DNA of 64,000 nt from a virus. Positions 1 to 64,000 of the stretch are shown here, piece after piece. The notes beneath the pieces are model-generated. The model searched no databases. It worked only from the letters and a program-made list of their open reading frames with translations, and was not told where the DNA came from. The position numbers and the translations under genes are program-made. The stretch lies in the IMG/VR virus record IMGVR_UViG_3300035701_000001. One strand, written 5' to 3'. How positions within the stretch are numbered: position 1 is the stretch's first letter; every line of letters begins with the position of its first letter.

Positions 1-257
1 CACGCGCATCAGGGTCGTCCGTTTTTTGGAATGTAGGAGAACTGGAGTTCAGGGGTTTGAGGGGAGCGTTCTCAAAAGGCTTCTTCAAAAGTTCGTTTTC
101 AAGCTCTCTTGAATTCACTCTCACGCGCAACAGAGCCGTCCGCCTTTCGATTTCGCGATGTTGCGTTGCAGCATAGATATTCCATCTACGCGCTATAAGG
201 TCGTGTTGCCTTCCACAACCTTGATGTTGCATTGCAACAACAACGACAAAATACCGT

Positions 258-1244
258 CTATCTTACCATGGAATTCACCTTGCGAAACACGGGGATTCCA
301 CTGGGATGACGGTGTGAGAATGCATATTGTCCCATGTAGTTCTCGGGTCCATATTCTCTTCCCAGGAATTTCATGATCGGAAGATCCATGTCGTAGAAAT
401 GGTAGGTTCTTCCTCGCCACGCTCCGCGATCTAGGTAGCCTTTGTTTTGTCCGTTCTCGTCGATGATCCACACATCGTACTGTTGTCCGATGAATCCGGT
501 ACTCGGCTTCTTGTTTCGTGTGAACGAAGCGTATCCAGTACGTGGATGGAGGCTGTCTCCGGCGGACTGCGAAATACGGAGATAGTCCTGGAGTTCAGCT
601 TCTTCTTCCTTGATTTTTCTTTCGGATTCAGTCGATTCCCGCTCGGATTGTTCTTCCGGATCATCCGAGATGAACTCGATGATGTCCTTGTCTTCTTCCC
701 AGTCCGTTCGGTCTGGATCTTGTCCGTATCTTGTCCTGGTGGAAGGGGTTGGAGCCCATGCGATGTCTGTTGCAGTGGAGGGGACGGGTCTCAATTCCTT
801 GTTTTCATGGATGGATTCGAGGATCCAAATCCCTTGTTCATAGGGGGTTCCTACAACCTTGAATTTTCCGATTGGGTTTCCATCCGGGAATTCCGTTTCC
901 GTGTAAAGCGTACAAACATCCCCGACATCTGTCAGTGCATGCATGGGGCTGATGAACCCGTTCACTTCTCTTCTGTTCCACCAGACGATTGCCTTTTCGT
1001 CGTTGAAAAGAGTCGTTTTCCTCTTGGTTGTTGAGAATAGGTTTTTACCCTTTGTTCCTTGCAACGTTGTGTCCCAAGTCATTTCATGTTGAGACTTTGG
1101 GTTGAACCATTCTTTGGACAGGCTTGCCCTGTTTTGGCCGTATTTTGTTCCCTGGCAGTGACAGGTTCTCTTCCCCTGGTAGCCACTCAGTGTGTCCGCC
1201 AGTACGAGACCGAAAGCAGAAAGCCACAGGAGAGGGAGGAACAT
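258..1244 (-). CDS. Hypothetical exported protein with N-terminal signal peptide
   Basis: 328-aa ORF; N-terminus MFLPLLWLSAFGLVLAD is a hydrophobic signal-like segment; no family recognised. Confidence 0.7.
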   Translation of the reverse strand: MFLPLLWLSAFGLVLADTLSGYQGKRTCHCQGTKYGQNRASLSKEWFNPKSQHEMTWDTTLQGTKGKNLFSTTKRKTTLFNDEKAIVWWNRREVNGFISPMHALTDVGDVCTLYTETEFPDGNPIGKFKVVGTPYEQGIWILESIHENKELRPVPSTATDIAWAPTPSTRTRYGQDPDRTDWEEDKDIIEFISDDPEEQSERESTESERKIKEEEAELQDYLRISQSAGDSLHPRTGYASFTRNKKPSTGFIGQQYDVWIIDENGQNKGYLDRGAWRGRTYHFYDMDLPIMKFLGREYGPENYMGQYAFSHRHPSGIPVFRKVNSMVR

Positions 1245-1303
1245 GGTCGGCTCCGTGTTATGACTCTTTCATCTTCTATCCCATCCATTGGGTAGGAGGG
1301 ATC

Positions 1304-1729
1304 ATGGCTCGCAAGAAGATCACGGTCACACGCAAGCAACACACACGTCCGGCGCACCATCGCAAGGGGTATCACCGGGCAGACGGGACGTGGGTCAAGG
1401 GGACCGAGGTCAAGAGGACGGTCGTTCAAAAGAGTATCTTCCAGATCAAGGACCGTGGGGCTCCAGGCAAGGGTCCGAAGCTCATCACCATGAAACCGGG
1501 GGGGCTTGGGGGGCCGGGGTATATGTCCTCGGCAGAACGGACTCGTCACGCACGGCTCAACGCTTCGGTGCAGAAGGATGGCTACGAGAGGACGATGCAT
1601 CGGCTTACGGCGCTCACGGTGTACGGGAAGCGCACGATGACGGATCGGCAGAAGCGTCAACTCCAGAAGGACCGGGACTGGCTCTCCCAGCAGTATGGGG
1701 GACCTGGTTCCTATGGTCCCAGGAAGTAG
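1304..1729 (+). CDS. Small highly basic protein, candidate DNA-binding/core protein
   Basis: AGGAGG RBS before ATG 1304; MARKKITVTRKQHTRPAHHRKG is K/R/H-rich; three YG dipeptides near the C-terminus. Confidence 0.75.
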   Translation: MARKKITVTRKQHTRPAHHRKGYHRADGTWVKGTEVKRTVVQKSIFQIKDRGAPGKGPKLITMKPGGLGGPGYMSSAERTRHARLNASVQKDGYERTMHRLTALTVYGKRTMTDRQKRQLQKDRDWLSQQYGGPGSYGPRK

Positions 1730-1744
1730 GCTCCGGGAAGCACA

Positions 1745-2809
1745 TTGGAGCATCTGGTCGAGATTGCGAAGGGATCCAAGGATATTGTCGTCGGGATCTC
1801 TGGATTCGGGTCGGCTGGGTATGATTTTTCCCGGTGGAAAACCGCTGCCCAGTTGACGGGATGCACGACTTTCGTACTTCGGTATGATGCACAGACGCTT
1901 CCGTGGCCGGAAGGGGTCGATTGGTTTCCTCCCGATCCCGAAGTTCTTTTCGAACTTGGAATGCGTTGGAGGGATGCACGGAAGGGGGCAAAGACTGCAT
2001 CCAAGTATCTCTCAGGGTGGTTGCACCGTTGGGACCAGGCGGGTCGCAGGGTTCTCCTCCTTGGGTTTTCCCTGGGTGCCTACGTCGCGTGGAACGCGGT
2101 TCTATCGGGTTCATTTCGCAATGTGGACGTGGTGTTTTTGCTCGGAGCCGTGGGAGAGCCCGTTGTCCGTGGTAAGGATTTCCCTCCGGATCGTCTCGTT
2201 GTGAACCTGTTTTCTTCCGATGATTCGACCCTGAAGTACGTCTATCCTCACGCCGTGGGGTTTCCGGAGTCTCCTGCCGTGGGGACCAAGGCAGTGGACG
2301 GTCTTGTCAACGTGGATGTCACGGACCTGGTCCGGACGGATCACTCCTGGGGGTCCTATCATTTGCCGGTGCTGATTCGTTCGGGTCTCGGGTGGTATTG
2401 GCTCCATCGAGACCAGATTGTGGTTCCTGTTATCGAGGAAATGGATCAACTGGATTTTCTCTCGGACGCGACATTGGAGCGTCTGTATCGTTGGATGCAA
2501 ATCGACAACGAGCTTTCTGCTGTATTGGGGCAGGCGGTTTTTGGGCAGCCTGGATCGGTTGAATTCTGTAGGGAACTGGATGCCTGGTCCTTGCAGAAGC
2601 AGCGTCTTTCTTCCCTGATGGATATCGGACGTGTCTCGGATTCATTGCGAGAGGTTCGAAAGGGAAGTAAGGGGGAGTTGGCTGCCATCCGTTCGATGGG
2701 AAGGATTTCAGGGTTTCTTCATCATTGGTTGGAAGAATCATTCGAATCTGTATCTTCCGGAGGGAAGATGGAGTCGAACGGTTCCGATGGAAACTCGGCA
2801 TCCGTCTGA
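1745..2809 (+). CDS. Alpha/beta hydrolase (DUF726/lipase-like)
   Basis: Nucleophile elbow LLGFSLGAYV (GxSxG), then VNLFSSDDSTLKYVY and NVDVTDLV..DHS, matching the Ser-Asp-His layout of DUF726-type hydrolases; TTG start. Confidence 0.75.
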   Translation: MEHLVEIAKGSKDIVVGISGFGSAGYDFSRWKTAAQLTGCTTFVLRYDAQTLPWPEGVDWFPPDPEVLFELGMRWRDARKGAKTASKYLSGWLHRWDQAGRRVLLLGFSLGAYVAWNAVLSGSFRNVDVVFLLGAVGEPVVRGKDFPPDRLVVNLFSSDDSTLKYVYPHAVGFPESPAVGTKAVDGLVNVDVTDLVRTDHSWGSYHLPVLIRSGLGWYWLHRDQIVVPVIEEMDQLDFLSDATLERLYRWMQIDNELSAVLGQAVFGQPGSVEFCRELDAWSLQKQRLSSLMDIGRVSDSLREVRKGSKGELAAIRSMGRISGFLHHWLEESFESVSSGGKMESNGSDGNSASV

Positions 2810-3435
2810 GTCGGTGCGGGGCTTGGCATGAGAAGTGGGCTTCCTTTGACATAATGGACGCGTGGAGAGGTGACAGATTTTCTTGGAAGCCAACTGAATT
2901 TGACAATCATCAAAAACTGGACTGGAACGTGGTTTTTGACGTATTGATTTACAGGGCAGACACCTTGCGTGCTTTTCGATTTTCTGTTGTTCAGTGGGTT
3001 TTTCCAGTAGGATACCCCTTCGAATTCCAGGATCTGCTCTGGTTTCAAGAATGGATATTGAATGCGGATGGCAGGGTAGATGATGGTTTCTTCGTTGGGG
3101 GTCCAATGATGAAACTTGGTTTTTGCGAGCTTCTGTCCACCTTCTGGACCTGAGATCCGGTAGAGGTGACCCGTGATGTCACTGGGGAGCCAGGTATTGA
3201 ACAAGAGCATCTTGGGTTCGAACCGGATTGTGTCCGGGTCGTACTGCATGGGTCTTGGATATTGGCAGCTTTCTTTGAGGGATGGCATCCGGACGTAGAA
3301 CCGGAGAGCATTGCGTGCATAGAGAGGGCCGCTCACGAGTTGGACAATTCCGTTTGTCTTGGCGTCCAGAAGGGGAAGTGTGAGGGTACCATCGGTTCCC
3401 ACTGTGTGGATGAATGGTTCGAGTGCCTGGTTCAT
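2722..3435 (-). CDS. Hypothetical protein
   Basis: Start MNQALEPF overlaps the stop of 3432-3875 (ATGA coupling); part of a minus-strand run; competing plus-strand ORFs exist. Confidence 0.5.
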   Translation of the reverse strand: MNQALEPFIHTVGTDGTLTLPLLDAKTNGIVQLVSGPLYARNALRFYVRMPSLKESCQYPRPMQYDPDTIRFEPKMLLFNTWLPSDITGHLYRISGPEGGQKLAKTKFHHWTPNEETIIYPAIRIQYPFLKPEQILEFEGVSYWKNPLNNRKSKSTQGVCPVNQYVKNHVPVQFLMIVKFSWLPRKSVTSPRVHYVKGSPLLMPSPAPTQTDAEFPSEPFDSIFPPEDTDSNDSSNQ

Positions 3436-3875
3436 AGCCAGGTTTCCTGGAATGATGAAATATATTTGAATCTGTACTTGAACGATACACAAATCCATTT
3501 TTCGAACAGTGGCTCGGAAGGCAGTGTTCTACAGAGTATGTTCCTCAGTGTTTCCAAGAAATTCATGACGTCTTGCTTGATGTCTTCTTCTTCGTTTTCT
3601 CTTGTTGGGACGTATCTGAACTTCGCTATTGTCTTCTTGGATATATTCAATTTTCCGTTCGTCTTGTTTCTTGTCTTGCTTACTTGTTGAATAAGAATGG
3701 TCAGACCATCCCATTCTGGATTGTCGAGGAATGCACTTCTTGCTTTGAGATAGGAGATCTCTGGTCTGCGGTGTATGAATCGGTCACACGCTTCGTATGC
3801 TGTGATCTTGGGCCAGACTTCTGGACCACTATACCGAAGGAAATCCTTGTTTTCCAAAAAGGATAGGTGGTTCAA
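3432..3875 (-). CDS. Hypothetical protein
   Basis: 147-aa ORF coupled to both neighbours by start/stop overlaps. Confidence 0.55.
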   Translation of the reverse strand: MNHLSFLENKDFLRYSGPEVWPKITAYEACDRFIHRRPEISYLKARSAFLDNPEWDGLTILIQQVSKTRNKTNGKLNISKKTIAKFRYVPTRENEEEDIKQDVMNFLETLRNILCRTLPSEPLFEKWICVSFKYRFKYISSFQETWL

Positions 3876-5068
3876 ATGATTTTCCTCATGAGTTTCTTCC
3901 CAAGTTCTATGACTTCTCCCTTGTCATGTCCCTGGTCGAGCCATTGGTCCATCATCTCGGCCACTTCCTGGGGAGATCTTCCATTGAGCGGATTCTGGGA
4001 ACTGGAGGGCTCCGGATCTTCGTAGACGGATTCTTCGTATTCTTCGTCTACGTCTTCTGGAAATTCTCCTTCATCCGGGACAATGTCCTCTTCGGAGGTG
4101 TAGAAACCATCGTATTCTCCCTCGTCGTCATCTTCCGCGAGCGTATACTGGTCGTAGCCGAGATCGGGTTCTGGAGGAGTCTGGTTGACCATGGGCAATG
4201 CCCGTTGGTTCGGTGGGATGGGTAGGGAGGGATTCGAACGGACAGGCATGTTCATCAACTGGTTCACGGCGTTTCCGGCCTGCTGGTTTCCACCCGTCAG
4301 GATTCCTGATTGCATGGTGATTTTCAAGGCTTCGCCGAGGAGGTTCTGCCAGAAGGGCTGGTCCTGTCCCTGCTGTTGATTTTGCATCCAGGGAGGGGCT
4401 GCATTGACACCGCGCATGGCGTTGATGGCCGAGGCGGATGCGGCGATGACGTTGGTCGCCTGGCCGAACATCCGGGACATCATCTCATCCTTGTTCTTGT
4501 TTTCCTCGTAGAGGTGCTGGGTGAAATCATCCATTTCTCCCTTGTGTCCCGCCCCTTTGGAACCGGTGGGCAGGGTTCCGACGGCGACGGCTCCCCGGTA
4601 GCCTCCGAGGTAGGCCTTGTCCTTCTTTCGGACGATGCTCACCTCGATGTTTCCCTCGAAGGGGACGCCGATGGTCGCGCACAGCGATTTCATCAGGGTG
4701 ATGAACCCGCTTTTCCCATAGTCTTTCGTGTTCGGGTCGTAGGGGGAAGGACCGTAGTTTGCCGGGGGGGCGTTGTCGGGCATGACCTTGATGCGAATGA
4801 GCATCCGGTCGAGTTGGATGGGCCACCACTTCGGTTTTTTTCCGGAGACCAGGTCGTTGTAGAGTTCCGAGACATCTTCGATGTCCGGAGCTTCGGGAAG
4901 CCCGTCTTTGGTTCCACTGGCTTCGGCTTCATCGACTGCGTCGTGGTAGCTGGCGATGGCCAGTGCAGAGAGGACGGTTTCGTAGATGCGCTCGACGTCG
5001 ATTTCCTCGAATTCGAGCAGGGATTCCCATCCTCGGGCGGATGTGACGCTGGATTCCTTACGTGGCAT
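3872..5068 (-). CDS. Hypothetical acidic protein
   Basis: 398-aa ORF with strong GC3 codon bias, Q/N-rich middle and D/E-rich C-terminal part. Confidence 0.8.
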   Translation of the reverse strand: MPRKESSVTSARGWESLLEFEEIDVERIYETVLSALAIASYHDAVDEAEASGTKDGLPEAPDIEDVSELYNDLVSGKKPKWWPIQLDRMLIRIKVMPDNAPPANYGPSPYDPNTKDYGKSGFITLMKSLCATIGVPFEGNIEVSIVRKKDKAYLGGYRGAVAVGTLPTGSKGAGHKGEMDDFTQHLYEENKNKDEMMSRMFGQATNVIAASASAINAMRGVNAAPPWMQNQQQGQDQPFWQNLLGEALKITMQSGILTGGNQQAGNAVNQLMNMPVRSNPSLPIPPNQRALPMVNQTPPEPDLGYDQYTLAEDDDEGEYDGFYTSEEDIVPDEGEFPEDVDEEYEESVYEDPEPSSSQNPLNGRSPQEVAEMMDQWLDQGHDKGEVIELGKKLMRKII

Positions 5069-6101
5069 CGGGGAGAGTCTCCTGGGCGTGGGACTGGATG
5101 AGTTCGATGGCTTGTACCGGGGTGATCCAGGTCAGCCCGTGCCGTTCTGCGAATTGTTTGCGAGCTTCGACATCGGGGGGTTCGGCATAGCCGTTGTCGT
5201 AGAGGTTGCACCGGATGGCGGATGAGGCACATCCCATCATGCGGACTCCGTGTTCTTCGAGGTCTTCGAAGATTCCACGGAGCTTGGCACCTGAGGTGGG
5301 GTAGAGGTGTAGATCGTAGTTTCCTGCCGATCCTTCGATGGAGTAGCAGTAGGGGAACGGTTGTTCGACGACTCCCTTCTCATCGAGGGAGAAGTAGTGG
5401 GAGAAGACGTTTCCGAATCGGTTCTTGCGGATGGAGAGTCGTCGGAGTCCGGTCATGTCGTCGGGAATGTCGGCCAGCACGTCGACGAGGTGGCGAAGCT
5501 GGTTGGGTCCGAGAACATCTCCGTCTTTCGTGTACTGGGCGATGAAGATGCCTCGGGCTCGTGCGGCCTGGATCCGGTTGATGGCTGCCTTCATGACGTG
5601 GGTCGATTCCCAGGAGGTTGCAAGCTGGGAGATCGAGTCGACGACGATGAGGTCGTCTTTTTCGAGTCCGATGAGATCTTCTTCGAGTTCTTCCCACGTG
5701 TTGATCATGGAGAAGCGGGGGACGGGTGCCATGGGGTTGTGCTGTCCCACCACGCGGTTCCAGGAGGAGAAGACCATCTGGATCTGTTGTTCGGAGGACA
5801 TGTACCGGGTTGGGTTGGTCTTGAGCGCGATGGTCGTTTTTCCGGAGCCTGCATTTCCAGAGAGCAGGATGGTTCCTCCATGTTCGAGCTTGAGATGGGA
5901 CCAGGGGTGTGGAAGTGCCGGTGGATCTTCCAGGTCTGAGTATTTCCGGTTGGGGCGAGCCCTGCGGCTGTCGAGGTCGTTGTTGTTGCATCTTGGACAG
6001 GTGTGGACTTCTGGATCCAGGATGGGAAGCGTGCAGTTGTAACAGACCCGGTGGGGTTCGATGGCCAGGCTGTTTTGAATTTCGCTCTTATTTCCTTCCA
6101 T
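5058..6101 (-). CDS. radA: RadA/Sms-like ATPase lacking the Lon-like C-terminal domain
   Basis: Zn finger CYNC..CPRC, Walker A SGNAGSGKTT, Walker B LIVVDSISQL, TKDGDVLGPNQLRHLVD, and the RadA signature KNRFG. Confidence 0.85.
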   Translation of the reverse strand: MEGNKSEIQNSLAIEPHRVCYNCTLPILDPEVHTCPRCNNNDLDSRRARPNRKYSDLEDPPALPHPWSHLKLEHGGTILLSGNAGSGKTTIALKTNPTRYMSSEQQIQMVFSSWNRVVGQHNPMAPVPRFSMINTWEELEEDLIGLEKDDLIVVDSISQLATSWESTHVMKAAINRIQAARARGIFIAQYTKDGDVLGPNQLRHLVDVLADIPDDMTGLRRLSIRKNRFGNVFSHYFSLDEKGVVEQPFPYCYSIEGSAGNYDLHLYPTSGAKLRGIFEDLEEHGVRMMGCASSAIRCNLYDNGYAEPPDVEARKQFAERHGLTWITPVQAIELIQSHAQETLPDAT

Positions 6102-6433
6102 TTTTTATGACCTATGGTGCAGGATCTATTTTTTTTGGCGTGGTATTTTCGGATATATCGCGAGAAGTCCGGTAATACAAGTTTTTCTTCATGGGAGTCC
6201 TCTAAGTTGTTTTGAAGGTATCAACAGCCCTTTCGGTGTATTACGTCTTTATATGTTTGGACAGAACCTTTGAATAATGTAGTTCTGATTTACTTATCTT
6301 GTACCCCAGTGAATAGTATCAAAATGATTTGGGTCGGACGCCGGGTTTTCTTGCGCGCTTCCGTGGATCGCCTAGATTTCACAGGAAGGCGGTCTGTGGA
6401 AAGGCCGTTCGATTCCAACCACGGAGAGACAAC
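6102..6433. promoter_or_regulatory. AT-rich divergent intergenic region
   Basis: About 36% GC over 6101-6330 (hand count); lies between the minus-strand radA run and the plus-strand structural cluster. Confidence 0.55.
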
Positions 6434-6862
6434 ATGTTCGATGCATGGGCAATCGCGGGCGTTGGCGGCGGATCTGCAGCGCTGACCTACCTGGCATGCG
6501 GCTGGAAGCAGACGAAGGATGGCAAGCAGTGCATGCGCCTGTCCCTGGACGAGGGCTGCAGTCTCCTGGGTGACGTCCGTCTCCTGGGCGGCATCGGCAC
6601 GGGCATCGCGTCGATGTACGTCGGAGGTGCCGACACCAAGAAGGCCCTGCAGACCGTCTGCGCGGCAAGCCTGCTTTCGCTGGTCCAGACCGAGGTCATC
6701 CGGTGGCGTCTCGCCAAGCAGGGGAACACGGGCGTGGCGGAGAAGCTCCCCATCTTCCCGTCGGTCTTCCAGAAGGCCACCGAGGGGGCCTACGGCGCGC
6801 TTCCCGGCCCGCAGGCCTCGCACTCGACCAGCCAGCGCCAGTCGGCCTGGGCTCGTCGCTGA
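6434..6862 (+). CDS. Small hydrophobic putative virion/membrane protein
   Basis: GGAGAG RBS; strong GC3 bias; Gly/Ala-rich hydrophobic segments; GAYGA near the C-terminus. Confidence 0.8.
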   Translation: MFDAWAIAGVGGGSAALTYLACGWKQTKDGKQCMRLSLDEGCSLLGDVRLLGGIGTGIASMYVGGADTKKALQTVCAASLLSLVQTEVIRWRLAKQGNTGVAEKLPIFPSVFQKATEGAYGALPGPQASHSTSQRQSAWARR

Positions 6863-6953
6863 TCTTCGGATCTCCGGACAGGGCGGGGGATGACTCCGCC
6901 CTACGATGACATCTTCATCCACAAGACGCCCTTCGGGGCAAGAGGACACAACC

Positions 6954-7754
6954 ATGGAACAGTACGGAGGATTCCTCGGAATCCACACCAACCCGCAGGC
7001 ACGGCTTGCACAGATCGATGGGAAGCTCGCAATCGAACTGTCCAAGCCCTCCGGTGCCCAGCGCACCCAGAAGATCGCCCGCCTCATGGGGCTGCGTGAC
7101 AAGGTGCTCGCGAAGGTCGCCGCCCGCAAGGGCGCCGAACTCGCAGCGGCCTCCATCCCCGGCCTGGCCGGTGGACTGGCCAGCAGCGGCATCCGGGGCA
7201 TGGACGTCATCGAACACGAGTTCTCCCCCGAGGTCGTTCGCCAACACAACCTCGAAGGCGCGGCCCAGGGCCTCCGCCAGATGTCCGTCGCCCCTCCGGG
7301 CTCCGGCCGCCTGGTCCCGATCCCCTTCGTCACGTCCGCGAGCACGGTCCCCGTTCACGTCGTGACGGGTGGCGGTGGTGCGCTCGGTGCCGCAGTGGGC
7401 AACCTGCAGACCGAACCGGTGAACTGGGCGGTGCTTCGCATCGTCGCGCTCACCACGCAGACCATCGCGGCGGCCACGGGCGTCGTCGGCGTCATGCAGG
7501 ACTTCAAGATCGGAGGCAGCCCCAACCTGTTCCTCTCCGAGAACTGGGTCCTGATGGACGACTACGACACCGACAAGGAGCAGTTCGCAGGGCTCCGCGC
7601 GTACCCGGTCCTCATCAGCCCGAACATCGCCTACGTCACGACCAACACGTGGGCCCCAGCGGGTCAGAACCTGTACTACGCCGTCAGCCTCGTGACCGAG
7701 GTTCTCCGCGACGACGCCTTCGGACCGGGCCTTCCCGGCGGATACGCGCGGTAG
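6954..7754 (+). CDS. Candidate major capsid protein (single-jelly-roll-like, beta-rich C-terminal domain)
   Basis: AGAGGAC RBS, extreme codon bias, flanking hairpins; about 140-aa alternating-hydrophobic beta domain; clear paralog at 55866-56645; fold is inferred, not searched. Confidence 0.55.
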   Translation: MEQYGGFLGIHTNPQARLAQIDGKLAIELSKPSGAQRTQKIARLMGLRDKVLAKVAARKGAELAAASIPGLAGGLASSGIRGMDVIEHEFSPEVVRQHNLEGAAQGLRQMSVAPPGSGRLVPIPFVTSASTVPVHVVTGGGGALGAAVGNLQTEPVNWAVLRIVALTTQTIAAATGVVGVMQDFKIGGSPNLFLSENWVLMDDYDTDKEQFAGLRAYPVLISPNIAYVTTNTWAPAGQNLYYAVSLVTEVLRDDAFGPGLPGGYAR

Positions 7755-7759
7755 ACACT

Positions 7760-7848
7760 GCGCTCTGGAGGAATCAACCCCTCCAGGCGCGGGTCCGCCC
7801 CGCGAGCCGAACAACAACGGGGTCGGGGTGAAAGCCTCGGCCCCGTTG
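7760..7848 (+). terminator. Two stem-loops downstream of the capsid candidate
   Basis: GCGC(T)CTGGAGG/CCTCCAGGCGC at 7760-7790; 15-bp stem with GAAA tetraloop at 7815-7848; only a short T run follows. Confidence 0.6.
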
Positions 7849-7903
7849 CCGTTTCCAGATCGGTTTCGAATCCTTCTTCCATTCTTTTTCTCTGGGGAAG
7901 TCC

Positions 7904-9172
7904 ATGTCGGGAACCAGCGCAGTCAGCAACCAGCATCCACGGTATGGATTCACCGAGCAGAGGATGTATGCGACCCTGCCGGGCAGTGGTCTCTCGAATG
8001 TCAATCCGACCGGGGCATCGTTCGAACGTCCTCCCGGTGTCGGGACCGTGGCCGTCGTCGGAGTTTCGACCGCACTCGCAGGCGGTGCCCAGGTCAACAT
8101 GATCCTGGAAGGGTCGAACGACAACGTGAACTTCCTGGTTCTCGCCCAGCTTGCGGTGGCGGACTCCTTCACGGTGGCCGTTCCCCCTGGTCCCGCAGAG
8201 ACGAAGGTCCTGAACGCGGCGGTCGATCAACAGGTCGATGTCCAGCGGTTTGCCTACCTGCGTGTGCGTACGTTCTCCCCAGGGGGTACCTACGCCATCA
8301 ACGTGGTTGTGACGGGCATCGCGCTCGACTCCGAGAAGTTCATCTATCGGTGGAACTTCGGTCGTCTTGGTCTTACACCGACGTTCCAGAACGGTCTGGT
8401 CTACATCCGTCCGGCTGGAACGAAGTTCACGAACGTCCAGGTTTCTGCGACCATCGTGAACCTGGGGGGCATCCTCGGGTTCAACTTCATCCTGCAGGGA
8501 TGTCCGAACTACGTCGCCGGGTCCCTTGCAAATATCTGGGTGGATCTCTCCTCTGTTTTCGTGAACGGAGTCGGCTCCTACTTCCTGCAGCAGAACGGCA
8601 CCACGGAGATGGATCTCGGGAGCTACACGCACTTCCGGGTGCGTGTGATCGACGATCCGACCAATCCTCCGGGACCTCTCACGGCGTACATTGCCAGTGT
8701 CTACCTCACACTCGACTCGATGGACTGGGTCGATTCCCAGGAAGCGGCGAGTGGAGGAGGGGGTGGGGGAGGTATCGCAGACAACGCTCTGCTGAACGCG
8801 ACATTCGGGGCACCGGGTCCCGAGGTCGGCAACACCATCCCGGTCGACCTCTACCTGCTCGATGTCGCGGGAAATCCGCTTCCGGGGTCTCGCCGGGTCG
8901 AATGCCTCCTATACGATACTCCGAATGCGGGGGACCTCGATCTCGCGACGAACGCGGTGTTCTCGGCGGTCGGAGGCGGGGCTGTCGCCATCAGTGGCAT
9001 CGGCACGAACCGGGTCGTTCTCACGACGGACGCAACGGGGCATGCCATCCTCTCGGTTCTCGATGCAGCCGTCGAGTGGGTCTACCTCACGGCGGTCACG
9101 CCCAAGGGGCCCCTCACGGACCCGACCATCGTCTACAAGTCGCAGCAGTCGGCGCTGCAGTTCGTGCCGTGA
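7904..9172 (+). CDS. Putative spike/receptor-binding protein (beta-sandwich repeats plus Ig-like domain)
   Basis: Beta-rich; repeated ILEGSNDNVNF / ILQGCPN motifs; SGGGGGG linker; C-terminal VDLYLLDVAGNPLPG..TTDATGHAILSV resembles bacterial Ig-like (Big) domains. Confidence 0.6.
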   Translation: MSGTSAVSNQHPRYGFTEQRMYATLPGSGLSNVNPTGASFERPPGVGTVAVVGVSTALAGGAQVNMILEGSNDNVNFLVLAQLAVADSFTVAVPPGPAETKVLNAAVDQQVDVQRFAYLRVRTFSPGGTYAINVVVTGIALDSEKFIYRWNFGRLGLTPTFQNGLVYIRPAGTKFTNVQVSATIVNLGGILGFNFILQGCPNYVAGSLANIWVDLSSVFVNGVGSYFLQQNGTTEMDLGSYTHFRVRVIDDPTNPPGPLTAYIASVYLTLDSMDWVDSQEAASGGGGGGGIADNALLNATFGAPGPEVGNTIPVDLYLLDVAGNPLPGSRRVECLLYDTPNAGDLDLATNAVFSAVGGGAVAISGIGTNRVVLTTDATGHAILSVLDAAVEWVYLTAVTPKGPLTDPTIVYKSQQSALQFVP

Positions 9173-9207
9173 TCTAGTTGAATCCTCGAATTTTCTAGGG
9201 ACAGTCC

Positions 9208-10338
9208 ATGATCCATCCGTATTTCAACCTCACGGGCGACGAGGCCAGGGGGCTGTTGTACGGGCTGCTCGAAGTGGACAAGATCCAGTTGAAGGCGAAT
9301 CCTTCGATGCCTTCGATCCGGAAGTTGATTCAGGAAGGCAGTATTCGTTACGAGCGGTCGGATCCTCAGGAACACTGGCAGTCCTACCGGGAACTCGTCG
9401 AACAGGTCCAGCAGGGCGGGGTCGGGTACGGGGATTGCGAGGACTTCGCCCCGGCAATTGCAGCCGAGGATCAGGTTCGACGTGGATTGAAATCAATTCC
9501 TGTGGCGTATACCCCTAAAGAAGGACTGTTTCACGTGGTGACAGCGGTTCCGACTTCGGGGGCGTCCTATGGAGTCACCCGGTTTCCAGACGCCCTCGGG
9601 GCTCCCAGGATGTCTGGGTATGTCCTCGAAGATCCTTCGGCAGCCGCAGGGATGGAAACCTTTGGGAGTACCGGGGTTCGTGGCAAGTCGGTGGGAGAGG
9701 CGAGGGAGCGGTTTGGTGGGATGCGGGAATTCCGGGAATTTTACGGAATAAAGGATGGTTCTTCCAAGTACACTCCTTCTCGTATCCTGGTCGAATCCGC
9801 GATGGGGCTTGCCGCCATCGAGGCGGAGGACTTTGGAAGGGCCGAGGAACTGGCCCGGAAGGTCTCCTCGATGCTCCGTGACATCCGAAAGCGCATGCCA
9901 GGCTATGACATCGATCCGGATACGCAGGAATTGCTGGAATGGTACGCCGATTTGTCGAGGGGTGAGGACACGGGGTACGAAGTCGAGTTTCCCGAGGATT
10001 CTGGTTTTGGAGCGATGGACAGGGGGGGAGAAACCCTGCGGGTGGATGCCGAATACCGGGATCGGTTGCGTCGACTGGGGGGGCAGGGGACCTGGTCTAC
10101 ACCCGTTGTCTCGATGTACTTTCGGGTTCGCAGGACAGTCCGTATCGGGCAGGGGTGTTTGATCCCCTCGTCTCTCTTGGACTTCCCTGTTCGTTCCGTG
10201 AAACCGGCTCCGAGTTCTATCGAGGAATTCGCTGGTTGTTACGGTTCTCTTTCGCTGTTTGGAGATCCGTTGCGGGACATCGAGGAACTCGATGACCTGG
10301 AACTCATGGATGAACCTGGAGTTTTTGAAGAGGATTGA
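9208..10338 (+). CDS. Transglutaminase-fold cysteine protease, candidate virion maturation protease
   Basis: GDCEDFA (Cys), FHVVTAV (His), LEDPS (Asp) in papain-like triad order; sits inside the structural cluster. Confidence 0.7.
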   Translation: MIHPYFNLTGDEARGLLYGLLEVDKIQLKANPSMPSIRKLIQEGSIRYERSDPQEHWQSYRELVEQVQQGGVGYGDCEDFAPAIAAEDQVRRGLKSIPVAYTPKEGLFHVVTAVPTSGASYGVTRFPDALGAPRMSGYVLEDPSAAAGMETFGSTGVRGKSVGEARERFGGMREFREFYGIKDGSSKYTPSRILVESAMGLAAIEAEDFGRAEELARKVSSMLRDIRKRMPGYDIDPDTQELLEWYADLSRGEDTGYEVEFPEDSGFGAMDRGGETLRVDAEYRDRLRRLGGQGTWSTPVVSMYFRVRRTVRIGQGCLIPSSLLDFPVRSVKPAPSSIEEFAGCYGSLSLFGDPLRDIEELDDLELMDEPGVFEED

Positions 10339-10412
10339 ATTAGAATCGAGGAGAGGTCCGGGTGCCGGAAATGGGTGGCCGGACTATGTTTCCCCCTGGA
10401 GGACATCTGACC

Positions 10413-12758
10413 ATGTACGGAGCATCGGACATCTACAACTCTCCCCTGTCTCGCAAGGAAATGTTCGGGGTCGAGGGTGGCATCTTCGTGGGAGGGATCA
10501 AGTCCAGGAAGGCACGGATCGAGCGTCTCTGTGACAAGATCAAGGGCTTCGTTTCGAAGACCGATCCGGATGCAGGGCCTGCGAACCTCAACGTGAAGAA
10601 GGTCACGAAGTGGGCAGGCAAGATCTCCAAGCACGTCGGAAAGGTGCTTGAAAAGGAATCGTCCTGGAAGGTTTCTCCGACGGTTCAAGCCATCCTCGAC
10701 TTCAGCAACTCGAAGGACTTCGAACAGCTTCACCAGGACCTCGGATTCTCGGTGGGTGGGGCTCGTTCTGCGGCGGAAGATGTCTCCGAGGCGGGGGAGT
10801 ACGCTCCCGAGGAAGATACCTACCAGGACATCGAGCGCAGTGCCTGGGAGGATCCCTACTCCATGGCCGAGTATGGCCCAGAAGGAGGGTATACCACTCC
10901 CGAGGGGACCTACGTGGCTCAGGGCTTCCCGACCGCCTCGCAGTACTACGAGCAGTACCCCTCCGCGTTCCAGACGGGTCCCTCCTACCCGTCTCCGCTC
11001 TACCCGCGCTGGAACCGGTGGGCGGAACGGCATCCGCACAAGGCCTATGCATTGACCCATCCGCATCGAGCGGCTCGCCAGGCGGCTCGTCATGCGGCTC
11101 GGCAGTCGGCCTATACCTATCGTCCCACCACGCACGCGATGCCGATGCGGAGGGCGGGTCCGATCTCTCGCGGAGCCGGACTCCGGGGAGCCGGACGTCG
11201 GTTCGGTGGAGTCGAGGGGGCGATCTACGCAGGTGTGGGCGATGCTTTCGATCGGGTGGACCTCTTCGGAAAGAAAGACACTCGTAGCCACGATGAAATC
11301 TGGCGCGAATTTGCGGCAAAGAACCCGAGGAAGGCACTCAAGATGTTGGAAGACATTCGTCAACGTGGGGAAGGATCTGCAGAATCGCGTCGTGAAAGAG
11401 GGCGTGTCTTTGACTTGTGGGCCTCTCGTCATCCGAAGAAGGCACACAAGTACATGATGAAGATGAAGGAAGAAGCAAGGGAAAGATCAGAGGAACGGGA
11501 AGGGTTTTCCGGTTTCTTGGATGAGTCCATCTATGCGGGGGTGGGCGATGCGATGGATCGCCAGGACCTGTTCGGTGGACTGCAGCGCACCGATCTGTTC
11601 GGTGGACTGCAGCGCACCGATCTCTTCGGTTCGGCCACGGGCATGGATCCGACCATTGGGCTCGGATCGTTCATGCCCATTCGCGAGAACCAGAGCCTCG
11701 ACCGGCTCGACACGCTCTTCGAGGACTTCGAGGAGTCGGACGAGGATGCGGCTCTCCTGGACCTCGACCTGGATGACGAGTCTGGGGAACTGGAAGAGGT
11801 GGGCTTCCGCCCTGGTCGTGGCAGGCGGGGACCCGGTCGCATGGCCCGTATGGAATCTCGTCAGCAGCACAAGCTCGGCAGGGCTCAGCTTCTCCGTGAG
11901 AAGGCAGCCGCCATGGCGGCCACCCATCCGCGCCGGGCGGCTCGGCTGAATTGGCTCGCGGATCTGGCCGAGAAGCGCGCAGGGCGGATCGAACAGCACC
12001 AGCAGCAGATCGAATCTCGCAGAGGTACGGCGGCCTACGGGGCCCTGACCTTCTGGCAGCAGCACGAAGCGGCTCGTACCGACCAGATCGAGGCGGCTCT
12101 GCAGGCAGCGGATCCCGCTTCCCTCGATTCCATCAGCGCGCTCGTCGAGCACTACTACAACAACACGAATGATCCGGACGACCGGGTCCAGCGCAAGATG
12201 GACAAGCTGGCCGAGAAGATCATGGGCCGGCTCGGGGCCACCTGGCAGCCGATGGATTACGAGACCCAGACGGCGTTCAACACGGGAGCTTCTGCCTTCG
12301 AGGCGGCGACCAGCGATGTCGAGCACCTGGCTTCCTACGGTTTCCTCGCCCGTGACGTCGCCCGTCGTCTGACCCGTCTGCAGCGTGAGTACGCCCAGGT
12401 TCGCCGGGCGGGTGGCAAGAACGCGGAAGAGAAGGCCGAGAAGATCCTCGGGGAGATCGCGGTTCTCTCGAAGCGCATCGAGGCCTTGAAGGCCATGCCG
12501 AACGTCGGGGTGATGGGGCAGGAGTCCAGTGCTCCCTATGCTCCCATGCGGACGCCCGAGGAATTGGGCGATGGATCCCAGGCCGAGCCCAGGGCTTCGT
12601 ATGCGCCGACGGACGAGGAGATCTCCAGGGCCATTCAGCCGAGGAAGGTACTTCCCTTCGGTGTGGGCGAGGATGTTCCGGACGATCCCGAGGTGGATCA
12701 GTTGGAAGAAGACGAGGATTGGGATGATCTCAACGTGTCCAGCCTCGGTGGTGACTAG
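10413..12758 (+). CDS. Large modular virion protein / candidate core polyprotein
   Basis: GGAGGAC RBS; MYG start; alternating basic and acidic modules; internal repeats; strong codon bias. Confidence 0.8.
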   Translation: MYGASDIYNSPLSRKEMFGVEGGIFVGGIKSRKARIERLCDKIKGFVSKTDPDAGPANLNVKKVTKWAGKISKHVGKVLEKESSWKVSPTVQAILDFSNSKDFEQLHQDLGFSVGGARSAAEDVSEAGEYAPEEDTYQDIERSAWEDPYSMAEYGPEGGYTTPEGTYVAQGFPTASQYYEQYPSAFQTGPSYPSPLYPRWNRWAERHPHKAYALTHPHRAARQAARHAARQSAYTYRPTTHAMPMRRAGPISRGAGLRGAGRRFGGVEGAIYAGVGDAFDRVDLFGKKDTRSHDEIWREFAAKNPRKALKMLEDIRQRGEGSAESRRERGRVFDLWASRHPKKAHKYMMKMKEEARERSEEREGFSGFLDESIYAGVGDAMDRQDLFGGLQRTDLFGGLQRTDLFGSATGMDPTIGLGSFMPIRENQSLDRLDTLFEDFEESDEDAALLDLDLDDESGELEEVGFRPGRGRRGPGRMARMESRQQHKLGRAQLLREKAAAMAATHPRRAARLNWLADLAEKRAGRIEQHQQQIESRRGTAAYGALTFWQQHEAARTDQIEAALQAADPASLDSISALVEHYYNNTNDPDDRVQRKMDKLAEKIMGRLGATWQPMDYETQTAFNTGASAFEAATSDVEHLASYGFLARDVARRLTRLQREYAQVRRAGGKNAEEKAEKILGEIAVLSKRIEALKAMPNVGVMGQESSAPYAPMRTPEELGDGSQAEPRASYAPTDEEISRAIQPRKVLPFGVGEDVPDDPEVDQLEEDEDWDDLNVSSLGGD
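11565..11630 (+). repeat. 27-bp in-frame tandem repeat (DLFGGLQRT x2 + DLFG)
   Basis: GA(C/T)CTGTTCGGTGGACTGCAGCGCACC at 11565-11591 and 11592-11618, partial third copy. Confidence 0.95.
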
Positions 12759-12761
12759 ACC

Positions 12762-12998
12762 ATGAACGGAGCGATCCGCTGCGTGGATGCCCACGGCAAC
12801 CCGATGGACTTCTGTCCGGTCGGGGTGCCAGGGGCTGCAGGGGATCGCTCCGGGGTCCGTCCCGGTTTCACCACGTTTGGTGGCTATTCTCCTGACCCTC
12901 TCCGGGATCGTGGGTACGAGTACAACAAGGCCGGGTATCTGCAGGGTAGCTACGATTCCTGGCGTGCACAGTTCCAGCGGTGGAGAAACCCACGATGA
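12762..12998 (+). CDS. Small hypothetical protein of the structural cluster
   Basis: 78 aa; fills the gap between coupled neighbours; ATGA overlap with the next gene. Confidence 0.65.
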   Translation: MNGAIRCVDAHGNPMDFCPVGVPGAAGDRSGVRPGFTTFGGYSPDPLRDRGYEYNKAGYLQGSYDSWRAQFQRWRNPR

Positions 12999-14473
12999 GC
13001 CCGAAGCTTGACGATGTAGATGAGTTCGACATCTCGAAGGAAACCCTGTACGTAGGGGATCCAGACGAGAGCGAAGACGAGGACGAAGAGGAAGACAAGG
13101 ACAAAGCCTTGCTGGAAGCTTTGTTCAGTGATTCCTCTGACCCTTCGGCTGACGATTCCTTGGACGAGGAGATCGACTCTGCCCTGTCGGACGAGTCCCC
13201 TACACAGAGACTGTGGGAGTTTCCGGACGAATCCCTCAACGTTCAATCATTTGAACACCAGGAGACCCGCAAGCCCAAGGTGAGTCGCCGTGCATTTGCT
13301 TCCGATGCTCGCCGTTCGATGGACGTTTCCCATGAGGAATCCTATGGGCTCGGCTACGAGTCGGGCTACGTGCAGGCCCTGAAGGATATGGGCGTCGAAG
13401 GGGATACCCTATGGGATGCCTACGGCGGACTCGTGAAGAAGGGCATCCAGGGAGCAGGTGGTATCTTCTCCTCGGCAGCCCGTGGGTTCCTCGGGACCAC
13501 TCCCAAGGAAGCTGCGAAGGAACTTCGTGGAGAAGTCGGCAAGGAACTCCAGGGACAGATCCGCAAGCAACTCGGTGTGGCTGGCAAGCCGACCCAGATG
13601 GCCGAAGAATTGGGCAAGCAGTTGCGCCAGCAGGCCCTTGGGGTTGTCGAGGCGGATGAGTCGACACTTCCCCCCGTGTACGTGGAGGACAAGGAGGGGT
13701 TCGAGGAGGACCTGGCACTCGATGAAGGGTCCGAACCCATCGAACTGGACGACAGCCTTCTGGTCCAGGAAGAGTTCGGGGCGACGGCGAAGCACGGGTT
13801 CTTTGCGAGTCAGCCCCGGCATCGCATCCGGGAAGCTGCGAAGAAAGCGATGATCGGTGGGCAGGCATCTCTCAAGACGGCCACTCCGTCGGGTCCTGCT
13901 CCTTTCGTCGAGGATCCCGAGGCGGCTCCGAAGCTCTACTCGACCGGTCGGATCGTGGATGCGGTCTACGGGGAGATGAGCCTGGTCCCGTGTCCGTCCT
14001 GCAGCCGGATCCCCGAGAAGTTTGCTGGGATGGGCAAAGCCGAGAACTGTCTGGTCTGCACGCAGTACGGGGCCATCCTGATTCCGAAGTCCGACATCAG
14101 CCACTACGTGGCTTCGACGAGCTACGGTATCTTGCCTTTGCTCGTGGCAGCGGTTTCCTCAGCCACCCCGAAGATCATGGAACAGGCTTCGAAGGGAAAG
14201 CTTTTCCCGAAGGCCATGGCCAAGCTGAAGACCTGGCTGTCCGGCAAGAAGGCCAAGACCGAGGCACTTCCCTCTGATTCCAGTATCGATCTCGATCTGG
14301 ACAAGGAGAGCGAGGAAGAGTCCGAGACGGATCCCTATGACATCTCTGGAGTCGAAGAGATGTTCGGTGGAGTCGAGGAAGAACCAGAAGAGGACGTCGA
14401 GGAACAGGATCTTCCGGAGGAGTATGGGGTCGTCCGTGCTCTCGTTCCGAGTCGGTACCGGTTCAACCGGTAG
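12995..14473 (+). CDS. Acidic modular virion protein with CxxC..CxxC and a pX-like peptide
   Basis: D/E-rich ends; eight [YF]G sites; CPSC..CLVC; SYGILPLLVAAVSS. Confidence 0.8.
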   Translation: MSPKLDDVDEFDISKETLYVGDPDESEDEDEEEDKDKALLEALFSDSSDPSADDSLDEEIDSALSDESPTQRLWEFPDESLNVQSFEHQETRKPKVSRRAFASDARRSMDVSHEESYGLGYESGYVQALKDMGVEGDTLWDAYGGLVKKGIQGAGGIFSSAARGFLGTTPKEAAKELRGEVGKELQGQIRKQLGVAGKPTQMAEELGKQLRQQALGVVEADESTLPPVYVEDKEGFEEDLALDEGSEPIELDDSLLVQEEFGATAKHGFFASQPRHRIREAAKKAMIGGQASLKTATPSGPAPFVEDPEAAPKLYSTGRIVDAVYGEMSLVPCPSCSRIPEKFAGMGKAENCLVCTQYGAILIPKSDISHYVASTSYGILPLLVAAVSSATPKIMEQASKGKLFPKAMAKLKTWLSGKKAKTEALPSDSSIDLDLDKESEEESETDPYDISGVEEMFGGVEEEPEEDVEEQDLPEEYGVVRALVPSRYRFNR

Positions 14474-14483
14474 GAGGGGCTCC

Positions 14484-14852
14484 ATGCGTTACGGTGGATG
14501 TACCTACGGGATGCGGGCTCCACGGCTCGGGGGAGGGGGGGGCGCTCACCCCATGATGACTCCACGTTCCTTTGGTTCTCCCCGTTCCTTTGGTTCTCCT
14601 CGTGGAATCGGAGCTTTTCCTCGTCTGGGGGGTGGGATTCATCCCCATCGGTTTCCTCCTTTTCACAGGGGGACTGGACGTGCCTGGTTTCATCCACGCC
14701 GTCGGTTTGTTCCGACGTACTACTCCCCAGGCTCTTACTGGGCCTATCCGTGGTATGTCCATCCCGTGGATGAAATTCCCTATGAAGTGACGGAACTGGA
14801 TCTCGATGAGTTGTCGGATCAGGCGGTCTTGGAGCTTGGATTTTCCGGATAG
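14484..14852 (+). CDS. Small Arg/Gly/Pro-rich protein with acidic tail
   Basis: AGGAGG RBS; MRYGGCTYG; PRSFGS tandem repeat (18 bp x2 at 14565-14600). Confidence 0.7.
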   Translation: MRYGGCTYGMRAPRLGGGGGAHPMMTPRSFGSPRSFGSPRGIGAFPRLGGGIHPHRFPPFHRGTGRAWFHPRRRFVPTYYSPGSYWAYPWYVHPVDEIPYEVTELDLDELSDQAVLELGFSG

Positions 14853-14862
14853 GAGCAGGAAC

Positions 14863-15645
14863 ATGAATCGGTGGTACGGTGATCAATACGGTGCGGTGCG
14901 GATGCCTTTCCGTCCCTCGGTTCGTTCGGGTGTTCTCTCCGGGAAGACTCCTCTGTCGACCGCCCGGTACCCGAACTTGATGTCCCGGATCCGGCAGGCA
15001 GCCTCTGCTCGCCAGGGATCGTCTCTCGTTCCTCCGCTTGCTCCTGGATCGTCTGGATGGGAAGGCCTGTCCCCGCAGTGGGCGGCCAGTCCCTATGCGG
15101 CTCCCGAGTATGTTCCCGAGTCTCCGGAGTACCAGGAGCCGGTGGAGATTCCCGAGGAGTTCTTCGACGATCTCTCCGAACAGGCACTCTATGACATTGG
15201 ACTCGGGGGGAGCCAGGTGCCGCTGGAGGAGATGGAGGAATTCGGATTCTTCAGCCCGGAACGTCTGAAGCGAGACAAGGTTGAAACCAATGGGGTACCT
15301 CACAAGGGAGCAGAGCTTGCAGCCGCTGGCTACGGCTCCATGCAGACGATGGATCCCTCCCATGGTCGTCGCCTTCCCATCCTCGCTTCTCATGCGCGGG
15401 CCATGGGTTCTTCCCAGAGGGGCCCCGATGAGCGTGCGAGGGAACGGCGGGGCATCATCGATCGGTTTGGATTGGAAGTTCCCCGTCCGGAAATCCTTCC
15501 TTCCTCCTACCGGACCCCGGTGGTCGATACGCGTCCTGACATGTCGTTCGAATCGAGTTTGAAGATGGGAGCGGGGATCGCAGTCGGTTTCCTGGCGGTC
15601 GGTGGGATCGCTGCTCTGCTGGGACATGCTTTTTCGGGACGGTGA
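14863..15645 (+). CDS. Putative virion membrane protein (C-terminal TM helix)
   Basis: AGGA RBS; MNRWYGDQYG; C-terminal GAGIAVGFLAVGGIAALLG. Confidence 0.8.
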   Translation: MNRWYGDQYGAVRMPFRPSVRSGVLSGKTPLSTARYPNLMSRIRQAASARQGSSLVPPLAPGSSGWEGLSPQWAASPYAAPEYVPESPEYQEPVEIPEEFFDDLSEQALYDIGLGGSQVPLEEMEEFGFFSPERLKRDKVETNGVPHKGAELAAAGYGSMQTMDPSHGRRLPILASHARAMGSSQRGPDERARERRGIIDRFGLEVPRPEILPSSYRTPVVDTRPDMSFESSLKMGAGIAVGFLAVGGIAALLGHAFSGR

Positions 15646-15693
15646 ACGTTCCGCGTGATACGAATTCCGAGTAACCTTGCACAAGAGGACACC

Positions 15694-16722
15694 ATGGCCA
15701 CACAACCTCCGTACAACGCCTTCGACGACATCTTCGACGACGAGAACCTGAATCTCGATCTCGAATTGGAGGACATCGACACGGACTCCCCGTACTACGG
15801 TGCCGGAGACGACGATGATCTTCCCGCACTCGAAGCCGAGGTGGATGCCGAGACGTTCGGACAGGAATCGGAGATCGAGTCTCCGGAAGACATCGAGTGG
15901 GCTTCCACCCCGTGGAGTCTGCCCGAGGCCGAAGAGACCTCCGAGGAGCAGTCCCAGTTCGCGGAGCCGATGGCCCAGGGCAACGTCGAGGATCTCTTCG
16001 AACTCGGCAACGTGCTGCTGCCGACCGCCTACCAGGACGGAACCCTCGAAACCCTCGTGAAGTGGGCGACGAGTTCGTTCGGTGGGGACGATGCGCGCGG
16101 TATCGTGACTGCCATGCAGGACATGAAGAACCCCTCGCTCGCGGACTGGAAGTCCATGAACGAGTCCCAGCGCGAGACGTTCGTGATGGACGCCATCAAG
16201 CGCGCGGCGATTCCCGGAATCCCGTTCCGTTCCTGGGACAAGCTCCAGGATGCCTGGAACCAGGGGAACGGACCCATCAACACCGCCTGGAAGCTCGTCA
16301 CGACCACACCGTCCGCGCTGTGGAGCCTCGTGTCTCGTGACTTCCCGACGCTGACCGCCGCCTGGATCGACGAGGTCATGCCGATTCCCGGTGTGGAACT
16401 GACCCGGCACGAGGTCCTGAACCAGAAGGCCATGTTCTACTGGTTCCTGGAGATGCTCGGCTACGACGTCGTCAAGGGAATCGCAGCCCAGATGACCGTG
16501 TACTTCGATCAGTACGGCTATCCCACCCCGGTGGGCGAGCAGGCCTTCGAGGTCCCGTCGACCGAGGTCGAGGTCGAGGAAGGGGGCGAAGCGTTCTTCC
16601 CCGGTCCCGCGATGGAGATCGCACCGCCCAGGGCCGAGTCGGTCCTTCCGCGTCCGCAGACCATCCTCGCGTTCGGATACGGGCTCATGATCGCCGGGTC
16701 GCTCACGGGCCTGATCAAGTAG
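15694..16722 (+). CDS. Putative abundant virion membrane protein (C-terminal TM helix)
   Basis: AGAGGACACC RBS; extreme codon bias; acidic N-terminus; C-terminal ILAFGYGLMIAGSLTGLI. Confidence 0.8.
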   Translation: MATQPPYNAFDDIFDDENLNLDLELEDIDTDSPYYGAGDDDDLPALEAEVDAETFGQESEIESPEDIEWASTPWSLPEAEETSEEQSQFAEPMAQGNVEDLFELGNVLLPTAYQDGTLETLVKWATSSFGGDDARGIVTAMQDMKNPSLADWKSMNESQRETFVMDAIKRAAIPGIPFRSWDKLQDAWNQGNGPINTAWKLVTTTPSALWSLVSRDFPTLTAAWIDEVMPIPGVELTRHEVLNQKAMFYWFLEMLGYDVVKGIAAQMTVYFDQYGYPTPVGEQAFEVPSTEVEVEEGGEAFFPGPAMEIAPPRAESVLPRPQTILAFGYGLMIAGSLTGLIK

Positions 16723-16728
16723 GTCCCG

Positions 16729-16965
16729 ATGGGCGCTCGCCCACGATATGGCTCTGCGACCGCTTCTCCTGTCGAAGTTCTCGACCGTGACCAGGTCATG
16801 AAAGAGAGTTTTCGCAGGGAGGCGGTCGAGTCACTTTCCCAGCAACTCGCGGCGGAGCGCCAGGAGCAGGCCGGGATCGGCCAGGCGGAGACCCTCACCG
16901 CGTTGCTCGTGACGACCGTGGTGGGCCTTGCGGTGTTCTCTGCGCTCACGAAGGGGGGGAAATGA
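16729..16965 (+). CDS. Small membrane protein
   Basis: 78 aa; C-terminal LTALLVTTVVGLAVFSAL; RYG near the N-terminus. Confidence 0.75.
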   Translation: MGARPRYGSATASPVEVLDRDQVMKESFRREAVESLSQQLAAERQEQAGIGQAETLTALLVTTVVGLAVFSALTKGGK

Positions 16966-17570
16966 CTCGCAAGGTACGGTACGGGCAGTCTTCTCTCGCA
17001 GCGTACGTTCCGGGGCTCCGTTCGTCTCCCGTGGATCAACACCTCGTTCGACCCCGTTCGAGTCCAGAGGGGCATCGGGGAATCGAGTTGACGATGTTTC
17101 CGCCTCAGGATGAGGTCCTGGGCGAGATCGAAGGGGACCTTGACGAGGACGAGGAGGAATTCGTCTTCGAGGAGGAGGATTCGGATATTCCGGATGAGCC
17201 CCTGAGCCCGATCGATGGATTCCTGGAGTCGATGTTTGAGATCCCTCCTTCTTTCGGGGTTCTCTACCCTTCGGCACCCTATGCGAAGCCGATGCCGAGG
17301 ACGCATGCGGATTCGGCTGTTCTCCGGACTCAGTCTGGATTCACTGGATATCGAGGGGCACGGGACCGTTTCCTCATCCCGCCTGCCGAGTCGGCTTCCT
17401 GGGATCCTTCTCTCTCTCCTCCGGGTTCTGCTCCACAGGAACCCGAACAGGAGACCTACGGCAAGTTTCCGGAGTCCTTCGAGTACGGGGGGGGATACGA
17501 GGGGAAAGCCCTCGCTTTGCTCGGTCTTGTGCTGCTCTATCGCATGGCGACCTCGGGGGAAGGCGAATAG
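16962..17570 (+). CDS. Putative membrane protein (C-terminal TM helix)
   Basis: ATGA-coupled; acidic middle; C-terminal ALALLGLVLLYRMA. Confidence 0.75.
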   Translation: MTRKVRYGQSSLAAYVPGLRSSPVDQHLVRPRSSPEGHRGIELTMFPPQDEVLGEIEGDLDEDEEEFVFEEEDSDIPDEPLSPIDGFLESMFEIPPSFGVLYPSAPYAKPMPRTHADSAVLRTQSGFTGYRGARDRFLIPPAESASWDPSLSPPGSAPQEPEQETYGKFPESFEYGGGYEGKALALLGLVLLYRMATSGEGE

Positions 17571-17594
17571 ATTTCCCCGTAGAGGACATTGACC

Positions 17595-18773
17595 ATGGCG
17601 AAGTACAGGGACCTGAGTGAATACGGTGGGATGATGCCGACACGGAGTTCGGCGGGGTTCATCCGCCGGTCGGGGATCCCGGAGATCCGTGGGGTTTCCC
17701 CCACTCCGTCTTTTCCTGACGATCCCCGTCTGAGGGGGTTGACCCCCGAACAGCTTCGCGGATCCCCTCTTCCCGATTCGACTACCCTTGCGGGCCGTGC
17801 CTACTCGGTGATGACGCCGGATCCGTACGCCGAAGTGGTCCGCCGGGAACTGGAGATCGGCAGGCGGTTGCCGAGGCCGTACCAGGCTCCGACGGCTCTG
17901 GCAGGCAGGCGGCTCATGCCGACCGAGTACTACGAATCGAACTACCAGCCACTCGACTCCGAGCGTGCCATCTATCCGGCTGCGGACATCGCAGGACGGC
18001 GTTCGACGCTTTCGGGGACCTTCGGCCAGGACATCGCCCAACCGATGCCGTGGTCTGCCCGAGAGCAGATGGGGTATACCGAGTCCCGGTCTCGGGGTCC
18101 CGGTCTCTCCAGCGAGTGGGACACACAAGCTCACCGGGAACGCATGTCGGGCAAGGTCTCTGCTCCAGGGACCTTTTCCCAGAGGGTGGATCCTCGGTAT
18201 CCGTTCTTCCATGTCATGGCGAAGGGAGATGGGACGGGTCTTCCGGAAGGGTATGCCTCTGCGGGAAATGCACGGGTCAAGGTGACGGTGGGTCGGTTCG
18301 AGACGGGGGGTGCGACGACCAGCCGGGAGTTCTACGTCGGAGGAGGGTTTACCGGGTTCTTCGATCTGCAGGGATGGGATCAACTGACCTTCGAGGTGGT
18401 CTACATCTCCCCCGGAACGGTCGTGGAGTTTTCCTGGACCACCACGGCGATTCAGGCGGGGAACAAGACCCTGTACTACCTCGAAGTACTGCACAATGGT
18501 GTAGGAAGTATCCAGCCTGTTCCCGAGGGAGCCTATTCGGTGATCGTCAACAAGATGGTGGGCTGGACTTCTGGATCGTTTTCCTGGTGGACGGACATCG
18601 GGGGTATTCCTACTTCTCTCATCATTCGGTTTGATGATGGAACCACAGGGTTGGTAAACCAGTTTGGAACACCGATTCCCGTGGCTGGAACGATGTATGC
18701 CCCTCCGGTCATCGTCGGGGGGGGGGTGGCTGGGCAGGACGTACCTGTCCTGTGGAATCTCCGTCCGATCTAG
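17595..18773 (+). CDS. Putative minor capsid/vertex protein (P/R-rich N-half, beta-rich C-half)
   Basis: AGAGGAC RBS; SEYGG near the N-terminus; about 190-aa aromatic beta-strand-rich C-terminal domain. Confidence 0.7.
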   Translation: MAKYRDLSEYGGMMPTRSSAGFIRRSGIPEIRGVSPTPSFPDDPRLRGLTPEQLRGSPLPDSTTLAGRAYSVMTPDPYAEVVRRELEIGRRLPRPYQAPTALAGRRLMPTEYYESNYQPLDSERAIYPAADIAGRRSTLSGTFGQDIAQPMPWSAREQMGYTESRSRGPGLSSEWDTQAHRERMSGKVSAPGTFSQRVDPRYPFFHVMAKGDGTGLPEGYASAGNARVKVTVGRFETGGATTSREFYVGGGFTGFFDLQGWDQLTFEVVYISPGTVVEFSWTTTAIQAGNKTLYYLEVLHNGVGSIQPVPEGAYSVIVNKMVGWTSGSFSWWTDIGGIPTSLIIRFDDGTTGLVNQFGTPIPVAGTMYAPPVIVGGGVAGQDVPVLWNLRPI

Positions 18774-18785
18774 GAGATTTTCAAC

Positions 18786-19184
18786 ATGTTCGTCGATTCT
18801 TACCTGCAGGATCTTCTTCAAGCCACTCCAGAGGAACTGGAATCTTTGACTCAGGCTTCCGAGTCGTTCGGTGGGCTGTGGAGTCCTCGTGCATTGCGGA
18901 AGCGGATGCTTCCCGAGCGCAGGGCCCGTGACGAGTTGATGGCCTGGTTTCGCGCAAGCGATGTCCCTGTGATTCCCCATGACAGTCCCCGCCTGGACAC
19001 CCCTCTCTGTTCCGTGATCGTCGCTTTGTCGAACCTGACGAGGGATCTTGCGGATGATGCGGAGCAGAAGGCCCTGGAACTCGCCTCTCGGTACGATATT
19101 GCCTGTCACATCTCGTCGAAGGCGGGGTCTCTTGTCTTCTCGTTTGGCAAGACCCCAAAGATCGCGGCCTCGTTGCTCGGCTGA
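18786..19184 (+). CDS. Hypothetical protein, last gene of the structural run
   Basis: AGGAG RBS; 132 aa; ESFGGLW. Confidence 0.75.
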   Translation: MFVDSYLQDLLQATPEELESLTQASESFGGLWSPRALRKRMLPERRARDELMAWFRASDVPVIPHDSPRLDTPLCSVIVALSNLTRDLADDAEQKALELASRYDIACHISSKAGSLVFSFGKTPKIAASLLG

Positions 19185-19185
19185 T

Positions 19186-19638
19186 TCAGTTCGAGGCGAG
19201 CCAGATTCTCGCTGCATGCAGGGTGAGAGTGACGGGAATGGAGAGGGACAAGAGGATCAGGATTCTCCGGATTCTCTTGTTTGTCTGGGTCTGATTCTTG
19301 TTCTGCAGTCGGAGTCCTACGGTGGACAGAGTATATCCACCTCGGAAGTAGTCCCAGGAAGTTGATTCGTAGGCGTTTGTGGGAAACGCTTCTGGGGTGA
19401 TCTGGTTTGTCTCGGGGTCTTTCGTGATTCGGTAGGTCATCCGATCCAGTCGAAGAATGACCTGGGTGGTTCCGGTATTCTGCAGGAGATCGAGAGTGGC
19501 CTTGTAGACGGGCTCGACGTGGGATCCGAGGTACTGATGCAGGAGGGACAGTCCGAGGTGGATGCTGGCTCCGCAGAAGACGAAGGAGAGCATCCATGTC
19601 CAGACCCATTCATCGAACTCTGAAACAAGGGAGTCCAT
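19186..19638 (-). CDS. Hypothetical membrane protein
   Basis: Two hydrophobic segments (WVWTWMLSFVFCGASIHLGL; ILILLSLSIPVTLTL). Confidence 0.65.
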   Translation of the reverse strand: MDSLVSEFDEWVWTWMLSFVFCGASIHLGLSLLHQYLGSHVEPVYKATLDLLQNTGTTQVILRLDRMTYRITKDPETNQITPEAFPTNAYESTSWDYFRGGYTLSTVGLRLQNKNQTQTNKRIRRILILLSLSIPVTLTLHAARIWLASN

Positions 19639-19639
19639 T

Positions 19640-20437
19640 CTATGGCTTCAGCGTATTGGGTCGTCCAGGCTTGGGGGGTTCTGGTTTCTTGCCCGTGGCT
19701 TTCTCGATGATGGCCCTCTGCTCTTCGATGGACAGGCCCGTGAAGGGGTTCACACGGGAAGACGGATCGAAGTTCTGGTCTTCCTCGAATTCTCCCTCGG
19801 GGAGGGTCGGGAGGGGGACGACAGGGGTCTTGGACGTCGTCGTGGGTTTTGGCATAGCCGATGGGCCGGTTGAGATGGGGGCTTTCGGTTGGACTGCCGG
19901 ATGGATGTCGAGCTTCTGCCCTTCGGAAGGATGGGGGGCTCCGCCTCCCCGATGGCGGATTCCGGTCTGGGCGATTCGGTCGAGCATCTGCTGCTGTCGT
20001 TGCTGGAACAACTCGATCATCGAGGGATCGATTCCTGCAGGGGGCGGGGCCGGGTTCGGTGGGGTAGCCTGTGTGGAGGCATGGATGGATCCTGGAGTTG
20101 TTTCCGTTGTTTGCGGGTTCCAGGACGATTCCGTCGGGTCGGGGATCTCGTCCCCCTCGTCGACTTCTTCCAGGTCGAGAGTAGGGAAGTCCTGGGGATG
20201 GGGTGGGTTTTGTGTTGTGGGGTACTGGGGGGAGGAAGATTGGGCTGGGGGGGTTCCCCTCGCAATGGTGCTGAAGATCTGGTTCAGCAGGTTTGGGACT
20301 TCCTCGGGCATGTCGACCTTGTAGCCGTAGTGACGCAGCACGTTCATGATCTGCGTGAGGGCCGAGGTTGAGTTTCCTTGCTCCCGGAGCAGCTTCTTGA
20401 ACTTTCTCTTTGCGTTTCCACCGTGCTGTCCTGGCAT
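19640..20437 (-). CDS. Proline-rich hypothetical protein
   Basis: 265 aa; basic helical N-terminus followed by a P/T/Q low-complexity region. Confidence 0.7.
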   Translation of the reverse strand: MPGQHGGNAKRKFKKLLREQGNSTSALTQIMNVLRHYGYKVDMPEEVPNLLNQIFSTIARGTPPAQSSSPQYPTTQNPPHPQDFPTLDLEEVDEGDEIPDPTESSWNPQTTETTPGSIHASTQATPPNPAPPPAGIDPSMIELFQQRQQQMLDRIAQTGIRHRGGGAPHPSEGQKLDIHPAVQPKAPISTGPSAMPKPTTTSKTPVVPLPTLPEGEFEEDQNFDPSSRVNPFTGLSIEEQRAIIEKATGKKPEPPKPGRPNTLKP

Positions 20438-20475
20438 CTCTCGACTCCAAGATGGGATGCGTTACACTAATCCAC

Positions 20476-20973
20476 ATGTCTGGTCAGGGCAATGCCAAGC
20501 CGTCGATGGATCGGGTTTCCCGTATGATCCGTTCTTGTCTGCGGGGAGCCCCTCTCCAGACCCGTGAGAGCGGCCTTCGGGTGCTCCGGACGATGCAAGA
20601 AGATGTCCGACCTGAGGTGGAGGATCTCTCCCGGCTCGTGTTGTGGCTTACCGAAGTCCATCGGCTGGATCGCATCGAGGTGCAGAAGCTCCAGGGGGAG
20701 ATTGGGCAGGCAGGGCAATCCACGAAGAAGAGAAGTCGATTCAACCGGTTGTCCCATGGTCTTACGTTTCGAGAGCAGTGGGAGGAGGCAGAGCAGAAGA
20801 ATCGGGAACAGGGCATGGATCAAGTCAGTCGGGAGGCAATGGAGGAAGCCGAGCATGCCCGAGACCAGTTCTATCGAGATCGGGTTGGGATTCCCGGAAG
20901 CACGGTTCGGGTCGATACGTATGGAAGGAGGGTGATCATTGTCCCAGGAGACGAAAATGACACGGACGGGTAG
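20476..20973 (+). CDS. Hypothetical protein
   Basis: Helical, charged ORF; overlaps the next gene. Confidence 0.6.
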   Translation: MSGQGNAKPSMDRVSRMIRSCLRGAPLQTRESGLRVLRTMQEDVRPEVEDLSRLVLWLTEVHRLDRIEVQKLQGEIGQAGQSTKKRSRFNRLSHGLTFREQWEEAEQKNREQGMDQVSREAMEEAEHARDQFYRDRVGIPGSTVRVDTYGRRVIIVPGDENDTDG

Positions 20974-21202
20974 CCCCAAGCGGGTGATGGAATGGATGGA
21001 TCAGGCGGGGCCCGAGGAGATCGGGGAAGCCTTGCTTGCACTCGGTCTCGACAAGGCCTCTCTGGTCGTCGGGTATCTTCTCTCGCGGTTCGGTCCGGAG
21101 GTGGGCCCTCGCATCGACGAGGCAGTGGCTCGGTTCCAGAAGGACCCGACCCGTTCCCTCGCACGGATGGCATTCCGGGGGCTCAAGGAGTTCTTGGGCT
21201 GA
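20957..21202 (+). CDS. Small hypothetical protein
   Basis: AGGAG RBS; 81 aa. Confidence 0.65.
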   Translation: MTRTGSPKRVMEWMDQAGPEEIGEALLALGLDKASLVVGYLLSRFGPEVGPRIDEAVARFQKDPTRSLARMAFRGLKEFLG

Positions 21203-21203
21203 T

Positions 21204-21539
21204 CTACTGGGGAACTCCCTTGGCCTGTTCGACGGCTTCGGTCAGTTCTTGCAGGTTTGCCTCGTCGGTGAGGTCCAGGTTCTTCACGGCGGTACGGTAG
21301 GGATCCTGGGTTCCGAGCCATGCGCGAAGGTCGGAGAACTGCAGATCGGAGAGGCAGAGCGTCCGCTTGATGGTCTTCAGTTGTTGAATGGACATCGAGC
21401 GGACCTTTCCCTCCCACGCAGACCAGAGTGTCCGGGACACACCGCATTCGCGTGCCGCTTCTGCCTGGCTTTTGCCTCTCAAGGCACGATAGCTGCGGAG
21501 TAGGTTGTCGTGATCGCCTTGCATCCGTCTCCTGGACAT
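21204..21539 (-). CDS. XRE-family helix-turn-helix transcriptional regulator
   Basis: LRSYRALRGKSQAEAARECGVSRTLWSAWEGKVR matches the HTH_3 pattern; start uncertain (ORF open to 21596). Confidence 0.85.
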   Translation of the reverse strand: MSRRRMQGDHDNLLRSYRALRGKSQAEAARECGVSRTLWSAWEGKVRSMSIQQLKTIKRTLCLSDLQFSDLRAWLGTQDPYRTAVKNLDLTDEANLQELTEAVEQAKGVPQ

Positions 21540-21600
21540 CCGGTTCCTCGGCTCCAGCCACTTCCATAGGATAAGCGGTTTGAATCCGGAGCACAACCTT

Positions 21601-21619
21601 TTGACACCATCGGTGGCAA
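21601..21619. promoter_or_regulatory. Operator-like inverted repeat 1 (TTGACAC-N5-GTGGCAA)
   Basis: Between the divergent XRE and RdgC-like genes; one mismatch from a perfect palindrome. Confidence 0.65.
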
Positions 21620-21731
21620 GTTGTTTCAGATAAAGTCAAGGTTACAGCTTTGATTTGATTCGTTCATTCCTCTTCTTTTTTGCCTTGTTTCTCTCGGGGT
21701 GATACCGTCTCTGAGGGACGGGGGTGTCGCG

Positions 21732-22688
21732 ATGCGGGACAGGCTGTTGACGGAGGGAGTGATTTCTGGACGGTTCTACCGTCATGAGGCCCCCCTGGAA
21801 TCGGAGACGAATTTCCTTCACAGGGTCCAGGAGTACACGTTTCCCGAGCACTGTGAGGTCCAGAAGCTTCTGCGTGGCTACTGCAACGGGGATCCTCCGT
21901 TCGGATCGAACCTGGAGGAGACTCAGATCGAGGGGTCCTATGCAGACGATGGCCACGGAATCTGGCGGATGTGGATTCGTGAAGACACTCGAAACGTGAG
22001 CCGGAACCAGGTTCTCCGAAAATCTGCCGAGCGTTGTCTCATCGAGTACAACCGTCCACTTTCTCAGGTTCCCCACAAGGACCGCAAGGAGATCGAGGCT
22101 CAGGTGAAGAAGGATCTTCTTCTCCTTGCCATTCCCAGTGTCCGCATCTTGCCGGTCGTCGCTTCGAGGGGTTGGACGTGGGTCGGTTGCCGTGCGGTCG
22201 ACAATGCGATCCGCGCCATCCTGTTCCCGGTGGTGGGCCGTGTCGACTTCGAGCCGGTGGCCTGGTCCTTCGACTCCGAGACGGGTTGGTCTTCTCTCTC
22301 TCTTGCCGGAGTGCAGTCGTATGCCGAGACGGGCAACCCGGATCTCGATGGGGATGTCCACCTCGTGTCGGTCGGATTGGAGAGCTTGGAGATCTCCTGT
22401 CGGATGCATGGGGCCAGTCAACATCTTTCCGAGATTTTGCAGAAGATGGTCGATCCTTCCGTCGCAGTCCGCGTTCTTTCTCTCACCTTCGAAGTCGAGA
22501 TGGACGGGGAGAAGACCGTGGTCTCACTGGATAAGGACGGTGTGTACCGTGGATTGTCTCCCTCTTCCTCGGGGGGGCTTTCTCATGAAGTTTTGATCCG
22601 TCGGTTCCAGGCCGTGCGTCAGTCGGCCGAGCGGGTGGGAGAGGTGTTGTCTGAGATTCTTCACCGTCGTACCTGTGGAGATTCATGA
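21732..22688 (+). CDS. RdgC-like recombination-associated protein
   Basis: LLTEGVISGRFY..IREDTRNV..KDRKEIEAQVKKDLLLLAIPSV fits the RdgC pattern as recalled; no search run. Confidence 0.5.
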   Translation: MRDRLLTEGVISGRFYRHEAPLESETNFLHRVQEYTFPEHCEVQKLLRGYCNGDPPFGSNLEETQIEGSYADDGHGIWRMWIREDTRNVSRNQVLRKSAERCLIEYNRPLSQVPHKDRKEIEAQVKKDLLLLAIPSVRILPVVASRGWTWVGCRAVDNAIRAILFPVVGRVDFEPVAWSFDSETGWSSLSLAGVQSYAETGNPDLDGDVHLVSVGLESLEISCRMHGASQHLSEILQKMVDPSVAVRVLSLTFEVEMDGEKTVVSLDKDGVYRGLSPSSSGGLSHEVLIRRFQAVRQSAERVGEVLSEILHRRTCGDS

Positions 22689-23182
22689 CGTTCTACCCGC
22701 GATGGGAGAAGACCGATCCGGACATTGCACTTCGGGAAGTCGGACCGAACCTGTATGTGGGGGCCTTCATGGCTCCTCCCGAAAAGTCCTGGGCTCTCGT
22801 CGTGGATCTTGCAGGGGAGTATCATACGAAGTTCGGACCATTGCGCTACCTGTTCTGTAAGCATGTGGTCTCGTTTCCTTTCCGGGACGGAGAACCGATT
22901 CCGGATGGCTTGCTCGATCAGATCTACTCGTTTGTCGTTCAGCACCTGTTGATGGGGCCCATTCTCATCCACTGCCAGGCTGGTGCTTCCCGATCCGTCT
23001 CGGTGGCGTATGCCCTGTTGCGCCGGATGTACGGGCTCACGCACAAGACTGCGCTTGCGCGGGTGCAGAACCCGCTGCTGGGGCCCGAATTTCCTGCCGA
23101 GGCCACCTTGCAGTCTGCGAGGGACTGGGCGGAGGATGCACTGCAGGAGATGGTCCGTCACAAGCGTTCTGGGGACCATTGA
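22685..23182 (+). CDS. Dual-specificity (CX5R) protein phosphatase
   Basis: ILIHCQAGASRSVSVAYALL active-site loop; NLYVGA; PFRDG acid loop. Confidence 0.9.
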   Translation: MTFYPRWEKTDPDIALREVGPNLYVGAFMAPPEKSWALVVDLAGEYHTKFGPLRYLFCKHVVSFPFRDGEPIPDGLLDQIYSFVVQHLLMGPILIHCQAGASRSVSVAYALLRRMYGLTHKTALARVQNPLLGPEFPAEATLQSARDWAEDALQEMVRHKRSGDH

Positions 23183-23190
23183 TCCAGAGA

Positions 23191-23330
23191 AAAACGAGGG
23201 GATCACCACGAAGAACACGAAGGGCACAAAGGATCGGACGGATCAAACTCCGCGTTCTCCGCGTTCTTAGCGGTGGAAAAGAACGAGAAGGTCACCACGA
23301 AGGACACGAAGGACACGAAGGATCGTACGA
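23191..23330. repeat. Dispersed 9-mer-based repeat element, copy A (two subunits)
   Basis: CACCACGAAG(A/G)ACACGAAG... units at 23201 and 23291 with linker AACTCCGCGTTCTCCGCG..GCGGTGGAAAAGAACGAG; between convergent genes. Confidence 0.85.
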
Positions 23331-23352
23331 ATCAGACTCTGTGCGTTGTAGA

Positions 23353-23946
23353 CTAGAACGGCAGTTCGAAACCTTTGGGGCCTTCCCGGTAGATGCGGTG
23401 GAGTGTCTGGCGGGTCGATTCAGACAGCATACGGGTCGGGTCGATGGGGATGGGAGAGGTCACGGCACGCAGCGCGATGACTTCATCGAGACGACGTGGA
23501 GGAACGATCTGGACTTTTCCCTCGGAATATCCATCCGGGGCACTCAGTCGTTCGTAGGTGTCGTAGGTTCGTTGCCACTTGAGGAGGTCCAGGTAGGCAT
23601 CGCAGAGAATTTCGTCCTTGTCGACAAGCGGTTTGCGTGCCAGGAATATCCGGTCTCCCATCTCGACGATGCGGGAGAGGATGGACAGGATGTCCAGGTG
23701 CACGGCACAGCCATACGGAGTGGGGAAGATCCGCGTCACGTGGGTGAGTGGGGTCAGGCTGCAGGCTTCCGAGGTGCACAGGGGGAAGCCGGGGTAGGGC
23801 AGTCGTCCGAGTGCTTCGATGGCTCGTCCACAGAGTGCACACGGCCAGACCTTCTTCGGGGCGATGGGTCGTCCTGCATAGGGCAGGGCGCGTATCTTGC
23901 CGAGCACTCGTTCCTTTTCTGGATGTGGCCAGCAGATGTCGTCCAT
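23353..23946 (-). CDS. Hypothetical Zn-binding protein
   Basis: AAAGGGG RBS before MDDICWP; CALC..CTSEAC; the longer upstream ORF overlaps a plus-strand gene. Confidence 0.65.
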   Translation of the reverse strand: MDDICWPHPEKERVLGKIRALPYAGRPIAPKKVWPCALCGRAIEALGRLPYPGFPLCTSEACSLTPLTHVTRIFPTPYGCAVHLDILSILSRIVEMGDRIFLARKPLVDKDEILCDAYLDLLKWQRTYDTYERLSAPDGYSEGKVQIVPPRRLDEVIALRAVTSPIPIDPTRMLSESTRQTLHRIYREGPKGFELPF

Positions 23947-24051
23947 TCCATCCCCTTTGTCGGGTGCGTGTGACAACATAACATCCGTGGTCTTGTCTGT
24001 CCTGGGCGGTTGGTTACCTGGGGGGGGTGTGAGACGGGAGTCGGGGAGGGG

Positions 24052-24939
24052 ATGCGGTTGCGATTTGCTGTGCTGGAGACGGGTTCCATCCCGTGCTGGG
24101 CGTCTGCCTGTGTCTGGAAGGGTGTCGAGTCCGTGAGTCTTTCTCACGTCGATATCCTGTCCGGGCCCAAGGTCCAGTCTGCCCTGTCCACGCTTTCTGG
24201 AGCCCTCGACGTCTTGCTCGTCGATGTCCGCAATGGGCTTGGATTTTCGACTGTGGCAAGTTGGACGCATCTGCTCCGTAGGACGCAACCCCGTCATCTC
24301 CTCGTCTTTGCAGCAACAGAAGGCGATGGGGCGGACCAGGGTCGTTTTCTCGTGAACTGGCTGGATGGACGGGAGCATCTGCACCTCAAGAAGACCGAGG
24401 TATCCCTCCTGGAATCCTTTGGCGCTCCGTTGATCGGACGGATGGTGGTTTCCCTGTTCTCTCAGGTCATTGGAACGGGTTCTTTGGAGTTTCCGCAGCC
24501 CGTGACGGGGTTTTCGAGGGGTTCTCCTTACATCCCATGGAGTACTTCTAGGTACCGTGGGTTGGGCAGTCCGATCTCCAGGGACAGCCTGGCGGTCATC
24601 GACTGGAACCTTGCTTCCTTCCTCGGAGGTCCCCAGTTCGTTCTTCCGGGATACCCCTTTGCACTTCCCGCTCAAGCACCCCGTATCCGTGATGTCGAGT
24701 ACGAGGGATTCGGAATGCTCTGCCATTCGGTGGATGCTCCGTCTTCCTTCGTCGTTCTCTCCATCTCTGACTTGTTGCATCTCCTCGGCTATCCGGGATC
24801 GCTGTTGGACGAGCATCCCGTCGATCTGCAGTGGGGCTTGCTCAAAACCCTTCTCCCTGCTTCCTTCTCCGACCATTGGTTGGGGTGGGCACAGGAGAAC
24901 CTCGGGTCTGTCGAAGACCCTTCAACCCAGACCGAATAA
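24052..24939 (+). CDS. Hypothetical protein, possibly a degenerate C5 DNA methyltransferase
   Basis: GGGGAGG RBS; LLRRTQPRHLLV and LSISDLLHLLGYPG resemble MTase motifs VI and IX; no catalytic PC. Confidence 0.55.
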   Translation: MRLRFAVLETGSIPCWASACVWKGVESVSLSHVDILSGPKVQSALSTLSGALDVLLVDVRNGLGFSTVASWTHLLRRTQPRHLLVFAATEGDGADQGRFLVNWLDGREHLHLKKTEVSLLESFGAPLIGRMVVSLFSQVIGTGSLEFPQPVTGFSRGSPYIPWSTSRYRGLGSPISRDSLAVIDWNLASFLGGPQFVLPGYPFALPAQAPRIRDVEYEGFGMLCHSVDAPSSFVVLSISDLLHLLGYPGSLLDEHPVDLQWGLLKTLLPASFSDHWLGWAQENLGSVEDPSTQTE

Positions 24940-24965
24940 ACGCCGACAGGCAAAAGGAATCTGCT

Positions 24966-25967
24966 ATGCCGAAAGCCGAGAAGAACATCGAGACGACCGA
25001 GGTCAAGGAGCCCGTCGAGGTCAAGGAACCCGTCGAGGTCCAGGACAACGACATGTTCGGGATCGACGTCGAGGTTTCCGACCCCGCGTTCGGAAGCATC
25101 TACCCCATCGTCCAGTGGGTCAACGGGGATCGCACGAAGAAGAAGTCCGAGGACATCGACTACACGGGTGGCTTCTTCGTCTCCGCCGAGCAGGGCATCG
25201 AGATCCCCGGCGCGCACCCCTACAAGCTCATGACCCAGGAAGGCCAGGAGGTCGATGGGTTCGCGATCCGCGATCTCGTCCTCCACCCCCTGCGCTACCG
25301 CCGGTCCTGGATCTGCCTGCCCAAGGAAGGTGGGCTGCAGATGCGCTTCCCGTGGGATGCCTACGAGGATGCCAAGGAACACGACTGCAAGAACTCGCCG
25401 CGTGGACGCGGTCAGCTTCTCGCGGTCATCGAAGGCATGAACCAGCCCGTCTGCCTGACGTTCTCGGGCATGGTCTCCGCCCACGTCTTCTCCCGTGGCA
25501 AGGACCGGGGCGTGCTCTCCAACTACGGCCAGGTCATCGTCGGCAGGGCGCGGGCACTGGCCCGCCGCAAGGGACGCGACATCGAGTACCCGCTCTGCGC
25601 GTTCAAGCTCTCCATGGGCCCCGAGCGCAACGCGGAAGGTCCGGTCTTCACGAAGGTCGGCCAGGGCACCGCGACCAACTACGTCGTCTACCCGGTGTGG
25701 CTCGACAAGCCCGCTGGCATCCCCGGCGAGGACCACATCGGTCGCCTGTTCGCGGGTCGCGAACTCTTCGCGAAGCTCCAGGACTGGCACCGCGAGGCGG
25801 ACGAGTGGGTCGCGCAGTGGTCGACCAAGGCGCTGATCGAGCAGCTCAAGACCTTCCTCACCAACAAGTCCAGCCTGGCCGAGAGCCTCAAGGGCATGGG
25901 CACGAGCGAAGGCGAGACGGCGGCCGAGGGCGAGGGCCTTCCGGGCGAGCGCGAGGTCCCGTTCTAG
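24966..25967 (+). CDS. Putative single-stranded DNA-binding / recombination protein
   Basis: AAGGA RBS; extreme codon bias; acidic C-tail ending EREVPF like bacterial SSB (DIPF); next to nrdJ. Confidence 0.55.
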   Translation: MPKAEKNIETTEVKEPVEVKEPVEVQDNDMFGIDVEVSDPAFGSIYPIVQWVNGDRTKKKSEDIDYTGGFFVSAEQGIEIPGAHPYKLMTQEGQEVDGFAIRDLVLHPLRYRRSWICLPKEGGLQMRFPWDAYEDAKEHDCKNSPRGRGQLLAVIEGMNQPVCLTFSGMVSAHVFSRGKDRGVLSNYGQVIVGRARALARRKGRDIEYPLCAFKLSMGPERNAEGPVFTKVGQGTATNYVVYPVWLDKPAGIPGEDHIGRLFAGRELFAKLQDWHREADEWVAQWSTKALIEQLKTFLTNKSSLAESLKGMGTSEGETAAEGEGLPGEREVPF

Positions 25968-25998
25968 TCCGGTTCCGACCTCATGTCGGTTCCAAGTG

Positions 25999-26033
25999 CG
26001 GGCGGGGGAGCCAGGTGTTTCCCCCGCCCGTTT
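25999..26033 (+). terminator. Rho-independent terminator-like hairpin
   Basis: CGGGCGGGGGAG-loop-TTCCCCCGCCCG (12 bp) followed by TTT, 30 nt after the stop. Confidence 0.7.
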
Positions 26034-26068
26034 CGTCTGTCGAATCGGGTTTCTGGCAGGGGGATGAG

Positions 26069-29000
26069 ATGTCGAAGAAGAACGGAGAGTTCCATGTCGA
26101 ACGGGTTTTCACGGAGGGACTCTCGGATCCGTACCAGGGGATTGACTTCGAACAGCGGGATTCGATCATCCGTCAGCCGAATGGAGATGTCGTCTTTAAG
26201 ATGAGGGGAATCTGGGTACCGACGCACTGGAGTCCGGATGCAACCCGTATGCTCATCCAGAAGTACCTTCGCAAGGCCGGAGTCCCCTCCGATACGGTCC
26301 GTGTGGAGGAATCCGGGGTTCCTGTCTGGTTGCAGCGGTCTGTTCCCGCTGCAGGTGCGGAATTGGGGTTCGAGAAGAGCCTGAAGGACGTCTTTCACCG
26401 GATGGCAGGGTGTTGGACGTACTGGATCTGGAAGAGCGGCTTGTTCGATTCCGAGTCTTCGGCACGGGTCTTCTACGAGGAAATCGTGCGGATGCTCGTA
26501 TTCCAGGTCGCTGCACCGAATTCTCCCCAGTGGTTCAACACCGGGCTTCATTGGGCTTATGGGCTCATGGGTCCTGCGCAGGGGCACTACCACGTTCCCA
26601 TTCCGGGAGGTCCTGCGGTGGCTTCCACGAATGCCTACGAACACCCCCAGGTTCATGCCTGCTACATCCAGGCATGCCAGGACGAACTCGTGGGGCCGGG
26701 TGGGATCATGGATCTGTGGGTGCGGGAAGCTCGCCTGTTCAAGTACGGGTCCGGCACGGGGACGAACTTTTCTCGCCTGAGGGGGCAGGGGGAAAAGCTA
26801 TCGGGAGGCGGTGCCAGTTCAGGGCTCATGTCGTGGTTGGCCATCGGGGATCGCGCAGCGGCTGCCGTGCAGTCGGGGGGAACGACCCGTCGAGCCGCGA
26901 AGATGGTCCTCGTGGACGTGGATCATCCGGACATCCTGGATTTCATCCACTGGAAGGTCGAGGAGGAGCACAAGGTTGCCTCTCTGGTGGTGGGATCCCA
27001 TGTACTGGACGTTTCGCTCTCGGCTGTCGTCTCAGCCTGTTGGCCCGAAGGATCAGAAACTCCCTCTCTGGTTCTCTCGGAGAACAAGGCCTTGCGCCGT
27101 GCGATCCGCAAGGCGCGTGAGGCAGGGGTTCCCGAGGCTCGCATCATCCGGGAACTGGATCTCGTCCGGATGGGGAACCAGGAGTACAACGATTCGGTCT
27201 ACAACACGTCCTGGGAAGGAGTCGCCTACCAGACGGTCGGTGGACAACAGGCCAACAACAGCGTTCGTGTGACGGACAAGTTCCTTCGTGCGGTGAAGGA
27301 GGATCAGGATTGGTCTCTTCTCCGCCGGACGGACGGGAGTGTCTCTCGGACCTTGCCTGCCCGTGAAGTCTGGGCGGCCATCGTGGATGCCGCATGGTGC
27401 TGTGGAGATCCGGCGTTGCAGTACCATGATACCACGAACGCCTGGCATACCTGTCGCAATGACGGAGAGATCGTCGCGTCCAATCCCTGCAGTGAATACC
27501 TGTTCTTCGAGGAGACAGCCTGCAATCTCGCTTCGTTGAACCTGGTTTATTTTATAGATTGGACAAATCCGTCTCGTCCGTTCCTGATGGCTCGTTACCT
27601 GCAAGCCATCCTGCTCTGGACGGTGGTGCTCGATGTTTCGGTCACGATGTCCCAGCTTCCTTCCCAGGCGATAGCGGAGGGAACAGACCGGTACCGGACA
27701 CTTGGGCTCGGATATGCGAATCTCGGTGCCTTTCTCATGAGAAACGGGATTCCCTACGACAGCGAGCGGGGGCGCTGCGTGGCTGCAGCCCTCACCTCGC
27801 TGCTCACCGGGGAGGCCTACCGGACCTCCGCGATGCTTGCTGGAATTCTGGATCCTTTTCCCCGGTATCCCGAGAATCGGACCTCGATGGAGAAGGTCAT
27901 TCATCAGCACGTGGACGTCTGTGATCGGTGGATGGCGGGACTGGAATCCTATGCTCCCCTCGAACGAGGAATCTGGTCTGAAGCACATTTTCAGTGGGAG
28001 AACGCCAAGAAACTCGGAAGGTTGTTCGGATATCGCAATGCCCAGGTGACATGCCTGGCTCCCACGGGGACCATCTCCTTCGTGATGGACTGCGACACCA
28101 CGGGATGTGAGCCGGACTATTCTCTCGTGAAGTTCAAGAGTCTCGCAGGGGGAGGCTATCTCGGGCTCGTGAATCACTCCGTGCGTCTCGCGTTCGAGAC
28201 CCTCGGGTATTCGGCTGAGGTGATCTCTCGGATGATCACTGCGTTGCTCGGAACTCGGAAGATCCAGGGGGATTGGCTTTCCAGCCTGGTCGGTAAAGGG
28301 TTCACCCCCGAGATGATCGACCGGGTCGAAAGGGATCTCCCCACGAGCTACCATGTCTCTTTCGCCGTGACTCCTGAGATCGTTGGTAAAAAAGAGTGCA
28401 CCGAGTACCTTGGTATTCCGCAGAATGAGATAGGGACGGAGGATGTGACTCTTCTTGGAACCGGGCTCCTTTCTCGCCTTGGTTTTTCCTCGACGGAGAT
28501 CGAGGCGTTCAACACCGAGGTCTGTGGGTGCAAGTCCATGGAGTTCGTCTCCGAACTGTCCCCCGAACATCTGCCGGTTTTCGACTGTGCCAGTCGTTCG
28601 GGGTTGGGGACGAGGACGCTTTCCGTGATGGGACATCTTCTCATGATGGAAGTCCTTCAGCCGTTCCTCTCCGGTGGCATCAGCAAGACCGTGAATCTTC
28701 CCCGTGATGCGACGAGAGAGACGGTGGCGGAGGTCTATGCGTGGGCCTGGGAGCATGGGCTCAAGTCCATCGCGATCTACCGGGACGGGTCCAAGTTGTC
28801 CCAGCCGCTTTCCAGTGGTCTTGTGGAACGGATGCTGGATGCGGGATCCGAGGACGAGATGTCGAAGGAGAAGACGGTCGAGGAGGTCGTGCGGGTCGCG
28901 GAGAAGATCTCGGTCCGTTACCTCGCGAAGCGTCGTCGTCTGCCCTATCGTAGGCGTGGATACACCCAGAAGGTCACCATCCAGAACCAGAAGCTCTTTT

Positions 29001-29578
29001 TGCACACGGGGGAGTACGAGGACGAGAATCTGGGGGAGATCTTCATCACCACGAACAAGGAGGGTGCAACGGTCGGCGCGTTGATGAACGCGTTCTGTGT
29101 GGCCATCTCCATCGGGTTGCAGCACGGGGTTCCGTTGGAACGGTTCGTCAACCTCTTCTGTTTCTGGAAGTTCGATCCCCAGGGTCCTGTGAAGGGAGAT
29201 GATCGCATCAAGATGTGCACGAGTCTGATCGACTACGTGTTCCGGCATCTGGCAGTTCATTACCTGGGCCGGGACGATCTGGCCCACGTAAGTTCCGAGG
29301 ATGCACTCGTGGCTTCTGTCGAAGAGGAACCCGAGTGGGAAGAGGAGGAGATTCAGGAAGTCCAGGAGGCTCCTCTTTCCGTGAATGTAGGGACGGCTCC
29401 GACGCAGACCGTTTCCAAGAACAAGGCAGGGGCTTCTCCTCCGAAAAATGAAACGGATGTGACCCAGGAGATGGGATACACGGGAGAGATGTGTCCTTTG
29501 TGCGGTCACTCGACGCTCGTCCGGGAAGGCCCCTGTGTGAAGTGCCGTACCTGCGGGGCCAATCCTGGATGTTCCTGA
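26069..29578 (+). CDS. nrdJ: Class II (B12-dependent) ribonucleotide reductase with C-terminal TSCPD and Zn-ribbon
   Basis: SPQWFN, PQVHACYI, GSGTGTNFS, SGGTTRRAAKM, NPCSEY, ACNLASLN, APTGTIS, SGGISKTVN; C-terminal CPLCG..CRTCG..CS. Confidence 0.95.
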   Translation: MSKKNGEFHVERVFTEGLSDPYQGIDFEQRDSIIRQPNGDVVFKMRGIWVPTHWSPDATRMLIQKYLRKAGVPSDTVRVEESGVPVWLQRSVPAAGAELGFEKSLKDVFHRMAGCWTYWIWKSGLFDSESSARVFYEEIVRMLVFQVAAPNSPQWFNTGLHWAYGLMGPAQGHYHVPIPGGPAVASTNAYEHPQVHACYIQACQDELVGPGGIMDLWVREARLFKYGSGTGTNFSRLRGQGEKLSGGGASSGLMSWLAIGDRAAAAVQSGGTTRRAAKMVLVDVDHPDILDFIHWKVEEEHKVASLVVGSHVLDVSLSAVVSACWPEGSETPSLVLSENKALRRAIRKAREAGVPEARIIRELDLVRMGNQEYNDSVYNTSWEGVAYQTVGGQQANNSVRVTDKFLRAVKEDQDWSLLRRTDGSVSRTLPAREVWAAIVDAAWCCGDPALQYHDTTNAWHTCRNDGEIVASNPCSEYLFFEETACNLASLNLVYFIDWTNPSRPFLMARYLQAILLWTVVLDVSVTMSQLPSQAIAEGTDRYRTLGLGYANLGAFLMRNGIPYDSERGRCVAAALTSLLTGEAYRTSAMLAGILDPFPRYPENRTSMEKVIHQHVDVCDRWMAGLESYAPLERGIWSEAHFQWENAKKLGRLFGYRNAQVTCLAPTGTISFVMDCDTTGCEPDYSLVKFKSLAGGGYLGLVNHSVRLAFETLGYSAEVISRMITALLGTRKIQGDWLSSLVGKGFTPEMIDRVERDLPTSYHVSFAVTPEIVGKKECTEYLGIPQNEIGTEDVTLLGTGLLSRLGFSSTEIEAFNTEVCGCKSMEFVSELSPEHLPVFDCASRSGLGTRTLSVMGHLLMMEVLQPFLSGGISKTVNLPRDATRETVAEVYAWAWEHGLKSIAIYRDGSKLSQPLSSGLVERMLDAGSEDEMSKEKTVEEVVRVAEKISVRYLAKRRRLPYRRRGYTQKVTIQNQKLFLHTGEYEDENLGEIFITTNKEGATVGALMNAFCVAISIGLQHGVPLERFVNLFCFWKFDPQGPVKGDDRIKMCTSLIDYVFRHLAVHYLGRDDLAHVSSEDALVASVEEEPEWEEEEIQEVQEAPLSVNVGTAPTQTVSKNKAGASPPKNETDVTQEMGYTGEMCPLCGHSTLVREGPCVKCRTCGANPGCS

Positions 29579-29603
29579 AAACGAGGAGATAGGAGGGGGC
29601 GAA

Positions 29604-30131
29604 ATGTCTGTATTGAGCGAGAAGATCCGTGATTTTCTCGGAGAGATAAACCCCGAGGCACTCGTTGCGGATGGTTATGACGAGGCCATCATCGGGACTG
29701 TCCGGCGGTTCTCCGATGGGCCACTGGTGCTGTATGATTACAACCAGTGCCTTGCGATCCTTATGCGGGACCAGGGCATGTCCTGTGAGGAAGCCGAGGA
29801 ATGGATGGAGTTCAATGTACTCGGTGCCTGGGTTGGGCCGGGAACTCCCTGTTATGCGGTGGTAGGAGACCCCGAGCAAGCCATGAATTTCCCCAATGGG
29901 AAGTCCTACGAGGTTCCTGCCACGCTGGATCTCGAAGGAGACTTGGAGGAGGAACCCAAGGTGACGGTTCGGGAAGAGGAACTCTCTTCGATTCCCGATG
30001 CGACCCTGGTGTTCACGGGGCATGGCAGTCCGTGGGTCGTCTCCTTTCTTCGTTGTACAAACGAAGATCCCGTCGAGATTCACCTGGAACGGGCGGGGCG
30101 GACCCTTGTGTTTGCCCTGCGGGAGGACTAG
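29604..30131 (+). CDS. Phage-type conserved hypothetical protein
   Basis: AGGAGG RBS; ADGYDEAIIG..EEAEEWMEFNVLGAWVGPGTP, a pattern I recall from uncultured phages. Confidence 0.75.
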   Translation: MSVLSEKIRDFLGEINPEALVADGYDEAIIGTVRRFSDGPLVLYDYNQCLAILMRDQGMSCEEAEEWMEFNVLGAWVGPGTPCYAVVGDPEQAMNFPNGKSYEVPATLDLEGDLEEEPKVTVREEELSSIPDATLVFTGHGSPWVVSFLRCTNEDPVEIHLERAGRTLVFALRED

Positions 30132-31162
30132 AGGTCGAGATCGAAGGAGTGTGGCAGTTGCTGCATCTTGTGGTCCAAGAGGAGCCAGAGGACATGGGAA
30201 GGTTGCATCTGGCCTGTATCCTCTTGTAGAACGGCTTTTGTCTTTGGATCGAGGATGCGGTAGCTGGGGACTCGGTACTTCGTACCTGTGAGGGGGTCCG
30301 TCTTGTCGAGATATCCGTATCGTACCTCTGCAATTCCAGGGATCAGGAAGTCCACGTTTTGATTTCCGAGGACATCCTGGATGAGGTTGGGAACGACTTC
30401 GATGGAAGGCCAGAACAATCGCCCGATTCCACTTTTCACGAACTGGTAGGTGGGGATGGGCTTGCCTCCTTCTTGCAAGTAGTGTTCGTCCGCAGAAGAC
30501 CACTGTTCGTCGATATTCTCCATTGTATCTCTGACGCATTCCTGGAGGAGTCCCTCGGTCATCTCCTTCGTGTTTGAGTAAGGGCCCAGTTCCTGGACGT
30601 CCTGGTCGGGGGGGCTCCAGTACCCTTCTCCCGTGGTGACGGTGACGGTGACGGACCACTCAATTTTCCTCGGAAGTCCTTTGTTTTTCCTGTATTGTTT
30701 CGGATAGCATGGCTCGATGCAAAATCCATACGGTTTGAGTTCGAGCATCCCGTGAGATGGCTCGATGGCTCCTTCCTCGTTGAATTCGAGTGTCGGGGTA
30801 CCCAAGAGGGAAAGCTTTGATAGTATCGCTTCTTTTGTGTATTCCAGTGTCACGGAATCTTGCAGGGAAGGAACGACTCGGTACTTGGCTTTGTGGGTGC
30901 GTGTCCGCTGGGATCCCTCTTGGATGTCTTGGACATAGGTCGTATCGAACCGCCATTGGTTCGGGAGCTTGCCTTTCGATTGAAGCTGGATGGCTTGTTC
31001 CTTGGACCTCTTCCGTTTATATGTCGAGAATTTGTGTTCTACGGCCTGCAGCATGCGCCACCAGGTCGACCAGGCCCAGGAACGCTCGTCGGGTCTCGAA
31101 GGAGGTTCGGAGCCCTCCGAGAGGGCGGCTGCGGCGAGAGAAAGGGCAAACGCCTCGATCAT
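30128..31162 (-). CDS. Hypothetical exported protein
   Basis: N-terminus MIEAFALSLAAAALSEG; 344 aa. Confidence 0.75.
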   Translation of the reverse strand: MIEAFALSLAAAALSEGSEPPSRPDERSWAWSTWWRMLQAVEHKFSTYKRKRSKEQAIQLQSKGKLPNQWRFDTTYVQDIQEGSQRTRTHKAKYRVVPSLQDSVTLEYTKEAILSKLSLLGTPTLEFNEEGAIEPSHGMLELKPYGFCIEPCYPKQYRKNKGLPRKIEWSVTVTVTTGEGYWSPPDQDVQELGPYSNTKEMTEGLLQECVRDTMENIDEQWSSADEHYLQEGGKPIPTYQFVKSGIGRLFWPSIEVVPNLIQDVLGNQNVDFLIPGIAEVRYGYLDKTDPLTGTKYRVPSYRILDPKTKAVLQEDTGQMQPSHVLWLLLDHKMQQLPHSFDLDL

Positions 31163-31229
31163 ACAGAACGTGTCCTCTCTTTCGTCCTAACTCGTTTGTC
31201 CAGGCCCGATCCGGGAGCTAGGTTGTCTC

Positions 31230-31937
31230 ATGGCAATGACCCGCGTGCAGGCCCTGGAACGGCTTGGTCTTTCGCTCGGCGCAACCGAGACCGAGATCAA
31301 GAAAGCGTTTCATCGGGCTGCGCTGCGGACGCATCCGGATCGAGGAGGTACCGAAGCTGCGTTTCGACGGGTGAAGGACGCCTATGATTGGCTGACGTCG
31401 TCCGGGAAGGAATCAGGAAAGACCGAATCGACTCCCGAATCAGATGTCGAGGAGGAGCGGCTCGACATCGGGTCCTTTCTTTTTGTCGAGCACCTTGTCC
31501 TGGACGGAAAGGTCTACACCGGCAGGATGACGGCACAGGTCACCGTGATCCAGGAAGAAATCCTCGTCGGGGTCACCCTGAATCCTTCTCATTTTGGCAG
31601 CAGTGGTCGCATCTGCATCACGCTACGGGAATCTCCGGATCGGCCCGAGGTATCGGTCTACGAAGCAGACGTGCTGCAGCGGTCGATGGACATCCAGCAG
31701 GGTCTCAGCATGTTGTGGTTTTCCCCGTTTCCCGAGCGGTTGCGGGTTGATGGACATCCGGTCGGGTACAAGCCGGAACCCCCTCTGGCTTCCCCTCCTT
31801 GTTCGGATCGCAGGCCGAGGGGGTCTCCCCGTCGTCCTGCTCCGTATTCCCGTTTTTCTTCCTTTCGGTCTTCCCGCTGGGATCCCGATCTCTACGATCC
31901 CGATCTCCCCTGGACCTGGCCCGAGTGGGGATGGTAG
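31230..31937 (+). CDS. J-domain (DnaJ-like) protein
   Basis: ALERLGL..EIKKAFHRAALRTHPDRGG..FRRVKDAYDWL with intact HPD. Confidence 0.85.
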   Translation: MAMTRVQALERLGLSLGATETEIKKAFHRAALRTHPDRGGTEAAFRRVKDAYDWLTSSGKESGKTESTPESDVEEERLDIGSFLFVEHLVLDGKVYTGRMTAQVTVIQEEILVGVTLNPSHFGSSGRICITLRESPDRPEVSVYEADVLQRSMDIQQGLSMLWFSPFPERLRVDGHPVGYKPEPPLASPPCSDRRPRGSPRRPAPYSRFSSFRSSRWDPDLYDPDLPWTWPEWGW

Positions 31938-31959
31938 TCGTCTGTTTTCTTTCATGGAT

Positions 31960-32406
31960 TCAACTGGAAGGATTGCGACTCGACTGGCTCTGGACGGCCT
32001 TGTTGTTGAGCAGGCGGACCTCGTCGAGGATGGCGGCGAAGATGTTCTTCCGGCCGAGTACCTGGGAGCGGTGCGAGAGGTAGGAGAAGATCATCGCGTT
32101 GAACATCGTGAGGCCTTGTCCGTAGACCGCGATGACGGATTCCAGGTCTTTTCCATCGGATTGGGTTGTTTCCATCGCGGCGAACAGGGAATCCATGGCC
32201 CGTGCGATCTGGTTCTGGACCGTCCCGATCTTGTCGGAGAGGTTCGGGACTTCGATGCCCTTCTGCATCATGGGCAAATACGTTGTTTCGATCTCGTTCC
32301 AGGCAGAGATGGCCTGTTGCAGTTCCTTCACCTCTTTTTCACAGGCATGGTTCTTCCGGGACGAGGTGAGATCGGGAAGCGGGGGGATGTCGGTGGGGTT
32401 TGGCAT
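31960..32406 (-). CDS. Hypothetical helical protein
   Basis: Starts 1 nt after the dnaE stop with a GGAG RBS; strong codon bias. Confidence 0.7.
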   Translation of the reverse strand: MPNPTDIPPLPDLTSSRKNHACEKEVKELQQAISAWNEIETTYLPMMQKGIEVPNLSDKIGTVQNQIARAMDSLFAAMETTQSDGKDLESVIAVYGQGLTMFNAMIFSYLSHRSQVLGRKNIFAAILDEVRLLNNKAVQSQSSRNPSS

Positions 32407-32407
32407 G

Positions 32408-35400
32408 TCATCTCCGTTTGTGAGGTGTACTGGGGATTCGCAGAGCATCCGGTCGTCCGGTCCTGCGTTCAATTTCATCGAAGAGTTCCTGGGTGGGAAC
32501 GACCTTATAACCAAGGTCTTCACACCAGCCAAGGGGAGATTCTTGTCCTGTCTCTTGTACGGCGATTTGGACGGGACAGGTCCCCCGGTATTCCGCGAAC
32601 AGGTCGAGTAGCGAGGAAAGAAAGGATCTCTCGGTTTCTTCCCTTGTGAGATAGAGATGGAGCGTGGTGGCGATTTGGGCCCGTAGAGTTGGCAAGTCCG
32701 TCAGGTCCTGGACTTGTATCTTTCCTTGGCCCTCTGAAGCCTCTGGAACTCCGCTTACCAGCAAGGGGGCTCCTACCTGGATCTTCTTCTTGTGTCGTTC
32801 GTAGACTTCTGGGAACAGGACCACCTCGGTCATCCCGATGCGGTCGGCAATCGTGAGGAAGGTCATGAGGTCCCCGTGGCGGGTCTGGATGCGGTGGATC
32901 TTCGTGAGGATGCCGACCAGGTTGACCGGAGTTCCTCGGATGAGGGACTCGACTTCCAGTGTCGTGGCGGTCCGGAACCGGACTTCGACATCGTGATACC
33001 GGTCGAGGGGATGTCCGGTCACCCAGAATCCCAAGCGTTCGGCCTCGCGTTCAAGTTGTGCGGTCGTGGTCCATTCCAGGGGCGTTTTCTCCTCTTCTTC
33101 GTGTGGAGAATCTGGTTTCGACTCTGTAGAGATCAGTTCAGGCTGGAGTGGATTCCGGGTGATCTTCTTCTTGTCTTTCTGGGCTTCGATCCGGTGGAAG
33201 AGTTCCTTGCGGGATATTCCGAAGCTATCCAGGGCTCCTGCGTGAAGGAGTGCCAGGACGGAGGCTTTCGTGACTTTCTTGGGCTTTCGCCGGAGGAAGT
33301 CTTCGAGATCCTGGAAAGGACCTCTCTGTTGTCTTTCGGCCCACAGGTCTTTGTAGGCTGCCTCTCCGAATCCCTTGATGGCAGAGAGCCCGTAGCGGAT
33401 GGCCTTCTTGTCTTCGGGCAGGCAGATCACGGTGAACCGGTCTGTGCTTTCATTGATGTCCGGGGGAAGAACAGGGATGTCCGCCTGGATGCAATCGTAG
33501 ACGTACTGGGTCAACTGCTCGCGTTTGGCCTGCTCCCAACTCATCACAGCGGCCATCAATTCCGCTCTGTGGTATGTTTTCAACCAAGCGGTTTGATACG
33601 TTATGATGCCATAAGATGTGGAGTGGGCTTTATTAAATCCATACCCACTGAAATGATCAATCAAGTCGAAAATAGACTCTGCTATTTCTTTTCTCACTTC
33701 ATTTGAGATAGCACCTTCTACAAACCTTGACTTTTGTTTTTGCATTTCGGCTGCAATCTTTTTGCCCATGGCACGACGCAGCAGATCGGCTTCTGCCAGG
33801 GAATATCCTGCGAGGACTCGGGCGGCGTTCATCACCTGTTCCTGGTAGACGATGACGCCGTACGTCATGGAAAGGACAGGTTCGAGCATGGGATGTGGGT
33901 AGGCAATCTCGGCTCGTCCGTGTTTGCACTCCACGAACTGATCGACCATGCCGCTCTTCAAGGGTCCTGGCCGGTACAGGGCCAACAAAGCGATGACATC
34001 CTCGATGTGCTCGGGCTTGAGCCGTTTCATGAGCAGGCGGAGTCCATGACTTTCGACCTGGAAAAGACCGAGTCCGTCTCCCCTTGAGAGCAGTTCGAAG
34101 ACCTTTGGATCATCGAGGGAAATGGAGAGCAGATCGATGTCTTTTCCCGTGGTTTCCTTGACGTTGTGGATGGCTTCCTTCAGGATGTCCAGTGTCTTGA
34201 GGCCGAGGAAGTCAAACTTGACCGCTCCGAGGGTTTCGGCTGCCTTCATGTCGCAGCCCATCAGGGTACGGCCATCGGATGGATCGGTATGAACGGGGGC
34301 AACCGAAGCCAACGTTCGGCTGGAGATGACGATTCCTGCGGCATGCACACCTGGTTGTCTCGGAAGTCCTTCCACGGTCTTTGCCAGATCGATTACGGTT
34401 CGGAAGGAGGGGCTGCTCTGGTAGAGCAAGAGGGGTTCTTCCTGTTTCATCCCTTCTTCGATGGAATCCACATCCTCGAAGTAGTGGGACCACTGGTTCT
34501 GTTCCTCGAAGTGGACATTGAGGCTGCGGGCCGTGTCTCGGAGTGCCTGTTTTGCTCCCATGGTTCCAATGGTGAGGATCTGTCCGACCTTGTCGGTTCC
34601 GTACTTTTCACGGACATGTTCAATGACCTTTTCCCGGTCTGCCTGGGAGAAGTCCATGTCGATATCGGGCATGGAGATGCGGGCCGGGTTGAGGAATCGT
34701 TCGAACATGAGTCCGAATTGCAGTGGATTGACGTCGGTGATTCGCATGGTCCAGGCAACGAGAGACCCTGCAGCGCTTCCGCGTCCTGGACCGACCGAGA
34801 CCCCGTGGTCTCGTGCCCAGTTCACGAATTCGGCTACGATGAGCAAGTACGTCGGGAACTTCATTCGGACGATGGTCTGGATTTCCATCTCCAGGCGCTC
34901 GGCATATTCCTGGGGATTGCCGTATTTTATCGCCTCGGGGAATTCCTGCAGGCGTACCTCCAATCCTTTGCGGGCATACCAGGCAAAGTACGCGGCATCG
35001 AGCGGCCAGTCCTCTGGAAATTCAGGTGGCGGTTCTTTTCTTCGTTCCCCGAAATTGTTTGGAGTCGGAATCCAGCTTTTCAGCCATTCCCACTTCTGTC
35101 CGAGGGTCGGCAGGGTCTCGGGAGGGAGCGTGATGGGGAGGTAGGTCACGTTCCGTTCGAGATCGAAGAGGCATCGATCTGCAATCTCCTGGGTTCGTTC
35201 AATCAGTTCTGACTCGAAGAGGAGGGTCATTTCCGAGGGGGACTTGTAGTAGGCCTGGTCCGTTGAAAATGGATTTTCCGAGGAGTTGATTCCGAAGAGA
35301 GACTGGCTTTTCGCGATGCAATGCATGAGTTCCAAGGAAGAGGACTGCTCCCTTGTCCGATACTGGCAGGCATTTGTCGCAAGGAGAGGCAGTTCGAGGT

Positions 35401-36034
35401 GATGTGCGATTCTTCGGTTTACTTCGTTGTTTTTTGCATCTCGTTTGAGTCCGTGGTCGTGTAGATCGATCAGGAGATCTCCGGGGACGATTGCTTCCTT
35501 CCAGAGACGGATCGTATGCAGGGCTTCTTCCTCGGGAAGCATCCCGGCAGGCCCGTAGGTTCCCCCGATGAGAACGAAGAGTCCTTCGAGTCGTGAGAAG
35601 GCGAGAGCCGGGGAGAGACGGGGAGCGTAGTGGTAGGTCTTATGGGCGAGTGTGAGGAGTTCACACAGGTTTTTGTATCCGACAGCGGATTTTACCAGGA
35701 AGGCTACCTGGTATCCCTTGTTCTGATAGATAATTTCTGCAGCGGTGTCTTGGAACAGGGAGGGAAACAGGGAAGTTGGCTCGGGAATCGACTGGGTGTC
35801 GGGGAGTATCCAGATTTCTGCCCCGTAGATAGGCCTCACTTTTTTCTTGAGGTCTTTTGCTACCTTTTCACAGGCCTTTGACAGATCGACAGCCCCACAT
35901 AGGTTGGCGGAGTCGGTGAGGGCCACGTGCGTCATGTCCATCTCGGCTGCGGCCTTCACCATGTCGAGGGGCTGCATGAGTCCATCCAGGAAGGAAAAGC
36001 AGCTATGGGCGCGCAGATGGACGTAGCCCGGCAT
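32408..36034 (-). CDS. dnaE: DNA polymerase III alpha subunit (family C)
   Basis: PHP motif VHLRAHSCFSFLDG, VGPGRGSAAGSL, RISMPDIDMDF, KFDFLGLKTL, GYGFNKAHS, C-terminal OB fold; no intein. Confidence 0.97.
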   Translation of the reverse strand: MPGYVHLRAHSCFSFLDGLMQPLDMVKAAAEMDMTHVALTDSANLCGAVDLSKACEKVAKDLKKKVRPIYGAEIWILPDTQSIPEPTSLFPSLFQDTAAEIIYQNKGYQVAFLVKSAVGYKNLCELLTLAHKTYHYAPRLSPALAFSRLEGLFVLIGGTYGPAGMLPEEEALHTIRLWKEAIVPGDLLIDLHDHGLKRDAKNNEVNRRIAHHLELPLLATNACQYRTREQSSSLELMHCIAKSQSLFGINSSENPFSTDQAYYKSPSEMTLLFESELIERTQEIADRCLFDLERNVTYLPITLPPETLPTLGQKWEWLKSWIPTPNNFGERRKEPPPEFPEDWPLDAAYFAWYARKGLEVRLQEFPEAIKYGNPQEYAERLEMEIQTIVRMKFPTYLLIVAEFVNWARDHGVSVGPGRGSAAGSLVAWTMRITDVNPLQFGLMFERFLNPARISMPDIDMDFSQADREKVIEHVREKYGTDKVGQILTIGTMGAKQALRDTARSLNVHFEEQNQWSHYFEDVDSIEEGMKQEEPLLLYQSSPSFRTVIDLAKTVEGLPRQPGVHAAGIVISSRTLASVAPVHTDPSDGRTLMGCDMKAAETLGAVKFDFLGLKTLDILKEAIHNVKETTGKDIDLLSISLDDPKVFELLSRGDGLGLFQVESHGLRLLMKRLKPEHIEDVIALLALYRPGPLKSGMVDQFVECKHGRAEIAYPHPMLEPVLSMTYGVIVYQEQVMNAARVLAGYSLAEADLLRRAMGKKIAAEMQKQKSRFVEGAISNEVRKEIAESIFDLIDHFSGYGFNKAHSTSYGIITYQTAWLKTYHRAELMAAVMSWEQAKREQLTQYVYDCIQADIPVLPPDINESTDRFTVICLPEDKKAIRYGLSAIKGFGEAAYKDLWAERQQRGPFQDLEDFLRRKPKKVTKASVLALLHAGALDSFGISRKELFHRIEAQKDKKKITRNPLQPELISTESKPDSPHEEEEKTPLEWTTTAQLEREAERLGFWVTGHPLDRYHDVEVRFRTATTLEVESLIRGTPVNLVGILTKIHRIQTRHGDLMTFLTIADRIGMTEVVLFPEVYERHKKKIQVGAPLLVSGVPEASEGQGKIQVQDLTDLPTLRAQIATTLHLYLTREETERSFLSSLLDLFAEYRGTCPVQIAVQETGQESPLGWCEDLGYKVVPTQELFDEIERRTGRPDALRIPSTPHKRR

Positions 36035-36166
36035 GAGGAGGTCCTTATCGGATTCTCCTGTCTGTGTCAATCTGCATTGACATGTAGCAGTTTGTCAAAC
36101 CTGGAGATGGAGGCTGGAGATTGTAGGAAACAATCGTCCACTGTCCGTTCCGACTTCCTGTCTACG

Positions 36167-36208
36167 GCCTATCGCCTACAGCCTACAGCCTACAGCCTAC
36201 AGCCTATA
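36167..36208. repeat. Heptamer tandem repeat (GCCTACA)n
   Basis: GCCTATC, GCCTACA x4, GCCTATA directly after the stop of 36209-36928. Confidence 0.95.
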
Positions 36209-36928
36209 TCAGGCCTGTGCGGGCGGTTCGGTCGGGACGGGGATCTGGGCGGGGACCTCTGCCGTGACTATTTCCTTCGCCCATTCCAGGAACTCGGCCA
36301 CCGGACAGGTTCCGGTGGTTCCGTTCGGGATGCGCTTGTTTGCGCTCTTCGTGATCTTGTACTCGACGGTGCCGTTGTCGAGCTTCATGATTTCGCGAAG
36401 CGCTCCCTTCTGGTTCGAGTAGGTCTTGCCCTGGGCAAGCTGCAGCGTCGGCTTCTCGGGGATCGCGGGAGGGGTGGCAGGCAGTTCGAGCCCGTCCATC
36501 TCCTCCAGTTCCTTCTCGACTTCCTTTTCGGGTGTCTCCTCGGCAGGGCCTGCGAGGCGGAAGGAGAATTGGACCTTGTGCTCGACGATATCGTATCCGG
36601 CCTCTTCGACCAGGTATTCCATCGCGTAGGTCATCGTTTCGATCTGGGTCTTGGCGCGGGCATCTGCCTTCAGACGCGCATGGGCTTGCTTGGCCAGATC
36701 CTGGATGTTGATCTCGACGTCGACCTCGATCTTGCGTTCGGCTGCCGCGATCTCGATGGCACGGCGGGATGCGGTCTGCAGGGCCATGTCGAGCCACTTG
36801 GACAGGTTTTCTCTGCGCTTTCCGGTTCCTTCGTCGAGCCATGTCAGGATGTCCGAATCCATCTTGTCGACGATTCCGAAGTAGTGCTCCATGCAGCGGC
36901 GGTACAGTGTCGCGGGGTCGATGATCAT
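36209..36928 (-). CDS. Hypothetical protein, probably highly expressed
   Basis: 239 aa; very strong GC3 bias. Confidence 0.85.
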   Translation of the reverse strand: MIIDPATLYRRCMEHYFGIVDKMDSDILTWLDEGTGKRRENLSKWLDMALQTASRRAIEIAAAERKIEVDVEINIQDLAKQAHARLKADARAKTQIETMTYAMEYLVEEAGYDIVEHKVQFSFRLAGPAEETPEKEVEKELEEMDGLELPATPPAIPEKPTLQLAQGKTYSNQKGALREIMKLDNGTVEYKITKSANKRIPNGTTGTCPVAEFLEWAKEIVTAEVPAQIPVPTEPPAQA

Positions 36929-36985
36929 GAGAATCCCTCCGCCCCCTCTCTACCCACCGGACTCTAAAAGGTCAACCCCGTTGGC

Positions 36986-37435
36986 CTATCCTTTCAGCGT
37001 TCTCTGTCTCCACCAGGATCGGTCCAGGCGAATGCCAAGGAGTTTCGTCGCAATTTCGTCGCAGGTTGTTTCTTCCGGGTCGAGTTCGTGGAAGGAGTCA
37101 CCTGCGGGATCGAGTGGAGGTCTCTGGTCCAGGAGGTGTTTTCGGATCGAGGATTCCTGAAGGATGCGTTGGTGGCAGAGTTCATGAGCCATGAGCCAGG
37201 CAATACTTTTCTTCGTCTCGGTCGAATCGACAAAGAGATGAGATCGCCCGTCGTGGGAGAAGGCACGGAAGGAATAGGGTAGGGTGGGTCGTTCGATGAC
37301 GTGGGGAATGAGAGGACGTGGCCACAGGTGGACTTCCACCTCGGGCAGATCGAAGGCAGACTGCAGAATCTTTCGATCTTCTTTTTCAGGGACCCAGGGT
37401 CTGCAGCCAGGATGTACGAGGAGTCGAAAGCTCAT
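36986..37435 (-). CDS. ImmA/IrrE-like zinc metalloprotease
   Basis: LFVD..SIAWLMAHELCH (HExxH) and downstream EETTCDEIATKLL. Confidence 0.7.
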   Translation of the reverse strand: MSFRLLVHPGCRPWVPEKEDRKILQSAFDLPEVEVHLWPRPLIPHVIERPTLPYSFRAFSHDGRSHLFVDSTETKKSIAWLMAHELCHQRILQESSIRKHLLDQRPPLDPAGDSFHELDPEETTCDEIATKLLGIRLDRSWWRQRTLKG

Positions 37436-37710
37436 GGCCAGGCGTCCAACCCGCAGAAAATGGAGTCGGCATCTGATTCATCCGGAGCAAGGGTCTCGGC
37501 CAGAAGGGAGACCTCTTCCTCGGTCAGCGCGTCGAAGATCCCGAATCCGTGTTCCTGGTAGAGGGTATGGTCTGCCCACCGGAAGAACTCCTGGGCCCTT
37601 GCAAGGGGGTGGAGTTCCTTGAACTGGAGGTAGACCGACCAGAGCGAGGTCGGGGTCGTCGAGAGGAGTCGTCCGTATTCCTGCTTGTCCTGGTCCGTCA
37701 GAAAGGGCAT
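37432..37710 (-). CDS. Small hypothetical protein
   Basis: 92 aa; ATGA overlap with the metalloprotease gene. Confidence 0.75.
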   Translation of the reverse strand: MPFLTDQDKQEYGRLLSTTPTSLWSVYLQFKELHPLARAQEFFRWADHTLYQEHGFGIFDALTEEEVSLLAETLAPDESDADSIFCGLDAWP

Positions 37711-37720
37711 GTCGGGTTTC

Positions 37721-38965
37721 TCACTTGAGCCGGAAGGTCACCGGGACGTTGGGACGGGCCCAGCAAGTTCGGCAATTGGCTTCGTTGCAGCTTTCCGGGT
37801 ATCCGCCGTGTGGAATCACCGGACAGAGATAGGTCGGTTTTCCGTTGGAATCCGAGGTGGGAAGGTATTCCCCTTTGATCATCCGTGTGATGGTGGTCCC
37901 TGCAGAGAGCCCTGGGATCATCGGTGCCGGTTCGAACAGGTACGCCGCTGAGGGTCGGAAGAGGATGTTCTTTGCTGTTTTTTTTACTTCTTTCAGTTTT
38001 TTGAGAAAGGTTTCCCGAATCCAGAGCCGGGTCGGAGCCCAGAACAACACGTGGGGAAATTCGTGGGCGACCTGGGCCCATGCATCCAGGTAAGCAACGC
38101 TTTGGGCTGTGGTTCCGACGGAAAAATCCCCAGAATCGTGCAGCCGGAAGAACCCGGTGATTTCTCCTTCCATCGGAGGGGGTCTCATCCTTGCGAACAC
38201 GTCGGTCGAGGTCGAGTACTTCGTCCAGGGGGCAAGTTCCACTTCTCGCAGGGGAGTCCAGAGATCGGGACGATTTCTGCGAGGAAACCGATCCAGTGCC
38301 TGGATGCGACCCCTCTTCCAGACACCGAGTTCACTCTTGTCTCGTTCGGACTCGAAGGCTCCCCCATGGATGGGGATTTTCTCCGCGAAGCTCCGGATGG
38401 CCGAGATGAGGTCTTTCGCGATGGAATTTCCGGATGGATCCCGTTCCAGGCTTGTCAGGATCCATTCTCTTCGGGCCATGAGGCTGAAGATGGACTCATC
38501 ATGGATGTAGTTTCCGTTGGACGCGTAGCAGTGGTTGCAGACGAAGTTTCGATCCCCGAGTCCATCGTTCGAGACCACACAGGAACCCCCTTGATCATGA
38601 GGGCCGGAAGGCAGGGAGAACGAGGGGCAGGGCATCTTGTTGGCGTCTGAGAAGATTCCGGTTGCTCTCCTTCCGTTTCCCGAGGAAGGCCAGGGAGATC
38701 CGTCCTTGTGGGTTCCATGGCAGGAATGGCCGCAGAAGTCGAGGTAGGGATCGTGGTAGCTCGTTGTTCCGTCAGGGTCCGTCTTTGTGATTCCGCCGTA
38801 TCGAATGCCGGTGGCACGGAAGAGTCCGGGTTCATCCGGAGTCGAATGCAGGGCGAAGAGCGGGTGTTTCTCTTGATGGGCCGTCTGGACGGATTCGTTG
38901 ATGCTGAATCGAGCCTTCAGGCGTTGATCTGCAACGTATTGCACGACGGGCTGGGTTCGGGCCAA
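37721..38965 (-). CDS. GP88-like phage protein
   Basis: KMPCPSFSLP..GSC..VCNHCYA..GNY, FFRLHDSGDF and LFWAPTR match the phage GP88 family pattern; TTG start. Confidence 0.7.
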   Translation of the reverse strand: MARTQPVVQYVADQRLKARFSINESVQTAHQEKHPLFALHSTPDEPGLFRATGIRYGGITKTDPDGTTSYHDPYLDFCGHSCHGTHKDGSPWPSSGNGRRATGIFSDANKMPCPSFSLPSGPHDQGGSCVVSNDGLGDRNFVCNHCYASNGNYIHDESIFSLMARREWILTSLERDPSGNSIAKDLISAIRSFAEKIPIHGGAFESERDKSELGVWKRGRIQALDRFPRRNRPDLWTPLREVELAPWTKYSTSTDVFARMRPPPMEGEITGFFRLHDSGDFSVGTTAQSVAYLDAWAQVAHEFPHVLFWAPTRLWIRETFLKKLKEVKKTAKNILFRPSAAYLFEPAPMIPGLSAGTTITRMIKGEYLPTSDSNGKPTYLCPVIPHGGYPESCNEANCRTCWARPNVPVTFRLK

Positions 38966-39000
38966 GAGCGTCCTCTCTTCTGTCAGGATAACCTACCTGT

Positions 39001-39600
39001 ATGGATACGTCCTTTCCAGGCTCTTCGCGCGTCCAGGGTCTTTCGGAACTCTGTACGGAACTCGTCCGGGTGGGTCGGGAGGATCTGTTGTCCGAGATGG
39101 GAGAACGGAGTCCGGATGTCGAGCGGATGCTGCGCCAGATCCTGGAACTCTTCCCCCTCTCCCTCGTGGACGTGGTCTCGGATCTGCTCGAAGAAGTTGC
39201 CCGGAAGTTCAAGGACAGGGATCTGCTCTGGAGGATTCGGGTCGAGCGGTATGACCCGAGAACTCCGCAAGAAGCCTCGGACATTCTCGTCGGGTTTTCC
39301 GAGGAGATCTGGACAAGACCGCTCTTGGACTCGACCGTGGACGAGAGCCTGAAGGTACTGGAATCCCAGGGGGTACTCGGGGAGAGGAACCTCCGGCGTT
39401 TGCTCCGTTTCTTCGAGGTCCTCCAGCGGACAGGAACCCGGCAACTCGTCTTCGATGGGATGTTCTTCGGGGTACGGGACGAGTGGTTCGGCACCGATGA
39501 GATCCGGCAGATCGCCGAGTCATACCTGGACCATGACCCTGAGTGGGGAAAAAAGGCCGTTCAGGAAGTACTTTCTCCCAAGACCAAGAAACCGGGATGA
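39001..39600 (+). CDS. Hypothetical protein
   Basis: 199-aa helical ORF; ATGA overlap with the next gene. Confidence 0.7.
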   Translation: MDTSFPGSSRVQGLSELCTELVRVGREDLLSEMGERSPDVERMLRQILELFPLSLVDVVSDLLEEVARKFKDRDLLWRIRVERYDPRTPQEASDILVGFSEEIWTRPLLDSTVDESLKVLESQGVLGERNLRRLLRFFEVLQRTGTRQLVFDGMFFGVRDEWFGTDEIRQIAESYLDHDPEWGKKAVQEVLSPKTKKPG

Positions 39601-40748
39601 TCGGGTCTGTTGCCTTGGCAGTGGTTGGGCTTGCTCTCGGTTCGGATGCAGAAGGAGCCGGGACGACCCCTGAACCATACGTGACTGTTTATTCCTGGGC
39701 GGACGGGACTCAGATCGTTCGAATCACGGCAGTGGACGATGCATTCTACGAAGAAAAGCTTCAGGTATTTACGGGAATGTCTGTCGAATTGATCCGGATG
39801 GTCCTTGGATTTCCGTATGAAACGGTCTTTTTGTACTTTGATTCTGATTCGAATCCACGATTCCTTCTTTTTGGAAGTGTGAGATACGGGGTTAATTCTA
39901 CGGAATTAGGTGTGAGAGATATTTTTGATGTGATTCGTTTTTTCTCGGTCGATCAGCAGATGCCATCTGGGCTGGAACGGGCTCGTATCTATGAGTTTCT
40001 TGGCTGGATTGACCAGGGAATCGAAAAAGTCTCCCTGGATGTTCTTGCACTGTATCTGCTTGGAGTTGCAGCGGTTTCTCTTCATTTTCCCAAGAGAGAC
40101 GAGGAAATACGGAAGCAATCCCGGTTGAAGAGGCGGGTGGTTGCCCTGCTGGCACAGGAACAATCCTCTTTTTCAAATGAGACGGACGTTCGGATGGCTT
40201 TGCGGGATCTATTGGAGACGGCAGGGATTCTCACCGCGAAAACTATGTCAGACAAGTATGTTTCCAGGGTTTGCGAGAGGGGATTTTATCGCTTCGATTG
40301 CCATGACAACTTCCTGATCGGATCCGAGGAAGGGGTTGCCGTTGTTGAGTATGACAAGCGGATGTACATGGGGGACGGGGCGGGTTATGTCTCCGATCAT
40401 TTCCGAATCACGACGGCCTGGGAGAACGACGGTCTTCTCTGGAAGGTCACCCATCATCAGAACGAGGGTCCTGGAGTTCTTCTTTCAACTTCTACAAAAG
40501 GTCCCTACGATGCGTTGTTTCAAACAGATCGATTCTTTTGTGCTGGTGTTCCTTCCAACCTTTCCTATCCGGAATTGGTGAAGGCACGGAGATCCGCCAA
40601 GATGGATGTACTCTCCTCCCTGGCTTCTTCGGATGGCGTTCCATTGAAAGGATGCATGATTCCGCAGATGATCCAGAATCCGAATCCTGCGTTGGCTTTG
40701 CTTCCCAAGTTCTTGCAACAGTATGGGACTAGAGCGGCCGGAACTTGA
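39597..40748 (+). CDS. Hypothetical exported protein (lower GC)
   Basis: MIGSVALAVVGLALGSDAEG signal-like N-terminus; more A/T-ending codons than its neighbours. Confidence 0.75.
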   Translation: MIGSVALAVVGLALGSDAEGAGTTPEPYVTVYSWADGTQIVRITAVDDAFYEEKLQVFTGMSVELIRMVLGFPYETVFLYFDSDSNPRFLLFGSVRYGVNSTELGVRDIFDVIRFFSVDQQMPSGLERARIYEFLGWIDQGIEKVSLDVLALYLLGVAAVSLHFPKRDEEIRKQSRLKRRVVALLAQEQSSFSNETDVRMALRDLLETAGILTAKTMSDKYVSRVCERGFYRFDCHDNFLIGSEEGVAVVEYDKRMYMGDGAGYVSDHFRITTAWENDGLLWKVTHHQNEGPGVLLSTSTKGPYDALFQTDRFFCAGVPSNLSYPELVKARRSAKMDVLSSLASSDGVPLKGCMIPQMIQNPNPALALLPKFLQQYGTRAAGT

Positions 40749-41547
40749 CCTGTCCGTCCCAGTACAGCCGGTACATCCCGTTGGTTTCCAGCGTGACTTT
40801 TGCACCGGTAAGCGGGCTTTCATTCCACAGGATTGTGTAGGTCCCGGCAGGCACGGCCCCCGGTTTGACTGTTCCATCTGGTCCAGAGAGCCCGATGCGC
40901 GGGTCATCGGTTTCCCAGGTGGCGAGGGAAGGTCCACACTCGAAGAAGGAACTCACCCAGTCGAAGAATCCCGGCTCTTCTTCCTCGATGACGGGTTTGG
41001 GGGTCGGTTTTTCGACCGATGGACGTGTGGGTCCCGAGGTCGAGAACAGGGAAGCAGGCAGGACGTCCCGAGGATCTACGAAGGGTTGGCTCGGATTCAC
41101 GTACAGGCATGTGGCCAGGTGGAGGTGGGGACCGGTCGTGTGTCCGGTCATTCCAACGATCCCGATCTGCTCTCCTCGTGCAATGGGAGTTCCACTGTAG
41201 GATTTCGTCTTGTAGCCCTTCATGAGTTTCGAGGAGAACGCATTCATGTGGCAGTAGATGTAGTGCAGACCGGATGTATTTCCCTGGATGGTCACGGATC
41301 GTCCGGCCAATGGAGAATCCCAGGTTATCCAGCGGACGGTACCTTCCTCCACGTTGAAGATGGGGTCTCCGACGGAAGCCGCCAGATCGATGGCTCCATG
41401 CATCTTGCCGGTGGTACGGTAGAACTCGCTCACGACGCGGAGGGGTGGGTTGGACAGGGGGGAGGCTACCTTGTCGGGCAGTTTGAGGTCCACGGGGAAC
41501 GTGGTCTTGTCCCAGTGATACGCTTCAACGGTCTTTGATAGGGACAT
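40729..41547 (-). CDS. M23-family peptidoglycan endopeptidase
   Basis: HGAIDLAA (HxxxD), IYCHM, GMTGHTTGPHLHL (HxH). Confidence 0.9.
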   Translation of the reverse strand: MSLSKTVEAYHWDKTTFPVDLKLPDKVASPLSNPPLRVVSEFYRTTGKMHGAIDLAASVGDPIFNVEEGTVRWITWDSPLAGRSVTIQGNTSGLHYIYCHMNAFSSKLMKGYKTKSYSGTPIARGEQIGIVGMTGHTTGPHLHLATCLYVNPSQPFVDPRDVLPASLFSTSGPTRPSVEKPTPKPVIEEEEPGFFDWVSSFFECGPSLATWETDDPRIGLSGPDGTVKPGAVPAGTYTILWNESPLTGAKVTLETNGMYRLYWDGQVKFRPL

Positions 41548-41560
41548 GGGTTCTCTTTTG

Positions 41561-42409
41561 CTAGAGGGGTTTGAACTTGACCGTGGATCCTTCCCGTACG
41601 GCCCGGTAGCTCTTGCCCCCTTCGAACTGGACCGTTGCACCAGGGACCGTCTTGCCATCCCAGACGAGGGAGTAGGTGCCCGAAGGGACGGTACCAGGTG
41701 AAATTTTTCCGTTCGGACCTGCAAGTCCGATGCGGCGATCCTCGGAAGTCCAGGTCGAGGTCTGGGGTTCGGAGGTGAAGAAGGAAGCTACCCAGTCGAA
41801 AAACCCGTTTTCTTCTTCTGCATCGGGCGCGGGAAGCGGAGTTCCGGCACGGGGAGCCAAGGGGGTCGTCACGAAGTCGGGGAACAGCCGGACCGCAAGC
41901 TTGCGCCTGCGGGTATCTTTTTCGGCGTTGTATTGGGGGCGTTCGACGTAGCACAGGAAACCGGCGGTGAGGTGTCCGACTTCACGGACACCTCGATCGT
42001 GGGCATCCAGTGGATGCTCGATGGCATAGGCAGGGACGCAGCCTGGCTTTTTCTTGCGGGTCGAGAAGAGTTCCTTCAGGATGATCTGCGTGTTGGTGAC
42101 GGGATCCTTGCGTTCCTCGACGGTCATCCCGGCTCCGGCTGCGCCAGGGGCTCCGTGAAGCTGGAAGAGTCCAACTGAGTCGTACCCGGATTTTTCCCGG
42201 TAGATTGCGCCGGGTTCGAGGTTCGATTCCCCCATGGCGTTGGCCACCATGGCCATTGCGACAGCAGGGGGGACCTTGTAGTTCTGGGCCTCCTCTTCGA
42301 TGATCTCGACCATGTCTCGTTGCGAGGTATTCAACACCCCTCGGGGAATGTACCGGGAGATGGGGTAGGCAGCCTCGGGAATCGCGCTGTATCGTTCGGA
42401 GGGGTTCAT
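41561..42409 (-). CDS. Lysozyme/lytic-transglycosylase-like muralytic enzyme
   Basis: AMVANAMGESNLEPGA..SVGLFQL (catalytic ES and GLFQ motifs). Confidence 0.75.
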   Translation of the reverse strand: MNPSERYSAIPEAAYPISRYIPRGVLNTSQRDMVEIIEEEAQNYKVPPAVAMAMVANAMGESNLEPGAIYREKSGYDSVGLFQLHGAPGAAGAGMTVEERKDPVTNTQIILKELFSTRKKKPGCVPAYAIEHPLDAHDRGVREVGHLTAGFLCYVERPQYNAEKDTRRRKLAVRLFPDFVTTPLAPRAGTPLPAPDAEEENGFFDWVASFFTSEPQTSTWTSEDRRIGLAGPNGKISPGTVPSGTYSLVWDGKTVPGATVQFEGGKSYRAVREGSTVKFKPL

Positions 42410-43068
42410 TGGACTTCTCCGGAAATCACCTTCTGGAGGAGTTCGAACTCGGGTTTCCAGATGTCTTCCCTGGCAGAGAGGGCGAACCGCTTGTCCTGGA
42501 GGATCTTTACGAGCTTTTTCACATTCGGTAGAAGCTCTTCGAAATGGCTTTTCTTCTTGGTGAGTTCTTCGAAGGCTTGCAGAGCGAACCCCTCGTATCT
42601 CTCCATCTCTCGTACGAGCCGTGCAGAGGTATTCTTTTGTTCATACCCTTCTTCGTCTACCGCGTAGAGGGATCCGTTCTTCACGTGGAGAAGAACATTC
42701 CGGTACGCGTAAAGCCAGGGGGGGCGGAGAATCAGGGAACCTGTTTCGAGTGCGAACTGGAGTCGGTCGGGTCGGAAGTCGATTTCCACGTCGTCCTTGC
42801 CGATGCGGTTCGGGAAAATACCTTCGAGGATCGCCTGGGCGACCTTGCGGTTCTGGACGAAGGCCAGCATGAGTTCGATGGCCCAGTCCGGATCTCCTGA
42901 GTACTGGTTCATCGCCATGCGGAACACGCCTGCCGAGTTGCACCACTGGGTGCTGATGAAGTGCAGGGTACAGGGTTCTTGGAAAGAAGGCATGGGGTGA
43001 GCCGGATGTTGGGACTCTCCATCACTTGCTGTTGCAAGGGTCAGGGTGGTGAGGGCCAACAGGGTCAT
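42406..43068 (-). CDS. Hypothetical exported protein
   Basis: MTLLALTTLTLATASDG signal-like N-terminus; coupled to the lysozyme gene. Confidence 0.75.
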   Translation of the reverse strand: MTLLALTTLTLATASDGESQHPAHPMPSFQEPCTLHFISTQWCNSAGVFRMAMNQYSGDPDWAIELMLAFVQNRKVAQAILEGIFPNRIGKDDVEIDFRPDRLQFALETGSLILRPPWLYAYRNVLLHVKNGSLYAVDEEGYEQKNTSARLVREMERYEGFALQAFEELTKKKSHFEELLPNVKKLVKILQDKRFALSAREDIWKPEFELLQKVISGEVQ

Positions 43069-43194
43069 CCGGGCTCCTGGATGGGGATCTCCTATCCTGG
43101 TCCAGGACCATCTGCCGGGTTCAAAGCCCTGGAAGATTTGACCGGGTCCAAAGATCCGGATTCTTTGGCGGTATGGATCGGGTTAGGGAGTTCC

Positions 43195-43884
43195 ATGATC
43201 TTCGAGATTGCCCTTGCCACGCTTCTCGCTTCGCTCGGTGCGGACATTTTCGTGTTCGAGGACAATCCGGCCCTTCCGATAGCTTTGCTCATTGGAGAAT
43301 GGGAGTCCTATTTCCGAACGCGGTTTCCGGATCCGAAGAAGTGGCATGCGCTGTTGTTACAGATGGCTCGATGGGTAACCGAGTCCGAAACCCTGGAAGA
43401 CCTGAAACATCGGCTGGAGAAATTTCACGAGGTCCAGGTCCCCATCAACCATGTGCGGCAGGAGTTCATCTTGAAGCGGAAGCTCAAGGAGAACAGTCTT
43501 CCACATCCTCATGAGGAGGCGTACCTCTACCCGGCTTCCGAGCAGATCCTTTTCAAGATATTGTCTTCCTCATTGGAGGAACGGAAAAATCATGCTCCCA
43601 TCACGCGTTACGCCCTGGATATTCCGGTATTTGATTCGGCGGTACGGAATGGATCTCGCCCTGCCGTCATTGTGACAGACCATCGCCGAAACACGTATAG
43701 TCTGGATTGGGGTTCCTCTGTCGATTTATATTCCTGGATGCAGTTTCGTTCCTACGATACGACCATCATCTGGTCCTGGGACAAGGACCGGATTCTCATC
43801 GAGGACGAAGAAGTTCATTATCCGGAGATTCGATTCTTGATTTTGAAGCGTCTGCCTGTGGATCCCAGCGTGTTCAAGTCGTGA
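43195..43884 (+). CDS. Hypothetical exported protein
   Basis: AGGGAG RBS; MIFEIALATLLASLGAD. Confidence 0.7.
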   Translation: MIFEIALATLLASLGADIFVFEDNPALPIALLIGEWESYFRTRFPDPKKWHALLLQMARWVTESETLEDLKHRLEKFHEVQVPINHVRQEFILKRKLKENSLPHPHEEAYLYPASEQILFKILSSSLEERKNHAPITRYALDIPVFDSAVRNGSRPAVIVTDHRRNTYSLDWGSSVDLYSWMQFRSYDTTIIWSWDKDRILIEDEEVHYPEIRFLILKRLPVDPSVFKS

Positions 43885-43896
43885 GCTTCTGTGCAA

Positions 43897-44577
43897 TCAG
43901 GCGGTCTTTTTCTGTTCAGAAGCTTCTTTTTTCCCATAGCCACGATCCATCTTCCATCGCTTCAAGCGCCACAGGAGGCGGTCCCAGGCGTTCGCACACA
44001 GAAGCTTATTGAAGACCGCACGGGTCCGCAGGACATCCACGAGGGCCCCATGGGCATTCTCGTTCGGTATCCCGAGCGTCTTGCACGTGGAGGCAAGGGA
44101 AGGAGACTTTTGGATACCGGGAACGAGAAGGTGTTCCCAGATGAGGGTTGCCGTATCCAGGCAATAGATCTTCGGAACCTCGACTCCGTGTTCCCGTAGG
44201 GTAGCCACCAGGAAGGAGTAGTCGAACGGGATGTTGTGGCCGCAGAGGCGTTTGCCGTCGATGATCTTCACGATCTCGGGGAGCCAATGGGACATGGGCT
44301 TCGCGTTTTCCCAGTCGTGCTCGTTGTACCCATTGATCTTCAGGGCTTCTGCTTCCGCGCAGCCGGGGCGGGAGGGCTTGATGCGCCGCCAGTAGATGTC
44401 GAGCCCCTTCAGGTAGGGATCGTAGAGGGCAGGGGCCATCGGCAGTTCGGGGTGGGCGTTGAAAGTCGGGGGAGCATCGGGGTGCGTAGGTCTTGCAAAA
44501 CAAAACTCGATGATCTCGTGCTTGCCCGTGGAGCAGTCGAGTCCGGTGGTTTCGCAGTCGAAGAAAATCTCATTCAT
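43897..44577 (-). CDS. DEDDh 3'-5' exonuclease (DnaQ/epsilon-like)
   Basis: FFDCETTG (ExoI), CGHNIPFDYSFL (ExoII), AHGALVDV (ExoIII). Confidence 0.9.
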   Translation of the reverse strand: MNEIFFDCETTGLDCSTGKHEIIEFCFARPTHPDAPPTFNAHPELPMAPALYDPYLKGLDIYWRRIKPSRPGCAEAEALKINGYNEHDWENAKPMSHWLPEIVKIIDGKRLCGHNIPFDYSFLVATLREHGVEVPKIYCLDTATLIWEHLLVPGIQKSPSLASTCKTLGIPNENAHGALVDVLRTRAVFNKLLCANAWDRLLWRLKRWKMDRGYGKKEASEQKKTA

Positions 44578-44987
44578 GGCAGGGATTCCTTTTTTTCGTC
44601 CTGGAGCGAGGTGGCACGGTGCCATTGGTCGACCTGGTGGCGTTGTTCCAGGATCCAGACGCAGCAGAGGACTTCCAGGCTTTCGATGGGGAACAGTCGT
44701 CCTTCCAGTTCTTCATCCCGGTAGGCCTTTCCATATCCTTCATCGGGTTTCAGGTAGAGAGAGCCGTGACTCTGTCGTTTCACGGTTCCGAGCCGGGGAG
44801 GTTCCGGGGGAAGGTAGACGAGAACCCGTTGGGGATCTCGAATCCGCAGGCACAGGAGTGCCGGGACATATTGGACGGCTAGCGTTTGCAAGAGCCGTTC
44901 GATGCTGACCTCCTTGGCTTTGTCGATCACGATGGATGTGACGCGGATTCCTTCCCGACGAACGCTCCAGGTCTCGGGTGGCATCAA
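44574..44987 (-). CDS. Hypothetical protein
   Basis: 137 aa; ATGA overlap with the exonuclease gene. Confidence 0.6.
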   Translation of the reverse strand: MMPPETWSVRREGIRVTSIVIDKAKEVSIERLLQTLAVQYVPALLCLRIRDPQRVLVYLPPEPPRLGTVKRQSHGSLYLKPDEGYGKAYRDEELEGRLFPIESLEVLCCVWILEQRHQVDQWHRATSLQDEKKESLP

Positions 44988-45109
44988 GCTATTCCCCGGC
45001 GATCAGAATGTCAATTGTTTTGGCCAATTCGTTTGACGAAACCGTGGGATTCGGCGAATGCGAATTTCACGGTTAGGTTCCTCCTACGGTCCACTGGGGG
45101 AACGGTAAC

Positions 45110-45310
45110 ATGGCCAAGGATCGAACGACGCTGACCACGGTATTTCTTCTTGCCGCGAGCGCGGGTCTTGTCTATGCGGCCTACGAGTCGGGCCGTGCGT
45201 CCCAGGCGATCTCGGATGCCAAGGCCATCGTGCGTCGGAACTCGGGCCGACCGTTGGACGAGGAACCGCCTCTGGACGAGGAACCCGAGTCTCCTGTTGT
45301 CCATGGATAG
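45110..45310 (+). CDS. Small membrane protein
   Basis: TTVFLLAASAGLVYAAY TM segment; acidic tail. Confidence 0.7.
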   Translation: MAKDRTTLTTVFLLAASAGLVYAAYESGRASQAISDAKAIVRRNSGRPLDEEPPLDEEPESPVVHG

Positions 45311-45316
45311 GTTTTG

Positions 45317-45335
45317 TTGACACATCGGGTGTCGT
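45317..45335 (+). promoter_or_regulatory. Operator-like inverted repeat 2 (TTGACAC-N5-GTGTCGT)
   Basis: Upstream of the Zn-ribbon/SCP2/RuvC operon; -10 weak. Confidence 0.6.
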
Positions 45336-45371
45336 CTGCTACTCCTCGGAGGACAGCCGAGGAGGAAGTTC

Positions 45372-45572
45372 GTGCCGACCCGAGTGGAAACCGTGGTGTG
45401 TGCGTGTGGACAGAGCTATCGGAGTAAGCTGAGGAGAGGCAAGACCACTGCTTGTTGTCCTCAGTGCGGACGGTTCAACCAGATCGTCCGACGTCCCGAT
45501 GGAAGAGGGGTTGTCGAAACCCTGGAATGCAAGAAGTCGAGCCCAAAGCTCGAAGTGAATGAGAGGCGGTGA
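45372..45572 (+). CDS. Small zinc-ribbon protein
   Basis: GGAGG RBS, GTG start; CACG..CPQCG. Confidence 0.7.
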   Translation: MPTRVETVVCACGQSYRSKLRRGKTTACCPQCGRFNQIVRRPDGRGVVETLECKKSSPKLEVNERR

Positions 45573-45895
45573 TGATGGAGTCCTTTTCATCGGTTTTCCG
45601 CGAGATTCAAGGTCGTATCGCGGAGAAAGGACTCGGGTCCTTGAAGGGGATCTACCGTTTCGAAATCGGATCAGAGGTTTACCGTCTCGCACCCAAGGAA
45701 GGAGGGGGCCATACCCTGGGAAAGGATCCGGGGGGACCTGTGGACTGTACCATCTGCATGTCCCCCTCTGACTTCGTCTACCTGATCCGGAGTCCGAACC
45801 ACGTCGTGAACATGTTCTTGCAGGGCCAGATCCAGATTACGAACACTCCGAAGGCTTTGGAGTTGGGATGGGCTCTGCAGAAGCTTGCCCGGTAG
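45569..45895 (+). CDS. SCP2 sterol/lipid-binding domain protein
   Basis: KGIYRFEIG..VDCTICMSPSDFVYLI..MFLQGQIQIT..ALEL matches the SCP2 pattern. Confidence 0.75.
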   Translation: MMMESFSSVFREIQGRIAEKGLGSLKGIYRFEIGSEVYRLAPKEGGGHTLGKDPGGPVDCTICMSPSDFVYLIRSPNHVVNMFLQGQIQITNTPKALELGWALQKLAR

Positions 45896-46467
45896 TTCTC
45901 GGAATCGGAGCCGATCCGGGTCGTCACGGAGGGGTGGCACTGGTCGAGCGCAGGGTGGGCCTGCGTCCGCTTCTACATGCAGTCTGGGAACTCAAAGGGG
46001 AGGGAAGAATCTGGTTTCGTCGTTGCAAGGTCGTCCATGAAAACCTGGTTTTCCAATGTAGATCCCTGGGGGTTCATCCCGAGTCCTTGCTCTATTATGT
46101 CGAACGGCCTCCCCCTGTCTCTCGTAAAGGTACGCTCAAAGGTGACAAACGGGGGCAACAGACCTGGTATGGGATGGGTCGGTACACGGGCAAGATCGAG
46201 GCGGTCTGGTCGCTCCTCTCGGGAGGAGAGGTCGTTCTCCTTGATCAGGCAAAATGGACGTCCTGCTTGCATCCCCATGTCCGTGGCCACAAGGTGGGGG
46301 GAGGAGTCCATCGCGTCACCGAAGCCTTGTTTCTAGTCGAAGGCGTGGACCATGGAATGTCCGAGGTCTCTTCCGGTTGCCGAATTGACTGTGCCGAGGC
46401 CATCCTGCTCGCAGTGGTCGCCGCGAACCATGCATCATTGCAAGTTGACACAACATGTGGCGGGTGA
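45868..46467 (+). CDS. RuvC-like Holliday junction resolvase
   Basis: LGIGADPGRHGGVALV, YVERP, YGMGRYTG, AKW, IDCAEAILLA; exact start uncertain. Confidence 0.7.
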   Translation: MGSAEACPVVLGIGADPGRHGGVALVERRVGLRPLLHAVWELKGEGRIWFRRCKVVHENLVFQCRSLGVHPESLLYYVERPPPVSRKGTLKGDKRGQQTWYGMGRYTGKIEAVWSLLSGGEVVLLDQAKWTSCLHPHVRGHKVGGGVHRVTEALFLVEGVDHGMSEVSSGCRIDCAEAILLAVVAANHASLQVDTTCGG

Positions 46468-46473
46468 TAACCT
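46445..46473 (+). promoter_or_regulatory. Sigma70-type promoter with operator repeat 3
   Basis: TTGACA-17-TAACCT with TG extension; TTGACAC-N5-GTGGC. Confidence 0.65.
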
Positions 46474-46489
46474 GCCTGCGGAGTTCGAG

Positions 46490-46726
46490 ATGCCCAAACC
46501 CTCTTCCGAAGAACGTGCCCGAGCCCAAATCCTGCAGCGCATCCTCGTTGACCTGGTCGCATTGGTTGACTGGGAGGATATGAAGGAGAACCTCCTGTCA
46601 ATGGGAGAGGATCCCGACGAGATCGTTGCGGCCGTGGCCTGGCTCGCGGAAGAGGCGGGGGAAGAACCCGTTTTCGAGATCGGGGCTCTTTCCGAGGAGG
46701 AGGTCGACGATCCCACCGAGTTTTAA
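46490..46726 (+). CDS. Small acidic hypothetical protein
   Basis: GGAG RBS downstream of the promoter; 78 aa. Confidence 0.7.
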   Translation: MPKPSSEERARAQILQRILVDLVALVDWEDMKENLLSMGEDPDEIVAAVAWLAEEAGEEPVFEIGALSEEEVDDPTEF

Positions 46727-46740
46727 CCACGCACCGTACC

Positions 46741-46887
46741 GTCGGATGGGAGGGTGCGCTCCGAAACATCCGACTTGACCTGGAAGGAGGAGGGCTATCC
46801 TCTGTTTGGAGGGGACCGGGGGGTTGGGAAGCCTTCCGGTCGCGTGATTTTGAGATGACCCGCTGGGTGGAAAACCACCTGGCGGGT
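46741..46887 (+). ncRNA. Candidate structured RNA/leader (four consecutive hairpins)
   Basis: Stems GTCGGATG/CATCCGAC, GAGGA/TCCTC, GACCGG/CCGGTC, and 13-bp ACCCGCTGGGTGG/CCACCTGGCGGGT; no family recognised. Confidence 0.35.
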
Positions 46888-46905
46888 TTCTCGTGAGGGA
46901 GAATC

Positions 46906-47484
46906 ATGGCGGTCACGGCCATCCTGTTCTGGAATGGTTCTATCCATCCCAAGGATTTCACGGGGAAGATCGAGATCATTCCCGTGAATGTCCGCAGGGC
47001 CGTTCTTCGGTGTCTTCAAAAAGGGCAACCCTGTGCTGTCTACGGGGAACCGTACCGTTGCCTGATCTGTGGAAGTCGACTGGGAAATCACGATTTGACT
47101 GATGGGGAGTTTTTGTGGCCGGAACAAGCGGGACACTACCTCGAAGCCCATGGCATCTGGACCCCGGATTGTTCGATGTTCGTACGGTCTCTCGTGAAGA
47201 AGTTCCAGCAGAAGAAAACCCCTCCTGTCGAGTCCAAGAAACCCATGGGGCGTATCGAGACCTGTCGGTATGCGGCCATCGAGACGTTCGGTCAGATCTC
47301 TCGGGTATTGCAGCAGTTGTCCCTTGCCTCCCAGGAGATGATTCCCGTTGTGCTCGACCGTTCCGGTACCGAGGTGCCGGTGGGAGTACTCATCCGGTAC
47401 CGGGAGGGAAAACCCGTGCTCGTCCTGCTTGCCCAGGATGAGGTGCACAACGCTCCACCCCGCAAAGGCGGAATGGAGCGGTAG
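46906..47484 (+). CDS. Hypothetical protein with Cys motifs
   Basis: GGGAG RBS; CLIC; 192 aa. Confidence 0.7.
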   Translation: MAVTAILFWNGSIHPKDFTGKIEIIPVNVRRAVLRCLQKGQPCAVYGEPYRCLICGSRLGNHDLTDGEFLWPEQAGHYLEAHGIWTPDCSMFVRSLVKKFQQKKTPPVESKKPMGRIETCRYAAIETFGQISRVLQQLSLASQEMIPVVLDRSGTEVPVGVLIRYREGKPVLVLLAQDEVHNAPPRKGGMER

Positions 47485-47492
47485 AACGTGCA

Positions 47493-48836
47493 TCAGAGAA
47501 GCAGAGCGGTTCCTGCAAGCAGCGTGGCGATCCAGGCCTCGTTGTCGTGGGGAGCTTGCTGAAAATCACGCAGGATCAGCCGGTTGGTCCGTGCGTAGGA
47601 TTGCACCCCGAGGGCCTGTCCATTTTCCAGTTCGAACCAGCAGACGATGTTTGCCTCCGGACCGGGCCATGCGGTAAAACCGGGGAAGGGTGGATTGGGA
47701 TATTGGTTTGACTCGAAAATGTCTCTCTGGTCGTGCTGGGGGATCATCCAGTGGATTCGGTGGATGGCGACGTTTTTGTGTCGTCGTGCGGTCTTTCTGG
47801 CGTCCTTCTGCCACTTCTTCTCTTCCGCGTGGGGTCCGGTGAAGTGCAAGACGGGGTCTTGCTCGATGAGGAAGAGGGATTCATCGAAGGGAACCCTTGG
47901 TTCTTTTCCGGAGATCTGTCTTTTGCAATTGGTGGGTTCCTGGTCGAATAGACTGCCGACTGTGAGTAGGGGAGAGTGCTTCTTGTCGATTCGATCCATG
48001 ATCTCCAGGAGATTTTTTCCCCGGAGTTGCTTCTCTGTCGTTTTCGGTATCGTGTAATTGTAGTACGGATGCTGTACCTGTACCGTTTCTGGATACCAGG
48101 CCACGAATCCGGCAGGGGTCTTGTAGATCCGGATGTCGGGACGATTGCTTTTCCAGGCCCTGCGGACGAGGAGAGGAGCGACAGGGTGTGAATGCTTTTC
48201 GTCGGAGAGTGAGAAGAGATCGCTCGGAACGCATCGATCCCAGGGCTGGTATCCAGTCATCCCATCGATCATCGGCGCGAGGTCGAGGAAGTAGGCTTCG
48301 CGGTTCACAGAGCCATCCGAGTGCAGTCGGATGGAACTCTTACCAGGAGCGAAGGGGATCCAGGGGAAGAAGCTCTGGTAGTAGTAGCCACCTCCCCATG
48401 GACTGGGGGGTGAGTATTCCCGGTTTCTGATGGCGATTCTCAGGGTTTCGTACTGTGCACGGGGAAGATGGATTTCCAGGACGTTGGCCGGTTTTCCGAT
48501 GATTTCTTCGACGGGGGAATTCCACCACTCGTGTCTGCGGACACGTTTGTAGACCTCCCGGCGCAAGAGGCTGACGCACGCACGGGTGAACTCCTCGATG
48601 CGGTTCACGGTCATGCGGGTCGCGAATCCACAGTGATCGACCTGGATCGTTCCATCGGGATACCAGGTCGCGACATTGGAATGGTAGTATTCGAGGTGGA
48701 TTTCTCCCTTGTTGTTCTTCCAGATCTCTGTATTTGTCCGGTTGGGGACGCGACGTTTTTCCTTCCCGGCCAGAAATTCGAGGGCGTCCGCATAGGACCA
48801 GTTCCGAGGAGAATGGGAGACGGCAAAGGCGATCAT
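47493..48836 (-). CDS. Phage-type hypothetical protein
   Basis: AGAGGA RBS; NTEIW..IHLEYYHSNVATWYPDGTIQV..GFATRMTVNRI N-terminal domain. Confidence 0.75.
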   Translation of the reverse strand: MIAFAVSHSPRNWSYADALEFLAGKEKRRVPNRTNTEIWKNNKGEIHLEYYHSNVATWYPDGTIQVDHCGFATRMTVNRIEEFTRACVSLLRREVYKRVRRHEWWNSPVEEIIGKPANVLEIHLPRAQYETLRIAIRNREYSPPSPWGGGYYYQSFFPWIPFAPGKSSIRLHSDGSVNREAYFLDLAPMIDGMTGYQPWDRCVPSDLFSLSDEKHSHPVAPLLVRRAWKSNRPDIRIYKTPAGFVAWYPETVQVQHPYYNYTIPKTTEKQLRGKNLLEIMDRIDKKHSPLLTVGSLFDQEPTNCKRQISGKEPRVPFDESLFLIEQDPVLHFTGPHAEEKKWQKDARKTARRHKNVAIHRIHWMIPQHDQRDIFESNQYPNPPFPGFTAWPGPEANIVCWFELENGQALGVQSYARTNRLILRDFQQAPHDNEAWIATLLAGTALLL

Positions 48837-48881
48837 GGAGTCCTCTCTCTTCCTGCTTATCCCAGAAGGGGATTGACTGGG

Positions 48882-48910
48882 TTGACACAAGTTGTGTCAT
48901 GTGGTATGTT
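48882..48910 (+). promoter_or_regulatory. Sigma70-type promoter with operator repeat 4
   Basis: TTGACA-17-TATGTT with TG extension; TTGACAC-AAGTT-GTGTCAT. Confidence 0.8.
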
Positions 48911-48929
48911 GGCTGCCCTGGGAGGACAC

Positions 48930-50969
48930 ATGAGCGCATTGGACCATCCGATCAAGTTCAAGGAGTTACAGCGAAAACTACGGGAGGCCGGGTGGTTCAA
49001 GGACCGGATGAACGGAACCCACGAGACCTGGAAAGAGCCGGGGGGGCACGTGGTCGTCATCACGTTCACGAACGGGGATGCGGATCGCTCGGCGGTGAAA
49101 GATGTGAATCGAGCGATTCGAACCTGGACTCCCGAGGGAGCGAATCTCCAAGATGCGGTCGAAGCAAAGGGGCAGTCCCTCGGCGTCGAGTTTGAATACC
49201 TCTATCTACCGCAGCGAACGGTCGTTGTTTCGCAGGACCGTGTGCTCGACGTGCTTTTGGCGAATCCAGATCTCTGGTCGAAGAATCAGGAGGAGGCCAG
49301 AGAATTGGCCCTCGTCGAGCATTCAGAGATTTCTTTGTGTCTCTACCGAGCGTGCCTCTGGACTCCGAGCCAGGAGACACGCATCGAATTTTTGCAGGAA
49401 GTCGAGGGGTCCAAGCCGTCTTGGGTCGAGATCTACTCCGGATACTCCCTGTCCTTCTATCGTGGAATGTCTCGAACGATCCAGGTGAAGCAGACGAGGG
49501 CCGTTGTGCAGCCAAGGGATGAGGAGGTGACTCTCGGGAAGTTTCATTGGAGGATCGGGTTCGCCCGAAGCGAGGGGGGTCTGTTCTACCCGGTGGACGA
49601 GCGAGAGGGAACCCATCGCGACATCCTCAGACTCCTGAACGAGTGGAGCACCCAGCGAGAGCGTTGTCTTCCTCCTTCTCTTCTAAGTCTGGAGGGGTTG
49701 TACACTCCGCTGTATGCCTGGCCGTTGAAACCGGACGGTGTCTGGACGTACGTGGCCGATCACGACGATTCCCAAATCTGGAAGGGAGATCGAAAAGCTG
49801 TGCAACTGGAGAAAGACATGATTCCCTGTGAAGTTTTTCCCGGTTTCAATCCTGTTGAACCTTCTCCTTCTGAGCCCGAGACGGACTCGTCCATTCCCCC
49901 TGTGGAGTTCGGGGTCGAGAACACGGATGAGGAGGCCGGGTATCCTGGTCCTCAGCGTCATGGTCCCGTGACGTTTTACAAGGACAGACCGGATTCAAAG
50001 GGTCGACATGTCTGGGTTGCCCGTCTCATCCTCGTGAATGCGAAGGGAAAAAAGGTGATCAGGACCCATCGGGTTCCTGGGAAGAAGAAGGAGGAACTGG
50101 AGCCCATCGCACGGGCGATGTGCGAGGAGTTCTCGGTTCCCTTCGACTCGGCCAGGAGTCTGGAGAATCCTCCGTATGAGAGTCCGGTTCTTCCGAAACG
50201 GGAGGACCCCTCTGAAGCCGTTGAGAAAAAGCCTTCGAAACCCGTGCTGTACAACCTCGTTTTTGACAAGGTACTGGCTCTCTGTGACAAGCAGGGGGCA
50301 GAGGGTCTCTTCCATTACCGTGTTCGAAATCGTGACAACAAGGATCGGAAGTGGGTTTTTTCTGGGTGGTTCATCCCCGAAGGGGTCATTCAGGCCGTAG
50401 AGGAGAAGGGGTTCACGTTCCTCGGGTATCGTCGTTGTGACGAGCGCGGTAGGAAGTTGTTGCCGAACCTGCCTGGCTATGAACCGAAATCGTTGTCTTT
50501 CGAGGGCCGGGAAGTTCCGGAAGCCTTGGCTCCTTCGACCTCTCTCCAGGCTCCTCAGACTTCCCTCTCTCCTTCTTCTGTTCAGGAGTCGATTCATGTG
50601 TCCATTCCGTCTTCTGAGATTCTTTCCCATGAGAAATCGGAACCCGAAGAGGGACCCATGGATGATCCTGTTCAGAAGCTGTTGTCCCGTGCTTCTGCTC
50701 TGGCAATCCGGTTGAGCACGCCCGAGGTCCGATTCCTGATCGGAGAGGTCACAGCCGAGGAGGTTCTGCATCGTGCACTCCTGGGGATAGGAGCCCAGTT
50801 GAGCGAGCCATATGTCTCCTCTGCTCTTCCCTGGCTTGACCATGCGACCCTGTTGGCCAACCGGCTGTCCACTCCCGAGGTGAAGCTCCTCCAAGGGGAT
50901 GTGACTGCCGAGGAAGTCGTTGAACTTGCGCTGGGTCGCTTGGAGACTTCCCTGGGGATGTCGAGTTGA
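48930..50969 (+). CDS. Multidomain protein with N-terminal HicA-like domain
   Basis: GGAGG RBS; IKFKELQRKLREAGW..MNGTHETWKEPGGHVVVI fits HicA; duplicated C-terminal RLSTPEV..VTAEEV motif. Confidence 0.75.
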   Translation: MSALDHPIKFKELQRKLREAGWFKDRMNGTHETWKEPGGHVVVITFTNGDADRSAVKDVNRAIRTWTPEGANLQDAVEAKGQSLGVEFEYLYLPQRTVVVSQDRVLDVLLANPDLWSKNQEEARELALVEHSEISLCLYRACLWTPSQETRIEFLQEVEGSKPSWVEIYSGYSLSFYRGMSRTIQVKQTRAVVQPRDEEVTLGKFHWRIGFARSEGGLFYPVDEREGTHRDILRLLNEWSTQRERCLPPSLLSLEGLYTPLYAWPLKPDGVWTYVADHDDSQIWKGDRKAVQLEKDMIPCEVFPGFNPVEPSPSEPETDSSIPPVEFGVENTDEEAGYPGPQRHGPVTFYKDRPDSKGRHVWVARLILVNAKGKKVIRTHRVPGKKKEELEPIARAMCEEFSVPFDSARSLENPPYESPVLPKREDPSEAVEKKPSKPVLYNLVFDKVLALCDKQGAEGLFHYRVRNRDNKDRKWVFSGWFIPEGVIQAVEEKGFTFLGYRRCDERGRKLLPNLPGYEPKSLSFEGREVPEALAPSTSLQAPQTSLSPSSVQESIHVSIPSSEILSHEKSEPEEGPMDDPVQKLLSRASALAIRLSTPEVRFLIGEVTAEEVLHRALLGIGAQLSEPYVSSALPWLDHATLLANRLSTPEVKLLQGDVTAEEVVELALGRLETSLGMSS

Positions 50970-50994
50970 CACTCTTTGTGTCAACCGCTATGGT
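50966..50994 (+). promoter_or_regulatory. Sigma70-type promoter with operator repeat 5
   Basis: TTGACA-17-TATGGT; perfect GTTGACAC-TCTTT-GTGTCAAC palindrome. Confidence 0.8.
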
Positions 50995-51017
50995 TTCGGA
51001 AGTCGGGGGTCAGAGTC

Positions 51018-51269
51018 ATGTGGACGAATGCAGAGATTCACTATGCGACGAACCTTTGCTTGAAAAATCTCCTGGAGCGCCTGGCCAAAGACACTCCGGT
51101 TGCGACCGGAGAACCGGTTCGTCTCCAGGTGACTCTGGAAGGGAATGAGGTCGAGATCTGTGCGACCTGTACGACTTCCGAAGGCAAGAGCACCCGGAAA
51201 GGTCGTGCAAAGTCGTTCACGCTCGCCATGGAAGAGATCATCCGGTCCGACTGGACAAAGGAGTCGTGA
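51018..51269 (+). CDS. Small hypothetical protein
   Basis: First ORF after promoter 5; coupled to the next gene. Confidence 0.65.
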   Translation: MWTNAEIHYATNLCLKNLLERLAKDTPVATGEPVRLQVTLEGNEVEICATCTTSEGKSTRKGRAKSFTLAMEEIIRSDWTKES

Positions 51270-51835
51270 TGTCTCGCAAGAAGAAGGAAGAGGTCGTCGA
51301 AGTCGAGCCGGTGGCCGAGTCCGTGGCCGAGCCAGTGATCGAGCCTGTGGCCGGACCGGTGACCGAACCCATGACCGAGCCCATGGTCGATCCGGACCTC
51401 GATCCAACGCTGGATGAAGCATCCGTTCCCAGTGGACTTTTCACTCAGAGTCTCATCGAGTCGATCCCCACCCAGTTCTTCGACACGCCCCAGTTCATCA
51501 TGGGCTGCTTCCCGCTGGAAGCCTTCTGGATCGGTCGGATGAAGCGCCGGATCGCGAAGAAGATCATCAAGAACCACATGACTCGCCCCGGCTCCTATTC
51601 CAAACGCCAGATCTTCTCGGCTTACGCAACGGCATACCGGGACCTCAACCGGCTCAAGATTCACACGTACCAGGCACTCACCGACCAGGAACGCCAGGAG
51701 ATCAAGAACAAGCGCATGCTGCAGTCGGCGGGGATCTCGATGGCAGGGCTCTACTTGATGTTTCGGGAAAGAAAGCTCGATCTCGATCTTTCCCCGGAGG
51801 TGCCCCAGGAGATCCCCAAGGGGAACAATCCATGA
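51269..51835 (+). CDS. Hypothetical protein with EPV(A/T) 4-aa repeats and basic C-half
   Basis: AAGGAG RBS; EPVAESVAEPVIEPVAGPVTEPMTEPMV; strong codon bias. Confidence 0.8.
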   Translation: MSRKKKEEVVEVEPVAESVAEPVIEPVAGPVTEPMTEPMVDPDLDPTLDEASVPSGLFTQSLIESIPTQFFDTPQFIMGCFPLEAFWIGRMKRRIAKKIIKNHMTRPGSYSKRQIFSAYATAYRDLNRLKIHTYQALTDQERQEIKNKRMLQSAGISMAGLYLMFRERKLDLDLSPEVPQEIPKGNNP

Positions 51836-52920
51836 ATACCCTCCGTAATGCCGGAACGTTCACGCTGCTCACGGAGCCCGAGGATCTGATCCGCCAGCTT
51901 CCCGTCATCGAATTGGCTGGGCGTACCTGTTACCAGAGCTACGAGGGGAAGGAAATCACCCTGGAGAGCGCTGCAGCCTTCTGTCGGATGTTGATCGACC
52001 GGCCGCATGACAGTGTGCTCGAACATTCGCACATGACGGTTCGGTTCGAGAAGTTGAGCCGAGGTTTTACCCATGAGATGGTTCGGATGCGCCTGTGTGC
52101 GTTCTCCCAGGAGTCGACTCGGTACGTTGACTACAAGCTCGAAAAGCACGAAGCCTCTGCCGTAGCTCCGCCGGATTCGTCCGATGCCTTCGACAAGGCC
52201 TTCGATGCGGCGTTCGCTGCCTATGTGGACCTTCGCAACCAGAAGGTTCCCTCCGAGGATGCCCGCCAGGTGCTGCCGACCGGACTCGTGTCCGAGATCG
52301 TGGTGACGGCCAATTTCCGGGAATGGCGTCACATTTTCGAGCTTCGCTGCGACAAACCGGCTCACTGGGAAATCCGGGGGGTCATGGTGGCGCTGCTCCA
52401 GCACCTCCAGGGGTTCCTCCCTGGCCTCTTCGAGGATTTCCTTCGGGCAGGAACCTGCAAGAAGGGGATTTCATACTACAAGAAGCTCCTTCCATTGCAC
52501 GTTCTGGACGAGCAGATTGCACTGCGGGTCCAGCACGGGTTGTCCTTGCCTGCGAGTGTGGAAACGGGTCTTTCGAATATCAGCGGAAACGACAGGCGTA
52601 TCCTCGTTCACAATCCGAGTTCGAAAGCCATTCAAGAGGCTCGTATGCAACTGATCGATGCAGGATACCGTCCTGTAGTGTTGCTGTGCGTGGATACTCC
52701 GGATTCAACGGCGTTTGATCGGATGTTGCAGACCGATCCGACAGCATGGACGTGGTATGACCGTGGTATCACGGGGTTTCAAGGTACGAAGGAACAGTTC
52801 ATGGGGCTACAGGTCTACCGGGCAAAGGTGGGGCCGGACCCTGGAATTTTTGTTGCTCCCGATCCAGAAGTTCTCGTGATTATCGGGGTCACTTCTGGAG
52901 ATGAGAGAAAGAAGGCATGA
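51832..52920 (+). CDS. thyX: FAD-dependent thymidylate synthase with C-terminal extension
   Basis: AGRTCYQS, HDSVLEH, SRGFTHEMVRMRLCAFSQESTRY, EDARQVLP, TANFREWRHIFELRC..AHWEIR. Confidence 0.93.
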   Translation: MNTLRNAGTFTLLTEPEDLIRQLPVIELAGRTCYQSYEGKEITLESAAAFCRMLIDRPHDSVLEHSHMTVRFEKLSRGFTHEMVRMRLCAFSQESTRYVDYKLEKHEASAVAPPDSSDAFDKAFDAAFAAYVDLRNQKVPSEDARQVLPTGLVSEIVVTANFREWRHIFELRCDKPAHWEIRGVMVALLQHLQGFLPGLFEDFLRAGTCKKGISYYKKLLPLHVLDEQIALRVQHGLSLPASVETGLSNISGNDRRILVHNPSSKAIQEARMQLIDAGYRPVVLLCVDTPDSTAFDRMLQTDPTAWTWYDRGITGFQGTKEQFMGLQVYRAKVGPDPGIFVAPDPEVLVIIGVTSGDERKKA

Positions 52921-53555
52921 AAAAAATCTACATCTGCCATCCGCTGGTCGGGGACGGTTCTCTCGAATGGGGGGACATGGCTCGGAATGTGGATCGATAT
53001 CTCCGGTTCGTAGCCCTCGCGATGAACCAGGGGCATTGTGTCCTTTCCTGGGTCCATCATTACGAGGTGGATCGCCGGGGATGGACAAGGGGAAAGGCTC
53101 AGTTCTACCTGGAACGGGACATGCTGCTCTTACAGCATGCGGACGAGGTCTGGATTGCGGGTCCTCTCTCCGTCTCCAAGGGGATGCGGCAGGAGTATAA
53201 CTTTGCCTGTCGCTACGGGATTTTCGTTCGAAAAGATCCACAATGGGAGGATCCGAAGTTTCTGCCCGGTGTTTTTCCAGATCCGTCGACAGGAGAGATC
53301 GAATCCAGTTCCTCCATATTGGAGACAGTCGATCACCCAGTTCACTACGGAGGCGCGGACGATGTCTATGAGGCGATCAAGGTGATCGATGCCTGGGGTC
53401 TTGGGTTCAGCCTCGGAAACGCGGTGAAATACCTCTGCCGGGCCGGAAACAAAGATCCTGGGAAGACCCTTGAGGATCTGAAGAAAGCTCGATGGTATCT
53501 CGACCATGAGATCGGACTGAGAGAACTTGGATTGTCTGAGAGATTCCATGCCTGA
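52917..53555 (+). CDS. Fusion of a nucleoside-deoxyribosyltransferase-like (DUF4406/DUF1937-type) domain and DUF3310
   Basis: KKIYICHP..ADEVWIAG..SKGMRQEY; C-terminal VDHPVHYGG..YEAIKVI..GNAVKYLCRAGNK..EDLKKARWYL. Confidence 0.75.
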   Translation: MKKIYICHPLVGDGSLEWGDMARNVDRYLRFVALAMNQGHCVLSWVHHYEVDRRGWTRGKAQFYLERDMLLLQHADEVWIAGPLSVSKGMRQEYNFACRYGIFVRKDPQWEDPKFLPGVFPDPSTGEIESSSSILETVDHPVHYGGADDVYEAIKVIDAWGLGFSLGNAVKYLCRAGNKDPGKTLEDLKKARWYLDHEIGLRELGLSERFHA

Positions 53556-53940
53556 CCAGGGGCTGTCCGAGAAGAATTACGAGTTTCCGGCCGCCGGTCG
53601 GACTTGGATTGTGCCAGAATATCCCTTGTCTTGTTTGCGGGATGGCACTCTGGGGGTCCGGTTCTCAGACCTGAGGCGTATCCATCGTTTTATCGCTTGG
53701 AAGCTCTGTCAGGAAGAAGGAACTCTTTCCTTGGAGGAATTCGAGTTTTTGGCTGATATTTCAGATCTAAACATACGTTCGGATGGTCTTTACAAAAAAA
53801 TGGAAGAAAAATGGAAGTCTGAGTTGGGAGACGTTGTTCGGAAGGAGTTTCAGTTTTTTTTATTCGGCATGGATTTTTCTCCCGTTCAGGATCTGGGTAT
53901 TTACGAAAAGGGGGCTCGGATACGGAATGAAGGCTCTTGA
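53548..53940 (+). CDS. Hypothetical protein (lower GC)
   Basis: Overlaps the upstream stop; IHRFIAWKL..LSLEEFEFL. Confidence 0.6.
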   Translation: MPDQGLSEKNYEFPAAGRTWIVPEYPLSCLRDGTLGVRFSDLRRIHRFIAWKLCQEEGTLSLEEFEFLADISDLNIRSDGLYKKMEEKWKSELGDVVRKEFQFFLFGMDFSPVQDLGIYEKGARIRNEGS

Positions 53941-54082
53941 AATTGAAGCGGGATACTATTGCAAAATACTGAGGTATCTTTTCGATTTTCCTACGTGTTC
54001 TGAATGGCTTGGACCTTCGGATAGTCCCTGGACGCAATAAGAGAGGACCCTGGGAGTCCTCTCTCATGCTTCTGGAACCGCC

Positions 54083-54460
54083 ATGCGCCGAGGGTCGCAC
54101 GGGATGACTCTGCTTCCCATCTGGGATTCTTCCCTGCAGGAGGCCCTGTGCATCCGGCAGTGCCTTCTACGGCTCGGATATAAGTCCGAGGAGATCTGCG
54201 TGGAGGAGATCTCCGGGAAGTTCCGCGTTCTGCTCGTCCATGTCGATCACGTGTTCTACTTCGACTTGCGGCCGATGCAAAAAGAAGAACCTGATCTACA
54301 GGACCGTTGGAAACAGGCAATTTCCGAGTGGGATGGAATTGAACCGTCTCTCTTGGTGACGAAGTATCAGACCTCCTGGGCTTCTCAGAATCAGGAGTAC
54401 ATGATCTCCGAATTGCAGCGCGTGGGGATGTATCCTCCACGCAAGATCGGACTCTGCTGA
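54083..54460 (+). CDS. Hypothetical protein
   Basis: 125 aa; follows hairpin 54041-54063; start may be 54104. Confidence 0.65.
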   Translation: MRRGSHGMTLLPIWDSSLQEALCIRQCLLRLGYKSEEICVEEISGKFRVLLVHVDHVFYFDLRPMQKEEPDLQDRWKQAISEWDGIEPSLLVTKYQTSWASQNQEYMISELQRVGMYPPRKIGLC

Positions 54461-54466
54461 GGATAA

Positions 54467-54563
54467 GATCACCACGAAGAACACGAAGAACACGAAGGAT
54501 CGGACCGGCCGAACTCCGCGTCCTCTGCGGTGGAAAAGAACGAGGGAATCACTACGGAGGATC
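54467..54563. repeat. Dispersed 9-mer-based repeat element, copy B
   Basis: GATCACCACGAAGAACACGAAGAACACGAAGGATCGGAC..AACTCCGCGT..GCGGTGGAAAAGAACGAG, near-identical to copy A; between convergent genes. Confidence 0.85.
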
Positions 54564-55329
54564 AGTAGTTCTGCAGCAGGAAGTCCAGGTCCGTGTGGAA
54601 CGACATGCGGGGGGTCGTGTCCTCGATCCATTCCGAGTAGCTGTAGTAGGTGCTGGGGGAGTCCCGGAACAGGACGAGTCGGACGGCTCCCATCTGGTGC
54701 AGGGCCTCGACGATCAGGGTTGGGTTGAAGAAGGAGTTTTTGTCTACCTTGATTTCCTTTGGATTTTTTCGTTCTTCCCTACGGAATTCCGAGGTGTTCT
54801 CCCACTCGATCCGATGGATGATCTTGCCGAGTTTGTCCAGGAACTTCTTGGCGTTCACGATGGCATCGTAGGTGTCGATGTCTTCCAGATGGGGTTCGAG
54901 GTATCGAGTGGCGTCGTACCAGTAGGGGGATCCGGATTCCCTGCGTTCCGGGGTGTATTCCTGGAAGGACAACTGGAACCTTCCCAGGTGCTCCGAACCG
55001 TAGTGCGAGGTGCTGTAGTGGAAGTCGGTGCCGAGATCCAACATCTTTTGGTAGAACGCCCTCCACTTCAGGTTCGTCTCCTCGTTCGAGGAGATTTCTC
55101 CTGGTTTGAACGTTTTTTCCAGGTATTCCTGGTTGGAATGCTCCTGGACGGCAAACAATCGGATTCTAAGTGTGGTGTATCCACCCGAGGAGGTTTCCCG
55201 GTCGAGGACGTATCCCTGGAGCTTGTCTTTTCTTGCGGTTTTCCGCTTTCTCTTTGCATGGGTCTTGGCAGTCGTCTCCGAAGAGGCGGTCGCGAACCCG
55301 AGGGCAAGGATGGCCAGGGTCTCGATCAT
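54562..55329 (-). CDS. Hypothetical exported protein
   Basis: MIETLAILALGFATASSE followed by a basic stretch. Confidence 0.8.
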   Translation of the reverse strand: MIETLAILALGFATASSETTAKTHAKRKRKTARKDKLQGYVLDRETSSGGYTTLRIRLFAVQEHSNQEYLEKTFKPGEISSNEETNLKWRAFYQKMLDLGTDFHYSTSHYGSEHLGRFQLSFQEYTPERRESGSPYWYDATRYLEPHLEDIDTYDAIVNAKKFLDKLGKIIHRIEWENTSEFRREERKNPKEIKVDKNSFFNPTLIVEALHQMGAVRLVLFRDSPSTYYSYSEWIEDTTPRMSFHTDLDFLLQNY

Positions 55330-55778
55330 GGGGTCTGCTCTCGAATGGCCTGGAATTCTTGTTCCAGATCCACACCGGGAAGCACGAAGAGGTACTCGAT
55401 GCCGCTGTGCACGAGAAACCAGGCTGTCGATCCGCTCGGCAGAACTGTCTCTCGGTATTGGATGGAGTCATAGCGGGGGAACTCCGAAATATCCTCCTGG
55501 GTGAATCCCGGAACGTAGGAGAAGTGCTTCTCCCAGTCCGTAACAGAGATGATCTGGATGTCATGGCCCCGTTTGGGCGGTGGAGGCAGGGTGGAGAGGT
55601 CAACGAGAGAAGCAAACGCATCGACGTCGAGCGTTCGATTCACGTGGTCGTAGAGCCACCGTACGACTTCGGCAGGACCGAGGGGGCATGCCCAGACGTA
55701 GTGGGCACGGGTAGGTTCCGAAGCGTCCGCCAGGGTCGCGAGGAGCAGGCTCATGGCAGGGACGATTCCGAGGACCAT
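55326..55778 (-). CDS. Hypothetical exported protein
   Basis: MVLGIVPAMSLLLATLADASE; coupled to 54562-55329. Confidence 0.75.
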   Translation of the reverse strand: MVLGIVPAMSLLLATLADASEPTRAHYVWACPLGPAEVVRWLYDHVNRTLDVDAFASLVDLSTLPPPPKRGHDIQIISVTDWEKHFSYVPGFTQEDISEFPRYDSIQYRETVLPSGSTAWFLVHSGIEYLFVLPGVDLEQEFQAIREQTP

Positions 55779-55865
55779 GGGTCTCCTTTATCTTGTTTCT
55801 CTGTACCGCGCGTGGACTTGGCTTTGTCGATTCGGGTGATTATCCTGGGTGTCCAGGGAGGTCGC

Positions 55866-56645
55866 ATGTCAGAACCAGGTTCGGGCTCGGTGCGGGGGTT
55901 GTTTCGTCAGTGGGCTCGGAAGATGCTCGGTACGGTGGTGAACGAAACCATCGATCGATTGCTCGAAGTGAGCGTGGAACTCGGTGAATCCGATGGGTCT
56001 CTCGCAGAGGGAGACGAAGGAGATCTGGATCTCGACGGATCCATGGAACAGGACGAGGCATCGAACCGACTTGTGCCTCGGTCTCCTCCTTTCGCGTTGC
56101 GCCGTTTGCCCCCCAAGGGGGAACGTTGGACTCCTCCTGTCGAAGGGGAGAAGCGTGAGTTCCGGTTTCTTCCTTTCTGCATCGAAGGCGGAGAGGAGAA
56201 CGTCCCTCTCGCTGGATGTGGAACCGAAGAGGTCCAGATTCAGTCCATGACATTGCGCTGTGCAAACCTTCCGACGGGCTGGATCCAGATCGTTGGATTC
56301 CGTGCTCTTCTTTCCTCGGATCCGACCGTCAAGGCCTTCGTGAAGGCGCTGCGTGTCGGAACGGAGGGGGACTCCCTTTTCCTCGCAAAAGGGTGGACGG
56401 ATCTCTCGGAGTTCGTCCGCAACCCGAACGGGATCGAGGGCCTTCCTCGGCTGCGTCGGTTCCCGACTCTCTATGTGAAGGACGGAGTCGTATCGGGGGG
56501 AGGCAATTTCGATGCGGTCTATGTGGATGCCTTCGCGTGGGGAGAAGGCCAGGCGCTGTGTCGCATGGATCTCGTCGTGGAGATCTTGGATTCGTCCATC
56601 GAGTCGGAGCCGCCTTTGCCTTCTTGGGAAGGAGAGAACCTGTAG
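55866..56645 (+). CDS. Divergent paralog of the capsid candidate (second jelly-roll-like protein)
   Basis: GGAGG RBS; C-terminal 150 aa align colinearly by eye with 6954-7754. Confidence 0.7.
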   Translation: MSEPGSGSVRGLFRQWARKMLGTVVNETIDRLLEVSVELGESDGSLAEGDEGDLDLDGSMEQDEASNRLVPRSPPFALRRLPPKGERWTPPVEGEKREFRFLPFCIEGGEENVPLAGCGTEEVQIQSMTLRCANLPTGWIQIVGFRALLSSDPTVKAFVKALRVGTEGDSLFLAKGWTDLSEFVRNPNGIEGLPRLRRFPTLYVKDGVVSGGGNFDAVYVDAFAWGEGQALCRMDLVVEILDSSIESEPPLPSWEGENL

Positions 56646-56652
56646 TTCTCGA

Positions 56653-57252
56653 TCATCTCCTCTGGAAGGTCTCGTGGACAGCCACCTGTGCGACCCGGTC
56701 CATCCAGCCGTAGGCCTCGGATACTTCGGATTCGAGAGAGGACAGCCCTGCTTCTTCTGAGGATTCCTCGGCAGTCGTCACCTCGGACTCCAGTCCTTCG
56801 AGGTCATCGGTCTCGGTTCCTTGTTCGGAGGCCGTCACCTCGGACTCCAGTCCTTCGAAATCCGAAAAGTCCAGGTCGGCTTCTTCGTCGGTCCCTGTAC
56901 TGGGAGAGGGAGTTCCCGTGGGCCTCGTGAGGGAGGTTCCCGGATGGGAGGGGCCAGGTGGTGTCGAACGACCTTTGCTCGGATCTTTTCCATGGAGGTC
57001 GTGCTTCTTCTTTTTCTTCTTTTTCTTGTCTTCCTTTTTCTTGATCCCGAGCAGGCTGCGCGCTCCTTCCTGGGCTTTTTCACGCCCTTCTTTCGTACTC
57101 AGGACGGCTGCTGCGATGGGAATCAGGAGAGGGAGGAATCCGTAGCCCTCGTCGGTCATCTGCTGAGTCACTTGTTCCGCGATGGCTCTGGAATCTGGCC
57201 GTTCGGGCAGGTTGTAGAGCGTCGAATAGCCGTATTTCCAGAGTCTGGGCAT
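56653..57252 (-). CDS. Putative virion protein with pX-like peptide, poly-Lys tract and acidic repeats
   Basis: AGAGGACACC RBS identical to gene 15694; GYGFLPLLIPIAAAVL; KKKEDKKKKKKKK; EGLESEVT repeats. Confidence 0.8.
   Translation of the reverse strand: MPRLWKYGYSTLYNLPERPDSRAIAEQVTQQMTDEGYGFLPLLIPIAAAVLSTKEGREKAQEGARSLLGIKKKEDKKKKKKKKHDLHGKDPSKGRSTPPGPSHPGTSLTRPTGTPSPSTGTDEEADLDFSDFEGLESEVTASEQGTETDDLEGLESEVTTAEESSEEAGLSSLESEVSEAYGWMDRVAQVAVHETFQRR
56777..56858 (-). repeat. 25-bp direct repeat, period 57 (EGLESEVT)
   Basis: GTCACCTCGGACTCCAGTCCTTCGA at 56777-56801 and 56834-56858. Confidence 0.9.
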
Positions 57253-57274
57253 GGTGTCCTCTCTTCTTGGGAAT

Positions 57275-58171
57275 CTATCGGCCAGACCCCCATGCGGCCA
57301 TGAGAGCGAGTACCGTGAGCCCGGTGGCAATGGCCGTGGATGTTCCACTGGAAGCTCCATCTCTTCCCGAGGGAAGCTGCCCCGAGTCTGTCGTATCGTC
57401 TTCAAGAATCCATCCTTCTTCTTGCTGGATCCAGGTCTGTGTGCTCGGCTGGTATTCCATGGCAATCCCGAGGGCACCGAACTGGGAGACGTAGAGTTCG
57501 GGATAGTGATCCCGTAGGGCTTCCCAGAGACCACTCTGGAACTCGTGCTTGGCGGTTTCGAGGAGGACGTAGGGAACCCCTTGCTCTTTGGCTGCTCTCT
57601 TGGCAATGGACTGTACGTCCCCGGAGGAGAACCGGGGAAGTCCGATCACGACTTCGACGCCCGCAGGGACTTTCCAGTTTGGAGCGATCGGAGTGCCGAC
57701 CGGGATGTGGAACTGGATGTCGACACCGATCTGGATTGCGAGTTCTTTCAGGGAAGAAAGGTGTCCTTTTTCCCTTCCTCCTCCTACGAGGCAAGCCACC
57801 AGGATTTTCGAAGAACCGATTTCGTAGTAAGGTACGAACTCGGTGAGGAAGGTCTCTTTGTCGACTTTCTGCATCTTGCCGACCCAGGGATCCAGGTAGG
57901 TGACGATGCCTGCATTCGTGTATTTCACGAGGATGGTGAAGGATTCCTCTTGGGTTGACCGGAATTCTTCGGGCTGGTAGACCCACTTCGAATCTGGGGC
58001 GGGAGGCCAGGCACTCACGTACTGGGAGGGCCACTTCTCTACGGGTACGCGAGGGGTGGTCCCTTCTCCGTGGACATCTTCGAGGTACACGTAGCGTTTG
58101 TCCACGGAGTTGACGCGGTAGACATGTCCACGAATCGACCAGTGGCTGCCTCGGATGGGAAGAGTCGACAT
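57275..58171 (-). CDS. Membrane-anchored protein with DUF2325-like domain
   Basis: ACLVGGG..VEVVIGLPRFSS..AKRAAKEQGVPYV; C-terminal TM AIATGLTVLALMAAW. Confidence 0.65.
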   Translation of the reverse strand: MSTLPIRGSHWSIRGHVYRVNSVDKRYVYLEDVHGEGTTPRVPVEKWPSQYVSAWPPAPDSKWVYQPEEFRSTQEESFTILVKYTNAGIVTYLDPWVGKMQKVDKETFLTEFVPYYEIGSSKILVACLVGGGREKGHLSSLKELAIQIGVDIQFHIPVGTPIAPNWKVPAGVEVVIGLPRFSSGDVQSIAKRAAKEQGVPYVLLETAKHEFQSGLWEALRDHYPELYVSQFGALGIAMEYQPSTQTWIQQEEGWILEDDTTDSGQLPSGRDGASSGTSTAIATGLTVLALMAAWGSGR

Positions 58172-58220
58172 GCGGAACGCTCCAGTGAGGTTAGAGTATC
58201 CCGTAGAGGAGGGTCTCTCC

Positions 58221-58835
58221 ATGTCGGGTCGCATCACGGGTTTCTTTCCATCTCCCCCATCGGATTCCTGTCCTTTCGCAGAGCCTGCTGCGGAGCAGGC
58301 CCTTGCAGAGGCCTACGGGCATTTCCAAGTTTCCGGTGTGGGAATCGACCGACTCGGTTCCGCACGTGGGGTCTTCGAATTCATGTCCTATGGGGCTCTC
58401 GAACAGGCTATCCGGGAAGGAGTCGACAGCTTTGGTTCGGAATATGAATACTGGAACCCGATGTCCGTTGGCGAGATGGAAGAGGATGAACAGAGTCCAC
58501 TGTTCGAAGACGAGGAGGATCCGAGGCTTCACATACCGGATTTGCTTCCAGGACCAGAGCCTCAGTTCGGGGGCCATCGCAGGAAAGATCAGGATGCAGT
58601 CTCGGTTGTCGAAGAAGACGAGAACGACGACGAGTTGTCTCAGATGGAAGAGGAAGAAGATTCGGACTTCGACCTGGAGGAGATCCTGCCAGGAACCCAG
58701 AATTGGCTGGATCGGGGTGTTCCCGAGGAATACCGTTCCACCGTGGAACGGCTGAGGAGTCTCCGGCAGGTTTCCCAGATCGAGGACCCGAGGCTTCGCC
58801 GCAAGGGCCTTCGCCAGATTCGCCGTACCTACTAG
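58221..58835 (+). CDS. Acidic putative virion protein
   Basis: GAGGAGG RBS; four [YF]G sites (EAYG, MSYG, DSFG, PQFG); D/E-rich. Confidence 0.75.
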   Translation: MSGRITGFFPSPPSDSCPFAEPAAEQALAEAYGHFQVSGVGIDRLGSARGVFEFMSYGALEQAIREGVDSFGSEYEYWNPMSVGEMEEDEQSPLFEDEEDPRLHIPDLLPGPEPQFGGHRRKDQDAVSVVEEDENDDELSQMEEEEDSDFDLEEILPGTQNWLDRGVPEEYRSTVERLRSLRQVSQIEDPRLRRKGLRQIRRTY

Positions 58836-58850
58836 GGTGAGGAGCCTTTC

Positions 58851-59600
58851 ATGCGCGGAATTCCCGATTCTTTTCTCTCGGACTCCTTCCTGAACCAGGC
58901 AGCGGGGGAAGCCCTGCAGGAGGTCTATGGAGAAGCTCCGATGTGGGCCAAGAAATTGGCCAAGAAGGTGACAACGGGAATTGCGAAAGGAGTCGAGGAC
59001 ATCAGCAAGCTCCGCCTGTTGCCGAAGACCCGGTTCGACTGGTTGAAGAGCGAGGTCATCCGGCTTCGTAAACGGGGAGATCCCAAGGAGAAAAAGAAGC
59101 TCAACCGTCTGGAAAGGCGGATGGTCGAGTTGGCGTATCCGAAATTCACCTATCTGACAGACGAATCGGTCCATAAATACGCTGAACTTGTCTTGCAGGG
59201 GTACATCAGTGGAGATGCGGCCTGGTTCCAGGACCAGGTCTCTGGAGTCTACGGTGCTGGATCCGTAGACAAGGAAGAGGATCCGGACACTGCGTTTCTG
59301 CTCGGTGGATACGAGGGATTCGGGTCCTTGACGACCAAAGAGATCGATCCCGAGATGGCGTTCTGGCTCGATGGGTATGGCGGATTCGGAGCCGATCCAT
59401 CTCCGACCTCGGTTCAGATCGATCCCCAGTGGAAGAATGTCGGACGTGTCCGGGAACAGGAGGTACAGGTTCCGGAGGGGAGGCCTTTGACCGAAGAGGA
59501 TCTCTATCCGTTCTACGAGACGGAGAATCTCCTGGCCAAACGGTGGGGGCCCGGTTCGGTCCAATTCTCGATCCGAGAAGACATATTGCCGGAGCTTTGA
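58851..59600 (+). CDS. Putative virion protein
   Basis: GAGGAG RBS; EVYG, GVYG, EGFG, DGYGGFG. Confidence 0.75.
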   Translation: MRGIPDSFLSDSFLNQAAGEALQEVYGEAPMWAKKLAKKVTTGIAKGVEDISKLRLLPKTRFDWLKSEVIRLRKRGDPKEKKKLNRLERRMVELAYPKFTYLTDESVHKYAELVLQGYISGDAAWFQDQVSGVYGAGSVDKEEDPDTAFLLGGYEGFGSLTTKEIDPEMAFWLDGYGGFGADPSPTSVQIDPQWKNVGRVREQEVQVPEGRPLTEEDLYPFYETENLLAKRWGPGSVQFSIREDILPEL

Positions 59601-59932
59601 TGCCTTCTCTTGTTCCAGGAATTCGCGTGGTCTGGTTGGAGAGGGCTCCGCTTTCCCAGAAGAGATCGGGGGTCCTGGTCTATGATGGACCTCCCTGTGA
59701 TGGGATTCCTACCTACGATGTGAAGCACTGGTCGAGTCTGGAGGAGTACGAGGCCGTTCAACAGGGCAATGGCCGGATCCGGTTCACCTCGGTTTTCCAG
59801 GGGCTCATCGTCCGGGTGGATCGGTCGCATCCGGAGACGGGACAGTCCCTTGTACCGTGGTACTATGCTCCAGATCGCGCCAGGACCTGGCCCGAGACCA
59901 AAGAAAACCGAATCGAACCCGAAGGCAGATGA
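59600..59932 (+). CDS. Hypothetical protein
   Basis: TGATG coupling upstream and ATGA coupling downstream. Confidence 0.65.
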   Translation: MPSLVPGIRVVWLERAPLSQKRSGVLVYDGPPCDGIPTYDVKHWSSLEEYEAVQQGNGRIRFTSVFQGLIVRVDRSHPETGQSLVPWYYAPDRARTWPETKENRIEPEGR

Positions 59933-60531
59933 ACGCAGGCACGACCAACAGCCGACGATTGCTCCGCTTGTTTCGTCGGGATGGAGCCAAGTGTTTCTGG
60001 TGTGGTCACCCCATCCTGACCCATCGGCAACTTCGGATCCGTGCGGAACGAGGTGCTTCGACACGGGGCATTCGCATGGCGACGGTGGACCATGTCCTTC
60101 CTCGATCCCAGGGAGGGTCGAGTCACCTCTACAATCTGGTGGCTTCCTGTGCCGAGTGCAATGTTGAACGGTCGAGGCCAGGGAATGCCATCGACGAGAA
60201 GATCCAGAAGGGGGAGTATGTCCTTCCCCAGCGACCCCCTTCGCATTCCCCCCTCTTTCGTCCTTCTTCTGCCCGTTCTTCTCCCGTACTCCCCGTCCTC
60301 GATCAGGATCGGTATGTCCAGGCCATTCCCTGGCGAATGGACAAGGATCCGACCGAGGAGGGGCTCTACCTTGTGACGATGCCAGGTCGATGGCGAGTCC
60401 TGCTTGTTCCCGTCGTACGACAGGGTGGACATGCCTATGTACTGCAGGGGGAACAGAGCCGGGTCTGGGAATCTCAGTGGTGGTGGTGTCCACTGGATGA
60501 TTTGTTGGACGATTCTGACGAAGAACGATGA
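59929..60531 (+). CDS. HNH endonuclease
   Basis: RRDGAKCFWCG..ATVDHVLPRSQGGSSHLYNLVASCAECN. Confidence 0.9.
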   Translation: MNAGTTNSRRLLRLFRRDGAKCFWCGHPILTHRQLRIRAERGASTRGIRMATVDHVLPRSQGGSSHLYNLVASCAECNVERSRPGNAIDEKIQKGEYVLPQRPPSHSPLFRPSSARSSPVLPVLDQDRYVQAIPWRMDKDPTEEGLYLVTMPGRWRVLLVPVVRQGGHAYVLQGEQSRVWESQWWWCPLDDLLDDSDEER

Positions 60532-60558
60532 GCGAGAGGCAGGGTCACTGGGATTGCA

Positions 60559-61035
60559 TCATCCATTCCCTCTGTTTTTCCTCTTCTGTTTCCTACGAAA
60601 TTCCATCTCTGAAATCGTAGCTTCTTTGTGGGCTTCTTCGTATGGTTTTCCTTCTCGGATCATGACCTCTGTTTCCATGTGTTCGTGGTATGCAATGGCA
60701 GCCACATCCTTGGGATCTCCCTCTTCGACCCAGATTTCTCCCTTTGGAACGTAACGGTATCGGGCTGGGTTACCGCCCAGGCAGAAGTTCACGTCCACCT
60801 CGTCTCGAATCACCCCGCCGTTTACGGACCAAACGGTGTATTTACCTGTCATTCCCACTTTTCGACGGTGGATTCTCTGGAGGAGCTTCGAAGGAAGAGG
60901 AGAAGTTCGTTCTCCCGGACTGGGGGGTGTGATGGGGTATTTTTTGCCGTTTTTCTTCGGATGGATTCTGTTTGGGTTTCCAACCCACCAGGTGAATCCT
61001 CCAAGTGTCGCCAACAGTGCCAGTAGTTCGAACAT
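60559..61035 (-). CDS. Membrane-anchored phage-type protein
   Basis: MFELLALLATLGGFTWWVG anchor; C-terminal YHEHME..YEEAH motif. Confidence 0.75.
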   Translation of the reverse strand: MFELLALLATLGGFTWWVGNPNRIHPKKNGKKYPITPPSPGERTSPLPSKLLQRIHRRKVGMTGKYTVWSVNGGVIRDEVDVNFCLGGNPARYRYVPKGEIWVEEGDPKDVAAIAYHEHMETEVMIREGKPYEEAHKEATISEMEFRRKQKRKNRGNG

Positions 61036-61037
61036 TC

Positions 61038-61334
61038 CTAGTTTCCGCGCTTGTGCATTTTCTTTTCAGATTCTTCCAAAATCGAATAATAATCGTCGTA
61101 TTCTGCGAGGTGGTCCAGAGCGATTTCCTGTGCCAACCGCCGATTGGAGGCTTTGTCTCCGGTCCGGATGTGTTCACGCTCGTGGCGGATGCCTTTGCTG
61201 AGTTCCACCGGGTCCACGTCCTTCAGACGGAGGGTATCCCCTCGTCCCCCTTTCAGACGATTTTCCAGTCGATCCTGCCCGACAAGCCAGGCAAATCCAC
61301 CGAGGACTCCAACGAGGGCCAACAGTTCGAACAT
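61038..61334 (-). CDS. Membrane-anchored DUF5661-like protein
   Basis: MFELLALVGVLGGFAWLVG anchor; GGRGD..ELSKGIRHEREH..AQEIALDHLAEYDDYYSIL. Confidence 0.75.
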   Translation of the reverse strand: MFELLALVGVLGGFAWLVGQDRLENRLKGGRGDTLRLKDVDPVELSKGIRHEREHIRTGDKASNRRLAQEIALDHLAEYDDYYSILEESEKKMHKRGN

Positions 61335-61407
61335 GGGGTCCCCCTGAGCTTCTGCGGAGAACCTAACCCGCTCCAAACGCGTTAGGTTGTCCAAGCTGGA
61401 GGATGCG

Positions 61408-62880
61408 ATGCCGTCCCTGTCTTCAAGCCAGACATCCCTTTCGATTCTACAGGATTCTCCGCTTGTCGTCGGAGAGGTCTACTCGAATCGAATCGGGGAA
61501 AAGCGGACTCTTTGGCATCGCGGTATGACCGTGGGACTGATGGGGGTTTCCTGGTGTGCATGGGTGGGGACCCGGTGGATCGGGACGGTGATCGAAAAGG
61601 GAATTTCGACCGAGGAGGAATTCCGTTCTTGGATGCGATTCGACTACATCGATCCCCATCCACATCTTCGGATGAACAGGTCTGCATCCTATTTCCTTGT
61701 CAACCTCCAGGGGCAGTTGTCCGGGAAACCATGGATGATCGAGTCCGATTACCGTAAACAAGTTGCAAAGGGACTCGTCGGAAGTACCGAGTCGGTGGAA
61801 CGAGTTCTTTTCGAGGCGTGTGGCAAGGGCATGCCCGAGGATTGCCTGTCTCGTCCGGTCGAGAAACCCCTGCTCGTGCTGCCGCTTCAATCAGGAGCAG
61901 CCTATCTGAACCAGATCGGAGACGTGCGTATCCTGCGCTATGTCACGGGGGTGGAGGGTTCGGAGGGGTGGTGTACCTGGGTCGGAACGGAGTGGGTGAG
62001 TTCCCAGGAACTCGAACAGGGGGTCTGTTCGCAAGCTGAATTTCGTGCCTGGGTACAGTCGAACCAGATCTCTTCCTCCGAGAATCGCAAGAAGTCTCGT
62101 GTGAGCCCCTTGCTCATCGGCTGGCTTCGCTCTGTACAAGGGCTTCCTTCTCTGTACTCGGGGGACTACGACAAGCTGTCTCGCAAGGGGGCTCTCCCCT
62201 CTGTCGGATCCGTAGAAGCTGACATCCTGAGAACCCTGGAAGATCATGGCCTCATCGAGTCTTCATTCGATTCTCTGTTCTATGCCCGGCGTATCGAGGA
62301 AGCTCTCGAACCTCTCCGGGAATCCCGTCGGGAAGAGAAGGATCTAGAGGGAATGACGGAGATTTCTGGTTTCATCGAATCGGAGGAGCATGAGATTCGC
62401 CGGTTCTTGAAGAAGACTCCTGGTCTATCCATTCGGATCGAAGACATCCCGGTGCAAATCGTCCGTCCTGTCCTTGCTCGTTCTCCGGTTCCCGATCCGT
62501 GGCCTGTCTTGCCTTCCCCTGGGCCTTCCGAGGTGGAGAAGGGGGCCATTGCCGTGGTGGAACCTGTCTGGACCCCTGTTCTCTTGCCCTTCTTTTCTAC
62601 CGGTCCCATTCCCATTGAAACCCCTGTTCCTGCCGCATTCCAGGAAAAGAAGTTTATCGAGGAAATCGTCGAGGAGGAAGAGCCTGTAGAAGGAGATGTT
62701 CTTCCCCTTCAAGTCTCCGAGCACGAACTCCTGTTGAGACACAAGGTTTCCGAGGTTGTGAAAGCCATCGAGACCGGAGAGTGGGACACGGAACTCGACC
62801 GGCTCGAAGAACTCGAATCAAACGGCAAGGCGCGCAAGAAGATCCTTCGGGCCATCGAATTGCGCCGAGACGGGTCGTGA
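61408..62880 (+). CDS. Hypothetical protein with internal duplication
   Basis: GGAGG RBS; two WC(A/T)WVGT(R/E)W..EFR(S/A)W units; helical C-terminal module. Confidence 0.8.
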   Translation: MPSLSSSQTSLSILQDSPLVVGEVYSNRIGEKRTLWHRGMTVGLMGVSWCAWVGTRWIGTVIEKGISTEEEFRSWMRFDYIDPHPHLRMNRSASYFLVNLQGQLSGKPWMIESDYRKQVAKGLVGSTESVERVLFEACGKGMPEDCLSRPVEKPLLVLPLQSGAAYLNQIGDVRILRYVTGVEGSEGWCTWVGTEWVSSQELEQGVCSQAEFRAWVQSNQISSSENRKKSRVSPLLIGWLRSVQGLPSLYSGDYDKLSRKGALPSVGSVEADILRTLEDHGLIESSFDSLFYARRIEEALEPLRESRREEKDLEGMTEISGFIESEEHEIRRFLKKTPGLSIRIEDIPVQIVRPVLARSPVPDPWPVLPSPGPSEVEKGAIAVVEPVWTPVLLPFFSTGPIPIETPVPAAFQEKKFIEEIVEEEEPVEGDVLPLQVSEHELLLRHKVSEVVKAIETGEWDTELDRLEELESNGKARKKILRAIELRRDGS

Positions 62881-63488
62881 TCTTCGCCTGGGTGTTGTTT
62901 GCCGCGCTGGCCTCCGATGTATTCTCGGAAGCTGAGAAGCGACAGTTGGCTTCCACGTTGCCGATGTTCTGGAAGCGATTCCAGATTGTAGAAACAGCCC
63001 GGAGTCTTTCCCGCCGGGAATTTCCCCATGTCCATGCATCGGGTCGTTGTCTCTACGATACGGCGTGTCTTCTTTTCGTCGCGGCGCGGGAAGGGATCTT
63101 TCTGACTCCCCAGGCAGGCAGTGCGTTCTGGCGCGTCGTTCCCGAAGAACAGGACGATGGAGTCAGCATCACGCACTTTGGGTATGAGTGGGAACCGGAT
63201 TCAGCCCTGACACACTTTGCCCTGGCACAGGGTCTGTTGCCCGAGATGCATGTCTGGGCGGGAGATCCCGTTCGACAGGAGATCGTGGATGTCACGACCT
63301 GGGAGTTTCCCGACCAGGCGAGAGAACTCATCGGGGCCGAGTGGAAGACGCCTCTTCCTCCTGATTTCCTGTGGTGCAAGACCTCTGAGATTCCCCAGGA
63401 TGCCGAGTACAAGCCCTCGAAGAGCGCGACGGAAATCGCGTGGAAGCTTATGCAGAGGGTGATGCGGGAACGTGGGCTGTCGAGATGA
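62877..63488 (+). CDS. Exported transglutaminase/papain-like protein
   Basis: GTG start overlapping the upstream stop; MIFAWVLFAALASD; GRC..MHVW..IVDVT triad-like order. Confidence 0.6.
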   Translation: MIFAWVLFAALASDVFSEAEKRQLASTLPMFWKRFQIVETARSLSRREFPHVHASGRCLYDTACLLFVAAREGIFLTPQAGSAFWRVVPEEQDDGVSITHFGYEWEPDSALTHFALAQGLLPEMHVWAGDPVRQEIVDVTTWEFPDQARELIGAEWKTPLPPDFLWCKTSEIPQDAEYKPSKSATEIAWKLMQRVMRERGLSR

Positions 63489-64000
63489 TTCCCTGGATTA
63501 CCGGGATGACGCTTGGATTGGCCGGAGCAGTGGACGTTTCTGAACCGTCTGAAATGGAGAGGGAGCAGGAACGGGAATCCATTATCTACGAGATCATGGC
63601 GTGGAGGGAACTGCATGATGATCTCGGTTGTTTCGATGCTTATGCGGATCCTCCCGGTGGGGATTACCACAATTTTTTGGATCATCCGAAGAACTTGAAA
63701 AAATGTGCTCTTGCACTGCAGAAAGATGAATTTCTGGAGCCTGAGCCTCTCTGTCCATCTGGATTCCGGTTGGAGGGAGTCGATTTCTTTGCAAGGGTCC
63801 TGTTTCCCGATGTGAGGAAAAGTCCCTACTTCATTCTCCGTCGTCTGCAATTCTCGGTTCCCACCGGGTTGTCCTGGGAGCAAATCAGGAAGCTCTTCCA
63901 GGAATACATCGACGCTTTTTTCGATGGACCTGGTTCTGGCATTTTATGGTCGATGGACGCCTGGTCCCTGTCCCTTGACCGGGAGCCCCGTCACATTCCC
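63485..64000 (+). CDS. Hypothetical exported protein (truncated by window end)
   Basis: ATG 63485 overlaps the upstream stop; MIPWITGMTLGLAGAVD; frame read by hand, open for 172 codons to the window edge; absent from the ORF track. Confidence 0.7.
   Translation, partial: MIPWITGMTLGLAGAVDVSEPSEMEREQERESIIYEIMAWRELHDDLGCFDAYADPPGGDYHNFLDHPKNLKKCALALQKDEFLEPEPLCPSGFRLEGVDFFARVLFPDVRKSPYFILRRLQFSVPTGLSWEQIRKLFQEYIDAFFDGPGSGILWSMDAWSLSLDREPRHIP

Follow-up and report, generated by a model that had tools for sequence, protein, structure and literature searches.

The window, the whole stretch of 64,000 nucleotides of viral DNA that we analysed, encodes DnaE, a class II ribonucleotide reductase, ThyX and a Sak4/RecA-like ATPase, and is part of a large phage-like element whose proteins recur on contigs of up to 204,502 bases. 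It belongs to a clade of uncultured, very large phage-like elements with contigs of 100–385 kb, present in groundwater and related sample sets, and its host, judging from DnaE, ThyX, HicA and a Shine–Dalgarno leader, is a prokaryote. Copy 1, a Tyr-Gly pair directly followed by a short hydrophobic peptide, lies in a virion-like gene cluster that is conserved and co-oriented and is seen too in loci L001, L002, L004, L007, L008 and L009. A second copy of the motif is found on the opposite strand. The features considered here are the following.

6954–7754, plus strand: 266-amino-acid jelly-roll-like structural protein, a capsid candidate with a conserved N-terminal E-x-YG (from homologs and a structure model)
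9208–10338, plus strand: candidate processing enzyme, with a transglutaminase-fold Cys-His-Asp domain at residues ~1–155 and a [YF]G-rich tail
10362–12758, plus strand: [YF]G-rich polyprotein-like gene (from [YF]G counts and orthologs)
12980–14473, plus strand: 497-amino-acid ORFan gene encoding P0002, the carrier of copy 1 (from the open reading frame and homologs)
13991–14059, plus strand: four invariant Cys, C338, C341, C357 and C360 (CPSC...CxVC), a zinc-ribbon-like core directly upstream of the motif (43-sequence alignment A2)
14123–14128, plus strand: Y382-G383, the conserved [YF]G and candidate P2-P1 of a processing site
14129–14170, plus strand: short hydrophobic stretch ILPLLVAAVSSATP, residues 384–397, 14 uncharged residues
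14171–14257, plus strand: Lys-rich stretch, residues 398–426 (29 residues), with the recurrent KLFPK...LK.WL motif
14258–14422, plus strand: acidic low-complexity linker, residues 427–481, containing a further EEMFG site
14423–14470, plus strand: second conserved site EEYG (Y482-G483; PEEYG), then a conserved 14-residue C-terminal tail VVRALVPSRYRFNR
56653–57252, minus strand: copy 2 gene, encoding the 199-amino-acid P0052 (from a six-frame motif scan; start ATG preceded by GAGGAC)
57097–57144, minus strand: copy 2 motif YGFLPLLIPIAAAVLS, composed of Y37-G38 and FLPLLIPIAAAVLS, the sole close second copy in the six-frame motif scan

The first-pass annotation had reported a YG followed by a hydrophobic ILPLL peptide at positions 14123–14161, and this was confirmed within a real gene: the codons TAC GGT ATC TTG CCT TTG CTC GTG GCA GCG GTT TCC TCA translate as Y382 G383 I L P L L V A A V S S in frame with the plus-strand open reading frame 12980–14473, the true start of which may be the ATG at 12995. 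Its description of the residues that follow as Lys-rich also held, with 9 Lys among residues 398–426, and the amphipathic character that it ascribed to them proved to be moderate only, the best 18-residue helical hydrophobic moment being 0.40 as compared with 0.18 for shuffles (p 0.009) in a segment that spans the hydrophobic-to-polar border. The KLFPK element is also repeated in the L001 polyprotein.

A word search returned 5 homologs of the 497-amino-acid protein and a profile search 46 cluster representatives at E ≤ 1e-10; judging from these homologs, the gene is real and belongs to an ORFan family of ~46 clusters. Searches of the family against Pfam, PHROG and PDB sequences gave no match, INPHARED phages contained no relatives of it, and the viral contig collection (IMG/VR) contained relatives of neither this family nor the capsid candidate; a pattern scan of metagenomes matched only 2 loci. 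Of 43 aligned family members, 38 carried a [YF]G immediately ahead of the hydrophobic stretch, G383 was conserved in at least 90%, and both P0033 and P0037 lacked the stretch together with the YG. With the [YF]G retained so widely and lost only along with the stretch in these two, the alignment indicates that the feature at copy 1 exceeds chance.

The wording of the peptide itself was variable. P2 was Y or F and P3 mostly S or R, with copy 1 reading T-S-Y-G-I, and the Gly was followed by ILPLL, LLPLV, IAPLV, FLPLL, IIPLL, AVLLSLL, VVGATLAV and others; of the 42 distinct members, 9 had an xxPLL start and 19 had a Pro somewhere from +3 to +5. As regards the conservation of the motif in homologs, on which the annotation had made its proposal depend, the [YF]G-hydrophobic element was thus retained, while the exact ILPLL was not. 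In P0006 and P0015 an extra copy occurs at another conserved [YF]G site of the family (DEAFG-ILPLVMLLG and EVFG-IAPLVVAAV, respectively). Two further family sites, Y330-G331 and Y363-G364, are part of the zinc-ribbon core, where their role is probably a structural one. In the C-terminal tail, R486, L488 and P490 were invariant in alignment A1, and P490 was at least 90% conserved in A2.

Compared across the cluster, the [YF]G at copy 1 is, by its sequence context, an instance of a cluster-wide [DE]-x-[YF]-G-small-hydrophobic motif. The 76 cluster proteins of 7 genomes contained 382 [YF]G pairs, as compared with 177 expected from composition (2.2-fold), and 49 of the 76 had one within the first 35 residues, as compared with 3 of 34 control ORFs (Fisher p 2.6e-8); a short motif shared above expectation by non-homologous virion-cluster proteins, and its concentration near N-termini, are two features of substrates of a maturation protease that were found here. 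At these sites P4 was acidic in 40% (2.8-fold), Pro was avoided at P3, P1′ was small, and P2′ was hydrophobic, mostly Leu, in 47% (1.9-fold). Within the window, observed and expected counts for individual proteins were 10 vs 3.5, 11 vs 5.2, 8 vs 2.4 and 6 vs 1.8; the enrichment was seen in disordered or acidic proteins and was absent in beta-rich proteins, the ribonucleotide reductase and ThyX. Because DnaE, an unrelated enzyme, was enriched as well (13 vs 5.0), enrichment alone is not specific.

Many of the [YF]G sites are without a hydrophobic stretch after them. The start G-phi-phi-P-L-L, where phi is a hydrophobic residue, recurs at another site of the 497-amino-acid family, in the unrelated copy 2 protein and in distant relatives of the capsid candidate, of which P0112, P0114 and P0115 have N-termini reading AEFG-FWPLLLAPLLKK. 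The capsid-candidate family itself carries E-x-[YF]G at positions 4–10 in most of 33 sequences. The 266-amino-acid protein is highly conserved, with 64 homologs at 28–79% identity on contigs of up to 385 kb, and its beta domain weakly resembles single-jelly-roll capsid proteins, namely the tymovirus coat (E 3.5e-3) and those of SPMV, SPV1 and HHIV-2 (Z 6.5–6.7). A shape search of the Atlas returned only unnamed proteins labelled tailed-phage, representative genomes contained no relatives of it, and the literature on a described group of huge jelly-roll phages yielded nothing relevant; from its modelled fold, we regard the protein as a candidate for the capsid protein.

The cluster also encodes a candidate for an enzyme that might act on the motif. 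Across six genomes the domain retains invariant DCED (Cys77), LFHVV (His109) and DPSA (Asp142), and its structure model (pLDDT 74.9, pTM 0.72) matched almost only transglutaminase-fold proteins, weakly but uniformly (Foldseek E ~1e-2, VIA Z 5–6.4). These included a putative cysteine protease (3isr), LapG, TgpA, CPR-C4, PeiP/PeiW and animal transglutaminases; the structural look-alikes in the ESM Atlas carry PF01841, and a Pfam search of the domain gave no match. The model supports a transglutaminase fold, which would fit a protease, a cross-linking enzyme or an isopeptidase alike. Of 6 related genomes, 5 encode this domain and the [YF]G-rich polyprotein as a single fusion. The polyprotein-like gene of the window, whose true start is probably the MYG at 10413, contains DLFGGLQRT three times. 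Prediction of a complex between the enzyme domain and family residues 366–425 gave a score of 0.01, a value that counts neither for nor against an interaction.

Copy 2 repeats the arrangement in another protein. Its layout of EGYG, FLPLLIPIAAAVLS, a poly-Lys stretch, acidic repeats, EAYG and a 17-amino-acid tail parallels the C-terminal third of the 497-amino-acid protein, and it has 3 [YF]G as compared with 0.8 expected. BLASTP between the two carriers detected no overall likeness, and the two motifs use different synonymous codons, so that they are not a DNA repeat and resemble each other at the protein level only. The copy 2 gene was called on other contigs of the same virus, and a search of the protein collection with its product matched only itself. 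Two of the three control ORFs with an N-terminal [YF]G are genes adjoining copy 2.

Taken together, we propose, with a probability of about 0.42, that [DE]-x-[YF]-G is a processing site, ahead of a short peptide, hydrophobic and then basic, with affinity for a membrane or a hydrophobic surface of the shell. Copy 1 exemplifies a conserved cassette with the order [YF]G, short Pro/Ala/Gly-rich hydrophobic helix, Lys-rich stretch, acidic linker, second [YF]G and conserved C-terminal tail. The motif would be read during maturation by the transglutaminase-fold Cys-His-Asp enzyme of the cluster, and a cut after G383 would turn ILPLL... into a new hydrophobic N-terminus, with the basic stretch attached. 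This end might then associate with a lipid surface or with a hydrophobic shell pocket, the basic part facing DNA, and G38 of copy 2 would play the same role before its own hydrophobic-plus-basic peptide. The occurrence of cleavage, the identity of the cutting enzyme and the binding partner of the released peptide are what we infer here.

Processing is supported by the [YF]G before the stretch and its loss together with it, by the recurrence of the motif in unrelated proteins, by its N-terminal bias and by the fused enzyme. The annotation had spoken of a cleavage-exposed, membrane-active peptide; the motif's 2.2-fold enrichment, its N-terminal bias and the presence of the enzyme in the cluster make the cleavage part plausible, and the Gly-hydrophobic element itself is conserved and recurs among virion-cluster proteins. 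Less easily accommodated are the MYG at the extreme N-terminus of polyprotein orthologs, where the motif occupies residues 2–3 and only P3–P1 are present, and tandem sites 8–9 residues apart, both of which fit a docking or cohesive motif equally.

Scored over the best 19-residue segment on a position-independent scale with approximate values after Hessa 2005, the insertion energy of the hydrophobic stretch was +4.8 kcal/mol for copy 1 and +7.0 for copy 2, and the family median was +5.9 kcal/mol, with only 1 of 43 members below 2. On the same scale neighbouring tail-anchored proteins gave 0.4, 1.3 and −0.3 in three cases and 6.1 in the fourth. The uncharged run has a family median of 13 residues, and neither copy has the ~18 or more hydrophobic residues and favourable energy of a canonical membrane-spanning helix or tail anchor; the stretch mostly falls short, in both length and hydrophobicity, of an ordinary membrane-spanning helix. 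P0030, P0018 and P0038 have a fusion-peptide-like composition.

It is possible, if on balance unlikely, that the stretch is nonetheless an uncleaved anchor, marginally membrane-spanning or lying in the plane of an internal viral or host membrane, with the YG placed at the lipid interface for reasons unrelated to processing and the Lys flank obeying the positive-inside rule. The charge asymmetry is of the kind this requires, with a family mean net charge of −2.7 over the 25 residues ahead of the stretch and of +2.7 over the 25 that follow. Individual members come closer than the median, with energies below 4 in 12 of 43 and several stretches of 18–24 residues, and the conserved canonical tail-anchored proteins of the cluster imply that a membrane is involved somewhere. 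Set against this are the median length and energy and the values of the two copies themselves, as well as P0112, in which only 11 hydrophobic residues precede KK. Moreover, keeping the basic flank inside would require the large acidic N-terminal part, zinc ribbon included, to pass through the membrane, and an anchor leaves unexplained the same [YF]G at the many sites that no hydrophobic stretch follows.

In another reading, [DE]-x-[YF]-G is left uncut and serves as a multivalent sticker in disordered acidic regions, binding the shell protein or other copies of itself in the manner of a scaffold or of FG repeats, with the stretch after G383 being a protein–protein contact. The tandem, closely spaced sites in acidic disordered tails suit such a role well (the DLFGGLQRT repeats; ~10 sites in the single acidic tail of P0032), as does the motif at residues 2–3 of the polyprotein orthologs, and the extended preference from P4 to P2′ would fit any recognition motif. 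We consider this reading improbable, given that the protein richest in the motif is fused to a Cys-His-Asp enzyme and that the strong N-terminal bias resembles the removal of propeptides. Many sites in an acidic protein also have a precedent in processing: the acidic scaffold gp22 of T4 has many cleavage sites, at which gp21 cuts it into numerous small pieces.

A processing site in this position would be in line with other virion proteins. Cleavage-exposed membrane-active peptides include adenovirus protein VI and the nodavirus gamma peptide, and fusion peptides may be rich in Ala and Gly; the stretch studied here is likewise moderately hydrophobic and rich in Ala, Gly and Pro, and it would become an N-terminus if the site were cut. 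The prohead protease gp21 of T4 recognizes L/I-x-E, one motif on most head proteins, and removes N-terminal propeptides, but its motif and protease class are different; the capsid of T4, a tailed phage, has the HK97 fold. The cysteine protease Prp cuts an F↓A motif (the arrow marks the scissile bond) near the N-termini of the capsid and scaffolding proteins of staphylococcal phage 80alpha (PMC5744158). The likeness to the present case lies in a short aromatic-small motif near the N-termini of non-homologous virion proteins; a cysteine protease would be a further common point if the candidate enzyme is one. Prp, however, is a host enzyme of another fold that acts at one site per protein, whereas the [YF]G here has an acidic P4 and numerous sites in each protein, with an enzyme candidate that the virus itself encodes.

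Other known signals could be set aside. The type IV prepilin-like (class III) signal consists of a short basic N-terminal leader, G↓F and a hydrophobic helix with Glu at +5, while the motif of copy 1 is far from the N-terminus (residue 383 of the 497) and that of copy 2 follows a 38-amino-acid leader that is acidic, with Pro at +3 and no Glu at +5; a rhomboid-type site was ruled out by position and site wording, and an N-myristoylated Gly by the prokaryotic host.

The annotation had further proposed that copy 1 reflects deep homology with adenovirus pX or, alternatively, convergence. The HAdV-5 pX peptide is printed as MRGGILPLLIPLIAAAIGAVPGIASVALQAQRH (PMC9583333), and the Gly directly before its hydrophobic residues is P1 of a site of the viral cysteine protease, pre-Mu being cut into fragments 1–31, 32–50 and 51–79 (PMC7998265). 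The likeness to pX, where the site reads MRGG↓I, consists of a Gly directly before [IF]LPLLIP.[IV]AA and is striking in P0038, which reads SYG-FLPLLIPLVAAGAPLVAGGIGAG. Local scores against pX were 56 for P0038, 52 for P0007 and 50 for P0032 and copy 2, as compared with 32±4 for shuffled pX, and 0 of 1000 composition-matched shuffles of pX reached 56. True common descent with the C-terminal peptide of pre-Mu (pX) can appeal to these scores, to the order-specific G-[IF]-LPLLIPL-[IV]-AA of P0038, P0007 and copy 2, and to the start of the stretch right after a Gly in pX and here; we nevertheless judge it extremely improbable. BLASTP against pX aligned just 12–19 low-complexity, hydrophobic residues at 24–26 bits (E between 5e-4 and 3e-3 when 18,566 residues were searched), the proteins have nothing else in common, and most members of the 497-amino-acid family are without pX-like wording. 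Since the annotation had in effect compared the peptide with every viral protein known to its reader, equal matches are expected by chance, and by our own rough scaling to all well-known viral proteins, a search space about four orders of magnitude larger, there would be at least 10 of them.

The surroundings of the peptide differ as well. The pX protein is an Arg-rich core protein precursor of ~80 amino acids in which the basic part comes before the Gly, whereas the carriers here have 497 amino acids (acidic, with a zinc ribbon of four invariant Cys) and 199 amino acids, and their basic part comes after the peptide. Adenain cuts at (M/I/L)xGG↓x or (M/I/L)xGx↓G, and pX has two sites of the (M/I/L)xGG type, while the site here is [SR]-[YF]-G, with T-S-Y-G↓I at copy 1; the adenovirus protease has another fold than the transglutaminase fold of the enzyme candidate. 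The lack of relatives of the 497-amino-acid and capsid-candidate families in the viral contig collection also argues against descent. Because Gly is a helix-capping residue and the first turn of a helix favours Pro, G-phi-phi-P-L-L is a natural start for a Leu/Ile-rich helix. The likeness to pX is best taken as convergence on a generic helix start, or as coincidence, and of the two explanations offered by the annotation it is the former, shared ancestry, that finds no support. Nor did its view of the C-terminal fragment of pX as membrane-active find a counterpart in the review PMC7998265, which mentions only that the conserved C-terminal region of precursor Mu alters E2 protein accumulation. 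The claim of kinship with pX should be dropped.

In a wider sense, what is new here is the virus clade together with its [YF]G motif. In its boldest form, which we regard as improbable, the processing reading would define a new clade of 100–385 kb bacterial viruses in which a virus-encoded cysteine protease of the transglutaminase fold reads [DE]-x-[YF]-G as a processing code across the virion proteins; cuts at two or more sites would free hydrophobic-plus-basic peptides with a membrane role, either during entry or in the anchoring of an internal membrane. If this were true, it would represent an independent invention of adenovirus-style maturation logic by a prokaryotic virus with a jelly-roll-like shell protein. 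If the [YF]G is a processing site, the hydrophobic-plus-basic peptides would be candidates for membrane anchoring or penetration in a prokaryotic virus, and the motif, as a simple marker in the sequence, would predict the ends of the mature proteins and help to recognize virion proteins in these widespread huge phage-like elements.

The family of the capsid candidate, a conserved 266-aa jelly-roll-like protein (window 6954-7754, +), comprised 64 clusters, and the contigs that carry it reached 385 kb. A pattern scan for its relatives returned none in IMG/VR viral contigs or GTDB representative genomes, and the clade was therefore found in neither collection. The neighbouring 422-aa beta-rich protein (window 7904-9172, +) had three paralogs in L002 (1500-5713), a related locus with the same structural gene cluster, and all of these proteins shared an N-terminal HP-x-[YF]G-[FW] element (NQHPRYGF, NKHPLFGW).

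The [YF]G motif also bears on where the polyprotein begins. Since its orthologs have MYG-x-x-D-[IV]-Y at the N-terminus, the ATG at 10413 is the more probable start of the window gene, rather than the GTG at 10362. At the C-terminus of the 497-aa protein that carries copy 1, the hydrophobic peptide following a YG site, a short tail behind the final [YF]G (VxRALVP) was kept across the family, with P490 conserved at 90% or more. Such a tail was located at two places:
14423-14470, tail behind the final [YF]G
56653-56712 (-), tail behind the final [YF]G
This tail may serve as a docking or cofactor peptide.

A second small gene cluster (window 55866-59600) surrounded copy 2, the similar peptide of the 199-aa protein, and two of its genes had N-terminal [YF]G motifs, LAEAYG and LQEVYG:
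55866-56645 (+), 259-aa ORF, weakly similar to the capsid candidate in a colinear alignment (BLASTP E 0.038)
58221-58835, gene with an N-terminal [YF]G motif
58851-59600, gene with an N-terminal [YF]G motif

Two further genes were identified by their matches:
24557-29578 (+), class II ribonucleotide reductase ORF, 1673 aa
5058-6101 (-), Walker-type ATPase with a Sak4-like PHROG match (E 1e-7) and faint KaiC/AAA_24 matches
Family matches to the reductase started only near residue 511-542 of 1673; the ORF has either a long N-terminal extension or a miscalled start, and may contain an insertion besides. The ATPase is a candidate packaging or recombination ATPase. A size-matched, divergently oriented gene adjoined the structural cluster in the related loci L001, L007, L008 and L009, its faint KaiC-type ATPase match being on record in L001 and L009 only. 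A DUF726 gene lay on the far side of the ATPase in L007 and L008. The structural cluster was situated no more than a few kb from one end of the 231,512-base and 106,390-base contigs (L008:1-16436 and L009:1-13441, respectively); this arrangement may mark a genome terminus.

Follow-up and report, generated by a model that had tools for sequence, protein, structure and literature searches.

Gene B, the open reading frame at nucleotide positions 55866 to 56645 of the window (by which we mean the whole 64-kb stretch of DNA that was analyzed, itself part of a contig of ~204.5 kb), is a genuine protein-coding gene of the plus strand. As judged from profile comparisons, its product is a divergent paralog of the C-terminal domain of a second protein, A, which is encoded 48 kb away at 6954-7754. 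B and its 4 detectable homologs constitute a separate, much smaller and faster-evolving subfamily of the jelly-roll family to which A belongs, and both proteins are predicted, with moderate confidence, to share a single jelly roll of the viral type. The most likely role of A is that of a major shell protein of the virion. For B, we consider it an evenly balanced judgment that the gene is an accessory, lineage-restricted copy, rather than the obligate partner of A in a two-protein capsomer. The features on which these statements are based are collected in Table 1.

We observed, both in the ORF list and by direct reading of the sequence, that gene B begins with an ATG at 55866 and finishes with a TAG at 56645, as the initial annotation had it, and that the ATG is preceded by a strong ribosome-binding site. 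The log-odds codon score was 0.233 per codon for gene B, 0.239 for gene A, and 0.103 for the frame antisense to gene B. That antisense frame is also open, over ~260 codons, and the plus-strand ORF runs on as a shadow over 2 upstream minus-strand genes; from these 2 facts it might be argued that B is not a gene at all, and that its open frame is a by-product of base composition or of an antisense gene. However, the antisense frame has the properties of a classical shadow frame: its translation is rich in Arg, His and Ser, its codon score is half that of the plus frame, and no ORF of at least 60 aa starting from ATG, GTG or TTG appears for it in the ORF list. The upstream extension of the gene B frame, which is formally open to 55170 and lies antisense to the minus-strand genes 54562-55329 and 55326-55778, has a coding score near zero (0.02-0.05 per codon, versus 0.197 for the minus-strand gene), and is a shadow of gene 55326-55778. 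Because the extension scores near zero and the plus frame codes from 55866, B is a lone plus-strand gene between minus-strand genes, separated by 87 bp from 55326-55778 and by 7 bp from the stop codon of 56653-57252. Also, an exhaustive HMMER search of 1.84 billion representative sequences recovered 4 remote homologs (E 1.8e-18 to 1.3e-4) that resemble B over its whole length, the first 35 residues included. These homologs, together with the codon score, the ribosome-binding site and a confidently predicted beta-domain, effectively refute the reading of B as a non-gene, to which we attach almost no probability.

Table 1. Positions of gene B, gene A, their domains and the genes adjoining gene A in the window
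Feature	Position	Strand	Basis
Gene B, 259-aa divergent jelly-roll paralog	55866..56645	+	ORF, coding score, four remote homologs, L004 ortholog
Ribosome-binding site GGGAGG, 4 nt before the gene B ATG	55856..55861	+	Read directly in the sequence
Basic amphipathic N-terminal helix of B (predicted), residues ~8-37	55887..55976	+	Kept across B homologs; AF2 helix 9-37, low pLDDT
Acidic, predicted-disordered linker of B, residues ~38-94	55977..56147	+	pLDDT <50; Asp/Glu-rich in all B homologs
Single jelly-roll beta-sandwich of B (predicted), residues 95-243	56148..56594	+	AF2 block-mean pLDDT mostly 76-90; Foldseek/VIA; hhalign
Gene A, 266-aa founding member: basic N-terminal helices, conserved Gly-rich linker, C-terminal jelly roll	6954..7754	+	64 homolog clusters; AF2 model; conservation; codon bias
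Jelly-roll domain of A, residues ~118-253, part homologous to B	7305..7712	+	hhalign columns 121-256 of the A profile; model strands 120-253
Zn-ribbon and RadA/Sms-like RecA-fold ATPase, KNRFG motif	5058..6101	-	TIGR00416 E 1.2e-8; PDB RadA 5lkm E 1.7e-5
Hydrophobic small protein, 142 aa, directly upstream of A	6434..6862	+	Two hydrophobic segments; third-highest GC3; orthologs 38-56% identity
Cys-protease-like protein of the A block	9208..10338	+	40% identical to 113-aa L010 gene; 41-58% to L003, L011, L012

The relationship between A and B is invisible to pairwise search. BLASTP gave a borderline match (E 0.033, 26% identity over 74 residues), and alignment of the A-family profile with the B sequence alone by hhalign gave a P of 0.0028 at a probability of 11%, which is not significant given the many ORFs that a reader could have compared. 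Alignment of profile with profile, using 27 sequences for the A family (of 64 homolog clusters) and 5 for the B family, gave a probability of 97.7% and an E of 1.5e-12 over 128 colinear columns. The HHalign comparison had been named as a check in the initial annotation, which proposed the paralogy with 6954 from 6 pairs of short motifs; the paralogy was borne out at the profile level, and each of the 6 motifs is aligned to its proposed partner in the profile-profile alignment. As a control, plain HMM searches were run on 1607 six-frame ORFs from the window and related loci. The B profile recovered A at E 9e-10, the A profile recovered the B homolog of locus L007 at E 2.7e-8, and the best unrelated ORF had an E of 0.2 or worse with both HMMs. 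The L007 protein matches A directly by BLASTP (E 1.9e-6), and several of the B homologs are more A-like than B itself, with SPNLF, GWA and LRAYP motifs visible. Searching for homologs with a mixed A and B alignment returned just the known A members and B itself, and an HMM search of the six-frame ORFs revealed no third paralog of the family in the window.

The homology between A and B is limited to their C-terminal domains, where B shares with the A family the ordered core motifs of the jelly roll: PF, (N/S)LF..GW, LR.(Y/F)P and the final strand. The A family itself, which comprises at least 64 metagenomic clusters, is marked by the motifs PPGSGRL, GGSPNLFL, GLRAYP and DDAFGPGLPG-Y. The first and last of these, which represent an N-terminal arm and a C-terminal tail, respectively, are present throughout the A family and in its distant members P0061-P0064; in the alignments, neither occurs in B or in any of its 4 homologs. 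A further member of the family, P0065, carries two jelly rolls in tandem, and its gene, like gene B, stands alone, among HD, NUDIX and MazG-like genes.

We used AlphaFold2 to model A from a 27-row alignment (mean pLDDT 68.7) and B from 5 sequences. The model of A has helices at residues 14-104 and a beta-domain at 120-253; in that of B, a beta-domain at 95-243 is preceded by a low-confidence helix at 9-37 and the disordered acidic linker. When the 2 models were compared with the PDB by Foldseek, most of the top matches were jelly-roll capsid proteins (E 2e-3 to 3e-2), with chains from luteovirus, tymovirus, IBDV VP2, STMV, picornavirus, SH1, HCIV-1 and HHIV-2 among them; the cement chain of cyanophage Pam1 was also among the top matches. 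Comparison with 48,161 chains by VIA-align ranked 2 proteins first or close to first for both models. These were the satellite panicum mosaic virus coat protein (1stm_A), with Z 7.5, rmsd 4.0 and 122 aligned residues for A and Z 7.0, rmsd 3.8 and 118 aligned residues for B, and an HHIV-2 chain (6h82_b), with Z 7.1 for A and 6.7 for B, values at which it is tied with unrelated jelly rolls. For B, the next matches were the coat proteins of SPV1, STMV and nanovirus, and in BFVD the B model had 36 matches at E <=1e-3, the named ones being mostly capsid proteins. It should be noted that all Z values were below 8 and that GOLD, PHM and furin P-domains scored alike. Cement proteins of tailed phages (7eel_H, 7dou_4) have this fold too, as do baseplate and fibre parts and the cellular GOLD, PHM and P-domains. 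Since the scores are middling and these other domains reach similar ones, the comparisons establish the jelly-roll fold class and not a function. Within that limit, the shared jelly-roll fold that had been suggested from the sequence is upheld by 2 predicted beta-sandwiches whose best matches, at Z of ~7, are viral single-jelly-roll capsid proteins. In the ESM Atlas, the A model gave weak rows, the best being a 190-aa cluster labelled Uroviricota and without a family name; look-ups of 7904-9172 and 17589-18773, from low-confidence models, gave no usable match. A predicted complex of the A and B beta-domains, run without controls, scored 0.21 against a mark of 0.32, a value that counts neither for nor against their pairing.

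Gene A stands out in its block by the highest conservation, and its codon bias is strong. The A protein is 62% identical to that of a 385-kb contig (L003), where the neighbours are 31-45% identical, and 73% identical to that of a 103.6-kb contig (L012), where the neighbours are 26-56% identical; against a 106-kb contig (L011) the value is 42%, level with that for the ATPase. Other large relatives are contigs of 231.5 and 141.7 kb. With a GC3 of 0.861 and an ENC of 32.6, gene A ranks second of 70 genes in the window by GC3, and ranks 3 and 4 are held by the small gene before it and by 15694-16722. In these respects A behaves like a major structural protein, an interpretation that the data support. 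It shares its block with a small membrane protein, a Cys protease, a beta-rich protein and a RadA-like ATPase that has a Zn ribbon. The ATPase gene is divergent from the A operon, and its orthologs lie beside A in all of the relatives seen (L003, L011, L012 and L010). In searches of Pfam, PHROG, NCBIfam and PDB, the ATPase matched RadA/Sms and no viral packaging ATPase family; it also matches Sak4-like and KaiC families. Apart from the ATPase, no protein of the A block, nor B, matched a family in Pfam, PHROG or NCBIfam. The protein encoded at 9208-10338 is among those without a match in these 3 collections, and the label of transglutaminase-like that it has carried comes from the initial annotation. 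A profile of A searched against PDB sequences gave no relevant match, and no sphaerolipovirus capsid protein.

The smallest relative of the block is found in L010, a contig of 13.5 kb that starts and ends inside the same 22-bp tandem repeat, and that may be incomplete. It encodes an integrase and a Rep-like protein; a divergently oriented Zn-ribbon RecA-fold ATPase that is 34% identical to the one at 5058-6101 (E 4e-37); an A-like protein of 479 aa (E 1.6e-18) with a small protein gene directly upstream; a 113-aa protein, encoded next to the A-like gene, that is 40% identical to the N-terminal domain of 9208-10338; and a 188-aa protein that resembles the C-terminus of 17589-18773 (E 2.7e-4). 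We found no second, B-like member of the family in this contig. Ten of its genes, those flanking the A-like gene and including the Rep-like gene, were scanned against PHROGs and gave no structural or packaging match. The largest ORFs of L010 are of 480, 364, 342 and 335 aa, so that genes for terminase, portal and HK97 capsid could not be accommodated in the contig if it is complete. The presence of the A block in a 13.5-kb, integrase-bearing contig fits a morphogenesis module of a tailless virus.

The surroundings and the evolution of gene B differ from those of gene A. Its immediate neighbours match no known family in Pfam or PHROG, and a few kb upstream of it there are genes for a nucleotide kinase and thymidylate synthase. 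A 16.5-kb contig, L004, is syntenic with the window from 45.5 to 63 kb, including a HicA-fusion gene, and has at the same position a B homolog of 253 aa; the 2 proteins are 31% identical, and the neighbours 23-57%. The samples in which L004 and its sister contigs were found also yielded the L012-type A ortholog of 73% identity. If L004 and L012 belong to one relative, B would evolve far faster than A. In its codon usage, B is average for the window (GC3 0.650, rank 47 of 70; ENC 44.9, versus a median of 46.6), which agrees with the weaker codon bias that had been remarked on for B relative to A. The adjoining gene, 56653-57252, carries the same AGAGGACACC-type ribosome-binding site as A and 15694, and this hints at possible late or structural co-expression in the vicinity of B. 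A scan found no sigma-70 promoters around A and B. We also considered the 55.8-59.6 kb region as a duplicated structural mini-cluster; beyond B itself this had no support, as an all-against-all BLASTP of the window proteins connected the A block with the surroundings of B through no further pair of paralogs.

Paralogous single jelly-roll proteins encoded in one genome are known from sphaerolipovirus-type viruses, and in Sphaerolipoviridae and Matsushitaviridae the two capsid genes lie side by side after a packaging ATPase gene of the FtsK/HerA type. The initial annotation took A and B to be such a pair, i.e., the large and small single-jelly-roll proteins of mixed capsomers of the P23-77/SH1 type (Helvetiavirae-like), with B as the minor one. 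The presence of 2 paralogs with jelly-roll folds stands, and there are other points of agreement: the structural matches of A and B alike include capsid chains of HHIV-2, SH1 and HCIV-1; the A block encodes a protease as well as membrane-anchored proteins; and our searches of the window detected none of the hallmarks of tailed phages. The genomic arrangement does not follow, since the 2 genes lie 48 kb apart with separate expression signals, and the ATPase beside A is RadA-like, not FtsK/HerA-like (A32-like). With only the fold in common, and neither the adjacency nor the ATPase, B should not be filed as a second capsid protein of the sphaerolipovirus type. Furthermore, the codon usage of a stoichiometric partner should track that of A, and that of B is average; the 13.5-kb contig has the same block with a single family member; B is without the arm and tail motifs that extend to distant relatives of A; and the profile search of PDB sequences returned no sphaerolipovirus capsid protein. 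We regard a P23-77/SH1-type pair as improbable, though B may work like a minor capsid protein. The same kinds of observation, namely codon usage, location, rate, lost motifs and the single member in L010, fit B better as an accessory derivative than as an obligate co-capsid protein. A derivative need not be part of the virion, and B could be an exapted protein in which a former capsid-type jelly roll is used in or on the infected cell; an assembly regulator or decoy, a superinfection-exclusion factor and a ligand-binding factor are examples of such a use. The gene is isolated, separately oriented and placed among non-structural or uncharacterized genes near those for nucleotide metabolism, it has diverged fast, its product has an N-terminal helix and an acidic linker that are its own, and the P0065 gene also stands alone, among HD, NUDIX and MazG-like genes. 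Against this, no functional motif or partner was found for B, and the ribosome-binding site of its neighbour, 56653-57252, is of the AGAGGACACC type found at A and 15694. An exapted role seems to us rather unlikely.

A broader alternative concerns the element as a whole, which might be a huge phage with a tail, its genes for HK97 capsid, terminase and portal being located outside the window or being too divergent to be detected. A and B would then be jelly-roll accessories, A being an abundant cement or decoration protein or a fibre knob, and B a paralogous accessory or host-binding protein. The element is ~204 kb in size and encodes a DnaE-type polymerase, ribonucleotide reductase, thymidylate synthase and peptidoglycan hydrolases, a gene content that is usual in huge tailed phages (PMC7162821). 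Cement proteins of Pam1 (7eel_H, Z 6.3) and KHP40 (7dou_4, Z 5.6) are among the structural matches, and the ESM Atlas shape closest to A carries, as stated above, a Uroviricota label. Yet in PHROGs and Pfam none of the window's ORFs of at least 390 aa matched a family of terminase, portal, capsid, sheath or tail proteins, and HK97, terminase, portal and tail families were likewise absent from the scanned proteins of the window by Pfam, PHROGs and NCBIfam, with the qualification that such proteins can escape profiles. This search covered 64 kb, and the other ~140 kb of the 204.5-kb contig may hold HK97 capsid, terminase and portal genes. Other evidence against a tailed phage is that the block also occurs in a 13.5-kb contig which, if complete, is without space for those genes, and that A is more conserved than every one of its neighbours, as decoration proteins and fibre knobs usually are not. 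Also, no match to A, B, P0063 or P0065 was obtained by tblastn in 50,697 GenBank phage records, and motif-based scans for the A family gave no relative in IMG/VR viral contigs or GTDB species genomes. We consider the tailed-phage interpretation unlikely, at a somewhat higher level of probability than the exapted role for B. Taken together, the conservation and codon bias of A, the L010 contig, and the absence of the family from phage and virus collections favor A as the shell protein of a module of the tailless-virus type, and on balance we lean towards this assignment. A more specific proposal, which we put forward tentatively and think possible rather than probable, is that A is the major capsid protein of an unrecognized lineage of tailless bacterial viruses with genomes that range from 13.5 kb, integrase-bearing, to 100-385 kb. 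In the core of such a lineage, a single jelly-roll capsid protein would be accompanied by a small membrane protein, a Cys protease, a beta-rich protein of vertex-like type and a RadA-like ATPase with a Zn ribbon, and B and P0065 would represent a live case of capsid-gene duplication, divergence and fusion. We found no description of a lineage of this kind in the literature. Duplication, divergence and fusion of capsid genes is the route thought to have given rise to double jelly-roll capsid proteins.

Our preferred explanation for B, that of an accessory copy, can be outlined as follows. The jelly-roll domain of B, of ~150 residues, and that of A go back to one common ancestor. B would have lost the PPGSGRL arm and the DDAFGPGLPG-Y tail, which in A are presumably lattice-forming extensions, and would have gained an N-terminal helix and an acidic linker of its own. 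It is probably expressed at ordinary levels from its own site, among mostly uncharacterized genes, and may be a low-copy protein associated with the virion or with its assembly. Possibly, the jelly roll of B docks onto A-type surfaces, and the amphipathic helix binds a membrane or another partner. In this outline, that B is a gene, its homology to A, the fold class, the synteny with L004 and the relative rates of A and B are results of the analysis, and the roles, that of capsid protein for A and any role for B, are what we infer from them.

By itself, B represents a subfamily that is new and small, within a jelly-roll family not described before. The layout differs from that of the sphaerolipovirus pairs, in that a conserved copy with the appearance of high expression is located in the block and a fast-evolving accessory copy is located at a distance. 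The wider lead is the jelly-roll-centred module that is common to elements of 13.5 kb and of 100-385 kb, along with a relative that has two jelly rolls in tandem. Should A be a capsid protein, the novelty would lie in several aspects, namely a jelly-roll instead of an HK97 shell in bacterial elements of 100-385 kb, a RadA-like ATPase where a packaging ATPase is usually encoded, and a 13.5-kb relative with the same module. With B and the tandem protein P0065, the step from single to double jelly-roll capsid proteins would then be open to direct testing. If the element is an ordinary tailed huge phage, A and B would be a new family of jelly-roll accessory proteins, and of modest interest.

Three known systems can be compared with the one described here. 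P23-77 (VP16/VP17) and SH1, HHIV-2 and HCIV-1 (VP4/VP7) have, like A and B, 2 paralogous single jelly rolls in a prokaryote-type element. However, their genomes are of 16-31 kb, versus ~204 kb here, B has ordinary expression signals, and no link was found at the level of sequence. The cement proteins of cyanophage Pam1 (7eel_H) and Helicobacter phage KHP40 (7dou_4) have beta-domains similar in size to that of B and similar fold scores, and, as proposed here for B, their role is accessory to that of a main shell protein; by these model-based comparisons, the tailed-phage cement proteins appear to be an equally close structural analogue of B. They go with an HK97-fold capsid gene, whereas none was detected in the window or in L010. 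The coat proteins of satellite panicum mosaic virus, STMV, tymovirus and nanovirus match the fold of A, and that of B, best overall. They have no sequence relationship to either protein, and the host element here is a large dsDNA replicon rather than a small RNA or ssDNA genome. In A and its long relatives the jelly roll is preceded by a basic N-terminal arm, a feature of many small-virus coat proteins, whereas the N-terminus of B appears to be composed of an amphipathic helix followed by an acidic linker.

We observed a stable association of the RadA/Sms-like ATPase gene listed in the Table with the operon of A, which encodes the 266-aa jelly-roll protein of the window. Orthologs of this ATPase make a divergent pair with the A operon every time, on L003, L011, L012 and the small relative L010, and the gene map of L038 places a 346-aa gene at the matching position. 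The ATPase contains the KNRFG motif and lacks the Lon domain; its role may lie in recombination, or else it may be a ring translocase that was recruited for genome packaging.

Features of the window, and genes of the core that the small element L010 has in common with the A block
Feature	Location	Strand	Remarks
RadA/Sms-like ATPase with Zn-ribbon	window 5058-6101	-	
333-aa gene	window 24966-25967	+	directly 5' of ribonucleotide reductase large subunit
M23-type peptidase and adjoining gene	window 40729-41547, 41561-42409	both -	
Gene convergent with B	window 56653-57252	-	
Two adjoining small genes	window 60559-61035, 61038-61376	both -	
Zn-ribbon RecA-fold ATPase	L010		
Small protein	L010		upstream of A-like gene
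A-like jelly-roll protein	L010		479 aa
Cys-protease-like protein	L010		113 aa
Beta-rich protein	L010		188 aa

On seven contigs, 47-385 kb in size and recovered from different samples (the window's own, L003, L011, L012, L016, L027 and L038), the distance of the A gene from a contig end is at most about 0-7.3 kb, and the start of the window falls within a 26-nt repeat (1-26 and 122-147, as well as 157-173 and 223-239). Taken together, these 2 observations suggest either a physical genome terminus or a repetitive stretch at which assemblies break off.

The 389-aa protein P0065 (L009:7964-9133) carries 2 tandem jelly-roll domains of the A type, as seen by hhalign comparison of the N-terminal domain (87% probability, E 4e-6) and of the C-terminal domain (99.1% probability, E 1.4e-18), and each domain is closed by an (R)DDAF motif. 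Its gene, which is the lone + strand gene in a neighbourhood of HD, NUDIX and MazG-like genes, may be a case in which two single jelly rolls were fused in nature to give a double one. The Ig-like protein encoded after A (window 7904-9172), like the jelly-roll protein, also has diverged copies: a 443-aa paralog (L012:644-1975; 26% identity, E 5e-20) is located upstream of the A block of L012. The initial annotation had described the M23-type peptidase and its neighbor as adjacent peptidoglycan hydrolases with a shared module; the module was borne out, since the C-terminal parts of the two products align over 138 residues with 41% identity (E 2.6e-26), and matches to endolysin and peptidase families were obtained for the M23-type product alone. 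The shared N-terminal signals that the initial annotation gave for the 2 adjoining small genes agree with 52% identity in the first ~31 residues of their products (E 2.8e-6).

The gene convergent with B, the divergent paralog of A, has the ribosome-binding context AGAGGACACC-ATG in common with A (6954) and with 15694. Its product bears the features that the initial annotation had picked out, namely the hydrophobic peptide FLPLLIPIAAAVL, acidic repeats and a poly-Lys tract, and BLASTP against the rest of the window returned no homolog. The highest GC3 of the window, 0.910, belongs to the 333-aa gene, for whose product a PHROG search gave no match.

L010 (L010:1-13500; Logan ERR14789959_7901) is a 13.5-kb contig with both ends inside the same 22-bp tandem repeat. 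Its ORFs do not exceed 480 aa, and structural or packaging PHROG matches were absent among the ten genes scanned. L010 carries an integrase and a Rep-like gene in addition to the core listed in the Table. We regard it as a candidate small tailless temperate virus, kin to the giant elements.
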